From Octopus sinensis (lineage: Eukaryota), in NCBI RefSeq assembly GCF_006345805.1, contig NC_043013.1, positions 16,678,001 to 16,742,000 of the forward strand: 64,000 nt of DNA, read 5' to 3'. A model generated the notes under the pieces. It saw nothing but the letters and a program-made list of their open reading frames with translations. It was not told the DNA's origin and ran no database searches. Positions 1 to 64,000 of this stretch are shown piece after piece. Position 1 is the first letter of the stretch, and each line of letters begins with the position of its first letter. The position numbers were made by a program, and so were the translations under genes.

Positions 1-455
1 ACTGCCGACAAGTGGTATAATCACCACCCTGAGGCTGTAACTGAAGGAGAAAATGTAACCATTCTGTGGGACTTTCCAGTACATACAGACCGAACCATCA
101 AGGCCAATAAACCAGATATTGTTGTGAAAGACCAAAACAATAAAGTTTGCTTATTGATCGACATGAGCATCCCCTGTGATCATAATATCTCAGCGAAAGA
201 GTTTGACAAGCTCAGAAAATATAAAGACCTACTCATTGAAATTGAGAAAATGTGGCATCTCAAGGCGGTTACAATACCAGTGATCGTAGGAGCACTAGGA
301 ATGATCAAGAAGGGAACCGAAAATTATATGAGAATGATCCCTGGCTTACCATCCCTGCAAGAAGTGCAAAAGATTGTCTTAACTGGTACATCACACGTAT
401 TGAGAAGAGCATTGTCGATGTGAGAACTGTTGCTGCTCATGTATTTTAATTTAAC

Positions 456-486
<31 letters not shown>

Positions 487-606
487 AACGAACTACTGAG
501 TTTGGTTTAATGGCCTACCAATATACACTATGAGTTTCTTTGCCCTAGGAGTCGGGAAGACACTCGGCAAGAAATGGAAGAAAATTTGAAAGAAGAAAAA
601 AAAAAG
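1..606 (+). mobile_element. 3' end of an R4/Dong-clade non-LTR retrotransposon (restriction-like endonuclease C-terminus plus 3' UTR)
   Basis: Frame 1 is open from base 1 to TGA at 421-423: KWYNHHP..ILWDFPVHTDRTIKANKPDIVV..LLIDMSIP..KEFDKLRKYKDL..PVIVGALG, a PD-(D/E)xK RLE signature. The element ends directly on a (TAA)n tract at 607-634, the known Dong/R4-type target. Confidence 0.85.
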
Positions 607-735
607 TAATAATAATAATAATAATAATAATAATACCACCACCACCTTAGGAATGAAAACCTGATGAAGGCTGAAATGTTGTGTTAACAACAAACAAGAT
701 GAGGACAAATATCCATCAATTGTAAATAATGTTTA
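607..735 (+). mobile_element. 3' part of a tRNA-head/(AAT)n/hammerhead-like-tail repeat (same family as 37768-38005)
   Basis: TTAGGAATGA..CCTGATGAAGGCTG..AACAAACAAGATGAGGACAAATATCCATCAA matches the segment at 37880-38000. Confidence 0.65.
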
Positions 736-746
736 ACACCCTAAGC

Positions 747-3581
747 CAGGGGTCTCCAAAGTACGGCCCGCCAAGGTTTTTGAACCGGCCCGCCAAGCTG
801 TCCTCTAAAATTATAAAACAAATGTCGAAAAACAAGCCTTGCCGAAATCATACAAAAACAAATATACTTTACACCCCTTTTAATACGTTTGACAAATATA
901 GTACAGCAAATAGACGCAAGACGACGCTAATTGATTTGCCATCAATTAATGTCTTTAAATTGCGCCGGCGAATTAAAAATTTATACACTAAACTTTAGTG
1001 TAAATATAGGTTCTTTTCCACTCCCCCCGTTTTAACTGACCCATCAGAACCACCATAAAATGAATTAACTTCGCTATGGAGCTACCTATCATTCATCTTA
1101 GATAATAGGCGATTGTCAGTGAGATGGATGGTGCTGCTTACAATGAAGCAGAGATTCAATTTCTAGCTTTATTGATGTCGCAGAAAAGTCAACCTATTCC
1201 GTCAACTGTCGAGAGAGCAGATACGACAAGTATGACGTTAATAAAAGTCCCGTGCCTAGTATAATAAAAGAAGACAATATCGATTTATCGATGTTACCTA
1301 CATCTCACGAGCGATGAATAGAGAGGGTTGAGCCTGACGTTGTGTGGTGGTTTCTAATCCTGGTGCAGTCGCCAATCAGCGTGGAGTAAAGTTCGATGCG
1401 CATTCCGTCAGTCAGCACAGACTTGGCATTTTCGTTGTGCACAAGTGTGAGTCATTTGTCGTCGTCGCTGCCGAAGTGAATGCACGTATCGAGTGACCTG
1501 TGAATATTGTTTTTACTTGTTTCGTCCTTTTACATATATCGTCGAGCAAAATCTGTCGACCCATGGTAAAAATGTCAGCTCAAGGAAGAAAACGAAAAAT
1601 CGACTCTGAGTGTAGAGTTTTTAAGGAACAATGGAACATAGACTATTTTGTCATAGAGTCAAACAACAAGGCACTATGCATTATATGCACCGACACAATT
1701 GCAGTACTTAAAGAGTACAATATTCGGAGACATTATGAAAAAAAGCATTCATCACAGTACTACCAATTCATTGGACAGCTACGTAAAGAGAAATTTGACA
1801 AATTAAAGAAGAATTTATCATCAATGCAGTTTGTTTTCAAGAAGAAGGCTGTAGAAAAAGAGAGAGCAACAAGAGCAAGCTTCCATGTTGCTAACCTTTT
1901 GGCGAAGAAAGGTAAGCCATTTACAGATGGTGAACTTATTAAAAAGTGCTTGAATGAGGTAGCTAAGGAAATGTGTCCAGAAAACGTAGATTTATTTTCC
2001 GCAATTAGTCTTTCTGCGAACACTGTTGCTCGTAGGGTTGAACATATTGAAAGAAATATTAAATCACAGCTAAAAGACAAAGCCAACAAGTTTGTATGCT
2101 TTTCTGTTGCACTTGATGAGTCAATTGATGTATCAGACACATCCCAATTGTTATTGTTCATCAGAGGAATAAATGCCAATTTTGAGATTACTGAGGAACT
2201 TGTATCTGTGCACAGCATGCATGGAACAACAACAGGCATAGATATTTTTAGAGAAGTGGAAAAGTCAGTGGCTGAGTATAATTTGGAATGGAAAAAACTA
2301 AAATGCATAACAACAGATGGTGGCAGAAATATGTGTGGAACCAAAAAGGGCTTAGTTGGGCAAATTAACAAAGTAATTGAGAATTCCGGTGGATTGAAAC
2401 CTTTGGTATTGCATTGTATTCTTCATCAGCAAGCACTGTGTGGAAAGCATCTTGATTTATCATCTGTATTAGATCCTGTGATTTCCACTGTTAACTACAT
2501 AAGATCTCATGGACTCAAACATCGCCAATTTCGTGATTTCTTGGAGGAAATGAATGCTGAGTTTCCAGACCTACCTTACTATACTTCAGTAAGATGGCTT
2601 AGCTATGGAAAAATTCTGGCTAGATTTTTTGAGCTTCGAACTGAAATTGAAATATTTTTAAATGAGAAAAACCATTCACAGGTGTTGCTCAAAGACAGTG
2701 AATGGCTCTGGAAATTAGCATTTTCAGCCGATTTAACTATGCATCTCAATGATTTCAACCTACGGATACAAGGTGAAACTTCACTCATCTGTGATTTGTA
2801 CTCAAAGGTGAAAGCTTTTCGTAAGAAATTAATACTATTTGAAAGTCAGTTAACAAGAAGCTGCTTTACTCATTTTTCACGATGTGACAAATAAGACAGA
2901 AGCTGCCACTCCATTTCCAAACTTGTTTGCTCAAGATGTCATTTTAGCTTTGAAACAACAGTTTGAAGAACGTTTTTCTGATCTTGATGCATGTTCTTCA
3001 AAACTAAGAATTTTTGAAAATCCATTTAACTCTGTTATTGGAGACTTACCTTCTGAGTTACAAATGGAAGTTATTGATTTGCAATCCAATGACATCCTGA
3101 AGGACAAATATAAAGAGGGAAATTTGATTGAATTCTACAAATGCCTTCCATCCGACCAATTTCTTCATTTAAGGAGGTTTGCCTGTGAATTCATTTCAGT
3201 TTTTGGCACCACATATTTGTGTGAGAAGACTTTTTCAAAGATGAAATACACAAAATCCTGCTACAGATCACAATTGTCTGATGAACATTTAAATGCATTG
3301 CTTGTTATTGGAACCACTCATTTTGAACCTCAGTTGGACAAAATTTTGTCAGAAATGAAACAATTTCATGTTTCCCCTATTGATCAAAGTTAAAAAAAAC
3401 ATGTTAATTGTTACTGATATTATATACATTGTGATTATGTACTGAATAAATAACCTTTTTTAATTATTAATTCACTATTTATTTATATTATTTTGGTAAA
3501 TAAATAATTTAGAACCTTGGCCCCCGTAGCTTTAAAAATTCAGCAATGTGGCCCTCCGCTGGAAAACTTTGGAGACCCCTG
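747..3581 (+). mobile_element. Full-length hAT DNA transposon, Buster/Charlie/SPIN-like (2835 bp)
   Basis: Perfect 16-bp TIRs: CAGGGGTCTCCAAAGT (747-762) and ACTTTGGAGACCCCTG (3566-3581). Perfect 8-bp TSD CCCTAAGC (739-746, 3582-3589) with central TA, typical of the Buster group. Contains an internal transposase. Confidence 0.96.
1563..3393 (+). pseudogene. hAT transposase (SPIN/GTF2IRD2-like, about 600 aa) broken by one frameshift near 2885-2894
   Basis: KRKIDSECRVFKEQW N-terminus, BED-like C..C/H..H, catalytic LDES and TTDGG, HCILHQQAL and VRWLS in ORF 1500-2894. The C-terminal YLCEKTFS..KSCYRSQLSDEHL continues in ORF 2884-3393 in another frame. Confidence 0.92.
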
Positions 3582-3599
3582 CCCTAAGCAATCAGCCAC

Positions 3600-4140
3600 A
3601 GCTCCCTATTTGATGTATGTGTGTCTTTTAAGATTGTCTTTGGAATGCCTGGTTGATTAGATCTCACATCCATACACCAGCACAGTTAAGACATGCTTGA
3701 AAGACCACGACTTTTGTTGCTTCTTTGATATTTGAATGTGACCAGAGCTTCGATTCAAGTTTTCTAAATGTTTCACAGGCCCCAGAAAATCTATAACTAA
3801 CTTCTTCATCAAATGTATTAAATCTAGATAATATACTACCAAGGTAGACGAATGTATCCACAACTTTCTACTCTTGTTGTGTGCTGATGGAGGGATATAT
3901 GACTTGTTTGTGCTGGTTGTAGCACAACTACAGTCTTCTTAAGACTGGTTGTAAGTCCAAATTCATCGCACATCAATCCATCAAGAGCTGCAGGCCTTCC
4001 TCAGAGGGGCTTACAAGATTGCAATCATTAGTTTAAAGAAGATCATGAATGAGAACCATGAAAGTTTCTGTTACAACAGTGAAATGACAGATGTTGAAAA
4101 GCTTTCCTATTGTTCCATAATGCATGTAGATATCAGCACA
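3600..4140 (-). mobile_element. Degenerate RTE-clade LINE reverse transcriptase fragment
   Basis: VDTFVYLGSILSR..DEEVSYR..FRKLESKLW..TKVVVF..LVYGCE is the post-RT motif typical of RTE ORF2; the fragment is frameshifted. Confidence 0.7.
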
Positions 4141-4249
4141 TTTATGTACAAAGGCTTGCAAGATTACATACGTTCATGCACACACACACATTGGATTACC
4201 TAAGATATATGTTTGGTTTTGTTAAGCAAAAATAAGACACAGAGTGATT

Positions 4250-4640
4250 TATTCAATCAATGATAAAATTACCATTTTGTCCCAGCGTCTTCTACCATCT
4301 GGTAGGCAGATACATTATTCCCTGCTCAAATAATTTCCTGTCTTTACTGGCAAAAAAAACTCCTCAAGGTGAATTTTTACGTTCAATGAAATTCAAAGAA
4401 GCAAGGTTGAGCAAATATGGACGATACAGCTAAACTTCCCATCTAAGCACTGTAACTTCTGTTGCACCTGAAAAGAAATGTTCAGTCTTGCATTGTCATG
4501 ATGAAAGACAATGCCCTTATGATTTGTGAGTGCTGGATGCTTCTAGTGGATCACTGCATTTAATTTATCCAGCTGGGCACTGTACACATCTGAATTGATG
4601 GTCCTGTCCCTTGAAAGAAGCACATAAAAGACAACACCCT
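4250..4640 (-). mobile_element. Degenerate mariner transposase fragment
   Basis: The reverse strand reads VYSAQLDKLNAVIH*KHP..KGIVFHHDNAR, the mariner HDNARPH motif, with stops. Confidence 0.7.
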
Positions 4641-4644
4641 TTCA

Positions 4645-4921
4645 TTTAGTTTAGTTAGTTAGTTAGTTAGTTTTTTGGCTCAAAAAGCAAAAAGCAAGGC
4701 CATGTAGGGGGACATGGAGTTATGTACAGGGTGGTGTTCATGTAAAGAGTTCAGGCCATTTCTGGTCAAGAGAGACTTTGAACCGAGCAGTCGTCGGCAT
4801 CTTCACTATCTCGTCCGGCAGCTTATTCCACGGATCCGCAACCCAGACGGAGAAAGCCCCTCTCCTTCGATTGAGATGAAATCGTCGCAGATAGAGCTTT
4901 TCGGAGTGACCCCGCAGTTGT
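4645..4921 (-). mobile_element. 5'-truncated CR1-clade LINE 3' end with (TAAC)n tail
   Basis: LRGHSEKLYLRRFHLNRRRGAFSV.VADPWNKLP motif followed by a (TAAC)n tail; closely similar to 29461-29890. Confidence 0.85.
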
Positions 4922-5812
4922 AATGCAATATATACACACACATATATACATATAAAGAATACAAAAAATGGTACAAAAACGCTACAGGTGACAACAAACC
5001 ATCCAGACAGATGATACAAAAAGGGACAAGAAAAAACAAGGATGGGTCATTTGTAGTTTTCTCTTCTCAGTCGAGTTCCAGATCATCTTTGCAGTTTCAG
5101 CTGGTTATACTTGAGACTGCTCCAATCTGGCCAACCCCAAAGAAAATCTAAGCTAAGAGTACTAGATTCTTTGGAAGAAAGCAGCAAATGTATACGAAAA
5201 CAAGGATGGAAAAAAAATGGAGAAATGGTACACAAATACAAGTGCAAACAACAGGACATTAACAACAGGTGTCTTTCGACTAAGGATGAATTACAAAATA
5301 AAAGAAGGAAAATGCATACACTTTACATGGTTTTAGTATATTTTATATTGTGTTTGTCGACTGGTTTCACTTTCGCTAATTATGACATTAAAATTATTGT
5401 AATTTCATATTTTCTTAAGAAGATTTTGGTCCATGTTTTGTGTGAAGAAGTTTGTCAAGGAATTACAATAATTTCAATGTCATAATTAGTTAAAATGAAA
5501 CCAGTTGACAAATACAATATGAAGTATATTAAAAAATATATTAAAGTGTATGCATTTTTCCTTCTTTTATTTTATATATATATACTTTGCATATTTATAC
5601 ACACACACAATGGATTATTTGATAATCTGAGAAGCAAGCTGTTGTCTCTTGCCTAATATGGAAAATGGTGACAGATTTATGGATTGATTTTTTAGATCAA
5701 TCTTATTAGGTGTCTGAATCGGGGATTGTAGTGGGAGCAGTTTTAGTTGTGGTGGTGGTAGTGCTGGTAATTGTGGAGTGCTGGTGGTGGTACTAGTGAT
5801 GATAGTGATGAT

Positions 5813-6042
5813 GGCGGTGAGCTGGCAGCATCGTTAGCATGCCGGGCGAAATGCCTAGCGGTATTTCGTCTGCGTTACGTTGTGAGTTCAAATTCCGCCG
5901 AGGTCGACTTTGCCTTTCATCCTTTCGGGGTCGATGAATTAAGTACCAGTTACGCACTGGGGTTGATGTAATCGACTTAATACCTATGTCTGTCCTTGTT
6001 TGTCCCCTCTGTGTTTAGCCCCTTGTGGGTAATAATGAAATA
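5813..6042 (+). mobile_element. SINE family A (tRNA-like head, Nin/Deu-like core GTCGACTTTGCCTTTCATCCTTTCGGGGTCGA)
   Basis: Recurs more than 10 times in the window. Flanked by the direct repeat GGTACTAGTGATGATAGT (5789-5806, 6043-6060). Confidence 0.85.
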
Positions 6043-6049
6043 GGTACTA

Positions 6050-6362
6050 GTGATGATAGTTGTGGTGGTGATGGTGGTGGTAGTTGTAGTTTTGGCTGTG
6101 ATGGTGGAGATAATTGTAATGGAGTCAGTAGTGAATTGTGATGGTAATAACGGTAGCAGTGGTTGTGGCGGGGCTGGTAGTCGAAGTGGTGGGGACTATA
6201 ATAATTGTATTTGTGGTGGTAGTGGTAGTAGTGGTGGTGATGGTTGTGGTAGTATTATTAGTTGTAGTAGTGGTGATGGGAACAATGAGAATGAAGGTAA
6301 CAGGTAGCAATTGTTATGGTATGAAGATGGTGGTGGTGGTGAGTGATGAAGATGGTAATGGT
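6050..6362. repeat. Degenerate (GGT/GAT/AGT)n low-complexity tract
   Basis: Trinucleotide composition; similar tracts at 7800-8000, 30560-30730, 35073-35190 and 61245-61500. Confidence 0.9.
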
Positions 6363-6728
6363 GTGGGCATATTGTTTTCTTATTCCTTATTCATTGGGCC
6401 TAGAGGAACAGACAATACCCATAGCCTTTAAGCTGGATGTCATTAATATTTTTCATTTACCATTGCAGAAAAGACAAAGACATGAGCAAAGACAGACATC
6501 CAGAGAGATGACATTCTGGGAAGCATGATTGAGTACAAAGATTAATGGGAGAGTGTATGTGTGTGCGGGGTGAAGTTGGACACAATGATGAGAGGAGGGG
6601 AAGCACAAAACCAGCTAGATCAAAAGAGCAGAGACCATTTTAGTCCAGGCAGAGGATTCAGAGAGAGGACAGAGCAAAATGCCTGTGAACCAGAAGCTGA
6701 TGTGTGCCGTTGAGTGATTTTATATTAA

Positions 6729-6950
6729 CCCTTTCGATACCAACCTGGCTGAAACCGCCTCTGGCTCTGTTGTACAAATGTCTTGTTTTCAAAAGTTCTG
6801 AATTAAAATCTTCCACCAAACCTTAGTCACAATTTATGTTCCTAACACTAGCTTAATGATAACTAAATTATTTTACTAAATTCTTTTGTATATTTAAAAT
6901 TAATTGAAAGAAACACAAAACATCTCAGCAGAAATACGGTAACAAAAGGG
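6729..6950. mobile_element. piggyBac-type MITE (222 bp)
   Basis: TTAA on both sides (6725-6728, 6951-6954). TIRs CCCTTTCGATACC and GGTAACAAAAGGG are 11/13 complementary. Confidence 0.8.
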
Positions 6951-7039
6951 TTAATCAGTTTTGATTGATATGAATCTTATAGTACTTTGGTAGTTACTAT
7001 TGCCATTGGTGTTCTTGTTGTTTAGTCCTAGTTAAAGGT

Positions 7040-7290
7040 AAAGGTACTTTCTCAAATTATACCAACTCATAAGGGTTGGTTTCCCAGTTCCGTAGCATAT
7101 ACATTCTCCACCTGGATGGGATGCCAGTCCATTATAGAATTACTCATTTTTGCTAGTTGAGTGAACTGGAGCAACATGAAATGAAGTGTTTTGCTCAAGA
7201 ACACAACGCATCGCCCAGTCCAGGAATCGAAACCACAATCTTACGATCATGAGTCCAACATGCTAACCACTAAGTCATGTACCTCCACTT
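7040..7290 (-). mobile_element. tRNA-derived SINE (V-SINE-like core GTGTTCTTGAGCAA)
   Basis: The reverse strand has A-box TGACTTAGTGG and B-box GGTTTCGATTCC, followed by a core shared with 22124-22455. Confidence 0.65.
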
Positions 7291-7809
7291 AGTCCCGGAA
7301 TAGATCTATGATTCAAAGAGGTATACCAACTATGTTACTATTCTGTCTTTTTATTTCAGTGTATATCGTGTATCTTAAACTATGCATCTTTCTTTTTTAT
7401 AAGACAAAAAGAGATTTGGCTGCTATTTTTTTTAGCAGGTTGAATGACCTCATAATGACAACCATGTTAATTCATTTGATAGTAGGTGCTATCATTATTT
7501 AACCCCAGATCAGCCCTGAACAAGCAGACCTATTATCAAAGACTGCCTAGCCATGAAAATCCTGTTTTTACACTTAGAGCAGGAACCCAGTGCTATATTA
7601 TTCAATGCCTTTTTCATGGTTTTAAGGATATTTGGCTGTTATTTTTTGCCAGTTCAATAACCACATAGAAGCCTTCCTATTTGTCAGTTGGTGATGACCC
7701 TTTGACCTGAGATCAGAGCTGGCTTGTGACATACAGTGGACTAAAACCTACTTCCAAATCTATTTTCTACACATTCCATACCATCCCTGTCCAGTGGAAG
7801 TGGTGATGC

Positions 7810-7842
<33 letters not shown>

Positions 7843-8896
7843 CAGCAGCAGCAGCAGTCATATTAATGGTGGTTATAGGGGTGTTGGTGGTAGTAATAGT
7901 GATGGTTGTGGTGGTGATGGCAGTGGTAGTAGTAGTGATGGTGGAATGATAGTGGAGATGGTGGTGGTGGTAGTAGTATTTAGTAGTAGTGGTAATAAGT
8001 CAGCCCTGTTCAAGCAAACCTACAATCAAATGTTGTTCCAGCCGTGTCCATCCTATCTTTTATATTTTCATACTACATGATTCAGTTTCCTTCTTATTTT
8101 CTGGCAATAAGGTGTAATGAGAGATTTGGCTGCTATTTCTTGCAAGTCGAATGACTACAGATACTCTTTTGTTGACTAGTAGTAGTTGTTGTTCAACTCC
8201 ACGTCAGACCCTGTCTTCCAATCAACGATATTTCAGCAGTTATCATCCCCTGTATTCCAGACTACATTACCCTGTTGATCGGTATGTCCCTCTCTTTTTC
8301 CGATAGTATCCAAGAGGGAAATGGTTGTTTTATTTTGCCCCAAGCCATACCTTACTCAGGAGCTTCTAATATTATGATTTGAAGGAAACATGACTACTAT
8401 TTCTAGCATGTTGATTAACCACACAGTATCCCACCCTTGCTAGCTCATCATCAAATGATTCATCTCATAGGTTGGTATACTGGTAGGGTGTGGAGGTCCG
8501 GATCTGTCGTGGTTTCAAGCACCCAGCATAACTTCTCATTACTTTTTTATTCTTTGGAATTTTCAGAAAATTTTTGCGAATCTGTTCTACACATGGGAAT
8601 TCATACGATTATTTTTTTTTATTATTTTTACCCACCCATTTCTTAAATTCTAAAATATCCACACTTTTTCGAATTTTTTTTTTTTTAAATCAAAGTTTAA
8701 AATACGAACAGTCTGAATATTTTTGCTTAAATCCTAACAATGAAAAATTAAATGTGTTTATGGGGAGAAAAATGTTGAAAAACATCAATACATATCAGAA
8801 TGACAAAATAAAAAAAGAGGAAAGTCTCAGGTGGTCGTGTGATGTGCTAAAAACAGCTAAATCGACTTTAAATTACACACACACACACAAAAAGCA

Positions 8897-9282
8897 GGCG
8901 TGACTGTGTGGTAAGAAGCTTGCTTCTCAACCACATGGTTCCGGGTGGCACCTAGGTCAAGAGTCGTCTATTACGGCCTCGGGCTGACCAAAGCCTTGCG
9001 AGTGGATTTGATTGACGGAAACTGAAAGAAGCCCGTTGTATATGTGTGTGTGTGTGTGTCTGTCTGTCTGTCTGTGTACCCCCACCCCGCCATCGCTTGA
9101 CAACCGATGCTAGAGTGTTTATATCACCGTAACTTAGCGGTTCGGGAAAAGAGACCGATAGAATAAGTATTAGGCTTACAAAGAATAAGTGCTGGTGTCG
9201 AATTCTTCGACTGAAACCCTTAAAGGCGGTTCCCTATTATGGCTGCAGTCAAGTGACTGAAACAAGTAATGGAATAAAAGAA
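8897..9282 (+). mobile_element. SINE family B (tRNA head, CORE-like CCTTGGGCAAGT, internal (TG/TA)n)
   Basis: Matches copies at 20911, 21417, 24098, 27590(-), 40161, 45418, 52520(-) and 55027. Confidence 0.8.
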
Positions 9283-11118
9283 TAATGGTATGAATTCGCG
9301 TGTACAGAACACGAATTCGCAAAAACCTGAAGATTCCAAAGCCCTAATAAAGTTATGAAGTATATGGGGAGCTTAAACCAGAATTCCGCCGGAAAAAATG
9401 TAGTCCCTGATACACAAAAAAGAACGGGTGGTCACGGATCGAACACGTTTGATCATAACCTGTTCAATTAAAAGTGACCCGAGGTTATGGGGCCTTTGCG
9501 TGGTCGCTGAAACTGTTAATAAAGGGATCTTTAAAAATATGGAATGACATGTGTTTGGCATGCCTTTGTTCATAGATCTGCTTGACCAGGGCTGATCTAA
9601 GGTTAAATAACATCGGAAGTTCGTTGCTTAGTGCCAGATCAATCATGAGAATGCAGGTTTTTGCAAAGACCCAAACAGGTTGATAGCAGTTAAGAGAAGC
9701 TTCAAAAGCGGTGTTTCATGTTTGATGTTAGCTCTTAATATTTTTCCATCATGACATGTTAACAAAGGTAGTGAGAGAATGTGAAAGAATAAATCGCGAT
9801 TATCTCTGTTGACAAATAAGTACAAAGTTGTCCGCAAAGTTGTCGGCTAGATCAGTACTGTTCGAAACATTCCGACCATGACCATCCCATGTTTTTTTCC
9901 TACATGCAGGGAAACCAAGAGTGTCTTGTTTTATGACTGAGATTTCCACCTGGTTACGCGACCACGTAAAGGATCCGGTACTGGCTCTTCTACACAGACA
10001 GACAGCTAGAAAGATAGACAGACAGATAGATAGCGAGAGGGTGCAACCAGAAGGTAAAAACAATGATATACAGAGCGATAGTAAGCGATCCAGAGAACAA
10101 GGGGACTCAAGATAAGTAGGTAAGCAGATAAGGGAACAGGATGATACACAGGACATAAGGAAGTTCCCTATAAAAATGAGGGATAGAGTGGTATACAGGA
10201 CAGATAGCTACAGAGAGAGGGGAGGGTGTGTGTATATATGTATATATTGTGCAGAAGAGCAGGTAGTTGTGAAAAGAGAGAGATAATATGAATGTGTGTG
10301 AGTGGTAGGTAGTCTCCCGAAGAGTGTGGGAGTGTGTTGTGGAGAGGACAGGTAGGTACCCAGAGAGAGAAAAGGCGACAAAGACAGGAGTTAATAAGAA
10401 ATACTGTCCCCCTGTCACAGAGATAGAGGGAGTAAGACTCACAGAGAGAGAGAGAGAGCTGAAAGGGTAGAGTGACAGAGTGAGAGAGGAGCAGTAAGAC
10501 AAAGAATTGAGGTAGAGAGAGAGAGAGAGAAAGAAAGAAATAAACAGCTTGTATGTGTGTATGCATGTGTCGTACAAAGAGAGGGAGAAATTTCCATTAT
10601 ATATACACATACTGAGTCACACACATATACATACATCTCATGTGTATGTATATATAAGAAAACTACAGCTACCGGCACATACATACATACATACACACAC
10701 AGCATGGCATGGACGTCGTTTTTAAGAGGACAGTAAGTGTTTATTATTATCTTGTAATCATTCGCTTTATTTCTTCAATTTATTTCCTGACGAATGAACA
10801 AGGGAACCGATATGTGATCACTCCACCTATTGCTAGAAACAACAACCAAATCTCCCTCAAATCACCACCTCCTCATTGCATAATGTAGTCCAGGATATAA
10901 TAAGAGGCCTGAAAAAAGTAGACGGAATGGTCATAGTTGGAATATTTTAAATCATGAGTCTATTCAATCAGGGACATTAACCTATTCCTTCTGCTACCCT
11001 ACTTTCTTTACAAATTCGTTTAATTTTTTCATTTGTTTTCCCTGCGTAAATTATATCCTTTCTGTTTATTACTAAAATCGTGAATATTTTAATGTTAGTG
11101 AGAATGGTTTTACAATAG

Positions 11119-11173
<55 letters not shown>

Positions 11174-12171
11174 GATAAACAGATTCACGTAAATGCATGT
11201 TCGTATGTATATATGTATAGATACGAACATGCATTTACGTGGATCTGTCTATCTATTGATCTATCATTATATTCAGATTTTCGCTTATATTAGACAAAAT
11301 ATATCGTGTACAAATTGCATCTATCTATCTATATATATAACATCGAAATTTTGCCATATATATATATTTAACGTACATTTACACGTGTGCTCGCACCCAC
11401 ATGTGTGAAAGGCTAAGATAGGTAGAGTGTAATTAATTGATGATGAAAAAAGTGTGGGGTGGGGAATAAAGCCTTTTCACATTTTTCCAATACCCCAACA
11501 ATATAGGATATAAAAATATTTCCGGATTCTTCAGATAATTCTCGATGTTAACAGATTATTCAAATACCCTTAAAGAAACAACCAGTGTTTACGTGGTCGT
11601 TCAATCTGCCTGAAAAAGCAGCAAAATCTCCCTCCAGTCGTAGCCCAGCCGCCTTAAAATGATAGACACGTTTGATAATTTTGAATAGTTTTGTTCTCGG
11701 TGCACTGTCTCAAAAACGAAAATAAAATTTTTTTAATGAGGTGGTTACGACTGGAGGGCTTTTGATCATAGGTTTCTTCGACCAGGGTTGATCAGAAGAA
11801 GGATCTGAATGCTACCACTCCTGCCACCACCTTTAACAGGTAGAAAAGACACAAATACATTCACCTTACATATAAATACACCACGTAAACAAGTTTGAAC
11901 AGTGTTGTCTCACGAGTAATTAATATTTTGTGTATCGATTTCTTATACACTCAGCTGTTGATTTTTTTCCCTCATACCAATTGCTGATTTCGCGGTCTCA
12001 AGTAATTTGTTACTTTTGGTTTATTTTATTATTTAAACTGCATTTTAATTTTTTTTTCTTACTTATTTATTCTAATACTTACCCAATTAAAAATTTGCAT
12101 CAATATTAAAAAAAAAAAAACTAAGATCACCACATGCTGTCCCCCAGCAAGTGATATTGGTGAAACATGAA

Positions 12172-12200
<29 letters not shown>

Positions 12201-12202
<2 letters not shown>

Positions 12203-12360
12203 CAGGGGTCTCAAATAATTTGGACGAATTTTTGTGGTAAGTTTTATTTAAGAAAGAATGGAGATAATTCTCATCACATTGTCAGTATATAACAGTATAA
12301 TGCCGCCATCGCTATGCACACCGTGGCTTTTCTCAGTGCGACCAGTTCCCATGTTCAGAA
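12201..12360. mobile_element. Probable Tc1/mariner terminal fragment
   Basis: TA followed by CAGGGGTCTCAAATAATTTGGACG, a mariner-like TIR start after a (TG)n tract; no partner end seen. Confidence 0.4.
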
Positions 12361-14459
12361 GCTGAACAACTTTAATAGACAATGTCATCTACCTGGTAAT
12401 CACCTATCATAACCATTTCTAATCAGGTTTGGTTTGTCAAGAGTGTTTTTTCTCAAGTCGTCTGTGTCTACTAATTCTTGAATTACTGTTTTGGAAACTG
12501 GAAATTGAAAAAAAAACCATATTGGTATTTGTGGACAACATCTCAAGGAAGTTGGTCACTATGGACATCGTGATAGTCAGGACTATTCTAAAGAGAGATA
12601 AGGACATAATGGGAACAAAAGTTAACTGAAGTTGTTAACCTGACAGCTTGCTCCTGGAAAGAGAAGTCCAGGTTAACCAGCATTGTGGAGTGCTGGACTG
12701 ATGGTCCAGTTAATTTACTTGGGATCACATTCAATTCGGCCCTCCAAGTGTATAGAAACTGAGACAATATTATGAACAGTCCCACCCAGAAAGGGGCTGA
12801 TATCAAGTGGAGGTGAAAAATGGGTACATCACACTCCATGTATTAGCACCTGATTGTATCATGCCTTGCCTTATTTTTAACTGACCACTGCAGATGAGCC
12901 TAATCGTGAGACAGTTTAGGTTAGAAAATGGTTTCATAACTGGTTATGAAACATGGGGAAACGTCTTTTAGCATAGCCTGTCTTTGAGTATAGACTTAAT
13001 CTTTAGCCCTGTTTAACAGTACCCCCTGGCCCTCAGTTGCTGTAAGAGGAATCCATTTTGTTAGAAACATATAGGCCAAGAATATAACTTTTCCTCATTA
13101 GTCTTTGAAAACCAGAAAAAAAAAAAATCATCAGACACTGCTGTCCTTTTTCCTCTTAGACATAAAAAAATATTATGATCTCAACACTTATTGTGGTCCT
13201 TTAGTGACCTCTTTAGTGAAACCCAGCAGCCTGAAGTCACAGAAGTTGATATGATGGCTTCCATTACTTGAATCAGTGCAAGTTGGCAGTGGAGAAGGTC
13301 CTCCTAAAGAATGGTAGCAAGTGTAAGAACAGTGGAAACAAGTTTAGGGAATTGGAACTTCTACATATAACAAAAAAAAATTCTCTCTCTCTCTCTCTGT
13401 AGAAGTACAGGTTGTATTGGTGTTTATGTACAAAGTTCAATGTTCCATGGAAGTGAAACATGAGTCTTGAATGCAGGGGATAGAGATGGGAAGGCTGGGA
13501 ATGAAATGATGTGAGCCTTCTCTACCATATATGTAATTGTACTTGGATGATGGTGAAAAATGGGTACATCACACTCCCTGTATTAACACCTGATTATCAT
13601 GCCTTGCCTAAAATGTGTTTAGAGAAAAAAAAAATGGCTGCAAGAGGGATCAGATGAAGTATGTGAGGAAAAAGGATGAGCAGTCATATGACGCTTGTGA
13701 AGGTTAATAGTTGGGTAAATAAGTATCAAGTAATACCAATGGCTGGAATCTATAGATGATAAAAGACCACAGCTAATGGTGAGATGCTGGAGATGTTTCC
13801 AAATATGGAAAATCAGACAGAAGATGATGATGACGAAGATGGTGATAGTGATAATTTTGTTGATAGCATTAGAAATGAGTCGCTATAGTTACAAATAACC
13901 AACTTGAATAACAGCCCCCCACCCTTCCGTGTTATAAAGACTGTTTATATAACATCCCGGATTTATTGACAGACTTGCCAGCCAGAATTGATTCAAGGAA
14001 TCCTTATACATATATATATAATTATACATATACACACAACACATTTGTGCATGTGTAAATAGGTATGTACTCTTAATGTATAAAAACATGTATGTACATA
14101 CAGATGTGTATATATACACGGATGAAAGAATATTTTTTTTTATTCTATCAGTAATTATTGTCTTAAAGAGCTAACAATAGAGCCATTACATAACCACTAC
14201 TCATGCTAGAATAACAGTCACTTGCCTCTTACATCACACTCTCCTGTCTTAATAGGAATTGATGCAAAATAATATAGTCCTAATAAAATAGAAATATTAT
14301 TATTTCTAAATCTCTCAAAGAGAGTTATTCAGTAGGAGTTCCTTAAAGTAAAAGCTATTTGCCAACATAATGCGGCTCCAGAAACCGGTCTACAGATGTT
14401 GTTTTGCACTGGATTGGATTGCTGAATTCCCTATTTAAAAATATATCTGGAATCTGGAA

Positions 14460-14833
14460 GCACTCCATCAGTTACAACGACGAGGGTTCCGGTTGATCCG
14501 AATCAACGGAACAGCCTACTCGTGAAATTAACATGTAAGTGGCTGAGCACTCCACAGACACGTGTACCCTTAACGTAGTTCTCGGGGATATTCAGCGTGA
14601 CACAGAGAGTGACAAGGCCGGCCCTTTGAAATACAGGTACAACAGAAACAGGAAGTAAGAGTGAGAGAAAGTTGTGGTGAAAGAGTACAGCTGGGATCAC
14701 CACCATCCTTGCCGGAGCCTCGTGGAGCTTTAGGTGTTTTCGCTCAATAAACACTCACAACGGTCTAGGAATCGAAACCGCGATCCTATGACTGCGAGTC
14801 CGCTGCCCTATCCACTGGGCCATTGCGCCTCCA
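14460..14833 (-). mobile_element. SINE family D (tRNA-derived head GGCGCAATGGCCCAGTGG..GGTTTCGATTCC)
   Basis: Pol III A and B boxes on the minus strand; related copies at 24600-24890(-) and 37087-37245(+). Confidence 0.8.
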
Positions 14834-15125
14834 CAATATAAGGACACAGATATTATGTCGTATAGCCAGCTAGAAATGATGTTTCCTGGAGTTAAACAGC
14901 AATGTAGTCCTAGTTATCCCTAAAGCCAAGCAATTGTTGCAACTGGAATACCTCTGGTCATGGGTCCACACGATCAGATTTAATCTGGAGTTAATCCCTA
15001 ACTAGGCACAGATATGTCTGTACATGTATGAAATTAACTTCTCAACCACAAGGTTTCAGGTTCAGTCTCATTATGTGGCAGCTTGGGCAAATGTCTTCTA
15101 CTATGACTCAGAACTAATCATTACC

Positions 15126-15353
15126 TATTTCTTTACTACCCACAAGGGGCTAAACACAGAGAGGACAAACAAGGACAAACAGATCAAGTCAATTATATCA
15201 ACCCCAGTGCGTAACTGGTACTTATTTAATTGACCCCGGAAAGGATGAAAGGCAAAGTCGATCTCAATGGAATTTGAACTCAGAACATAATGGCAGACGA
15301 AATGCCGCTAAGCATTTCGCCCGGCGTGCTAACGATTCTGCCAGCTCACCGCT
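15126..15353 (-). mobile_element. SINE family A with 15-bp TSD, inserted in a family B SINE
   Basis: TSD GAACTAATCATTACC at 15111-15125 and 15354-15368. Confidence 0.88.
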
Positions 15354-15904
15354 GAACTAATCATTACCATTAGTGAATTTAATTTACAGAAACTGAAATA
15401 ATTTACTCTGCGTTCTCTTCATGTAAATTTCTCTCTCCTTGCTCAGGGTTTATAGTTTAAGAATAGGTACACCATGTCCCTATTCTAAAAGGGTTGGCAG
15501 CAGGTGTAAAATATTGCTTTAGAAAACCCGGATCTGAAATGATGGTGTACCTAGATTACAGTTTTTAAGACTGTAGATAAGATGAGGGTGTGTCTTGTAT
15601 GAGTAAGTGACCACACAATAAACTTCCTTAATGATTACTATTACTACAAGTAATAGTTGACTTCTATTACTACAAATAATAGTAGTAGCAGCAGTAACTG
15701 TAGTTGGGTGTGTTTAAAGAATGAGAACTATTCAAACAACAATGTATGCAAACCATTGTATTGATTCTTTAGGTTTCTTAGGTCAAAAATCTCCAGGTGA
15801 TGTGGGGAGTAGGGTAAGGCTTTAGCCTGTTGGATTTAGCCCAGACATTCTAGACCAGCTTGGTCAGTCTGGAGTAACTTTCACGTAAATACAATGAGAC
15901 TTAA

Positions 15905-16215
15905 TCATCATCATCATCATCATTTAGCGTCCATTTTCCATGCTAGCATGGGTTGGACGGTTCAACTGGGGTCTGTGAAGCCGGAAGGCTTCATCAGGCC
16001 CAGTCAGATCTGGCAGTGTTTCTACGGCTGGATGCCCTTCCTAACGCCAACCACTCCGTGAGTGTAGTGGATGCTTTTTACGTGTCACCCACACAGGTGC
16101 CAGACAGAGCTGGCAAACGGCCACGAACGGATGGTGCTTTTACGTGCCACCAGCATGGGGGCCAGGCGAGGCTGGCAACGGACATGAACGGATGGTGCTT
16201 TTACGTGCACCATCC
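15905..16215 (-). mobile_element. Repeat family C (GGAGTGGTTGGCGTTAGGAAGGGCATCCAGC core, (GAT)n tail; SINE or LINE 3' end)
   Basis: Recurs at about 19670(+), 20467(-), 25150(+), 28265(+), 31895(-), 40740(+), 50490(-), 57485(-) and 63680(-), usually ending in (GAT)n. Confidence 0.8.
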
Positions 16216-17579
16216 GCTCGTGTCCGTTGCCAGCCTCGCCTGCCCCCTGTGCCGGTGTGGTTTTAAATTTTAGCACAAGGCCAGCAACTTTGGAGGCGGG
16301 AGTAAGTTGATTACATCAACCCCAGTGCTCAGCTGGTACTTAATCAACCCTGAAAGGATAAAAGGCAAAGTCAACCTTGGCAGAATTTGTATTGAGAACG
16401 TAAAGAGGGATGAAATGCTGCTAAGCATTTTGCCCAACATGCTAATGATTCTGCCAGCTCACCTCCATAATGGAGCTTGGTATTGCAAACCATTCTATCT
16501 GACATTTTACAACTCCTTTGCTGCAGTGAATTTTCTGCTAACAATAGCAAAATTCTTTCTAAAATATATTTATACAATGCCAGTAATTTTAGGGGAAGAG
16601 GGTAGTCAGTACCACTGATCCCAGTATTTGACTGGTTCTTTATTTTATCAGTCCCCGAAAGGATGAAAAGACAAAGTTGGTCTCGGCAGGATTTGAACTC
16701 AGAACATAAAGAGTCAAAACAAATGTTTGAAGCTAGTTTTTACGGTGTTCTACTAATTCTGGTACTGATTACTGACAGCTGAGTTATATGACTAGTAAAC
16801 TATGGTCTGAGGAGGAATCACATTGATCTAGTACCTAGTTGTACTTATGGTACATTCACCCAGAGTGGGCTGAGCCACCTGTGACCATTGAGTTCACCAC
16901 GTCCCTCACAAATGCTGACCCCATCAAACACTACCCAAAAAGTGATGTTGCATGTTTGACAAATGCCCCATTGTGAGAGCACACACATCTGATAGTGCGG
17001 ACGCCATCGCCATAGCCACCATTCACTGTTGAAGTGTGGATGGAATTCATGTTCAGATTTTCAGTGGAAATACAAGTTCACATGTGGTACCTGATACCTG
17101 TTACGGAGGTGGACTGGTTGGTAGACTTTGGCCTGAGATTGAATCACACTGATCTGTTGGTTTGTCTGATTAGTGGACTGTGGTCAAAGATCCAACTACA
17201 TCGATCTGCTACTTATTACTCACAGTTAGGTAGGCAGTGTTCTGGAGCAGAACAATATTGATCTTGTACCTATATGTTACAGTGAACAAGTTTGTTTTAC
17301 CTATTGTTCTTGACATACGACTAAACAGATAATTTTCTTTACTCTTTTGGTACTTACACTGTCACTTTTGTTTTTGAATAAGCTACAAGAGGAGGAAGTG
17401 GAGGAGTTCAGTGCTTCTGACTTTTGACCAAATGTAATTGAGGAAGTTGATGTTCAATAAGAAATTAAGGCAGGGAATAAGCTACAGGGAGAAGCAAAGC
17501 CTGCACAAACTGTTTTGATGCAAGATCTAGAAGATTATCAGAGAATAAAATGCATGGCATTTCGAATGAAAATCAGATA

Positions 17580-17900
17580 CCGTAAATCCTCGAGTATAAT
17601 CCGCATTTTTTTCCCCAAAATTTAAAGGTCAAAATCCCTAGTGCGTACTATATACGAGGTTAAAAATGAAAAATATTTTCTATGCAATGTCCGATTCTCT
17701 ATTTGCTGTCCGGCAATGTGTATTCAGACACATTTTGCGATGTTGGGCGCAAAAATACTTTAAGCTAAGCCTGAAAGCAATGAAGTCATAAAAGAATTAT
17801 CCATAATTTGCAGTAAGCAACATTTATTAAATGTTATTACTGTTATTTCTTTATTTTCTGCAAACAAAATGCACAAAAAAGCTACACGTTTGCATTTATA
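17580..17900 (+). mobile_element. TA-flanked Tc1/pogo-type DNA transposon left-end fragment
   Basis: TA followed by CCGTAAATCCTCGAGTATAATCCGC; a reverse-complement end of the same family lies at 53940-54047. Confidence 0.6.
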
Positions 17901-20900
17901 TATATGATCAAGGAATTTTGGTTAGTATAGCAGCAATATTGTCTTAGATATGTTAGCAGTACTCATGTGGGACACACTTGAACTTTGTAGTAGGTTAACA
18001 AGCAGGGCTAAGGTATTTTTGGGACTTTAATTAGCTCTTTCGTGATTATATTTCTAAAGAGTAGACTACCTGTTGTTCAAAGAGCATTCAAAATAACCAT
18101 GGCTTTTATACATTAGTTTTAAATTTTGGCACAAGGCCAGCAATTTTGGGGGAGGAGGTAAGTCAATTACATTGACCCCCACCCAGTACTCAATTGAAAG
18201 GATAAAAGGCAAATGGTGAGATTTGAACTCAGAGCTCAAAGATTGATAAGATACTGCTAAGCATGTTGCCCATCACAGTAATGATTCTGCCAGCTTGTCA
18301 CCTTCCTAACTTTATATATTGATACATTATGTTGGTGTTGACTAACTGAAATCTCTAGGCACCATTCATGTTATAAGATGTCAGTCAAGGGGCAGTTATA
18401 GGTGGGGTTGTTATTTGAAGAGTTAAATATGCTGTCTAACTTTTGCGATATATTTTTGACAATGTTCTACATATTGAAACTCCATGAAAATTCAGTGACT
18501 CTTGTGAAATTACCCACTCTCTCCTTCCTCCCTTCATCCACTGTCTGTATTCTTCCTTATACTCATTTCTTGTCCCTCAAGTTCATTCTGGCACCTTATC
18601 ATCGCCATCTTTATCTTTCCAATTACTCTCTGTCACTCTATCACGTTTGATACCCTAACCCCAATGTTTGTTTTGTCTGTCCTCATATCGTCCCCTCTTT
18701 TTCTCAACCTTATGGTGAATAAAGAAATACTCTTATATAAAGTTGGGTAGCCATGTATCTCTCCTCTGGAGTAAGATACCAGTGCTTGTCCCTCTATCAT
18801 ATTTTAGCCTCTCGCCACCTGTATCTTCAATACAACCTGCACCACCACCACCACTTAGTCATGAGGACTTTCCCTTCTCTTTCTCTTGCAAGTTACTTGT
18901 CAACTATACTAGTGTCAGTGTCATAAGAAAAGCAGCCAGTAGACTCTGTAAAGTAGCTGGCATTAGGACGGGCATCCAATTGTAGAAACCATTCCAAAAC
19001 AGACAATGAGATTCGACAAAGCCCTGCATCCCATTGAATCCTGCCAAATCATCCAACCCATGCCAATATGGAAGACAAATGTTAAATGATGATGGTGACA
19101 ATGATGCTGATGATGTGTATTTAGCATGTGTTGACTGTGAAAGTTTTTAGTTGTTTGTTGATCATTAAAGAGGTGTGTTACACGTGTGTTGGTGCTATTG
19201 AAAGAACAGAGTTGTCATGCCCCCCCCCCCATTAGACAAGGTTTCCAAGGTCTCCAATCATACAAGTAGTTGAACTTTTCAATGAGGTGTTTAGGAGTGT
19301 GTAAAAGGTTATCCATACTGCTGTTTTTCTGACCGATACCTGTGTGTGGAATATTAAGTAAAAGTGATGACTGGTGTCATCATCATCAGTGTAAAAGTGT
19401 GAGCGTGATTAGAAGCGACAGTAAAGTGGGTCAGCTACTGAAAGAAGAGAATACGTAGTATCTTTTGATATCTAAAATTAATACAAAAACTGTTCATTAC
19501 GTTTACAATCACATTACTTATTTATTCATAGTTGGAACAAATACTTTTACAGCTGAATGCTTCAGCATGAAGTAAGGCTGGTGGGTGGAGTTGAAGGTGG
19601 GAGGTGAAACTTGTTTTGCATCAGTCAAGCAAGCTGGAGTAAAATGAAGCTCAGTGTGTTCTATTTTGCCAGTACCGCCAGACTAGCCCCCCCCCCCCCC
19701 CCCCGTGCCGTAAAAAGCACCCACTACACTCTTGGAGTGGTTGGTGTTAGGAAGGGAATCCAGCCGTAGAAACTCTGCCAAATCAAGATTGGAGCCTGGT
19801 GCAACCATCTGGTTCGCCAGACCTCAGTCAAACCGTCCAACCCATGCTAGCATGGAAAGCGGACGTTAAACGATGATGATGATGATGATTCCAGCTAATT
19901 ACTGTACTTGCTCTTGTGTCAGCATTTATCTGGGATGGGTTTGGACAACGGCATCCAAGAAGTCCACAGAAACTGACCATGACTAGTGATCATAGACACC
20001 TGACATAGAGATGATTGGTAAGACGTAATTCCACTGGCAGTCATTATAAATGTGAGAACCAGGTATTGATTCAAGATCCAACTTAATAATATTACTCCAG
20101 GTTTTCAACTGGTCACTTCATCATATACCAGTAATTATTGGGGGTACTTTAGTTATGTATAACTAACTGACTCAGCACTGATCTTGAAGTTGAACTTCAC
20201 AATGCCAAAAATGTCATGGTTAATTAGGAAATTATAATTAGATGCTTTTAATGGAATTGTAAAACTATGTAAAACATTTTTGAAGTTTAAGGCTTTCTGT
20301 AATGTGTCAAAGATATGAATACATTCACACATGCATACACATACATAAGTGAAAGTAGATAGATACACACACACAGCATACATATATTGTGTGGATACAT
20401 ACAAACATCCATGCACATATATACATACATGCACATATATATACATACATACACGCTTATTCATATATCATCATCATCATCATTTAGCGTCCGCTTTCCA
20501 TGCTAGCATGGGTTGGACGGTTCAACTGGGGTCTGGGAAGCCAGAAGGCTGCACCAGGCCCAGTCTGATCTGGCAATGTTTCTACACCCACACATATAGA
20601 CATACAAGCATAAAGATACGTGCATTCATACACACATACACATCCATGCAACCACATACATACAAATACGCATACATTCAGTCCTTACAGGCATAAATCG
20701 ACATACAGACATACATATACTCACATGCATAACTACCTAGTTAATGCTGTCTAAATTCTAATGAAAGAGGTTTGTTTCTGGTTGAAAACAAGTTCTTTGA
20801 TGAGAAAATTTGGAATAAAACTCTCAATGTGGAAATGCTAATCCATTTGAACATAAAACAGAGATAAAATATTTAGGCCAGATATAGCTGGTTTAAGTGC

Positions 20901-22123
20901 TAGAGTTAAGGGACACAGCTGTGTGGTAAGAAGCTTGCTTCCCAACCACATGGTTCTGAGTTCAGTCCAACTGTGCAGCACTATGGACAAGTGTCGTGTA
21001 CTTTAGCCTTTGGGCTGGCCAAGGTCTTATGACTGGATTTGATAGATGGAAACCGAAAGAAGTTTGTGTGTCTGTATTTGTCCCCAGCCACCGCTTGACA
21101 ACCAGTGTTGGTGTGTTTACATCCCCTGTAACTTAGTGGTTTGACAAAAGAGACCGATAGAATAAGTACTAGGCTTGGAATAAAAACAAGTACTTGGATT
21201 GAATTCATTTGATTAAAAATTCTAATGACTGAAACAAGTAAATGATAAAAGATAAACATATATATAAATGTGTGTGTGTGTATACATATATGAATGATAA
21301 TTTCACTTAGGGCTTAGTAATACTAATAACCAGTTGCTAGAGCTCATTCTGCATAGCATACTAGTTAATGAATGATAAGGGAACAAGAGTCATGTCAACT
21401 TCATTAGTCTCCAGATGGCGTAGGAGTGGCTGTATGGTAAGTAGCTTGCTTACCAACCACATGGTTCTGGGTTCAGTCCCACTGCATGGCACCTTGGGCA
21501 AGTGTCTTCTACTATAGCCTTGGGCCGACCAAAGCCTTGTGAGTGGATTTGGTAAACGGAAACTGAAAGAAGCCCGTCGTATAAATGTGTGTGTGTGTAT
21601 ATGTTTGTCCCCCCAACATCACTTGACAACTGATGCTGGTGTGTTTACATCCCTGTAACTTAGTGGTTCAGCAAAAGTGACTGATAGGATAAGTACTAGG
21701 CTTACAAAGAATAAGTCCTAGGGTTGATAAAATAGGTTCCAGCTGAACACTGAAGTCAATGTAATAGACTTGCCCTCTTCCCCAAAATTGCTGGCCTTGT
21801 GCCAAAATTTTTAACCAAAATTATATCTGACCAATAATTTAAAGATCTGTGGTAATAGTTATTATCATCTTCATTATAATGCTTGTTTTTTTCCAACGCT
21901 TTCAAAAGAATGGCCTACTCACTTCTACTCACACACACTGCATGTACATATATTTATGTAAGTGACGCACAGACATATATATATGTATATATATATATGT
22001 ATATATGTATATAAATATATATATATATGTGTGTGTATATATATATGTGTCGTCCAACCCATGCTAGCATGGAAAACGGACGCTAAATGATGATGATGAT
22101 GTGTGTGTGTATATATATATACA

Positions 22124-22455
22124 CGCATGGCTCAGTGGTTAGAGCGTCGGGCTTACGATCGTGAGGTTGTGAGCTCGAATCCCGGACCGGGCTGCGTGTT
22201 GTGTTCTTGAGCAAGGCACTTTATTTCACGTTGCTCCAGTTCACTCAGCTGTAGAAATGAGTTGCGACGTCACAGGTGCCAAGCTGTATCGACCTTTGTC
22301 TTTCCCTTGGATAACACTGGTGGCGTGGAGAGGGGAGGCTGGTATGCATGGGCGACTGCTGGTCTTCCATAAACAACCTTGCCCAGACTTGTGTCTAGGA
22401 GGGTAACTTTCTAGGTGCAATCCCATGGTCATTCATGACCGAAGGGGGTCTTTAC
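22124..22455 (+). mobile_element. tRNA-derived SINE (V-SINE-like)
   Basis: A box TGGCTCAGTGG, B box GAGCTCGAATCC and core GTGTTCTTGAGCAAGGCACTT. Confidence 0.75.
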
Positions 22456-22460
22456 ACTTT

Positions 22461-22568
22461 TATATATATATGTGTGTTTATATATATATGTGTGTGTATA
22501 TATGTATATATATGTATATATATATATGTGTATATATATGTATATATATATATATGTGTGTGTAGATG

Positions 22569-22599
<31 letters not shown>

Positions 22600-22631
22600 A
22601 TATATGTGTGTGTATATATGTGTGTATATAT

Positions 22632-22669
<38 letters not shown>

Positions 22670-22676
22670 GTGTATA

Positions 22677-22767
<91 letters not shown>

Positions 22768-22774
22768 GTGTATA

Positions 22775-22815
<41 letters not shown>

Positions 22816-22875
22816 ATATATATATATGTGTATATATATGTGTGTATATATATATATATATACATGTGTATATAT

Positions 22876-22915
<40 letters not shown>

Positions 22916-22972
22916 GTGTGTGTATATATATATATACATATATATATATATACATATATATATATGTGTATA

Positions 22973-23016
<44 letters not shown>

Positions 23017-23134
23017 ATATATTACATATATATATATATGTGTGTATATGTATGTATATATATATATATATGTGTGTGTATATGTATGTATATATATATA
23101 TATGTGTGTGTATATATGTATATATATATATATA
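22461..23134. repeat. About 670-bp compound (TA)n/(TG)n microsatellite
   Basis: Almost purely TA/TG/CA dinucleotides; this tract is the source of the Y/I/C/V-rich spurious ORFs. Confidence 0.97.
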
Positions 23135-24097
23135 GCGGTGTACGTACACTTTGTTCTCTTATATATACATATGTACTGTACCCATTTATACAATGAGGTC
23201 ACTGTCCTGAAATTTATGTTTACATTTTTCCTCTGCCTATTACATCAGTGTTTATGTGTGTGCGTATAGATTTCTATCCCATAGAACTAGCGGTTTTTTT
23301 TTTTGTTCTCATTTTTACAACATGGTTATTGCTCTGTGTGTATGTGTGTGATATACATGTACATAAATTTTCAAGTTTTAACTATATATGTCATGTATAG
23401 ATAAAGAGAAAAAGGGTGAGGGAGAGAAGTGGACATGTTTTTGTGTGTGTGTTTAAGTGTTTAACCATGTACGTCATATATACATGAGGAAGGATAATGT
23501 GACAGAAAGAAGTTGTGTGTGTGTGTGTGGTGTGTGTGTGTGTGTGTGTGCACATGCCTGTGTGGTTAAGAAGTTACTTTTGTAAGCACGTGATTTCAGA
23601 GATAAAGTCTCATAACTTGCTATCATGGACAGATGTGTCTTATGAGCAGAATTCAGTTGATGGAAACTGTACAGAAACCTGCCATGTTTTGTGTGTGTGT
23701 GAGTGTGTGTTTCTGAGTGGAAAGAGAGAGAAAGGGAGATTGCAAAATGTAGTCCTAAATACCCTATCATTATTGGTTTCAAATTTTGGCACAAGACCTA
23801 GAATTTCAGGGGAGGGGTAAGTTGATTACATCAACCCTAGTACCCAAATAATACTTATTTTGTTGAACCCCCCCAAAAAAAGGGATGAAAGGCAAAGTCA
23901 ACCTTGGCGGAATTTGAACTCAGAATGTAAAGACAGACAAAACTTTGCTGAGCATTTTGCCCGACGTGCTAACAATTCTGCCAACTTGCCGCCTTAAAAT
24001 ACACTGTCATTATTATCATTGGTTTACATCTGCCTATTTATGCTAGTATGACTTGTACTTGAGTTTCTTGAGACAATATTATACGGCCAATATTATA

Positions 24098-24485
24098 GGC
24101 GCAGGAGTGGCTGTGTGGTAAGTAGCTTGCTAACTAACCACATGGTTCCGGGTTCAGTCCCACTGCGTGGCATCTTGGGCAAGTGTCTTCTGCTATAGCC
24201 CCGGGCTGACCAATGCCTTGTGAGTGGATTTGGTAGACGGAAACTGAAAGAAGCCTGTCGTATATATGTATATATATATGTATGTGTGTGTCTGTGTTTG
24301 TCCCCCTAGCATTGCTTGACAACTGATGCTGGTGTGTTTACGTCCCTGTCACTTAGCGGTTCGGCACAAGAGACCGATAGAATAAGTACTGGGCTTACAA
24401 AGAATAAGTCCCAGGGTCGATTTGCTCAACTAAAGGCGGTGCTCCAGCATGGCCACAGTCAAATGACTGAAACAAGTAAAGAGAG
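24098..24485 (+). mobile_element. SINE family B, near-complete copy
   Basis: GGCGCAGGAGTGGCTGTGTGG head through AAATGACTGAAACAAGTAAA tail; highly similar to 27590-27997(-) and 55027-55425(+). Confidence 0.85.
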
Positions 24486-26197
24486 CCAGATACCCTTCCT
24501 ACCACTAAACCTTCTACTCAATTCTTGAAACTCAAGAACACAATGTACTTCCAGTAAGATGTTTTGCCACTTATTAAAATGATAAACGTCATCCTTTTGA
24601 AGCCTAGCCAGGCTCATGGGCCCAGTTTCCTGGTTTCTGTGGCGAATGTGTTCCCCCCAGCTGGACGGGACACCAGTCCATTGCATCATTACTCAAGAAA
24701 CAGGAAGAGAGAGTGAGAGAAAGTTGTGGCGAAAGAGTACAACAGGGGTCGCCTCCACCCCCTGTCGGAGCCTCGTGGAGTTTTTAGGTGTTTTCGCTCA
24801 CTAAACACACACAATGCCCGGTCTGGGAATCGAAACTGTGTTCCTCCAACCGTGAGTCCACTGCCCTAACCACTGGGCCATTGCGCATCCACCTGCCACT
24901 TATTACTGAAACAAGTAAATGAAAATATATATTTACTACATCGAGCGTGATCGTTACCAGCGTCGCATTACTGGCACTCGAGCCTGTGCTAGTAGGGTAT
25001 TAAGAGCACCATCTGAGCGTGATCATTGCCAGAGCAGCTATTTGGCTTCTGTGCCGGTGGCACATAAAAGACACTATTCGGGCGTGATCGTTACCAGCAT
25101 TGCCTTAGTGGCACCCACGCCAGTGGCATGTGTAAAAGATTCAAGTGATGTCATTGCCAGTGCCGCCTGACTGGCCCCGTGCCGGTGACATGTAAAAGCA
25201 CCCACTACACTCTCAGAGTGGTTGGCGTTAGGAAGGGCATCCAGCTGTAGAAACTCTGCCAGATCAAGATTGGAGCCTGGTGCAGCCATCTGGTTCACCA
25301 GCCCTCAGTCAAAATCGTCCAACCCATGCTAGCATGGAAAGCGGACATTAAACGATGATGATGATGATGATGATGATACTCTATCAAACACATTTTTGGT
25401 GAAGTGAGAAATTGAAGTAGATCCAAATAGAGATACACAAGTGTGATTGAATGTAACATGAGATTGATTCCTTTCTGTCACAACTCACATCTTATATCAT
25501 CGTCAACTATCAATGCAGTGCCTCTGTATGTATATAGACAGAAGATGTATATGTGTGTGTGTGTTGAAAGAGGGAAAGAAAGAAGAGGGAGGGTAGGAGA
25601 GAAACAAGAAGAGATAACAGTTGTTTTGCCACATGTCCTACTAATAATTAATTAAAGTTTTATCTTGTACTTTCTGTGAAAGGTTTCGAGGGCAAAGTGG
25701 TTATGAGGTCGTGTGGGGAAAGGTTGGGGCAAAGAAATTTATGATGATGAAAATTTAGCTCTGAAATTTTCATTGTATTTGTGTGTGCATGCACATCTGA
25801 ATGTATTTCAGCTTCCCATTTTGTATTTACACACACACACACGTGTGTGTGTGTGTATCATGTATGTCCCTTGATGTTACCAATATAATACACACATACA
25901 AACATGTAAGAGTGTGTGTGATTGTGTATGTGTATATACTTTTGCAATAAAATGGATGACTGTAACTTCAAAGTTTAAGGTTGCTCACCTTCATCGGATA
26001 GTCTGATAAAGGCCAGCAGGCCAAATAATAGCTTGACACTGAAACACACACACACACATATATTTTGGTGGGGTACTTAGAATACATACCTGTTAGTTTG
26101 TTGAGTCATCCTGACAAAAATCCCTTATATATATACTTGCAATAGCTGAAAATTTTGGATAAGGGACAAAGTAAATTACTGCAATATATATATATAT

Positions 26198-26440
26198 GGA
26201 TGGCCGGATGGACCACCTCCACTCTCCCTAGCAAAGATAATGCCCGCCCAGACCAGGTCTGGGTTAAGGCAGTCACCCTGCTTGTGACCTCACTCCAATT
26301 CTTCTCTATCTTGAGATCTGAGCCATACCAGAACCCTACCAACTTAACAGGATCTTCTGTCCAACACCCCACAACATTATTGGACGACATTGACTTACCC
26401 CTCAAGGTACCAAGTTGCAAGCCAACCAACTTGTCCTGCT
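26198..26440 (-). mobile_element. L1/Tx1-clade LINE ORF2 fragment
   Basis: W..DPVKLVGFWYG..KNWSEVTSRV..TWSGRALSLLGRVEVV matches the post-RT W..R.LSL.GR motif of Tx1/L1 elements. Confidence 0.7.
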
Positions 26441-26442
26441 CG

Positions 26443-26955
26443 TGCGTAACTGGTACTTATTTAATCGACACTGAAAGGATGAAAGGCAAAGTCAACCTCG
26501 GCTGAATTTGAACTCAGAACGTTAAGACAGATGAAATACCTATTTCTTTACTACCCACAAGGGGCTAAACACAGAGGGGACTAACAAGGACAGACAAACG
26601 GATTAAGTCAATTATATCGACCCCATTGCATAACTGGTACTTAATTTATCGACCCCGAAAGGATGAAAGGCAAAGTCGACCTCGGCAGAATTTGAACTCA
26701 GAACATAACAGCAGATGAAATACCTATTTCTTTATTACCCACAAGGGGCTAAACACAGAGGGGACAAACAAGGACAGACATAGGTATTAAATCGATTACA
26801 TCGACCCCAGTGCGTAACTGGTAGTTAATTTATGGACCCCGAAAGGATGAAAGGCCAAGTCGACCTCGGCGGAATTTGAACTCAGAACGTAACGGCAGAT
26901 GAAATACCGCTTAGCATTTCGCCCGGTGTGCTAATGTTTCTGCCAGCTTGCCACC
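26443..26955 (-). mobile_element. Tandem multimer of SINE family A (period 184 bp)
   Basis: GAAATACC recurs at 26533, 26717 and 26901 with homologous intervening sequence. Confidence 0.85.
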
Positions 26956-27204
26956 TCTAAATGTTATTTAATATATGTGTGTCATCAAGAAAAAAATAAT
27001 TAGCTATGATAAACATCATAGAGTTAGGTGACAATTTATTTCTTATTCACAATCAGAAACTTTTCCTTCTTTCTCCTTTCTCCTTACAGTTTTTATATTG
27101 AAGTACAATATCAGTTTTCATTGCAAAATGGTAACGTGTTTTTTATGATTCTTTTTGGGCACGAGACAAACTTGTTTATCTAATTGAGCCAAAAAACAAC
27201 TTAA

Positions 27205-27235
<31 letters not shown>

Positions 27236-27788
27236 TATACACAATCCTATTCCTTTGTCTTAATTTGATTTCGGTTGCTTTTTTTTTTATCTATGTATGT
27301 GTTGGTTGTGGGTGTTTGCTGGTGTTGTTATGTTTGCAAACATGAACGGCTATGAGTATATGTGTTTGTGTAAGTACATGTGTGTGTGTGGTGTGTGTAG
27401 GCATGTATTTGTGAAAAGTAGTGTGTGTGTGTGTGTGTGTGTGTTCATTTGTTTATTTTCTATCTATTCTATCCATGTTAGAATGGATGGGATGAATGCA
27501 TGACAAGTGAGATATTACAAAAATTCTTGTATGTCTTCATGTATTTATTATGCATTTAAATATGCATGTCAGTACTCTTTACTCCTTACTCTTTTACTTG
27601 TTTCAGTCATTTGACTGCGGCCATGCTGGAGCACCGCCTTTAGTCGAGCAAATCGACCCTGGGACTTATTCTTTGTAAGCCCAGTACTTATTCTATCGGT
27701 CTCTTTTGCTGAACCGCTAAGTTACGTGGACGTAAACACACCAGCATCGGTTGTCAAGCAATGCTAGGGGGACAAACACAACACACAT

Positions 27789-27831
<43 letters not shown>

Positions 27832-29460
27832 TACGACAGGCTTCTTTCAGTTTCCGTCTACCAAATCCACTCACAAGGCATTGGTCGGCCTGGGGCTATA
27901 GCGGAAGACACTTGCCCAAGATGCCACGCAGTGGGACTGAACCCAGAACCATGTGGTTGGAAAGCAAGCTACTTACCACACAGCCACTCCTGCACCTATA
28001 GTACATAGATATTTTCTTCTTTTTTTCGTTTTCTAACATTGCACTGTTGCCATACTAGGGCACTACCTTGAAAGTTTTTTTTTTATTTTTAGTTGAATAA
28101 ATCAATCACAGAACTTACATTTTCTTTTTTTTTTTATGTCTTGTTCTTATTTTGTTGGTCCCTTTTGCCAAACAACTAAGTTATGAGGACGTAAACAAAC
28201 TAACACCAGTTGTCAGGCAGTAAGGAGAGGGGACAGATAAAGACACTCACAGATATATATGTATTGGCACGTAAAAAGCACCATCCGATCGTGGCCGTTT
28301 GCCAGCCTCGTCTGGCACCTGTGCTGGTGGCACGTAAAAAGCACCCACTACACTCACGGAATGGTTGGCGTTAGGAAGGGCATTCAGCTGTAGAAACACT
28401 GCCAGATCAGACCGGGCCTGATGCAGCCTTCTGGCTTCACAGACCCAGTTGAACCGTCCAACCCGTGCTAGCATGGAAAGCAGATGCTAAACGATGATGA
28501 TGATCATCATCATCATCATCATCTTTTGGCATGTTTTCCATGCTAGCATGAGTTGTTGGTTTGAGAGGAGTTGGTCAGCCGGAGGGCTTCCTGGGCTCCA
28601 TTTTTCTGTTTTGACATGGTTTCTTTGGCTGGATGCCCTTCCAAATGTAACACTGACATGGGCACCAGCACAGGCACCGCTATGTGACATCAGCACAGGT
28701 GCTTTTACATGGCACCAGCACAGGCACTGTTACGTAGTTCTGGCATATCTTTTCTCTTTTGCTTGTCTCAGTCATTGGGCTGTGGCCATGCTGGGGCACC
28801 ACCTTCAAGGGCTTTAGTCAAATAAATCAGTCTCGGAACTTATCTTTTGAAAGCCTGGTACTTGTTTTGTCTCTTCTCTCTTTTTGCTGAACAGCATAGT
28901 TATGGATAGTTGTGGGAACATAAACAAACCAACAATGGTTGTCAAGCATTGGGGAAGGAGACAAAGATGGACACACATATTTCGTATACACACACACACA
29001 CATGCATATATATATATGTATTTGTAGAGAGTGATGTGTGGCTATGAGAGTTCAATTCTTAACCACATGATCAAAAGTTCATAATATTTTCCCATGTAGT
29101 CTCCGGCCTGCTAATGTCTTCCAAGTGGAATTGATAGGTGGAGACTGGATCCCTGTCTTGTATGTTTATGTATATTTATATATATATATATAAACTTTTA
29201 TTAAGCTGAAAAATTATCACAAAAGCTCAGAGTTTCATGTTCCATTTTGTCAGAGTTTTCATCGCAACTGTCTGATGAACAGGAATGTGAAACTCTGAGT
29301 AACAGTTTTGTGATAATTTTGCAGCTTTCACAAAAGCATATTGCTCTACCTTAGGTATTTGAGTACTATTTTTTGCACCCTGTTTTGCACTTATGTGCTT
29401 TCTTGTATGTGTGTGTATACAGCATGGACAACAGATGTTAAATGATGATGATGAGATATA

Positions 29461-29890
29461 TGGTCTCAAAAATTTGTCCTACGAAGAAAGGCTGAGGACG
29501 CTCGACCTTTATTCTCTTGAAAAACGCCGCCGCCGTGGTGATCTCATTCTCGCCCACAACATCATAAGCGGAAAGTGTAACCTCTCGAAAGAGCTGTTCT
29601 TCACTCCTGCTCCAGAGCGTCGGCTGCGGGGTCATTCCGAAAAGCTCTACCTGCGACGATTTCATCTCAATCGAAGGAGAGGAGCTTTCTCCGTCCGGGT
29701 TGCGGATCCGTGGAACAAGCTGCCAGACGAGATGGTGAAGATGCCGACGACCGCTTTGTTCAAAGCCTCCCTGGACCTCAAGTGGCCTGAACTCTTTACA
29801 TGAACACCACCCTGTACTTAACTCCATGTCCCCCTACATGGCCTTGCTATTTGCTTTTGAGCCAAATTAACTAACTAACTAACTAACTAA
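29461..29890 (+). mobile_element. 5'-truncated CR1-clade LINE 3' end with (TAAC)n tail
   Basis: GLKNLSYEERLRTLDLYSLEKRRRRGDLI..LRGHSEKL..FSVRVADPWNKLP is an uninterrupted CR1 ORF2 C-terminus, followed by (TAAC)n. Confidence 0.9.
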
Positions 29891-32800
29891 TTTATGTTCA
29901 ATCATATTTAACACATTCATCTCCATTCAGACATGAGAAGATAAATATATATATATGTCCTTTCTACGACTGGCACAAGGCCTGAAATTTTGTGAGGAGA
30001 GGGATAGTCGATTTCATCAACCTCAGTACACAGCTGGTACTTATTTTATCAACCCCCAAAAGGAAGGAGAAACGCCAAGCTGACCACTGCAGCATTTGAA
30101 ATTCAGAACGTAAAGGCAGTTGTTTGGTGTGCCTGTTGGATGGCCGTTAACTCTACTGAGTTTGTCTGCACTTTGAAAGGTTTTGTTTTTTCATCCTGCA
30201 GGCTTGGTAGAGTTGCTAGTTTAGTCACCAATGGATTGACCAAGCAACAAGTTGTACTGCATTAAGTTACCACTAGCATGTGACACGAACACACATGTAG
30301 AACACACATATGTAGAAATAAAACAAAAACAATAAATCTACGCTTATCTTTTTGTACTTTTTGCTTGTTATTACTTTTACAGTTCATGAATGTGTGTGTG
30401 TGTATGTGTACTTTTAATTAAGCAGCTATGCATGTTTGTGCGTATATGTGTGTATTTGTATGCGATGTGTATGCGTGTGCGTGTGTTTCTAAAAGCAACT
30501 GTGTGAATGATACTGAAATGTTTAAAACTGTATTGTGACATATTCGTTGAATATTTCGTCACCTCTACTACAACCATCATCACCCAACACTACCACAACC
30601 ACCATTGTCATCAACATCACCACCACCACCACTGCCACTTTCATTATCTCTACCAGCATCACCATCATTACCACTATCATAATCATTACATCCATCATCT
30701 TCACTACCATCCACCACCACCACCTTCATCATTATTTCATTCTTTTCTTCATGAAACATTAATGATTATTACTAGATATTTGTTTTGTTCCTCCAATTAG
30801 ATGGCAAAGTTCAGCTAAGAATATTTTTGTATACTTCATTCATGCTAGTGGTCTATTTTAGTTACTTCCCTTTATTCAAGTTTTTCTTTTTTCTTTTATA
30901 ATTTTATAAAAATGAAATTTTTTCATCCCCAAATATGAAACATTTGTCATATGACCTTGTCAAACACTTTGACCTTTGTTAAACTTGTCTGGTCTTAATT
31001 TCTAAGATATTTCTTTTAAAATAAACAAAATCTTTTTTTTATTATTTCTGTAAACATGTTGTTGTTGAGAATATTGCTGTGGTTGTTGTTCATGTTATTG
31101 TAATATTTTTTTGGTTACTTGAACTTTGATATTTTTCTCTCTGATTCTCTTTAGGTCTCACTACTGCCTCCTCTCTTTTTTTCTCTCCCTCTCTTCCTAT
31201 GACCCTTCCTATCATCTCCCTTCTGTCTCCCCTCTCTCTCTCTCTCTCTCTCTCACTCTCCTTCATTAGATATCCTTCAACAATTATCTAATCTGATGTC
31301 TTAATATTTCTGGCTGTGTCACCTTTTCAATCTCTTCAGAAGATAACAGATTAATTTTTGGAGGGCTGGGGTAGACCCATACATGCACTTTCTAATTATT
31401 TCAGGTCACCAAGATACCAGTAAGAACTATACCTAGGGGTTAGGTAACCTAGTCTTGGTAAAAGGCAATCCTTCACATGGACGCACACCGAAAAATGGAT
31501 ATCAGTAATGCAACACTCAGCATTTTGATAGTGCTCCTGTTGATCTTTAGAGTAATGAGGTTCTGTTGACATGTAATAACATGCTTGCATGTAATAATTA
31601 TTTTTATACATTTGTTTATTACATTGCTACTTGCCACCCTCTTCTTCTGCTGCCACTTATCACCTCTTCTTTTTGAACTATTTCTTATTCCTTCTCCCCA
31701 CTTGTATGTCATTCGCTATATTCACCCCCTACCCACATTTCCCCATCCTCAGTCCATATCCTCCTCCCTTATACTCCTCTTTGTTGTACCTTGACAGTAA
31801 GCTCCGAGACCACACCACCCAATATTTCTACTTTCTTCCCAGCTACTTTCACTCACTCTTATATATTGCAAAGTTGCCATGTAACCTTCTATATTATCAT
31901 CATCATCATCATCATTTAACGTCCGTTTTCCATGCTAGCACAGGTTGGACGGTTCAACCAGGGTCTGGGAAGCCAGGGGGCTGCACCAGGCTCCAGTCTG
32001 ATTTGGCAGTGTTTCTACAGCTGGATGCCCTTCCTAACGCCAACCACTCCGTGAGTGTAGTGGGTGCTTTTTACGTGCCACCGGCACATGGGCCAGAGGT
32101 GGCTGGCAAATGACCACAATCGGTTGGTGCTTTTTACGTGTCACCGACACAGAAGCCAGTCAAGGCGGCGCTGGCATCGGCCACATTCGGATGATGCTTT
32201 TTACGTGCCACTGGCACAGGTATCACAACTACAATTTCCATTTGATATTTATTTAGATGTTGATGTACTTGACTCAATAGGTCTCCTCAAGCACAGAGGT
32301 CTCCTCGTAAGACACATACTTGTACCTGCCTCGTCATCACACTTTAGCTTCTCAACACCTGACATAATGCTACCTCCTTCTATATTACAAGCCCACTCGG
32401 TCTAGGGTTTTTTCTTTATCTTGCAAGTTACTTGGTAACCTCACATTTGCCAATGTCACTAAAAAAGCACACATTGCACTCTGTAAGTGGTTACCATTAG
32501 CAAGGGCATCCAACCATAGAAACCATACCAAAACAGACATTGGTGGCCAACAAGTAGTTTGGCTCATTGGATCTTGTCAAACAATCAAGCCTATACCAGC
32601 ATGGAAGACAGATATTAAAAAATGGTGATAATAATGATGATGATGATACACGTATGCATGTGTTATCATATGTATGTGCATTTTAGATATGCATATCTGT
32701 GTGAGTATGTGTGTATGAATGTTGATATTCAACATCTTGTCACCAGTTCCTTGTCAACATTATGACCAGTTGCTCTGTTCTTTTGTAGACCTGTGAAATG

Positions 32801-34511
32801 AGAAAAAGATCCCTTACTTGAAAAACGGGTAAGGGTTAGCTACAGAAAGAGCATCAACCTCAAAATCTTGCCTCAAATAAGTCCCCATCCAATCTAAACC
32901 ATGACTACTATGAAACAACAGATGTGAAAAGCATGAACATTTTGCTATAAAGCCTTGAAAATTTTAATCAAACTACTTTAGACTTATTTGATATACATTC
33001 TTATGCATAATTATTTATGAATTATTTAATCATGCTGCCAACAAATTATGTCGTTTTCATGGATAGAATGATGAGAGGGTGTTTCCTCTCTGATGAGTGT
33101 CCAACAAATTGGAAAACATGTTAGGGCAATCTCCTTTATTTTTCTCAGTACAAAGAGAATAACAAGATACATTTATATCTGTTTACAGCTTTACAACAAA
33201 TGCTATGAAAGAAACTATAATTTAACTACTTTAAATCCAATATTTCTAATACACTTTGTGTTCAGTACATACACACACACACACATGTATCTATGTATTT
33301 GTGTGTGTAATTGAGAAATTTAGCACAACTTAACACTTAGTGTAAGTTAAATATTTCTCAATGTATGATCTGTTTCCTTGTTATTGAGGACTCTCTTCTT
33401 TTGTACCTGCTGCTGCTGCTGAATGTATATATAGCTATGAAATATTCATCCCTAGCAGGACTGATATTTACACAATACCTCAGATATATAATAATTTTTA
33501 AAAATGTAGATATAGGTATGCTGTTTGGAGATAAAGGGGTCAGGATAGTCACATCTGGATTGCTGTTGCCCTCATATCTTCCCGATAAGATCTGACCTAG
33601 GGTTATATAACATTTTAAATTTTATCTTTCTCAGGTTAGAGATAGTAATAACTGAAGAGGCCTTTACATAGTCTGTTACACACTTAGATTGCAGGGTACA
33701 AACTCCATTTTAGAATACAGATACAACTTCAAATGTAGACACAGGATACTTTAGTGATCAATTCATTTATGTGCAAAGACTTTGATGTCTGGTAAGACAT
33801 TCTACTTCAAAATAATACAAGATAAATGAACATATATGTATGTATGTATGTATATATCTCCTTCATCTCCTGAACCTTATGAAGGAAATGATAGGGGCCT
33901 GAGGTGAGAGGTGTATTGCTATACTTGAGAAGACCAGCCCACCACAACAAAATTGAGATCCTAAAACCAAGGTGCCACGTAAAATGCTTTGGTGTGGGTT
34001 TTGGTACCATGTGAAAGTACTGGTGCTGGTACCACTTAAAAAGCACTGGTGCTGGTGCCACATAAAAAGCACCCAGTACACTTTGTGGAGTGGTTGGCAT
34101 TAGGAAGGGCTTCCAGCCTTAGAAATGAAGCCAAAACAGACTATAGAACCAGGTGTGGCCCCTGGCAGATCTAGTCTTCCTCATTTGCAAAATGAACCTC
34201 CTTTAATTTTGCTCAAATTGCTTTCAATTTTGGTGTACCGATGCAACTCTGAATTTTGATTACGATCAACCAATTGCTTTATCTTGTAAATTAAAGAACC
34301 TGATGTTATTTGGAATTAAAGTTGGGAAATTTGGGTAATTTTAGCCAATCAATGGACAGCATGGCATTAGCAGCTTGTTACCATGACAACCGCCTGCTGT
34401 GTTGTGGTTCACTGTTGTCTGTGCTGCACGTTGTTCTATGTTGATTTTTCGCACCAGTTGAGCACTGGGGTCAATGTAATTGACTTACCTCCACCCCAAA
34501 AAAAACATGCA

Positions 34512-34843
34512 GGTAAAAATTTTGCATTATGTAGCTTGTTATTCTCTTTAAGTGAACATTTTTCTGGTTGAAATACACCGAAAAATGGTGACACAGCAGT
34601 CAAAAAATCGTAAAAAAATAGGGATTTTCATAGAAAAAAAACACCATTTTGATGTAAATAATTTTTGGTGTTAGCATGGTCCAATTTGGATTTTTTCTTC
34701 TATGGAAGGAAGAGCAAGCCTTATTCTATCATACTTTCAATTTTGGTCAACTTGCGCCCCAGGGTCTCGGAGGAGGTAGTGTTAGTTGAAGGCTACCAAA
34801 CCTGCCATACACAGACAACTTCAGCTTTGTATATATAGAGAGA
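34512..34843 (-). mobile_element. Non-autonomous Helitron family H2, copy lacking the 3' end
   Basis: Near-identical to 39690-40016; the minus strand starts A|TCTCTCTATATA. Confidence 0.75.
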
Positions 34844-36659
34844 TTTATCATTTATTTTGTAATTCTGAAGATGTTATGGGTGATTTAATGTTATTTGGCT
34901 GTTGGCCATTTTGTTTTTTCAGCAGAACAAGAAAATTGCTCTTTCGTTGCCCCCCCCCCCGCTCCTCATCTAATCCCCACTGTTTCTTTAATGTAACATA
35001 AAGCTTGACAAACTCCATTTAGTGAAGTTGCTTTTTGTCAAAACTTACTGTTGTTGGCAAACATTTAAAGACTGGTGGTGGTGGTGGTGGTAGTGGTGGT
35101 AGTGGTGGTGGTTGTAGTGGTGGTGGTGGTGGTGGTAGTGGTGGTAGTGGTGGTGGTGGTGGTGGTAGTGGTGGTGGTGGTGGTGGTGACGATAGTAGTG
35201 TTGTTGTTTAGAATTAAAATCAAAACATTTTTGTCAGTGACTCATTACAATCCATAATGGTAAAAGTACATTAATGTAATTTATTGGGAAGAAGTGGGGA
35301 GTATTTCCTCATTTACTGGGTAATTTAGAAAAAAAAACTCATTAACTGTTGGCTAATTTAATATAATTTTGGACTTATTTTATTATCTAAATCGTTTTGG
35401 ACGTTTTTTTCCTTCTTTATATTTTGTATTTAACAAATCTGTACATGTTTATATATGGTGTAGAGTGTGTGTGTGTGTGTGTGTGTTTTGTCTAGTGTGT
35501 ATATTTTATCTGTCATGTGTGTCTGTTGTTGTTCAGCCCTTGGTCATTCCCAATAAGGACACACAGTAGAATGTGTTCTACTCATGAACATTTTTATCTT
35601 TTTTACATCATATTTTTGTGTATGAATGTGTGTACAATGGATTGTATTATTAAACGTGGTCTTCTTTTAATGAAGTTGAGTGTAATTTGATGTAGTTTTC
35701 TAGCAAGTTGTGATGCCACACAGAGGCTCCTTTGGATGAACGTGTTGTTATATTTTGTGGGGTGTGTGTTATGTGTAGTATTAGGAGTGAGGATAAGGTT
35801 ATGTTGTGTATCAGGATGGGTACCTGTCATTCAACCTGTTAAAAACAGCACCCAAATCTCCCTCAGATTGCACCATACTTTATTAAAGATGAAAGGGTAC
35901 ATTGGATAATGTAGTTCTAGAAACTCCTAAAAAGAATGACATGAAGATCATGCTTGGCATGTCTTTAGTTGTAGGTCTGTTCGACCAGAATTCATGTGTG
36001 TTGAAGAACTCTTGTAATTGGTGAGGCATGTCTTGTCCATGCCTCCTCTACAGCAACAAACGTCTTCCCATCCATCTACCCCACTAGCTTCAGCCTACTA
36101 ACTTTTGCTAAAATACATTCAAATATGCCTAAGTTAAATTCCTCAAAATGAGGATGGATTTATGGCTTTGACATTTGTACTACCCCTTCTTCTTTCTATA
36201 AATAGAAAAATTTCTTGTTTGTCTCCATTGAACCATATGAAGAAACCCCCTCCCCATTGATAGATCTAAATAACAAAGTGAACTCAGTGATAAAAAATCT
36301 ACAGATGGAGAAGGATATTCTACTACCATGTTCTTAATGATGAAATTAACCTCTCTGTCTATATATCTACCCTCTTTGTAATGTTGGCAAATGAAATAAG
36401 TATAAAAATGTACATTGGCCATTTAATTAAAAAATTCTATATGTGGCTGAAGATTACTCGACATTTTAAAACTGATGTAATACTTACAGTGTTTAATAAA
36501 ATGAAGTAGCATGAAACGATTGTACTACACTACCTTGGATATCCTTGTTGCTTATTTTGATTATAATCACCCCATTTGATTTATATGGATAATACCATAC
36601 CAAATTCTGGTGCCTTTAACTTAAGTACCTTATTCATCTGAATCTAAATTTTGCTGAAC

Positions 36660-36693
<34 letters not shown>

Positions 36694-36774
36694 CAATTGC
36701 AGCGTGGAAGGTGTTTATAAGCCATTTAAGAAACACACAAAAGCCGTTCGATTCACTTCAACATTTAAGTTTAA

Positions 36775-36824
36775 TTTGTCAAAATATTTTCGTCGCTAAA
36801 ATCCGCGACCTGTTCACTGACAAA
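36775..36824 (-). ncRNA. Putative minimal type I hammerhead ribozyme, G3:C8 variant, in a Penelope-like fragment (36695-36905)
   Basis: Minus strand reads UUUGUCA-GUGAACA-G-GUCGC-loop-GCGAC-GAAA-AUAUUU-UGACAAA. Confidence 0.55.
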
Positions 36825-37043
36825 AATCCGTGCTGCATCTGAGCTGCAATTGTTTTCGTTTCAGCACACGATCTCAGATCAAATTACTTGCTATGCGAGT
36901 ACATCTCTCTATATATATATAAATTCCGCCGAGGTCGACTTTGCCTTTCATCCTTTCGGGGTCGATAAATAAAGTACCAGTTACGCACTGGGGCCGATAT
37001 AATCGACTTAATCCCTTTGTTTAGCCCCTTGTGGGCAATAAAG

Positions 37044-37088
<45 letters not shown>

Positions 37089-37308
37089 CGCAATGGCCTA
37101 GTGATTAGGGCAGCGGACTCGCGGTCGCAGGATCGCGGTTTCGATTCTCAGACCGGGCGTTGTGTGTGTTTATTGAGCGAAAACACCTAAAAGCTCTACG
37201 AGGCTCCGGCAGGGGGTGGTGATCCCTGCTGTACTCTTTCACCACAATGGCGGTGCCCCAGCATGGCCACAGCTCAAGAGCTGAAACTGGAAAAACAAAA
37301 CAAAAACA

Positions 37309-37360
<52 letters not shown>

Positions 37361-37413
37361 TATAAAGTGAAAGTTGAATTGTCATGCTTATGTATTTCTC
37401 TGTTTAATTTCAG

Positions 37414-37677
37414 GGTTGTCCGTGGGAAGACACTTTTGTCTGCTCTTTCTCAAAAATCTGCTCCTTTGTATCCTAAAGTGGTTCAAAACTACAGTGTCAT
37501 CTATGGAAACATCAATAAACTAGCCCCTGCTGTGAAGACCTTTGTTGAGGAAACAGCTAAGATCACTAAACCAGACAACATCCACATCTGTGATGGCTCA
37601 GAACAAGAAAATGAACTTCTCTTATACATTCTACAGAAAGACAATGTCATCAGTAAACTTCACAAATATGAAAACTG
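37414..37677 (+). CDS. PEPCK coding exon (second exon, phase-2 start)
   Basis: tttcag|G GTT GTC.. to GAA AAC TG|gta; encodes [31 protein letters not shown]. Confidence 0.9.
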
Positions 37678-40481
37678 GTATGTTTTTTTTTTTTTTTTTT
37701 TTTTACTATGATTCCATTTGTACTGTAGGTAATTACAGTCCTATATTTGACTCCAGCCTTCATCCATGGGCATATGGCGTAGTGGTTAAGAGTGCGGGCT
37801 ACTAACCCCAAGATTCCGATTTCGATTCCAGGCAGTGACCCAAATAATAATAATAATAATGATAATAGTAATAACATTATTAGGAATGAGAACCCAGGTT
37901 CAAAATTCTCCCAGAACACCTGATTAAGGTTGGAGAGTACATCAGCCGAAATGTGTTAATAACAAACAAGATGAGGACAAATATCCATCAAATGTAAATA
38001 ATGTAAGTAATTATCATGTGAGACACATAAGCAAATATAACAAAGTAAGTTGAAGGTTGTGAGTTCATTTCTTACTAGGGCATAGTTTTTGTCTAAACCT
38101 TGCTAGCTTGAGAGAATGGACATAAAGTGGTGGTGGTGGCGGCAGCAGTCATGATGATGACTGAGGTTAGACAGTGTCCATTCAAACCCTTCTCTAGACT
38201 GGTGAGATTGATGTGATCAATGATCCCAGATTTTTGCAAGTGATATGCTCAATAATCCCCTTCACTCTGATTGATGAGATTATTGTAACTGATGGGTCCA
38301 TCTCTCAGACTGGTGAGTTGATGTGACTGATGATCCCTTCTCCAGACTAATGAATGGTATGATTGATGTTACCCTTCCTGGCTGATGAGATTGATGTGAC
38401 CTATTTCTTTATTGCCCACAAGGGGCTAAACATAGAGGGTACAAACAAGGACAGACATAGGTATTAAGTCGATTACATCGACCCCAGTGCGAAACTGGTA
38501 CTTATTTAATCAACCCCAAAAGGATGAAAGGCAAAGTCGACCTCGGCGGAATTTGAACTCAGAACGTAACGGCAGACGAAATACGGCTACGCATTTCGCC
38601 CGGCATGCTAACGTTTCTGCCAGCTCGCCGCCTTGAGATTGATGTGACCGATGACCCTCATCTTCTAACTGGTGAGGTTGTTGCGATTGAACTCTTCTTG
38701 CAGACTGATGAGATTGATGATCCTCTTTTCCAGACTTACGGGGATTAATGTAGTTGTTCTCCTCTCCTCCAGACTGGTAAGATTAATGTGATTTACATTC
38801 ACCTTTAACACTAGGTTGGTGTCTGTGAGGTAAACCTGGAGAGGATAAGAATTCCCCAAAGTTTATATCAATTCTGGGAAGGAAGGACTGGAGAAAATGT
38901 ATTGGGCTGGTTGTGGTGGTGGGGAAATAGATGGCACACAGGCCATTGTAATAACGATAGAAGAGACAGAAGAAAGAAACCTCAGAGGGTTAGTTTCAAA
39001 CCAGTAATTTATTTAATCAGCCCCAAAAGTACAAAAGGTAAAGTTGACTGCAGTTGAATTTGAACTCAGAATGTAATTTACTGAAACAAATACAGCAGGG
39101 TATTTGTTTTGTTGATGCTCTAACAATCCTGCCACTCTTATCTAAACCAGTAAAATTGTACTGACACGACCCCTTAAATTGCACTAATACAACCCAGTAA
39201 TATATTGTGTTCTAATTTAGGCATGAGACTAGCAGTTCAGAGGGGATCAGCGGTTGTAGTTAGTATGTGCCCATCAATCCCAGTACTATACTGCTAAATT
39301 ATTTAATCAACCCTACAAGGATGAAAGACAAAGTTGACCGCAGTGTGATTTGAGCTCAGAACCTAAAGAGATGGAACAATTGCCACAAGGCATTTTTTCT
39401 TCCAGTGTTCTAATTAAGTGCCAACCCAACCCAATTTTGCACTGATATCACCTATAATATTGCATTGATATGACCCAGTAATATCTCACTGATTTAACCG
39501 ACAAATATTTCAACAATGTGACTCCACCACTCAGCTGTGAAGTACTTATATGATGCACTTTCATTGCAACGTCCGTGTTTTCTAAAGTTAAATAGGTTGT
39601 TTGAAATTTGATTTAGATAAATACTAGCAGTATCGCCCGGCATTGCTCGGGTTTGTTTCGACCCTTTAGAATTGGAATTTTTGAAAAGTAAAAACTTTGC
39701 ATTATGTAGCTTGTTATTCTCTTTAAGTGAACATTTTTCTGGTTGAAATACACTGAAAAATGGTGGCACAGCAGTAAAAAAATCGTAAAAAAATAGGGAT
39801 TTTCATAGAAAAAAAGCACCTTTTTAATGTAAATAATTTTTGGTGTTAACATGGTCCGATTTGGATTTTTTCTTCTACGGAAGGAAGAGCAAGCCTTCTT
39901 CTATCATACTCTCGATTTTGGTCGACTTGCGCCGCAGGGTCTCGGAGGAGATAGTGTTAGTTGAAGGCTATCAAACCTGCCATACACAGACAACTTCAGC
40001 TTTATATATATGGAGATTAACAGTTGAATGATTAAATATAAACCAGAAAGACTAGTATGAAGTTCAAGTGAATGTAGTGTTCCATTTCTTTTAAAAATGC
40101 ACAACTTAATGTACGTTGAAATAGCAACACTTACTGCTGAAAAGGCAAGAATATTATTATAGGTGCAGACATAGCCTTGAGGTTAAGAAATTCACTTGTG
40201 ACTCACTTGCGACCCACATGGTTTCAGGTTCAGTCCTACTGCATGGTACCTTGGGCAAGTATCTTCTACTAGAGCCCTTTGCCGATCAAAGCCTTGTGAA
40301 GGTAGGAAGAAACTGAAAGAAGCCCCAGCGCTGGTGTTGCTACCATCCAGCTGTAAAAACTATGACAGAACAAACAATGGAGTCTGATGCTGCCCCTGGC
40401 CTTATCAGTTCCAGTTAAATCATCCAAGCCATGTTAGCATGGAAAACAAGACATTAAATGATAATGATACACACATGCACG

Positions 40482-40517
<36 letters not shown>

Positions 40518-40990
40518 TGTATAAGTGTTTGTGGATGTGACTGTGTCTTCTTGTATTGACATCATGCAATAGTTGTAAAGGAGTGTTACCATCATACAGC
40601 TGGTGCCTTCCATTTCATGTCTTCCATAAAAAAATGTCCAGCTTGGGAAAAGTATATTACTCTGCTTGGAAGGTGAGGTTCATAACTAGAAAAAAAATAT
40701 CCAGCTGTGGATGTATATACCTCAGCAAAATTATCACTATCTATGCCAGTGCTGCCTGACTGGTCCCGTGCCAGTGGCATGTAAAAAGCACCACTCAGGC
40801 ATGGTTGATGCCAGTACTGCCTGACTGACCTTCGTGCTGGTAGCATATAAAAAGCACCTACTACACTCTCAGAGTTATTGGCATTAGGAACGGCATCCAG
40901 CTGTAGAAACTTTGCCAGATTGGATTGGAGCCTGGTGCAGCCTTCTGGCTTGCCACCATGGAAAGCAGACATTAAACGATGACAATGATG

Positions 40991-41025
<35 letters not shown>

Positions 41026-42766
41026 TATTTTTTATATATATACTAGCAGTATCGCCCGGCGTTGCTCGGGTTTGTAAGGGAAATAATTATATAAGCATTT
41101 TTAGAGATGTAAAGTATAATAGCCATCTCAATATGGCTAACCACAAAGGGGGAGGGGTGTTACTGTAGCTTTTTACGTTCTGAGATTTAATAATAAATTT
41201 AGAGAGTTACTTCCCTTATATATGTCAAAAATGGATTAAAAATGGGAAAAATTGATGGTAAATTTTTTTTTAAATCGTAGACTCATCGTAGACGCGCGCT
41301 AATACCCAGACGGTCTCGATATGAATCACGACTATAAGATACCCGGTTTTGGTTAAACTGCACCGCAAAATGTGGGAGTAGTTAGGAATCTAAATCGTAG
41401 GAGACAGACACACAACCTCACTTTTATATATAAAGATTTCCTCTATTTACATAATATTGAGGTCTCTTTCTTTCTTTTGTTATCTTACTGTTTTTACCAA
41501 TATACATATATATATATATATATATATAAATATATATATAGTTACAGAGATGTACTTGCATAGCAAGTGACTTGATCTGAGATCGTGTGCTGGAACGAAA
41601 ACAGTTGCAGCGTTGAAGGTGTTTATAAGCCATTTAAGAAACACACAAAAACCGTTAGATTCACTTCAACATTTAAATTTAATTTGTCAAAATATTTTCG
41701 TCGCTTTGAGACCGCGACCTGTTAGCACAATATTTTTGTCAGTGAACAGGTCGCGGTCTCAAAGCGACGAAAATATTTTGGCAAATTAAATTTAAATGTT
41801 GAAGTGAATGTAACGGTTTTTGTGTGTTTCTTAAATGGCTTAGAAACACCTTCCAGGCTGCAATATATATATACACACATATATATATATGTATGTATGT
41901 ATGTATGTGTGTATATGTGTATGCATGTATGTGTGTGTGTGTGCGTGTCTGTGCTTGTGATTGTCCTCCACCACTGCTTGACAACGAATGTTGGTTTGTT
42001 TACATCCCTGTCACCTAGTGGTTTGACAAAGGAAACAGATAGAATAAGTACAATGCTTACAAAAATAAAACTGGAGTTGATTCATTAAACTACAATTCTT
42101 CAAGGCATTGCCCCAGCATGGCCACAGACCAATGGCTGGAAAAAGCAGAAGAATAAAAGAATACATTCTCTGCTTTGGTCTTATGTTCAAGACATGAGAA
42201 AGCTTGAGTTTACATGAGAAGGCCTAACAGACCTGGTAGAAACAGCAGCCAAATCTCCCTCAAATCACACCTTACTGTATTATGTATGTATATATATATG
42301 AGCCAATGAGGGGGACCTCTACATGGTAGCTAGACCTGGTAGAAATAGCAGCCAAATTTCCCCCAAATCACACCTTACTGTCTTATCTATGTATATATGT
42401 ATGTATGAGCCTATGAGGGAGACCCCTACATGGCAGCTAGACCTGGTAGAAATAGCAGCCAAATTTCCCCCAAATCACACCTACTGTCTTATCTATGTAT
42501 ATATGTATGTATGAGCCTATGAGGGAGACCCCTACATGGCAGCTAGACCTGGTAGAAATAGCAGCCAAATTTCCCCCAAATCACACCTTACTGTCTTATC
42601 TATGTATATATGTATGTATGAGCCTATGAGGGAGACCCCTACATGGCAGCTAGACATGGTAGAAATAGCAGCCAAATCTCCCTCAAATCACACCTTACTG
42701 TCTTATCTTTCTGCTACTTGGATATAGGTGTTATATTTGTAGTAAAAAACTTTCCTGTCACACACT

Positions 42767-42804
<38 letters not shown>

Positions 42805-45387
42805 CACACACACACACACACGCGCACACACACCCACTCACACACACGCACGTTAGCTTACAATTTTATTTATATATTTGCGTGTCAATGTGTTGAAAGA
42901 GGAAGTGGGAGGCTGAGTGAAAGAATCACTCACTACAGTAAGTCAATTACTTTCATTTTATTCGTTGCCCACTGTGTGTGTGCGTTTGCGTGTGCTGTAA
43001 ACCAGACTAAGAAAAGCATTTGACACACACACCAGAATGTGAGTTTTCTGTAAATTTTGCTTAATTGGAGTTTAAATTTTAAAAACTGGACCTGGCATGA
43101 CGCGATGCATTGTACTCTTAAAAATGCAAGGTAAATTGTAATTGAAGAAATCCTATATTGTAGATTTGTATAACTCCCAAAGGGAGGCAGATAAAATCTG
43201 CCTTTTATAATAAGAGATATCTCTTATTATAAAAGGCAGATTTTATCTGCCTCCCTTTGGGAGTTATACAAATCTACAATATAGGATTTCTTCAATTACA
43301 ATTTACCTAGCAGTTTTAAGAGTACAATGCATCGCGTCATGCCAGGTCCAGTTTTTAAAATTTAAACTCCAATTAAGCAAAATTTACAGAAAACTCACAT
43401 TCTGGTGTGTGTGTCAAATGCTTTTCTTAGTCTGGTTTACAGCACACGCAAACGCACACACACAGTGGGCAACGAATAAAATGAAAGTAATTGACTTACT
43501 GTAGTGAGTGATTCTTTCACTCTGCCTCCCACTTCCTCTTTCAACACATAGACACGCAAATATATAAATAAAATTGTAAGCTACCGTGCGTGTGTGTGAG
43601 TGGGTGTGTGTGGGTGTGCGCATGTGTGTGTGTGTGTGTGACGGTGCGTGTGTGTGTGTGTGTGTGTGTGCGTGAGTGTGTGACAGGAAAGTTTTTTACG
43701 ACGAATATAACACCTATATCCAAGTAGCAGAAAGATAAGACAGTAAGGTGTGATTTGAGGGAGATTTGGCTGCTATTTCTACCATGTCTAGCTGCCATGT
43801 AGGGGTCTCCCTCATAGGCTCATACATACATATATACATAGATAAGACAGTAAGGTGTGATTTGGGGGAAATTTGGCTGCTATTTCTACCAGGTCTAGCT
43901 GCCATGTAGGGGTCTCCCTCATAGGCTCATACATACGTATATACATAGATAAGACAGTAAGGTGTGATTTGGGGGAAATTTGGCTGCTATTTCTACCAGG
44001 TCTAGCTGCCATGTAGGGGTCTCCCTCATAGGCTCATACATACATATATACATAGATAAGACAGTAAGGTGTGATTTGGGGGAAATTTGGCTGCTATTTC
44101 TACCAGGTCTAGCTACCATGTAGAGGTCCCCCTCATTGGCTCATATATATATACATACATAATACAGTAAGGTGTGATTTGAGGGAGATTTGGCTGCTGT
44201 TTCTACCAGGTCTGTTAGGCCTTCTCATGTAAACTCAAGCTTTCTCATGTCTTGAACATAAGACCAAAGCAGAGAATGTATTCTTTTATTCTTCTGCTTT
44301 TTCCAGCCATTGGTCTGTGGCCATGCTGGGGCAATGCCTTGAAGAATTGTAGTTTAATGAATCAACTCCAGTTTTTTTTTGTAAGCATTGTACTTATTCT
44401 ATCTGTTTCCTTTGTCAAACCACTAGGTGACAGGGATGTAAACAAACCAACATTCGTTGTCAAGCAGTGGTGGAGGACAATCACAAGCACAGACATGCAC
44501 ACACATACATGCATACACATATACACACATACATACATACATACATATATATATGTGTGTATATATATATTGCAGCCTGGAAGGTGTTTCTAAGCCATTT
44601 AAGAAACACACAAAAACCGTTACATTCACTTCAACATTTAAATTTAATTTGCCAAAATATTTTCGTCGCTTTGAGACCGCGACCTGTTCACTGACAAAAA
44701 TATTGTGCTAACAGGTCGCGGTCTCAAAGCGACGAAAATATTTTGACAAATTAAATTTAAATGTTGAAGTGAATCTAACGGTTTTTGTGTGTTTCTTAAA
44801 TGGCTTATAAACACCTTCAACGCTGCAACTGTTTTCGTTCCAGCACACGATCTCAGATCAAGTCACTTGCTATGCAAGTACATCTCTGTAACTATATATA
44901 ATTTATATATATATATATATATATGTATATTGGTAAAAACAGTAAGATAACAAAAGAAAGAAAGAGACCTCAATATTATGTAAATAGAGGAAATCTTTAT
45001 ATATAAAAGTGAGGTTGTGTGTCTGTCTCCTACGATTTAGATTCCTAACTACTCCCACATTTTGCGGTGCAGTTTAACCAAAACCGGGTATCTTATAGTC
45101 GTGATTCATATCGAGACCGTCTGGGTATTAGCGCGCGTCTACGATGAGTCTACGATTTAAAAAAAAATTTACCATCAATTTTTCCCATTTTTAATCCATT
45201 TTTGACATATATAAGGGAAGTAACTCTCTAAAATTTATTATTAAATCTCAGAACGTAAAAAGCTACAGTAACACCCCTCCCCCTTTGTGGTTAGCCATAT
45301 TGAGATGGCTATTATACTTTACATCTCTAAAAATGCTTATATAATTATTTCCCTTACAAACCCGAGCAACGCCGGGCGATACTGCTA

Positions 45388-45422
<35 letters not shown>

Positions 45423-48400
45423 TATAGCTGTGTGATAAGAAGCTTGCTTCCCAACCACATGCTTCTGGATTCAGTCCCACTGCATGGAACCTTAAGTAAG
45501 TGTCTTCTACTATAGTGTCAGGCTGACCAAATCCTTGTGAGTGGATTTAGTTGATGGAAACTGAAAGAAGCCCATTGTGTATCTCTATATATATAAATGG
45601 CAAAATGTCTGTCTGTGTGTGTGTCCTTTATACAAATCCACAATTTTTCAGTTAGAGGGCTCGCTCTTTCTATAGTCATTCAAAACCGTCCAAGGGTGGT
45701 CGTGCACATCTTTTACATTTCCCCAGTCATTAAAAGCCATTAAAAAATCAATAGAAGTGACATTTTTGTGAATTTTCTATCCAAAACCCAATCAAAATGC
45801 CCAGAACTTGATACGCCAATTGAATGCCAGCTAGCTGTATGTGATTGGTCGGAGATTTGGACAGTACTCGTGTTTATGTGCGCTCGCACGCAGCTGTATA
45901 TGCATGCACTAGCACTATGACCCGGCATTGTCAGGTCATAGTACTAGTATATATGTATATAGCATCAATACTAACGAGACTAAACAACAATAACAACAAC
46001 CACAAATATTCTAAACTTAAAGACCCAAAGCAATGAATTATAATAGATGTCTCTTATTTTCCCTAAGAATATTTTCTTTAACATTTTATGATTTAGTTAT
46101 TTATATTTTTTTTCTTTTTGTGTGTGTACATGTATGTTTTTTGTTGTTGTTTCAGTTGGCTGGCACGGACAGATCCTGCTGATGTGGCCCGTGTAGAGAG
46201 ACGTACTGTGATAGCAACAGAAGCCCAAAGAGACACAATACCAATTCCTAAAACTGGAGTCAAAGGTCAGCTTGGTTACTGGATGGATCTGGAAGACATG
46301 GACACCGAACTCAACATGAGATTCCCAGGATGTATGCGAGGTACCTTGCCAAATTTGTATTTGAGATTGAAGTATGCTTCCCGATCACATGGTTTCGGGT
46401 TCAGTCCCACTGTGTGGCACCTTGGGCCACACTACTTCTGCTATAGCCTGAGATTGAACAAAGTCTTGGGAATGGATTTAGCAGATGGAAACTGAAAGAA
46501 GCCTCTATATGTACAGGATTTCATGCATTGTGAGCAATAAAGCAATAAGACGGTCTTACAATGCCAGATTAAATCAAAAGAGATCCGTCGCTACCAGGCA
46601 TCTTTTCTGAAGCTCAGCATTTAAAAATCGATCATAATTTTTTTAATAATGGCTCTACAGTCACCAAAAATACAATGATGTCTATTACTGAGGTGGACAG
46701 TGTTCTGTTTGCGGTAGTGTTCTACACATCTCTCCCAATGATATTTTTTTTATCTGTGATTTCATCTCCAGTGAGGCTGGCTTGCTTCAAACTGGCTCAG
46801 ATCCTTTTGATGTCTTTTGTACATACTCCTGAAATTCCCTCTTGTAGTGACTATCTGAATACTCTCTGTAAGCTGTACCCTATATTCTTTGGCACAGTTC
46901 CTGACAGTTTGTCTTAAAATTTAGTATAATTTTATAATTTTTGCTCAATTTGAGAGGAAGGGCAAGTCACTTACATTGACCCTAGTACTTGGTACTTTAT
47001 TTTATCAACTTTGAAAGGATGAAAGGCAAAGTTTACCTTGGTGGAATTTGAATGCAGAACATTATGTCAGAACTACCACTAAGCATTTCGTCCAACACTC
47101 AAACAATTCTGCTTTTGCACCATATTTTAATTTGTTTTAAAATTAGTATCAAATCAAAACAATCCCAAATGTTATTTGTTTAAAAAATTTTTTTTTTATT
47201 TCCTCTTAATTCCAAACTGATTTCCATTGACTTCTTTCAGGTCGTACCATGTACGTAATCCCATTCAGCATGGGTGCAGTAGGTGGACCATTATCTAAAA
47301 TTGGAATTGAACTCACAGATTCAGCCTATGTCGTAGCCAGCATGCGCATCATGACCAGAATGGGCCAGGCAGCCCTCGATGCATTAGGAACAGGCAGTTT
47401 TGTCAAATGTTTACATTCCGTCGGTCAACCACTTCCAGGTAAGAAATACTTAAATTTTGCTTCTCTGCAACCATCCTACCATCTTATTGACCACAATAAA
47501 ACACATCCCATTCTAAACTGGTGAATAATTAATGAGGAACACCATATTTCATTATTAAACGATAATATTCTACAAAGTATATTAAACTCTTTATAGTCAA
47601 TACTGTGTTCTACTGTGTTAGCAGTGCTATTAAATAACTTGTTATGGTTGTCTCTATAGATTTTCTATAGAAATTATAGCCAGCACTGATTTGTTATGAT
47701 ATTTTGTATGGATTGGATGTGGTGCTGATGAAGGAGCAAGAATTCCTGAAATATGGCTTATACACCCATTACCCATTTTTATCATCTTTGATCTCGTCTA
47801 CTTTAGGTATACTCAGACACAAAACATTGTAACAAATGGGTGCTGGCTATAATTTCTATAGAAAATCTATAGAAATAACTGCAAGAAGTAAACTTGTGAC
47901 TGCAATGTGTCCACCTTAAATTGTCTACCATCTAAATAAATTTCATTTAATGACCCTTAAACTGATCATCATGTGACACAACCCTGTAATGTAGCTCTGC
48001 CCATCAGATTACTTCTTGATGTGGCATCTTCCTCTCTGCCTAAACTGACCACCTGTAATATGATCGCTTGCCCCTTGACAAACCACCTTGTGATGTGAGT
48101 AGTTTCCCACTCAGACCACTTTATGATGTGACCTTCCCTTCTTTGCTAAACTGACCACTATGTAATGTGACCCCCTAAACTAATTGTCACCTCCCTATTT
48201 GTAACCCTTCAACTGAGCACAACTATAAACTGTTCAGCACTCAATCCTTTATGTTTTTTTTTTTATCTTTCAGCTAGCACACCGTCCCATTGGCCTTGTA
48301 ACCCCAAACTGACCTTAATTGCCCATATCCCAGACAGAAATGAAATTTGTTCATTTGGAAGTGGCTATGGAGGAAATTCCTTACTGGGCAAGAAATGTTT

Positions 48401-51400
48401 CGCCCTTCGACTTGGCTCCATTATGGCCAGTCGCGAAGGTTGGTTAGCAGAACACATGTTGGTAAGTAAGCCTCCCTCACATCAATTCGTTTTATGATGG
48501 AGGAATTTACACATTTGCTAGAAATAGCAGTCAGATCTCCTCCAAATTACATTATCTCCAAATTATCATTTGGAGAATGTGAATACAATAACCCTGCAAA
48601 TAATAGAGGATAGTTGTGGCTTGTATGTGTGTATGTGTTTCTATGGTTTGTATGCATAACACACACAGGGGTTGTAAATAGTTTATTAGAACTTTTCCAA
48701 TCAATTATTTTCCTAGCAATCAATTAATTTTAACTGGGATACAGGCCAATCAGTTATTGCAATTAATTGTCAAATATTTTGCCGAACATAAAAACCCCAT
48801 ATATTTTGGAGTGTTAGCTTCAGTTTAGATAAGAGTCAAAATGATCGGAAAATAAAAGGCGCGTCTTATAGTTTCAAAAATCTTTATTATCAGAAGACAT
48901 TCAAAGTTTAATTTCATTGATTTAGAATAGGGAACAAACAGCATGTATACTCTACATTGTACAGTAGTTGAAAAACAAATAAACTGAAGGTCTTTAATTG
49001 AAAGAGTTTCTCAAACGAGTAGCACAATTAAAATGTTCTAATATAGCAAAAGGTCAGGAATGACTGCAGATTTCTGAAACTAGGTCTGCATCCCAGAAAG
49101 CGTGATTGACTTTTAATTTAGAAATAATTGCATTTCTAATAATTTAGAAATAATTGCATTTCTAAATTTATTGGTATTAAGTATTTCTGAAAATCATTAA
49201 AAACGTAACCTGCTGAGCTGAAGAAATGTTCCAAGATGTTGGACATTGGTAACAAAAATTTACAGTTCAGATATTGTGGAGGTGAAATTTTATCTTTTTT
49301 GTACTTTTACAAACAAATTGAAGCAAAATCATCATCTTCTACAGGTAAACCAGACTGTTGTAATGAGAAGTTGTAAAGTGAAATATCATAGCTGCCGATC
49401 ACCACGCAGGAAATTTTTCTCTCTCCCTCTGTCAGTCTGCCTCTAGTAGTCTGCTAGGATGGTGATGATGATGATCAAAGCATGCATGTGTTGCTCTGTG
49501 TATGTGTTTGCAATGTCTATTAAACTTTTTGCATTGCTTTTTTTTTTTGTTTATAATTTAAATTTTTTTATGTGTAATGTGTTTTTTTTAATTATTTTTT
49601 ATTCTTCTTTCTCTTCAGATTTTAGGAATTGAAAATCCAAAAGGAGAGAAAAGATATGTAGCAGCAGCCTTTCCAAGTGCTTGTGGCAAAACTAATTTAG
49701 CAATGATGAACCCCACATTACCTGGTTATAAAATCACCTGTGTTGGTGATGATATAGCCTGGATGAAATTTGACAGTGAAGGGAAACTTAGAGCTATTAA
49801 TCCAGAGGCAGGATTTTTCGGAGTTGCTCCAGGTTAAATTTCCAGCTTTTTTGTTCCTTTTACTTGATACTTCAAAATATTTCATTTGCTGTTCTTCAGA
49901 CTCAGCAGACCTGTATGATCAAAGATTTCTGTTGTGATCATCCTGTTCTTATACATTATGTAGTTCTTTCTTGATTTTGCTGTGATCAAGGCACATTCCT
50001 CTTATGGTGGTCTCACAGAGGAACACTTCCTCTCCCATGTTTTTTATAGACTGGTTACTGAGCAAGACAAGCTTTCCAATGCTAGTGCCATGAAAAATAC
50101 ACTCAGTACACACTGTAATATGGTTGCCCAATGAGCAGAGAAAGTGTAGGGTTGCAAGTTTCCTTGAATGCTGGTGCCCTGACAAAATTTTCCCCCGGTA
50201 CATCTGTAAAATGACTGGTGATTGAAAGGCACCCAGCAGTAGAAACCAAACCAAATGACACAAACAAGTACCAATCTTTTGGAGCAGCTAATAAGAAATG
50301 ACTCAGGCTGTGATGGAAATCATCATGAAAGCAGACATAGGATGATGATGATGACAACGATGACAAAGTTATCTAAGGATTGTCATTTTTAAAAATTTGA
50401 TTGGGTATAATTTGAGTGAAGTTTGACTGCTATTTCTAGCAAGTTATGTGATGAGTTAGAGGTATTCCAGATTCTTTGAACCCTCTTTTCATCATCATCA
50501 CCATCATCGTTTAACGGCCGTTTTCCATGCTGGCATGGGTTGGATGGTTTGACCGGGGTCTGGGAAGCCAGGAGGCTGCACCAGGCCCAGTCTGATCTGG
50601 CAGTGTTTCTACAGCTGAATGCTCTTCCTAACGCCAGCCACTCCGTGAGTGTAGTGGGTGCTTTTTACGTGCCACTGGCACAGGGGCCAGAGGGAGCTGG
50701 CAACGGCCACAATCGGCTGGTGCTTTTTACGTGCCACCGGCACAGACGCCAGTCAAGGTGGCGCTGGAATCGACCACGTACGGATGGTGCTTTTTACGTG
50801 CCTTTTTATTTGATCAAAATAATTCATCATTTATGTTTGCTCATTTATGTGGCTCAGTGGTTACAGTGTTGTTCAACTCGTGATTGCAAGATAATGGTTA
50901 TGCTTGCCAGACTAGCTGTGCATTGTGTTCTTGAGCAAGACATTTCATTTTCCCACTGCTCCAGTCCACTAAGCTCTAAATGGATAACCTTGCAACAAAT
51001 TGGCATGCAAGGGCGAGATGGTGACTCAGAGAAATCACCCAAATGGAGGTCTCATGAGCCCCTTTTTGTATTCAGCAATTGTAAGGATGTATAATACAGC
51101 CCACACAGTGAATCCCAACTGGATGGGATTGCTTGTTCAACCATGTGAAAGGTTGAGGTTTATTTCTGTATATTTGTTCTTCTTGTACTTCTACATCACG
51201 TCTACCTCATTTTGCGCCCAAACTCTCTACGTGTACTTCACTAATCGCTACATCACATGTATCTCTTCACTCCCTCTATCTCTCTACATCAAAAAGAATT
51301 CCTACTGTACTCTTGTCACCCCTATCTCTCTACATGTAGCTCATTATCCACCCTTGCTACATCACATGCTCCACATATACTTCCTCACTCTCTATCTACA

Positions 51401-52901
51401 TTACATCTATGTATACCTCATCACTACCCTATCTCTCTACAACACATGTATCACATATAGCCCTCACTCCCTCTATCTCTGTACCACATGTGGTACAAGT
51501 ATCTCAGCTCTCTGTATCTTTTAAACCACATGTATTTCTCCCTCTACATGTATCCCTCACCACCCTCACTCTATACCACATGTATCACTCACCCCCATTG
51601 CTCTATGACACATGTATCCCTAACCTCACCCCCAGTGCCCTATACCACATGTATACCCTCATGACCCCACCCTATACCATGTGTATCCCTCACCCTCATT
51701 GCCCTATACCACAAATATCCCTCGCTCCACTCACCCTATACCACATGTGTCCCTCACTCCCTTTATCTTTCCAAACCACATGCATTCCTCACTCCCTCTG
51801 TCTCTGTAAACTACATGCACTACATGTGCTTCATGTCTATCTCTCAGGTACGTCCTACAAAACCAACCCTAATGCCATGAAGACTATTGAGAAGAACACC
51901 ATTTTCACCAATGTGGCATCAACCAGTGATGGAGGATTCTTCTGGGAAGGACTGGAAGAGGAAATGCCAAAAGACGTGCAGATATCATCGTGGCTTGGCA
52001 TCAAAGACTGGACTCCTGAAAGTGGGAGGACAGCTGCTCACCCAAATTCCAGGTGAGAAAAAATGCTTGAAATATTTTATTGTTGTTGTTGTTGCTTAAC
52101 CCTAGGTCAGCCCTGATTGAGCAAAACTGCAGGTCAATCTTCACCACTTGGAGGACTGTTTTAACATTTCTGCTGTGGACAGTTAAGGTGTGTGCTGTAT
52201 CTTTGTAGGCAACTGGTGAAAGTAACCAATATGTTTGTATCTTAGAACTCCTCAGTAAAGCATATTTACTGTTGGCTCAACAGACTTGCCTTTATTCTCT
52301 AAATATTTGGACCAGCCCAGTTTGTAGGAGTTACCTCCCTTACTAGCTGTCTTTCTATTTGAACATCCCTCCCTTAAAAGGGGATTTTCGTTTTCAAATT
52401 GCAAGGATAATCTTAAATTTAAGCTTTTCTTTTTTTTTCACTTTTTATATTACATATGTGAGAGACTTCTGTACATACATTTTAGATGTATGTATGTGTG
52501 CGTATATATATATTATTATTCTACTTGTTTCAGTCATTTGACTGTTGCCATGCTGGAGCACCGCCTTTAGTCGAACAAATTGACCCCAGGACTTATTCTC
52601 TGTAAACCTAGTACTTATTCTATCGGTATCTCTTACTGAACCATTAAGTTACAGGAACGTAAACACAGCAACATCAGTTGTCAAGCGATGGTGGGGATAC
52701 AAACACAGACACACAAACATATACTTATATATATATATAGATGATAGGCTTCTTTCAGTTTCCATCTACCAAATCCACTCACAAGGCTTTGGTCAGCCCA
52801 AGGCTATAGTAGAAGACACTTGCCCAAGGTGCCACGCAGTGGGACTGAACTCAGAACCATGTGGTTGGGAAGTAAACTTCTTACTACAGTCACTCCTGTG
52901 C

Positions 52902-52934
<33 letters not shown>

Positions 52935-55900
52935 CACACACTCACACACACATATTTTCTTTTTCTCCTCCTCTCTGTTAGGAAACACAAGCACTTACAC
53001 ACATGTACAGACACAACAGAAACATCCACCTACCAAATTCAATCACGAGGCTTCAGTCAACCTGAGGCTTATAGCAGAAGACACTTGTCCAAGGTGTCAC
53101 ACAGTTCAAATATATGCTACCATGGGATATTAGTGTAGGTTAAATGAACAAACAAACAAAAATATATTTAAATATGAAATTACATCCTAGTTTAACATAT
53201 TTAATCATGCGTGTCCTAGTTTATCTAAATAGCTACACCATACCCTTGCAAAAGGTAAGTACAGAAATAGCTACACCATATCCTTGTAAAAGGTAAGCAG
53301 ACAGGTGTGCATCAATAAGGGCACTCACCTGTAAAAGACTGCTTCTGAAGGTCCTGTCAAACCCATGCCAACATGGAAAAACTATGACACTGATGAGAAT
53401 GGGGGGGGGGGGTAGCTGTGATGGCAGTGATGATGATGATGATAACAATGGTTTGTATTGTTTAACAGTGTCCAATTTTAAATTTCAACTAACCTAGCTA
53501 CTCCTGTTGCTGCTGCTGATAATGATTTGGAGGAGGTGACCTCAAATTGTCAACACAAGAAAATAGAATAATAAAAAAAAAAACTTTATTAAATGTCTAA
53601 ATATTTTACTTCTCTGTGAGTCTTTCTGATGTTTGTACAAATGTTGTCAGAGACAAACTAATTGATTGATTCATTCATTGGATGATAGACTTACAGGTTT
53701 ACTTGATGCATGTGTGTCTGTGTGTGTGTGTTTTCAGGGAGAGGTGAGAAGGTTAATGAATGCTGTGCACAGCACAAGCTGTATGCCTGCAATGTTGTAG
53801 AGATATATGTGTCAAGGCATATCATTAAGATATCGTTGTTATCATCATTTAATGTCTATTTCCATACTGCACCATGTTTCACTATCTGTTTTGGTAGGGT
53901 TTTTATGGTAGGATGTTCTTCCTAATACCAACCAAGTTAGAGAAGGGGCGCGTATTATACACAAGGTTTAGCTTTTTCAGAGGTACAGCCCCCTAAAAAT
54001 CCCCTGCGTATTATACTCAAGGGCGGACTATACTTGAGGATTTACAGTATATATGTATGTGTGTGTGGTGTGTGTGTGTGTTTGTATGTATATGGCTCTG
54101 TGATAAAAAAAATTTACTTCTCAACTGCATAACCACGTGGTTTAGGGCTTGGCCCCACTCTGCAACACTTTCAGGCAAGTGTCTTTTATTATAGCTCCAG
54201 GCCTTCCAAAGCTTTGTGCATAACAGAAACTGAACGTATATTTGTATGTGTGTTTGTGTGTGTTACTGTTTCCTTTACTTGATGTTGTGTGGTAGTTGTA
54301 TCACCATCTTACAAGCAGTGTCCTTTAATGTCTTTTCTTCTGAGACATGTCAGAAACAGGTGAGGGTTGGTGACAGGAAGAGCATCCATCCAACTCATGC
54401 AAGCATGGAAAAGTGGATGTTAAAACGATAATGATAAGAGAGGGGAAATAGTTGGCAGATAGATATGGATATATAGCCATATGTATGTAGATGTGTGTGA
54501 AAGCAAGATTTGCGATGACAGGTGAAAGAAGGTGGTCTCAAGGAGAGGGATAACTGGCGGCACCAAAATGGGGGTGAGATATGTGCAGTTCTTCCTTCAC
54601 ATAATTATAGCAGCTGAGAGAATAGTGCCAGACACACACACACACACGTGTACTAATTGCAAGCAAATGTTACTGTCATCCAAGCAATGAGATGTCAGTC
54701 ATTTGTAATCTTCAATGAAATCATGTTTGGTTATAAAATCAGTTTTTTTCATATCCTGAGTTATATTTGAATAAGAATGTCTTTTGAATTATTTTCAGAT
54801 TCTGTACACCAGCCAACCAGTGTCCTAACATGGATGAGGCTTGGGAAAGTCCTGAAGGAGTCCCTATTGATGCCATTATATTTGGTGGCAGACGTCCCGA
54901 AGGTGAGTTGATAGGAAATCATTCTGTTGTTTTTAAATAAGTTAGCAATCACCCATCTGAGTGCTAACAAGACATGGCAGTAAATTAGCAACAGATATGA
55001 AAAGACAGTATCTGCAATATCTACATAGGCACAGGAGTGGTTGTATCATAAGTAGCTTGCTTACCAACCACATGGTTCTGGGTTCAGTCCCACTGCATGG
55101 CACCTTGGACAAGTGTCTTCTACTATAGACTCGGGCTGACCATAGCCTTGTGAGTGGATTTGGTAGACGGAAACTGAAAGAAGCCCATCGCATATATGTA
55201 TATGTGTATATATATATGTGTGTGTGTGTTTGTGTGTCTCTGTCCCACCAACATCGCTTGACAACCGATGGTGGTGTGTTTACATCCCCGTAACTTAGTG
55301 GTTCGGCAAAAGAGACCGATAGAATAAGTACTGGGCTTACAAAGAATAAGTCCTGGGGTCAATTTGCTTGACTAAAGGCGGTGCTCCAGCATGGCCACAG
55401 TCAAATGACTGAAACAAGTAAAAAGAGAAAGGAAAAAAAGACTATCTGTATAGTTAAAGTCAAACTACCTTGCAGTATCTAGAGACAGGCAAGATGGTGA
55501 GCTGGCAGAATTGTTAACATGCCAGGCAAAATGCTTAGCAGTATTTTGTCCACCTTTATGTTCTGAGTTCAAATTTCTCCAAGGTTGACTTTGCCTTTTC
55601 TCCTTTCATGGTTGATAAAATAAGTATCAGTTGAACACTAAGGTTTAAGTAATCAACTCCCGCTTTCCCCTGAATTGCTGGCCTTGTGCCAAAATTTGAA
55701 ATCAATATTTAGAGACAGGCAGACCTGGAATAGAGAGAGAATATATCATTGATAAGGCTGCAAATGGCCATGAAAGGACTTTGACAAACATGGCTGATTG
55801 ATTGATTAATCAAACGATCAATCAGTTAACTAGTTAAATGGTTAACCAATTGACAAATAAATAATCCTTTCTACTACAGGCACAAGGCCTGAAATTTGTG

Positions 55901-57171
55901 GCGAAGGGACCAATCAATTACATCAACTCCAGCACTTGACGGGCACTTATTTCATCGACCCCGAAAGGAATAAAGGCGAAGTCAACCTCGGCAGAATTTG
56001 AACTCAGAACATAGCAACAGACAGAATACTGCTAAGCATTTTGTCGAGCATACTAACAACTCTGCCAGCTTGCTTCCTTATTTGACAAATAGATTATAAA
56101 AACCTGAAATAAAACCAGTGCAAGTGTTAATTATTGGAATAATGGCCCTCCTCAGATACAACAAAATTAAGGTCTCGGTTCATGTCTCACCTAGATAAAT
56201 TTTGCTTTCACCCTCTCAGGGGTTCGATAAAATAAACACCAGTTAAAAGCTGGTCATGTGTCACTGTTAGAAATTTTTCCCAATCATTAATGGCACGGGT
56301 CAGACAGAACATGCTGAGGCAGACTTTTCTACGACCAGCAAGTTCCATATGACCCATGCAAGCATGGAGCGGTGAATGCTAACATACCATGCATTGAGTG
56401 TCATACAAGACAGAAGCTCTCGTGAAACCATCTCCATGGGCCAACGTCTTATATTTTATCTTTAATTAAGGCATTAACTTTGCATAATTTCATTCTTCTG
56501 TTCTGTAAATTTATAATGTTGTCTTAGAAATTTTTATAATTGCCTTACATTGATTATTGATTTGTTTATGAGTTAAATGAATTCACACCTTATATCCTAT
56601 AAAATCTATCATGGAGTATGTATGTACACGTGTGTGTCTGTGTGTATGTATTCTGTAATAATCATATACTCTATAATATATATATAATAGCTCCTTCCTC
56701 TCACCATCAAATCCTCGTTTGAATTTTGGTTTCTTGAATTTAAATAAATTTAAAGTAGCTCATGGGACATATCCTCATCACCATTGTCATTTTGATGTAT
56801 ATTTTTCTCTATGCTTAGGTTGGACGAAGCATTAACTCAGATTGCTTTGTCTTGTTCCTGTAGCAGCTCTTCTATCTCGGGGGTCCATAGCTCTCAGGTT
56901 TGATCTAATTCCTCAATCTGCAATTACTGCCACCTGTAGCACTATTTTTAGCGATCTAACCTTCTACCCAGCCTTCATTCACATTAAATTCCAATAGTTT
57001 AGCTGCAGTTATCTCCCATGCAGATATTACCTTAGCCAGCGTCACTGATGTCCAGTTATTATCTTGACTCACTCACCCTTGCACAGAGTAATAGGATAGA
57101 AAAGAAACACATCATGTGTCTTTGTTAGGAAAATGTATCATTCCAAATAAAGCCCTTCACTGAACACCCAA

Positions 57172-57204
<33 letters not shown>

Positions 57205-60200
57205 TTGGTCAAAATAGACTGAAATAGGCAACTGTTTATTTTTTCATTTTCAGTCTTTTAATATTAAAGCAACAGTTTTTGAATTCATAACCCTCTAAAT
57301 ACGGCACTACATGTTTTATGAGACACCTTGAATATTTTTTTGAAAGTATATTAAAATGTTTTAAATAAAGTATTCTATAAAAAAATATATATTTTATAAG
57401 TGTAGACATGGCTATATGGTAAGAATTATACTAGCTAACCACATGACTCCAAGTTCAGTCCCGCTGCATGACACTTTGGTCAAATCATCATCATCATCAT
57501 CATCATCGTTTAACGTCTGCTTTCCATGCTAGCATGGGTTGGACGATTTGACTGAGGTCTGGCGAACCAGATGGCTGCACCAGGCTCCAATCTTGATCTG
57601 GCAGATTTTCTACAGCTGGATGCCCTTCCTAACGCCAAATGTTATCTACTTTAGCACCAGGCCAATCAAAGTGGATTTGGTTGTCTGAAACTGAAAGAAG
57701 CCTGTCATATATGTGTGTGTTTGTCTCCCACCACCGCTTGACAGGTGTTGGTAACTTAACAGTTTGACAAAAGAGACCAATAGAATAAGTTTTAAAAATA
57801 AGTACTGTGTCCAAGTTATGAACTAAACCCTTCAGGGCAGCGTCCTAGCATGGTTGCAGTCCGATGACTAAACCAAGTAAAAGATAAGAAGATATTTTGG
57901 AAATATTTCATAAGGAAAAGTTTAAAAATTGTTCTAAAACAAGGATGAGTGCACGCATTGCACTTTGTTGCAAAGAAATACACATGAACCAACACAGTGT
58001 AATGCACCACAAAAGCTTACAGCACACGCATGCGCTGTGGCACAGGGGTTGATGAAACCTATGTTGGAACAATTGATTGCCTCTGAATGTCTCTCCCTAT
58101 GTTTGTTGTTGTATAACCCCAGATGAAATAAATAGTTGAATTATGAGGCACAGCCCACAGATTAGTCCTAGATACACCATGCTTCTGCCTAGTTGAGAGT
58201 CATACTGCACTCTGTGACATACAGTAATTGCTATATCAGGGCCATACTGCACTTGCAACCTGCAATTGTCACTATCAGAACATTACTTTATGTTGCAACA
58301 TGTTGTGATTGCTATCAGGATTTTACTGCACTTTGCAATGTGCAGTGGTTGCTATCAGGACCATACTGGACAGAGCGAGCAGTGGTGTTACTGTTTAACA
58401 ACACCACTGGTCAACCTTAATCAGCTGACTCATGATCAGAGACATTCCAGTTGTGACTATCCTGTCCACTTACAATTCCTAGACCACGTTGTCCAAAATG
58501 ACTTTCCCTTTTTTAGAACTATAGCAATGTGATTTAATAGAGATTTGGCTGCCATTTCTAGCAGGTCAGACAACCACATAGACATTATTGGTCTACTTAG
58601 GAACAAGCAGTTACGTGCTTTGACCAACCAAGGAGCAGAGTTGGGACCTATAGTAAGATTTGAACTTATAACATGTAGTCAGTGGCCCAGTACTTCAACA
58701 TCATGGCCAATTGTGGCTCATAATACACCTATTTCCTTTCATTTTCTGCTTTTACTGTGTAGACTTTTTACAAAATTTCACCACCAGCACTTCACTCAAT
58801 TCCTCAAATTTTGATGATTATGTTCACTTATCTGACCACTTCACACCTCTCACTCACAATATCTTCATGGCATTCTTTTTTTTTTCATTTCATTTTCTCT
58901 ATAAGGCCTAGTGGTTAGAGTATTGTACTAAGATTGTGGTTTTGGTTACTGAACCAAACAGCTCGTGCTCTTCAGCAAAATGCATCATTCCACATTCCCA
59001 ATCCACTCTGCTGTTAATCCTACAACAGACTGTCATCCCATTCAGCAGAGTGTGTTGTAACCTCAGTCAATTACATGTCATGAAAACTAAGCCAACTAGA
59101 TTAAGCTCTAGCCTTATGAGTCCTAGAGTTAATTGCAGACCTATATCTAAGTACTAGCAGTATTGCCTGGCATTGATCAAGTTTGTTTCAACCCTTTACA
59201 ATTGGAATTTATGAAAAGTAAAAATTTTGCATTATGTAGCTTTTTATTGTCTTTAAGTGAACATCTTTCTGGTTGAAGTACACCAAAAAATGGCAACACA
59301 GCAGTCAAAAAATCATTAAAAAATAGGGATTTTCATAGAAAAAAAGCACCTTTTTGATGTAAATAATTTTTGGTGTTAACATGGTCCGATTTGAATTTTT
59401 TCTTCTACGGAAGGAAGAGCAAGCCTCCTTCTATCATACTGTCAATTTTGGTCAACTTGCGCTGCAGGGTCTTGGAGGAGATAGTGTTAGTTGAAGGCTA
59501 CCAAACCTGTCATACACAGACAACTTCAGCTTTATATAGAAAGAAATAAGGCTAAACTAGAGTTAAAGGAAGATGTGGAATATAATGGAGACCCATTCAT
59601 TTAGTGTTACCCGAACACCAAGGGGAAGTGACCTCCCTCCTTCCCTTCTCTCTCTCTCTCTCCCTCTCTGTCTCCCTCTCTCTCAGCTGTTATTTTCTGG
59701 CCTGCAAGCACTTCTTGAAACTAGGCTCATCTAGTGACACCAATTCACCATTCTTCTCACAATAATAATCATCACATGAATTTAGCCTTCCAGTGGCAAA
59801 TGAGGCTGTCTTAAATCACCGTTCCCCTTCTATTAGAACCATGTTGAACTTATTCCTACTGCAACAACCATTTCCTGATTTGTTACCTTGCCCTACTCCT
59901 GTGCCTCTCAGTGGACTCTACACTTTAGGCTGAATTTCATTCATTTTGTTCTTTCTTTCTTTTCCATTGTACAGGGGTACCTTTAGTGTACGAAGCCTTC
60001 AACTGGGAACATGGAGTCATGGTCGGTGCATCGATGCGATCAGAAGCCACTGCAGCAGCTGAACATAAAGGTTGGTAATATTCGTTTATGTTGACATAAT
60101 TACTTGTCTTACTTGGTTTGAAACTGTTGACACCTCTCACTTGCAATGTCTTCTTTGAATTTCTGAACAATAAAGAAGCTGATTCTTAATTTCATGGTCT

Positions 60201-62011
60201 TTGTCTGAAACTAAACAGAACAAGGGGACACATGGGATGGAGAGTTGCTGAAGAGGTCACAGGAGGTGTCATGAAAGATTTCACTCAAAGGACCCTAAAA
60301 TAAAAATAATGATAAGAAACTTATTGTTGTCAGTATCATTGTTGGCATTATTATCAATGTTGTCATCATCGATTCTAAGTTCAGATTCTGGGGCCCAGTT
60401 AGAATTTTCTTCTGGTCGAGTAGCCCATCCTGCTCAAAAGGTCCCTGAATAAGGGTTGTTTAAGGATGTTGAACGAAACACCTGTTTCCAGAGGTGAATA
60501 ATTCAAACCCCAAAGAATCCCTCTCAACACATGGCTATGATGCTCCACACTACTTCTGTTCGTGATCATATTATTATTATTGTTATTATTATTATTATCA
60601 TTATTATTATTATTATTCATAAAGCCAGGTGAAATGTTTTTATTTTTTTCACCAGATAAAATGCTTAGTGGCATTTCTTTCTGCTTTACACTCTGAGTTC
60701 AAATTCCACCAAGATTCACTTTGCCTTTCATCCTTTCGAAGTCAATAAAGCAAGTACCAGTTAAGCATGGGGGGGGGGGGGGTCAATGCAATCAACTTGT
60801 CCTCTCCTCATGAATTTTAGGTCTTAGGCCTATAGTAGAAAGAACAATTATATTCTAATTGCGTTAGTAGGGATATTGTCTTGAGGTTTGGTGGCAACAA
60901 GCCTCCTCAAATCTCAAGAGTCTCTCTTAGGATTCTTGTAGAATACAGGTTAACAAGTTCCTGTGGGTCAACAATGTGTCCTTATTTCAGTATCTTTCAG
61001 CCTCTCACATTACAGTTTGTGTGACCAATTGTCACCTTTGTCTTCTACCAATTTCTTCATTTTCCTGGCTAGGTCCCGATATTTCTTAATCTTCTCAATT
61101 ATTTTGGTGTTCTTCACCCTATTGTTATATGGTATTGTAAAGTCTGCAGTTGTGCCTTTTTTTCTTTCTTTCTTTTTTTTTGTGATATCTGTGATCATTG
61201 ATACTACTGTCATTATTTATTGCTGGCATGATTATTGCCAACGCCATCATCACCATCATCTTCATTATCATTACCTCTAATTTGATAATTAATCAATTGA
61301 TTTGTTAACCATTTCATCCTCATTATCATCATCATCATCACTAACACTACCACTGCCACCAATAACAATATCACTGCATTTACCACCAATATAACCACTA
61401 CCAACACCTCCATCACTACAACCATCATCACTACCATCATCAGCACCATCATCATCACTACCATCATCACCACCATCATCACCACCATCACCGCACCATC
61501 CTTAATGTATTTAAATTATTCCAATTCATTCTCAACCATTTTTCTTGTTTCAGGCAAAGTCATCATGAACGACCCCTTTGCTATGCGTCCATTCTTTGGG
61601 TACAATTTTGGTAAATATCTCCAGCACTGGTTGTCAATGAATCAGCCAGGCGTAACACTGCCAAAGATTTTCCATGTCAACTGGTTCCGTAAGAACGAGG
61701 AAGGGAAGTTCATGTGGCCAGGTTTTGGTGAAAATTGCCGTGTCTTGGACTGGATATTGCGTAGAATAAACCAAGAGGAGTGTGCTGTTTCTTCAGCAAT
61801 TGGGTACCTTCCAAAACCTGGAAGCATCAACATGGATGGTTTGCCTGCTTCCATAGACATGAAAGCCATTTTCAACTTGACCAAAGAGTTCTGGGAAGGC
61901 GAGGTGAAAGACACTCGTAAATATCTGTTCCGCCAAATCAATGATGATGTTCCAGACACAATTTGGAAAGAAATTGACAATCTGGAAGAGAGAATCAAGA
62001 AGACTCTTTAA
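37414..62011 (+). CDS. PCK2: Phosphoenolpyruvate carboxykinase [GTP], probably mitochondrial type; 9 coding exons located, first coding exon not found
   Basis: Exons 37414-37677, 46156-46340, 47241-47438, 48274-48461, 49619-49832, 51848-52052, 54799-54902, 59975-60070 and 61554-62011 are all GT-AG with matching phases (1912 nt, about 636 aa plus the missing N-terminus). Motifs: [73 protein letters not shown]. The symbol is by analogy; invertebrate PEPCK is not strictly orthologous to one vertebrate paralog. Confidence 0.95.
37768..38005 (+). mobile_element. SINE: tRNA-like head, (AAT)n, then hammerhead-like tail
   Basis: A box TGGCGTAGTGG, B box GATTTCGATTCC, (AAT)n at 37842-37873, and a tail shared with 635-735. 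Confidence 0.65.
38402..38633 (-). mobile_element. SINE family A with 16-bp TSD, inserted in a degenerate minisatellite (about 38180-38810)
   Basis: TSD TGAGATTGATGTGACC at 38386-38401 and 38634-38649. Confidence 0.88.
39624..40016 (-). mobile_element. Non-autonomous Helitron family H2
   Basis: Minus strand reads A|TC...CCCGAGCAATGCCGGG hairpin..CTAG|T with no TSD; other copies at 34512-34843 and 59154-59545. Confidence 0.8.
41735..41785 (+). ncRNA. Putative minimal type I hammerhead ribozyme, G3:C8 variant
   Basis: UUUGUCA-GUGAACA-G-GUCGC-GGUCUCAAA-GCGAC-GAAA-AUAUUU-UGGCAAA; mirror copy at 44648-44698(-). Confidence 0.55.
42228..42710. repeat. 107-bp tandem repeat, about 4.5 copies (mirrored at about 43730-44212)
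   Basis: The TAGAC anchor recurs at 42331, 42438, 42544 and 42651. Confidence 0.92.
43220..45388 (+). mobile_element. Composite Helitron, right arm of the palindrome; ends in a standalone 395-bp Helitron (H1, 44994-45388)
   Basis: A|TC at 43219/43220, internal A|TCTTTATATATAAAAG at 44994, and CCCGAGCAACGCCGGG hairpin plus CTAG|T at 45385-45389. Confidence 0.8.
45582..45947 (+). mobile_element. Non-autonomous Helitron family H3 inserted in a family B SINE
   Basis: A|TCTCTATATATATAAATGG start; terminal hairpin ACTATGACC..GGTCATAGT and CTAG|T end. Confidence 0.75.
46156..46340 (+). CDS. PEPCK coding exon
   Basis: ttcag|T TGG..; [21 protein letters not shown]; G|gtacc donor. Confidence 0.93.
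47241..47438 (+). CDS. PEPCK coding exon
   Basis: [40 protein letters not shown]; gtaag donor. Confidence 0.95.
47721..47766 (+). ncRNA. Putative type I hammerhead ribozyme with canonical core, inside a small inverted-repeat element (47636-47890)
   Basis: GGUG-CUGAUGA-AGGAG-CAAGAA-UUCCU-GAAA-UA-UGGCU-UA-UA-CACC, flanked by a perfect 34-bp inverted repeat (47653-47686, 47840-47873). Confidence 0.55.
48274..48461 (+). CDS. PEPCK coding exon
   Basis: [37 protein letters not shown]; gtaag donor. Not shown in the ORF track. Confidence 0.95.
49619..49832 (+). CDS. PEPCK coding exon (P-loop and metal-binding motifs)
   Basis: [55 protein letters not shown]. Not shown in the ORF track. Confidence 0.96.
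51220..51840. repeat. Degenerate pyrimidine-rich minisatellite (CCTCACTCCCTCTAT..ACCACATGTAT)
   Basis: Repeated ACCACATGTAT and CCTCAC motifs at about 30-35 bp spacing. Confidence 0.75.
51848..52052 (+). CDS. PEPCK coding exon
   Basis: [38 protein letters not shown]; gtgag donor. Confidence 0.95.
52520..52902 (-). mobile_element. SINE family B
   Basis: Reverse complement of the family B consensus. Confidence 0.82.
54799..54902 (+). CDS. PEPCK coding exon
   Basis: [34 protein letters not shown]; gtgag donor. Confidence 0.95.
55027..55425 (+). mobile_element. SINE family B
   Basis: Near-complete copy, similar to 24098-24485. Confidence 0.85.
59154..59545 (-). mobile_element. Non-autonomous Helitron family H2
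   Basis: Homologous to 39624-40016, with CTAG terminus at 59154. Confidence 0.75.
59975..60070 (+). CDS. PEPCK coding exon
   Basis: [31 protein letters not shown]; gttgg donor. Confidence 0.95.
60900..61165 (-). mobile_element. Degenerate R4/Dong-like RLE fragment
   Basis: [30 protein letters not shown] resembles the IDMSIP..KEFDKLRKYKDL motif of the element at 1-423. Confidence 0.55.
61554..62011 (+). CDS. PEPCK last coding exon
   Basis: [46 protein letters not shown]..; stop TAA at 62009-62011. Confidence 0.96.
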
Positions 62012-62093
62012 AAAAAAAAAAAAATAACAAATTCCTATTTTTTTTAAACCATTCCCCACCCTCGCAAAAATCACATTGGGATTTATTTGTAAT

Positions 62094-62099
62094 AATAAA
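62094..62099 (+). promoter_or_regulatory. Candidate polyadenylation signal of PEPCK
   Basis: AATAAA about 80 nt after the stop codon (second copy at 62112), followed by U-rich sequence. The AT-rich context makes this weak. Confidence 0.35.
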
Positions 62100-62487
62100 A
62101 ATAATAATAATAATAAATGTTTATTTTACAACTTCTGGGAACAACAACAAGAACAATTGCAACAAACAAAATTTAGGTAAAGAAAAGACTTGATGGAAAT
62201 AACCTAAAAGAATATTTTTAAAATATATTTACATTTAATTTTAATCATTAAATTCTCGAAACCAAAACAACATAATTATCTTTGTTAAATTTATTATTGT
62301 CTTTCATTAATTCCATTAAAAGTTTAAAGCAATTAAAATGTAATTTAAATAGAATTAGATAAATACAAATTTGTTTTGACCTGTATGATACACATACACG
62401 CACACATAAGTATATATATGTGTATGTGTGTGTATAACCACACGAACATATATTGCCTTATATGGATAGCAAAATAGGGGTTTACAA

Positions 62488-62719
62488 GGCAGCGAGCTGG
62501 CAGCTACGTTAGCACGCCGGGCGGAATGCTTAGCAGTATTTCGTCTGCCATTACATTCTGAGATCAAATTCCGCCGAGGTCAACTTTACCTTTCATCCTT
62601 TCAGGGTCAATAAATTAAGTACCAGTTATGCACTGGGGTCGATGTAATCAACTTAATCCGTCTGTCTGTCCTTCTTTGTCTCTTTTGTGTTTAGCCCCTT
62701 GTGGGTAGTAAAGAAATAG
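62488..62719 (+). mobile_element. SINE family A with 15-bp TSD
   Basis: TSD AAAATAGGGGTTTAC at 62471-62485 and 62720-62734. Confidence 0.85.
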
Positions 62720-63371
62720 AAAATAGGGGTTTACGGAATTTGTACATACAGTGTCTGACTGAAGTGCAACATTTAGTTTCATACATCCTCACATTTTGGG
62801 GTCAACCATGAGACAGGTTTCAGTCTTTCCAGTTTCTGTACAAGACGACATTGTTAAAATAAGTACCAGTAATATACTGTGGTTAAATTGGATGTAATAT
62901 AATTTCTCCTATGAATATTAGGACATATGTCTAAGAAGGAAGAGAGTTAATAGTTTGAAAATTTCAATAGCTCATCATTTATTAGCAATGAGTCCTCTAT
63001 TACCAAGACTGATGCAGTTCTTTGTTGGAAGAATTATTTCATTCGAACATTGCTGCTCTTGCTTTTGCACTTGAAATGCATAAAAATTGCTAAATTTCAT
63101 TTAATTCTTTTTCTTCATCCTGCATAAATTTGTGGTCTTTTCCAATTTAACACTTTTGATATAACAAACTGTCTGAAGACTGTTTCTACTAAAATGTCTA
63201 TATTGAAATTTTTTAAAAATCTCAATTAAAAACTTATTCTAATGTTACTGGCATTGTCAGATTTTCAATCTTCAACATACACACACCACTTAGCCAATAC
63301 CAGTATATATATATCATTGGTTAACTCAAATGTACGATAACATTGCATACATACATGCATTCATACATACA

Positions 63372-63485
63372 TATGAAGGTCAGCTGAAAAGTTCATAGGC
63401 TGATCAAGATGCTCTCATGGAATGTGACCAAATGAGGTTTATTTTTCACCATAATCCCCATTGCAGTCCACAAACTTCTCCCATC
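63372..63485. mobile_element. Probable mariner terminal fragment
   Basis: TA followed by TGAAGGTCAGCTGAAAAGTTC..TTTATTTTTCACCATAATCCCC resembles mariner ends. Confidence 0.4.
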
Positions 63486-64000
63486 CCCCCCCCCCCCAAA
63501 GACGAACAAGAATGTAACGGACGGCAATGAAAACATACGGACAGATGGACGATACAAAGACGGACAGAAAAACCAGGACGGAACATTCGTGGCTTTCTAT
63601 TCATCAGTCAAGCTTCCAAATATCACTACAATTTCGGCCTGTTATACTTGAGACTGTTCAAAGTTGTGTGTGTGTGTGATCATCATCATTTAACGTCCGT
63701 TTTCCATGCTGGCATGGTTTGGATGGTTTGACTGAGGTCGGGAAAGCCAGCGGCTGCACCAGGCCCCAGTCTGATATGGCAATGTTTCTACAGCTGAATT
63801 CTCTTCCTAACGCCAACCACTCCAAGAGTGTAGTGGGTGCTTTTTACATGCCACCGATACAAGAGACAGTCAGTGAGCACAGGCCACAACTACAATTTTG
63901 ATTTTATTTGACTCAACAGGTCTTCTCAAGCATATCAAATCGCCCGACGCATCAGGGGTACTCTTAAATGGGTCGGGCATGCAACACTGGCATCGGCCAC

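Follow-up and report, generated by a model that had tools for sequence, protein, structure and literature searches.

The choice and joining of the target is the least understood step of Helitron transposition. Among described systems, those close to the octopus elements considered here include canonical Helitrons (Helitron1) such as Helraiser/Helibat1 (PMC4778049, PMC5876387). The available parts of these papers give a 5' TC, a 3' hairpin followed by CTAG, and insertion between A and T without duplication. The octopus family resembles them in all these points, as well as in its AT-rich 3' preference, its RepHel partner and its precise CTAG|TC junctions. According to the accessible sections of one paper, RepHel starts by nicking the left end and moves copies via double-stranded circles having precise tail-head junctions (PMC5876387). 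As for target choice, Helraiser prefers AT-rich sequence, most strongly 3' of the insert, and no clustering around donors was seen in 701 retranspositions (PMC4778049). In contrast, octopus copies gather 5' of resident family members in either orientation, now and then next to a sister copy.

Neighbouring Helitrons have been described before. At the maize r1 locus, one pair of adjacent dissimilar Helitrons has a zero spacer (Du et al. 2008, PMC2267711); there, the abstract calls the pair head-to-head and the text head-to-tail. Compared to this single head-to-tail case, the octopus genome holds 33 unlike zero-spacer junctions together with spaced and inverted pairs, and the census shows that tail-tail pairs are lacking. 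In Fusarium oxysporum, the accessible text describes one FoHeli4 insertion 2 bp upstream of the 5' end of a second copy, together with self-insertion models (PMC5148889). The insertion of Helitrons near or inside other Helitrons is credited to Yang and Bennetzen 2009 in passages of PMC12477314 and PMC3288121. In these reports, as in octopus, family members cluster and nest, and composite elements with several termini occur. Their available portions nevertheless show no end-specific count, head-to-head class or full-length palindromes, and the Fusarium elements are non-canonical (Helitron2-like), unlike the canonical octopus family. The accessible parts of PMC13286980, PMC3789558, PMC9071541, PMC6927752 and PMC13282606 hold nothing on end-specific insertion. 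In the literature searched, from which most subscription journals were absent, no head-to-head Helitron palindromes or 5'-side insertion rule were found, and Yang and Bennetzen 2009 may already report a bias of orientation or of ends. The clustering of Helitrons near Helitrons is already published; what the octopus family adds to it is the family-wide accumulation at resident heads.

Two inverted copies of a composite Helitron in an intron

The window, i.e., the whole stretch of 64,000 nt analysed, contains zero N. Its right part is filled by a multi-exon PEPCK (GTP) gene (37223-62011, + strand). Pfam places the N-terminal domain of PEPCK upstream of the palindrome and the C-terminal domain downstream, and the intermediate exons, located by motif, follow in order along the window. 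At its other end, transposase-like reading frames lie in two pieces at 1497-3393 (+ strand; Spin-doc zinc finger and a weak DUF4371 match) and form a putative hAT/SPIN-like element. The palindrome and its surroundings comprise the following features.

37678..46155, + strand: PEPCK (GTP) intron containing the palindrome; flanking exons join in frame (KYEN-C-WLARTDP)
41033..41042, no strand: left remnant of the (TA)n target
41043..43217, - strand: left copy, a non-autonomous composite Helitron of 2,175 bp, with its 5' TC at 43217 and its CTAG end at 41043
43218..43219, no strand: TA spacer, host bases supplying the A before each TC
43220..45388, + strand: right copy, the same Helitron as the left arm, 2,169 bp
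45389..45419, no strand: right remnant of the (TA)n target

Since consecutive PEPCK exons on either side join in frame, both flanks belong to one locus. As claimed by the first-pass annotation, both arms are copies of one composite Helitron, inverted with respect to each other about a central TA; the element is non-autonomous. Aligned from the centre outward, the arms match in 2,149 columns and differ by 11 substitutions; a further 26 columns are gaps, mostly due to microsatellite length. The centre reads GA|TA|TC, with A|TC at the start of both arms, and CTAG|T closes each arm at 41043 and 45388. Arm similarity is lost ~10 bp past the outer ends, within the TA run, and the flanks beyond (TA)n are unrelated, as had been stated. 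Likewise, excision of both arms on paper leaves (TA)5 + TA + (TA)15, a single unbroken tract. The mismatch quoted in the annotation, AAAATGCAAG at 43121 versus the mirror AAACTGCTAG, is also present. The substitutions had been described as scattered, but they are clustered, with 9 of the 11 inside the 485 bp adjoining the centre (binomial P ~5e-5, for a boundary picked post hoc). The palindrome is real in the assembly, and its reading as Helitrons is confirmed. Elsewhere in the window, a degenerate (TA)n/(TG)n tract of 674 bp (22461-23134) is without Helitron insertion.

The unit is made of a family head, a 107-bp array, a dispersed-repeat fragment, a foldback piece and a terminal short Helitron. 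Its modules are given for the right arm.

43220..43496, + strand: family head, ~245-277 bp, common to all subfamilies (mirror 42941-43217)
43234..43252, + strand: 8-bp hairpin within the head (z = -2.8 against shuffles)
43733..44213, + strand: 107-bp tandem repeat, 4.5 copies (mirror 42229-42708)
44250, + strand: allele private to both arms (mirror 42192; 2 matches genome-wide versus 415 for other alleles)
44279..44525, + strand: dispersed-repeat fragment, putatively SINE-like, with ~70% identity to at least 6 other window sites
44564..44904, + strand: captured foldback/MITE-like piece, which contains an inverted repeat of 259 bp
44994..45388, + strand: terminal module, itself a short Helitron (A|TCTTTATATATAAAAG ... 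CTAG), which supplies the 3' end
45361..45376, + strand: subterminal GC hairpin with a 6-bp stem, 12 nt before the CTAG end

The copy number of the 107-bp repeat differs among family members, and the type of the terminal module is also found standing alone. A shorter free relative of the foldback piece lies at 36664-36925 with TA runs on both sides. The subterminal GC hairpin is weak when taken alone (z -1.45; 19 of 200 shuffles fold equally well) and is kept in the autonomous element. By eye, the unit has only short, simple-repeat-rich frames, and a coding role was rejected.

Family copies with unrelated upstream flanks all begin TCTCTTATTATAAAAGG, and in other sampled loci the CTAG end is followed by unrelated flanks, which makes for a sharp 3' boundary. 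An A precedes TC in 19 of 19 unselected heads, and a T follows in 14 of the 15 tails found. A nested copy divides its host at A|T with no visible duplication, bearing in mind that a 2-bp duplication would be invisible in TA runs. The genome holds 2,791 exact matches to the head 17-mer and 25,494 to the tail 15-mer, the tail being common to short elements as well; the subfamily of the palindrome numbers ~417 copies. An autonomous partner (G000:C5:105384969-105391587, 6,619 bp) has the same first 20 nt and 26 of the last 28 nt. Rep-side and helicase domains are both present in its 1,556-aa frame (PF14214, E 1e-55; PF05970, E 1e-64). Among 14 RepHel candidates, this combination of both family ends occurs in one and the exact head in three. 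The termini thus behave as Helitron ends elsewhere in the genome, and the TC and CTRR ends, 3' hairpin, A|T target and RepHel partner with the same ends bear out the annotation of a composite Helitron. The identification of the unit as a canonical non-autonomous element of this kind is supported.

Other classifications were considered. Helentron/Helitron2 elements, with T|T-type targets and (asymmetric) terminal inverted repeats, do not fit the A|T target and the TC and CTAG ends. A rolling-circle concatemer would consist of identical units joined head-to-tail, whereas the palindrome is inverted. Read whole, the 4.35 kb resemble a foldback/MITE-type TIR transposon, i.e., long terminal inverted repeats between TA dinucleotides. 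However, the private allele occurs only twice genome-wide, both times in this palindrome, which has no full counterpart elsewhere, and it is as single A|TC...CTAG|T copies that the unit moves.

Relatedness of the arms

The arms were compared at non-repetitive sites with a sample consisting of the 30 subfamily copies that come first in genome order. None of 1,051 distal sites distinguishes the arms; among 351 random pairs, the minimum is 3 differences and the median 12. Both arms also carry the sub-lineage alleles 223G, 274G and 324A. Their status as a sister pair is supported. The private allele, found exactly twice genome-wide, and the identity of the distal sites fit the re-insertion of a copy beside its own 5' end. 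A local re-insertion in the opposite orientation had been proposed by the first-pass annotation. The sisterhood of the arms agrees with this proposal, but the geometry does not require a self-copy, as 22 of the 24 head-head pairs in the genome join unlike copies.

A pure self-copy does not explain the proximal part of the arms, where 6 of 425 sites differ beside the 0 of 1,051 distal ones. Random pairs have a median of 9 at these sites (210 pairs), and the values for the nearest other copies are 2 and 4. Seven of the nine centre-near substitutions are transversions; two of the nine fall in a (GT)n tract, where the alignment is ambiguous. Unit positions 90 and 94 differ between the arms, matching alleles that segregate in the family.

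Gene conversion between palindrome arms is well known. It is possible, if doubtful, that the same targeting of the head side joined arms from different donors of one sub-lineage and that the distal 1.7 kb was later homogenised by this process. The proximal difference indeed resembles that between independent copies, and the distinct family alleles at positions 90 and 94 point the same way. Such an origin would nevertheless require two rare draws, given that the subfamily has 417 of ~2,791 heads and that the arms share 223G, 274G and 324A. Inverted same-subfamily neighbours at a further locus (L242) are non-sister and have not been homogenised (15 differences in 1,458 sites), and a second full-length palindrome, L128, is without proximal differences.

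Inverted sister neighbours occur at two other loci. L128 (G000:C11:48258599-48266599) is likewise head-to-head, with a spacer of 11 bp, and its copies belong to a 1.17-kb subfamily. Between its arms there are 3 substitutions in 1,166 bp, and 2 of the alleles that they share are missing from 14 other copies. Re-insertion into the donor is clearest at L154 (G000:C3:146361000-146369000, positions 2085-5975), where a full copy is nested inverted within its own sister. This pair has 3 differences in 1,447 sites and shares several alleles missing from an unbiased sample. Another pair with an 88-bp spacer (L141; 8 differences in 1,455 sites) may or may not be sisters and was excluded from the counts.

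Being clustered at the centre, the arm differences are poor evidence against assembly effects, and independent insertion followed by conversion also fits them. For the palindrome at 41043-45388, the likeliest origin, at an even chance, is self-reinsertion, the changes near the centre being later or artefactual. Independent insertion plus conversion remains a minority option, and homogeneity driven by polishing is unlikely.

Neighbouring copies across the genome

The census of junctions was based on exact head and tail matches at most 30 bp apart, plus a band of 31-90 bp. Head-head junctions up to 30 bp number 24, of which 4 have a 2-bp spacer like the present locus and two represent one duplicated event. 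The palindrome geometry, which had been presented as exceptional, is therefore only one of 24 such cases; none of the other 23 loci carries the same arm pair. The arms belong to unlike subfamilies in 22 of the 24, and the match around the centre spans 62-511 bp, mostly 245-280 bp. These 22 are independent insertions, neither fold-backs nor self-copies, mostly from distant donors, and local self-copying as a general cause of head-head junctions is ruled out for them. Although compatible with the A|T rule, a zero spacer occurs in 0 of the 24 head-head junctions, compared to 43 of the head-tail junctions.

Head-tail junctions up to 30 bp amount to 79, i.e., 43 with zero spacer (a coordinate count) and 36 spaced. 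The upstream partner was scored as family if a family head lay within 3 kb, without case-by-case contiguity. By this measure it is family in 30 of the 36 spaced junctions and in 38 of the 40 zero-spacer junctions fetched (of 43), whereas the tail counts predict ~11% in either class. Most of these family pairs join unlike copies (26 of 30 spaced, 33 of 38 zero-spacer), and a single zero-spacer pair is near-identical, with 3 mismatches in 1,870 bp.

Tail-tail junctions up to 30 bp number 12, none with both arms in the family within 4-kb flanks. The 31-90 bp band adds 2 head-head and 9 tail-tail junctions, the latter again without a family pair within the 1.5-kb flanks used there. The ratio of head-head to spaced head-tail to tail-tail family pairs, 24:30:0, fits 1:1:0 (P 0.5). 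A 1:2:1 split is rejected, the probability of 0 tail-tail pairs in 54 being 2e-7. A detection bias against tails was discarded, exact tails being detectable in 21 of 30 copies and exact heads in 17 of 30. Spacer medians are 7.5, 12 and 15.5 bp, with 15.5 for tail-tail and 7.5 for head-head pairs.

These lopsided neighbours suggest that new copies insert at a resident 5' end or immediately upstream of it, mostly in trans. Because one assembly cannot give insertion order, this head-side targeting is read from end geometry alone. At a further locus (L243, G000:C3:142874500-142882500, positions 1321-4998), a copy is inserted inverted 6 bp inside the head of another copy. This event was missed by the junction patterns, so head-side events are undercounted. 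Within the window, ~190 bp separate the right arm from a third Helitron-like element (45582-45947, + strand; A|TC start, hairpin, CTAG|T end). The family tail abuts a TA-rich head resembling that of this element in 4 of 30 sampled loci (L004, L010, L016, L029), which suggests that the heads of other Helitron families may be targets too.

The preferred reading, held with moderate confidence, is that the palindrome consists of two inverted Helitron copies in (TA)n, the second probably placed by RepHel 2 bp upstream of the resident 5' end, which is likely a family-wide target. RepHel bound to or nicking a resident 5' end could turn it, together with the adjoining AT-rich upstream bases, into a preferred target. 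A copy landing a few bases upstream would produce a spaced head-tail pair or, on the other strand, a head-head pair. The incoming copy would usually stem from a distant donor, and an unlike copy then yields a palindrome of only ~0.5 kb from the shared heads. Occasionally the donor would be the resident itself, resulting in a full-length palindrome as at 41043-45388. The chances are about balanced for the wider claim that the family transposase uses resident heads as landing pads, with copies from mostly distant donors inserting at or within ~25 bp upstream in either orientation. Most CTAG|TC junctions would then be serial insertions and not concatemers, and rare self-reinsertion would give rise to kilobase palindromes.

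Alternatively, the resident head may attract nothing. Two unlike copies could arrive together, by mixed circles or two donors per transposase complex, or tail-tail pairs could be equally frequent but lost or unassembled; this is rather unlikely. Circles with precise tail-head junctions, as described in the available part of PMC5876387, could yield unlike dimers without spacer, but mixed circles fail to give the 30 spaced and 24 inverted pairs. A loss of tail-tail pairs would suit the longer TA runs that they enclose, as judged by their larger median spacer. Against this, 21 tail-tail pairs of short elements do assemble, and head-head pairs persist although they are TA-centred palindromes too.

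Effects of the assembly are improbable as an explanation. The second arm could be a fold-back or mis-join, or polishing could have evened out the distal parts of two real copies or introduced errors near their centre. A false palindrome is very unlikely, and there is a limited chance that only the pattern of arm differences is spurious. The differences lie within about one short-read insert length of the centre, where paired reads may map poorly, and the predominance of transversions among them would also suit an artefact. Contigs from 4 read runs on 42855-43250 are a pile-up from the whole family, with no locus-specific piece among the 32 listed of ~6,700, and speak neither for nor against the palindrome. 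A false arm is contradicted by the unrelated flanks, which lie within one intron between in-frame exons, and by arms that end exactly at CTAG|T with outer junctions that are both typical 3' junctions. Furthermore, the 22 junctions of the same form that join unlike copies cannot be fold-backs.

The chance sharing of one (TA)n tract by an AT-loving transposon is largely refuted and very improbable. Its AT asymmetry (95% AT in the 12 bases after the tail, 79% before the head), as for Helraiser, is enough to predict head-head spacers that are short and tail-tail spacers that are long, as observed, but chance would give ~1-2 head-head pairs (0.6-1.9, a crude figure from the TA-tract density of one window) where 24 are seen, partners mostly from the ~22,700 other tails where 30 of 36 are family, and many more tail-tail than head-head pairs where heads exceed tails ~95-fold in the rate per pair of ends. 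The short head-head spacers, though not the counts, can be put down to the AT-rich 3' preference.

Implications for Helitron transposition

The interest of these observations lies in the family-wide accumulation on the head side; the single palindrome is a rare by-product and, as a locus, probably a neutral one. If true, an end-specific rule would link target capture to left-end binding, and it is measurable in one genome. It would also explain composite elements bearing several termini, and it would caution against taking head-to-tail junctions as proof of rolling-circle multimers.

Moreover, insertion beside resident heads would steadily generate near-perfect palindromes, of which this genome has no fewer than 23 independent ones. 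As part of an intron, the palindrome at 41043-45388 would form a 2.17-kb RNA hairpin. Such palindromes are candidates for fragile sites, assembly trouble and long double-stranded RNA inside introns.
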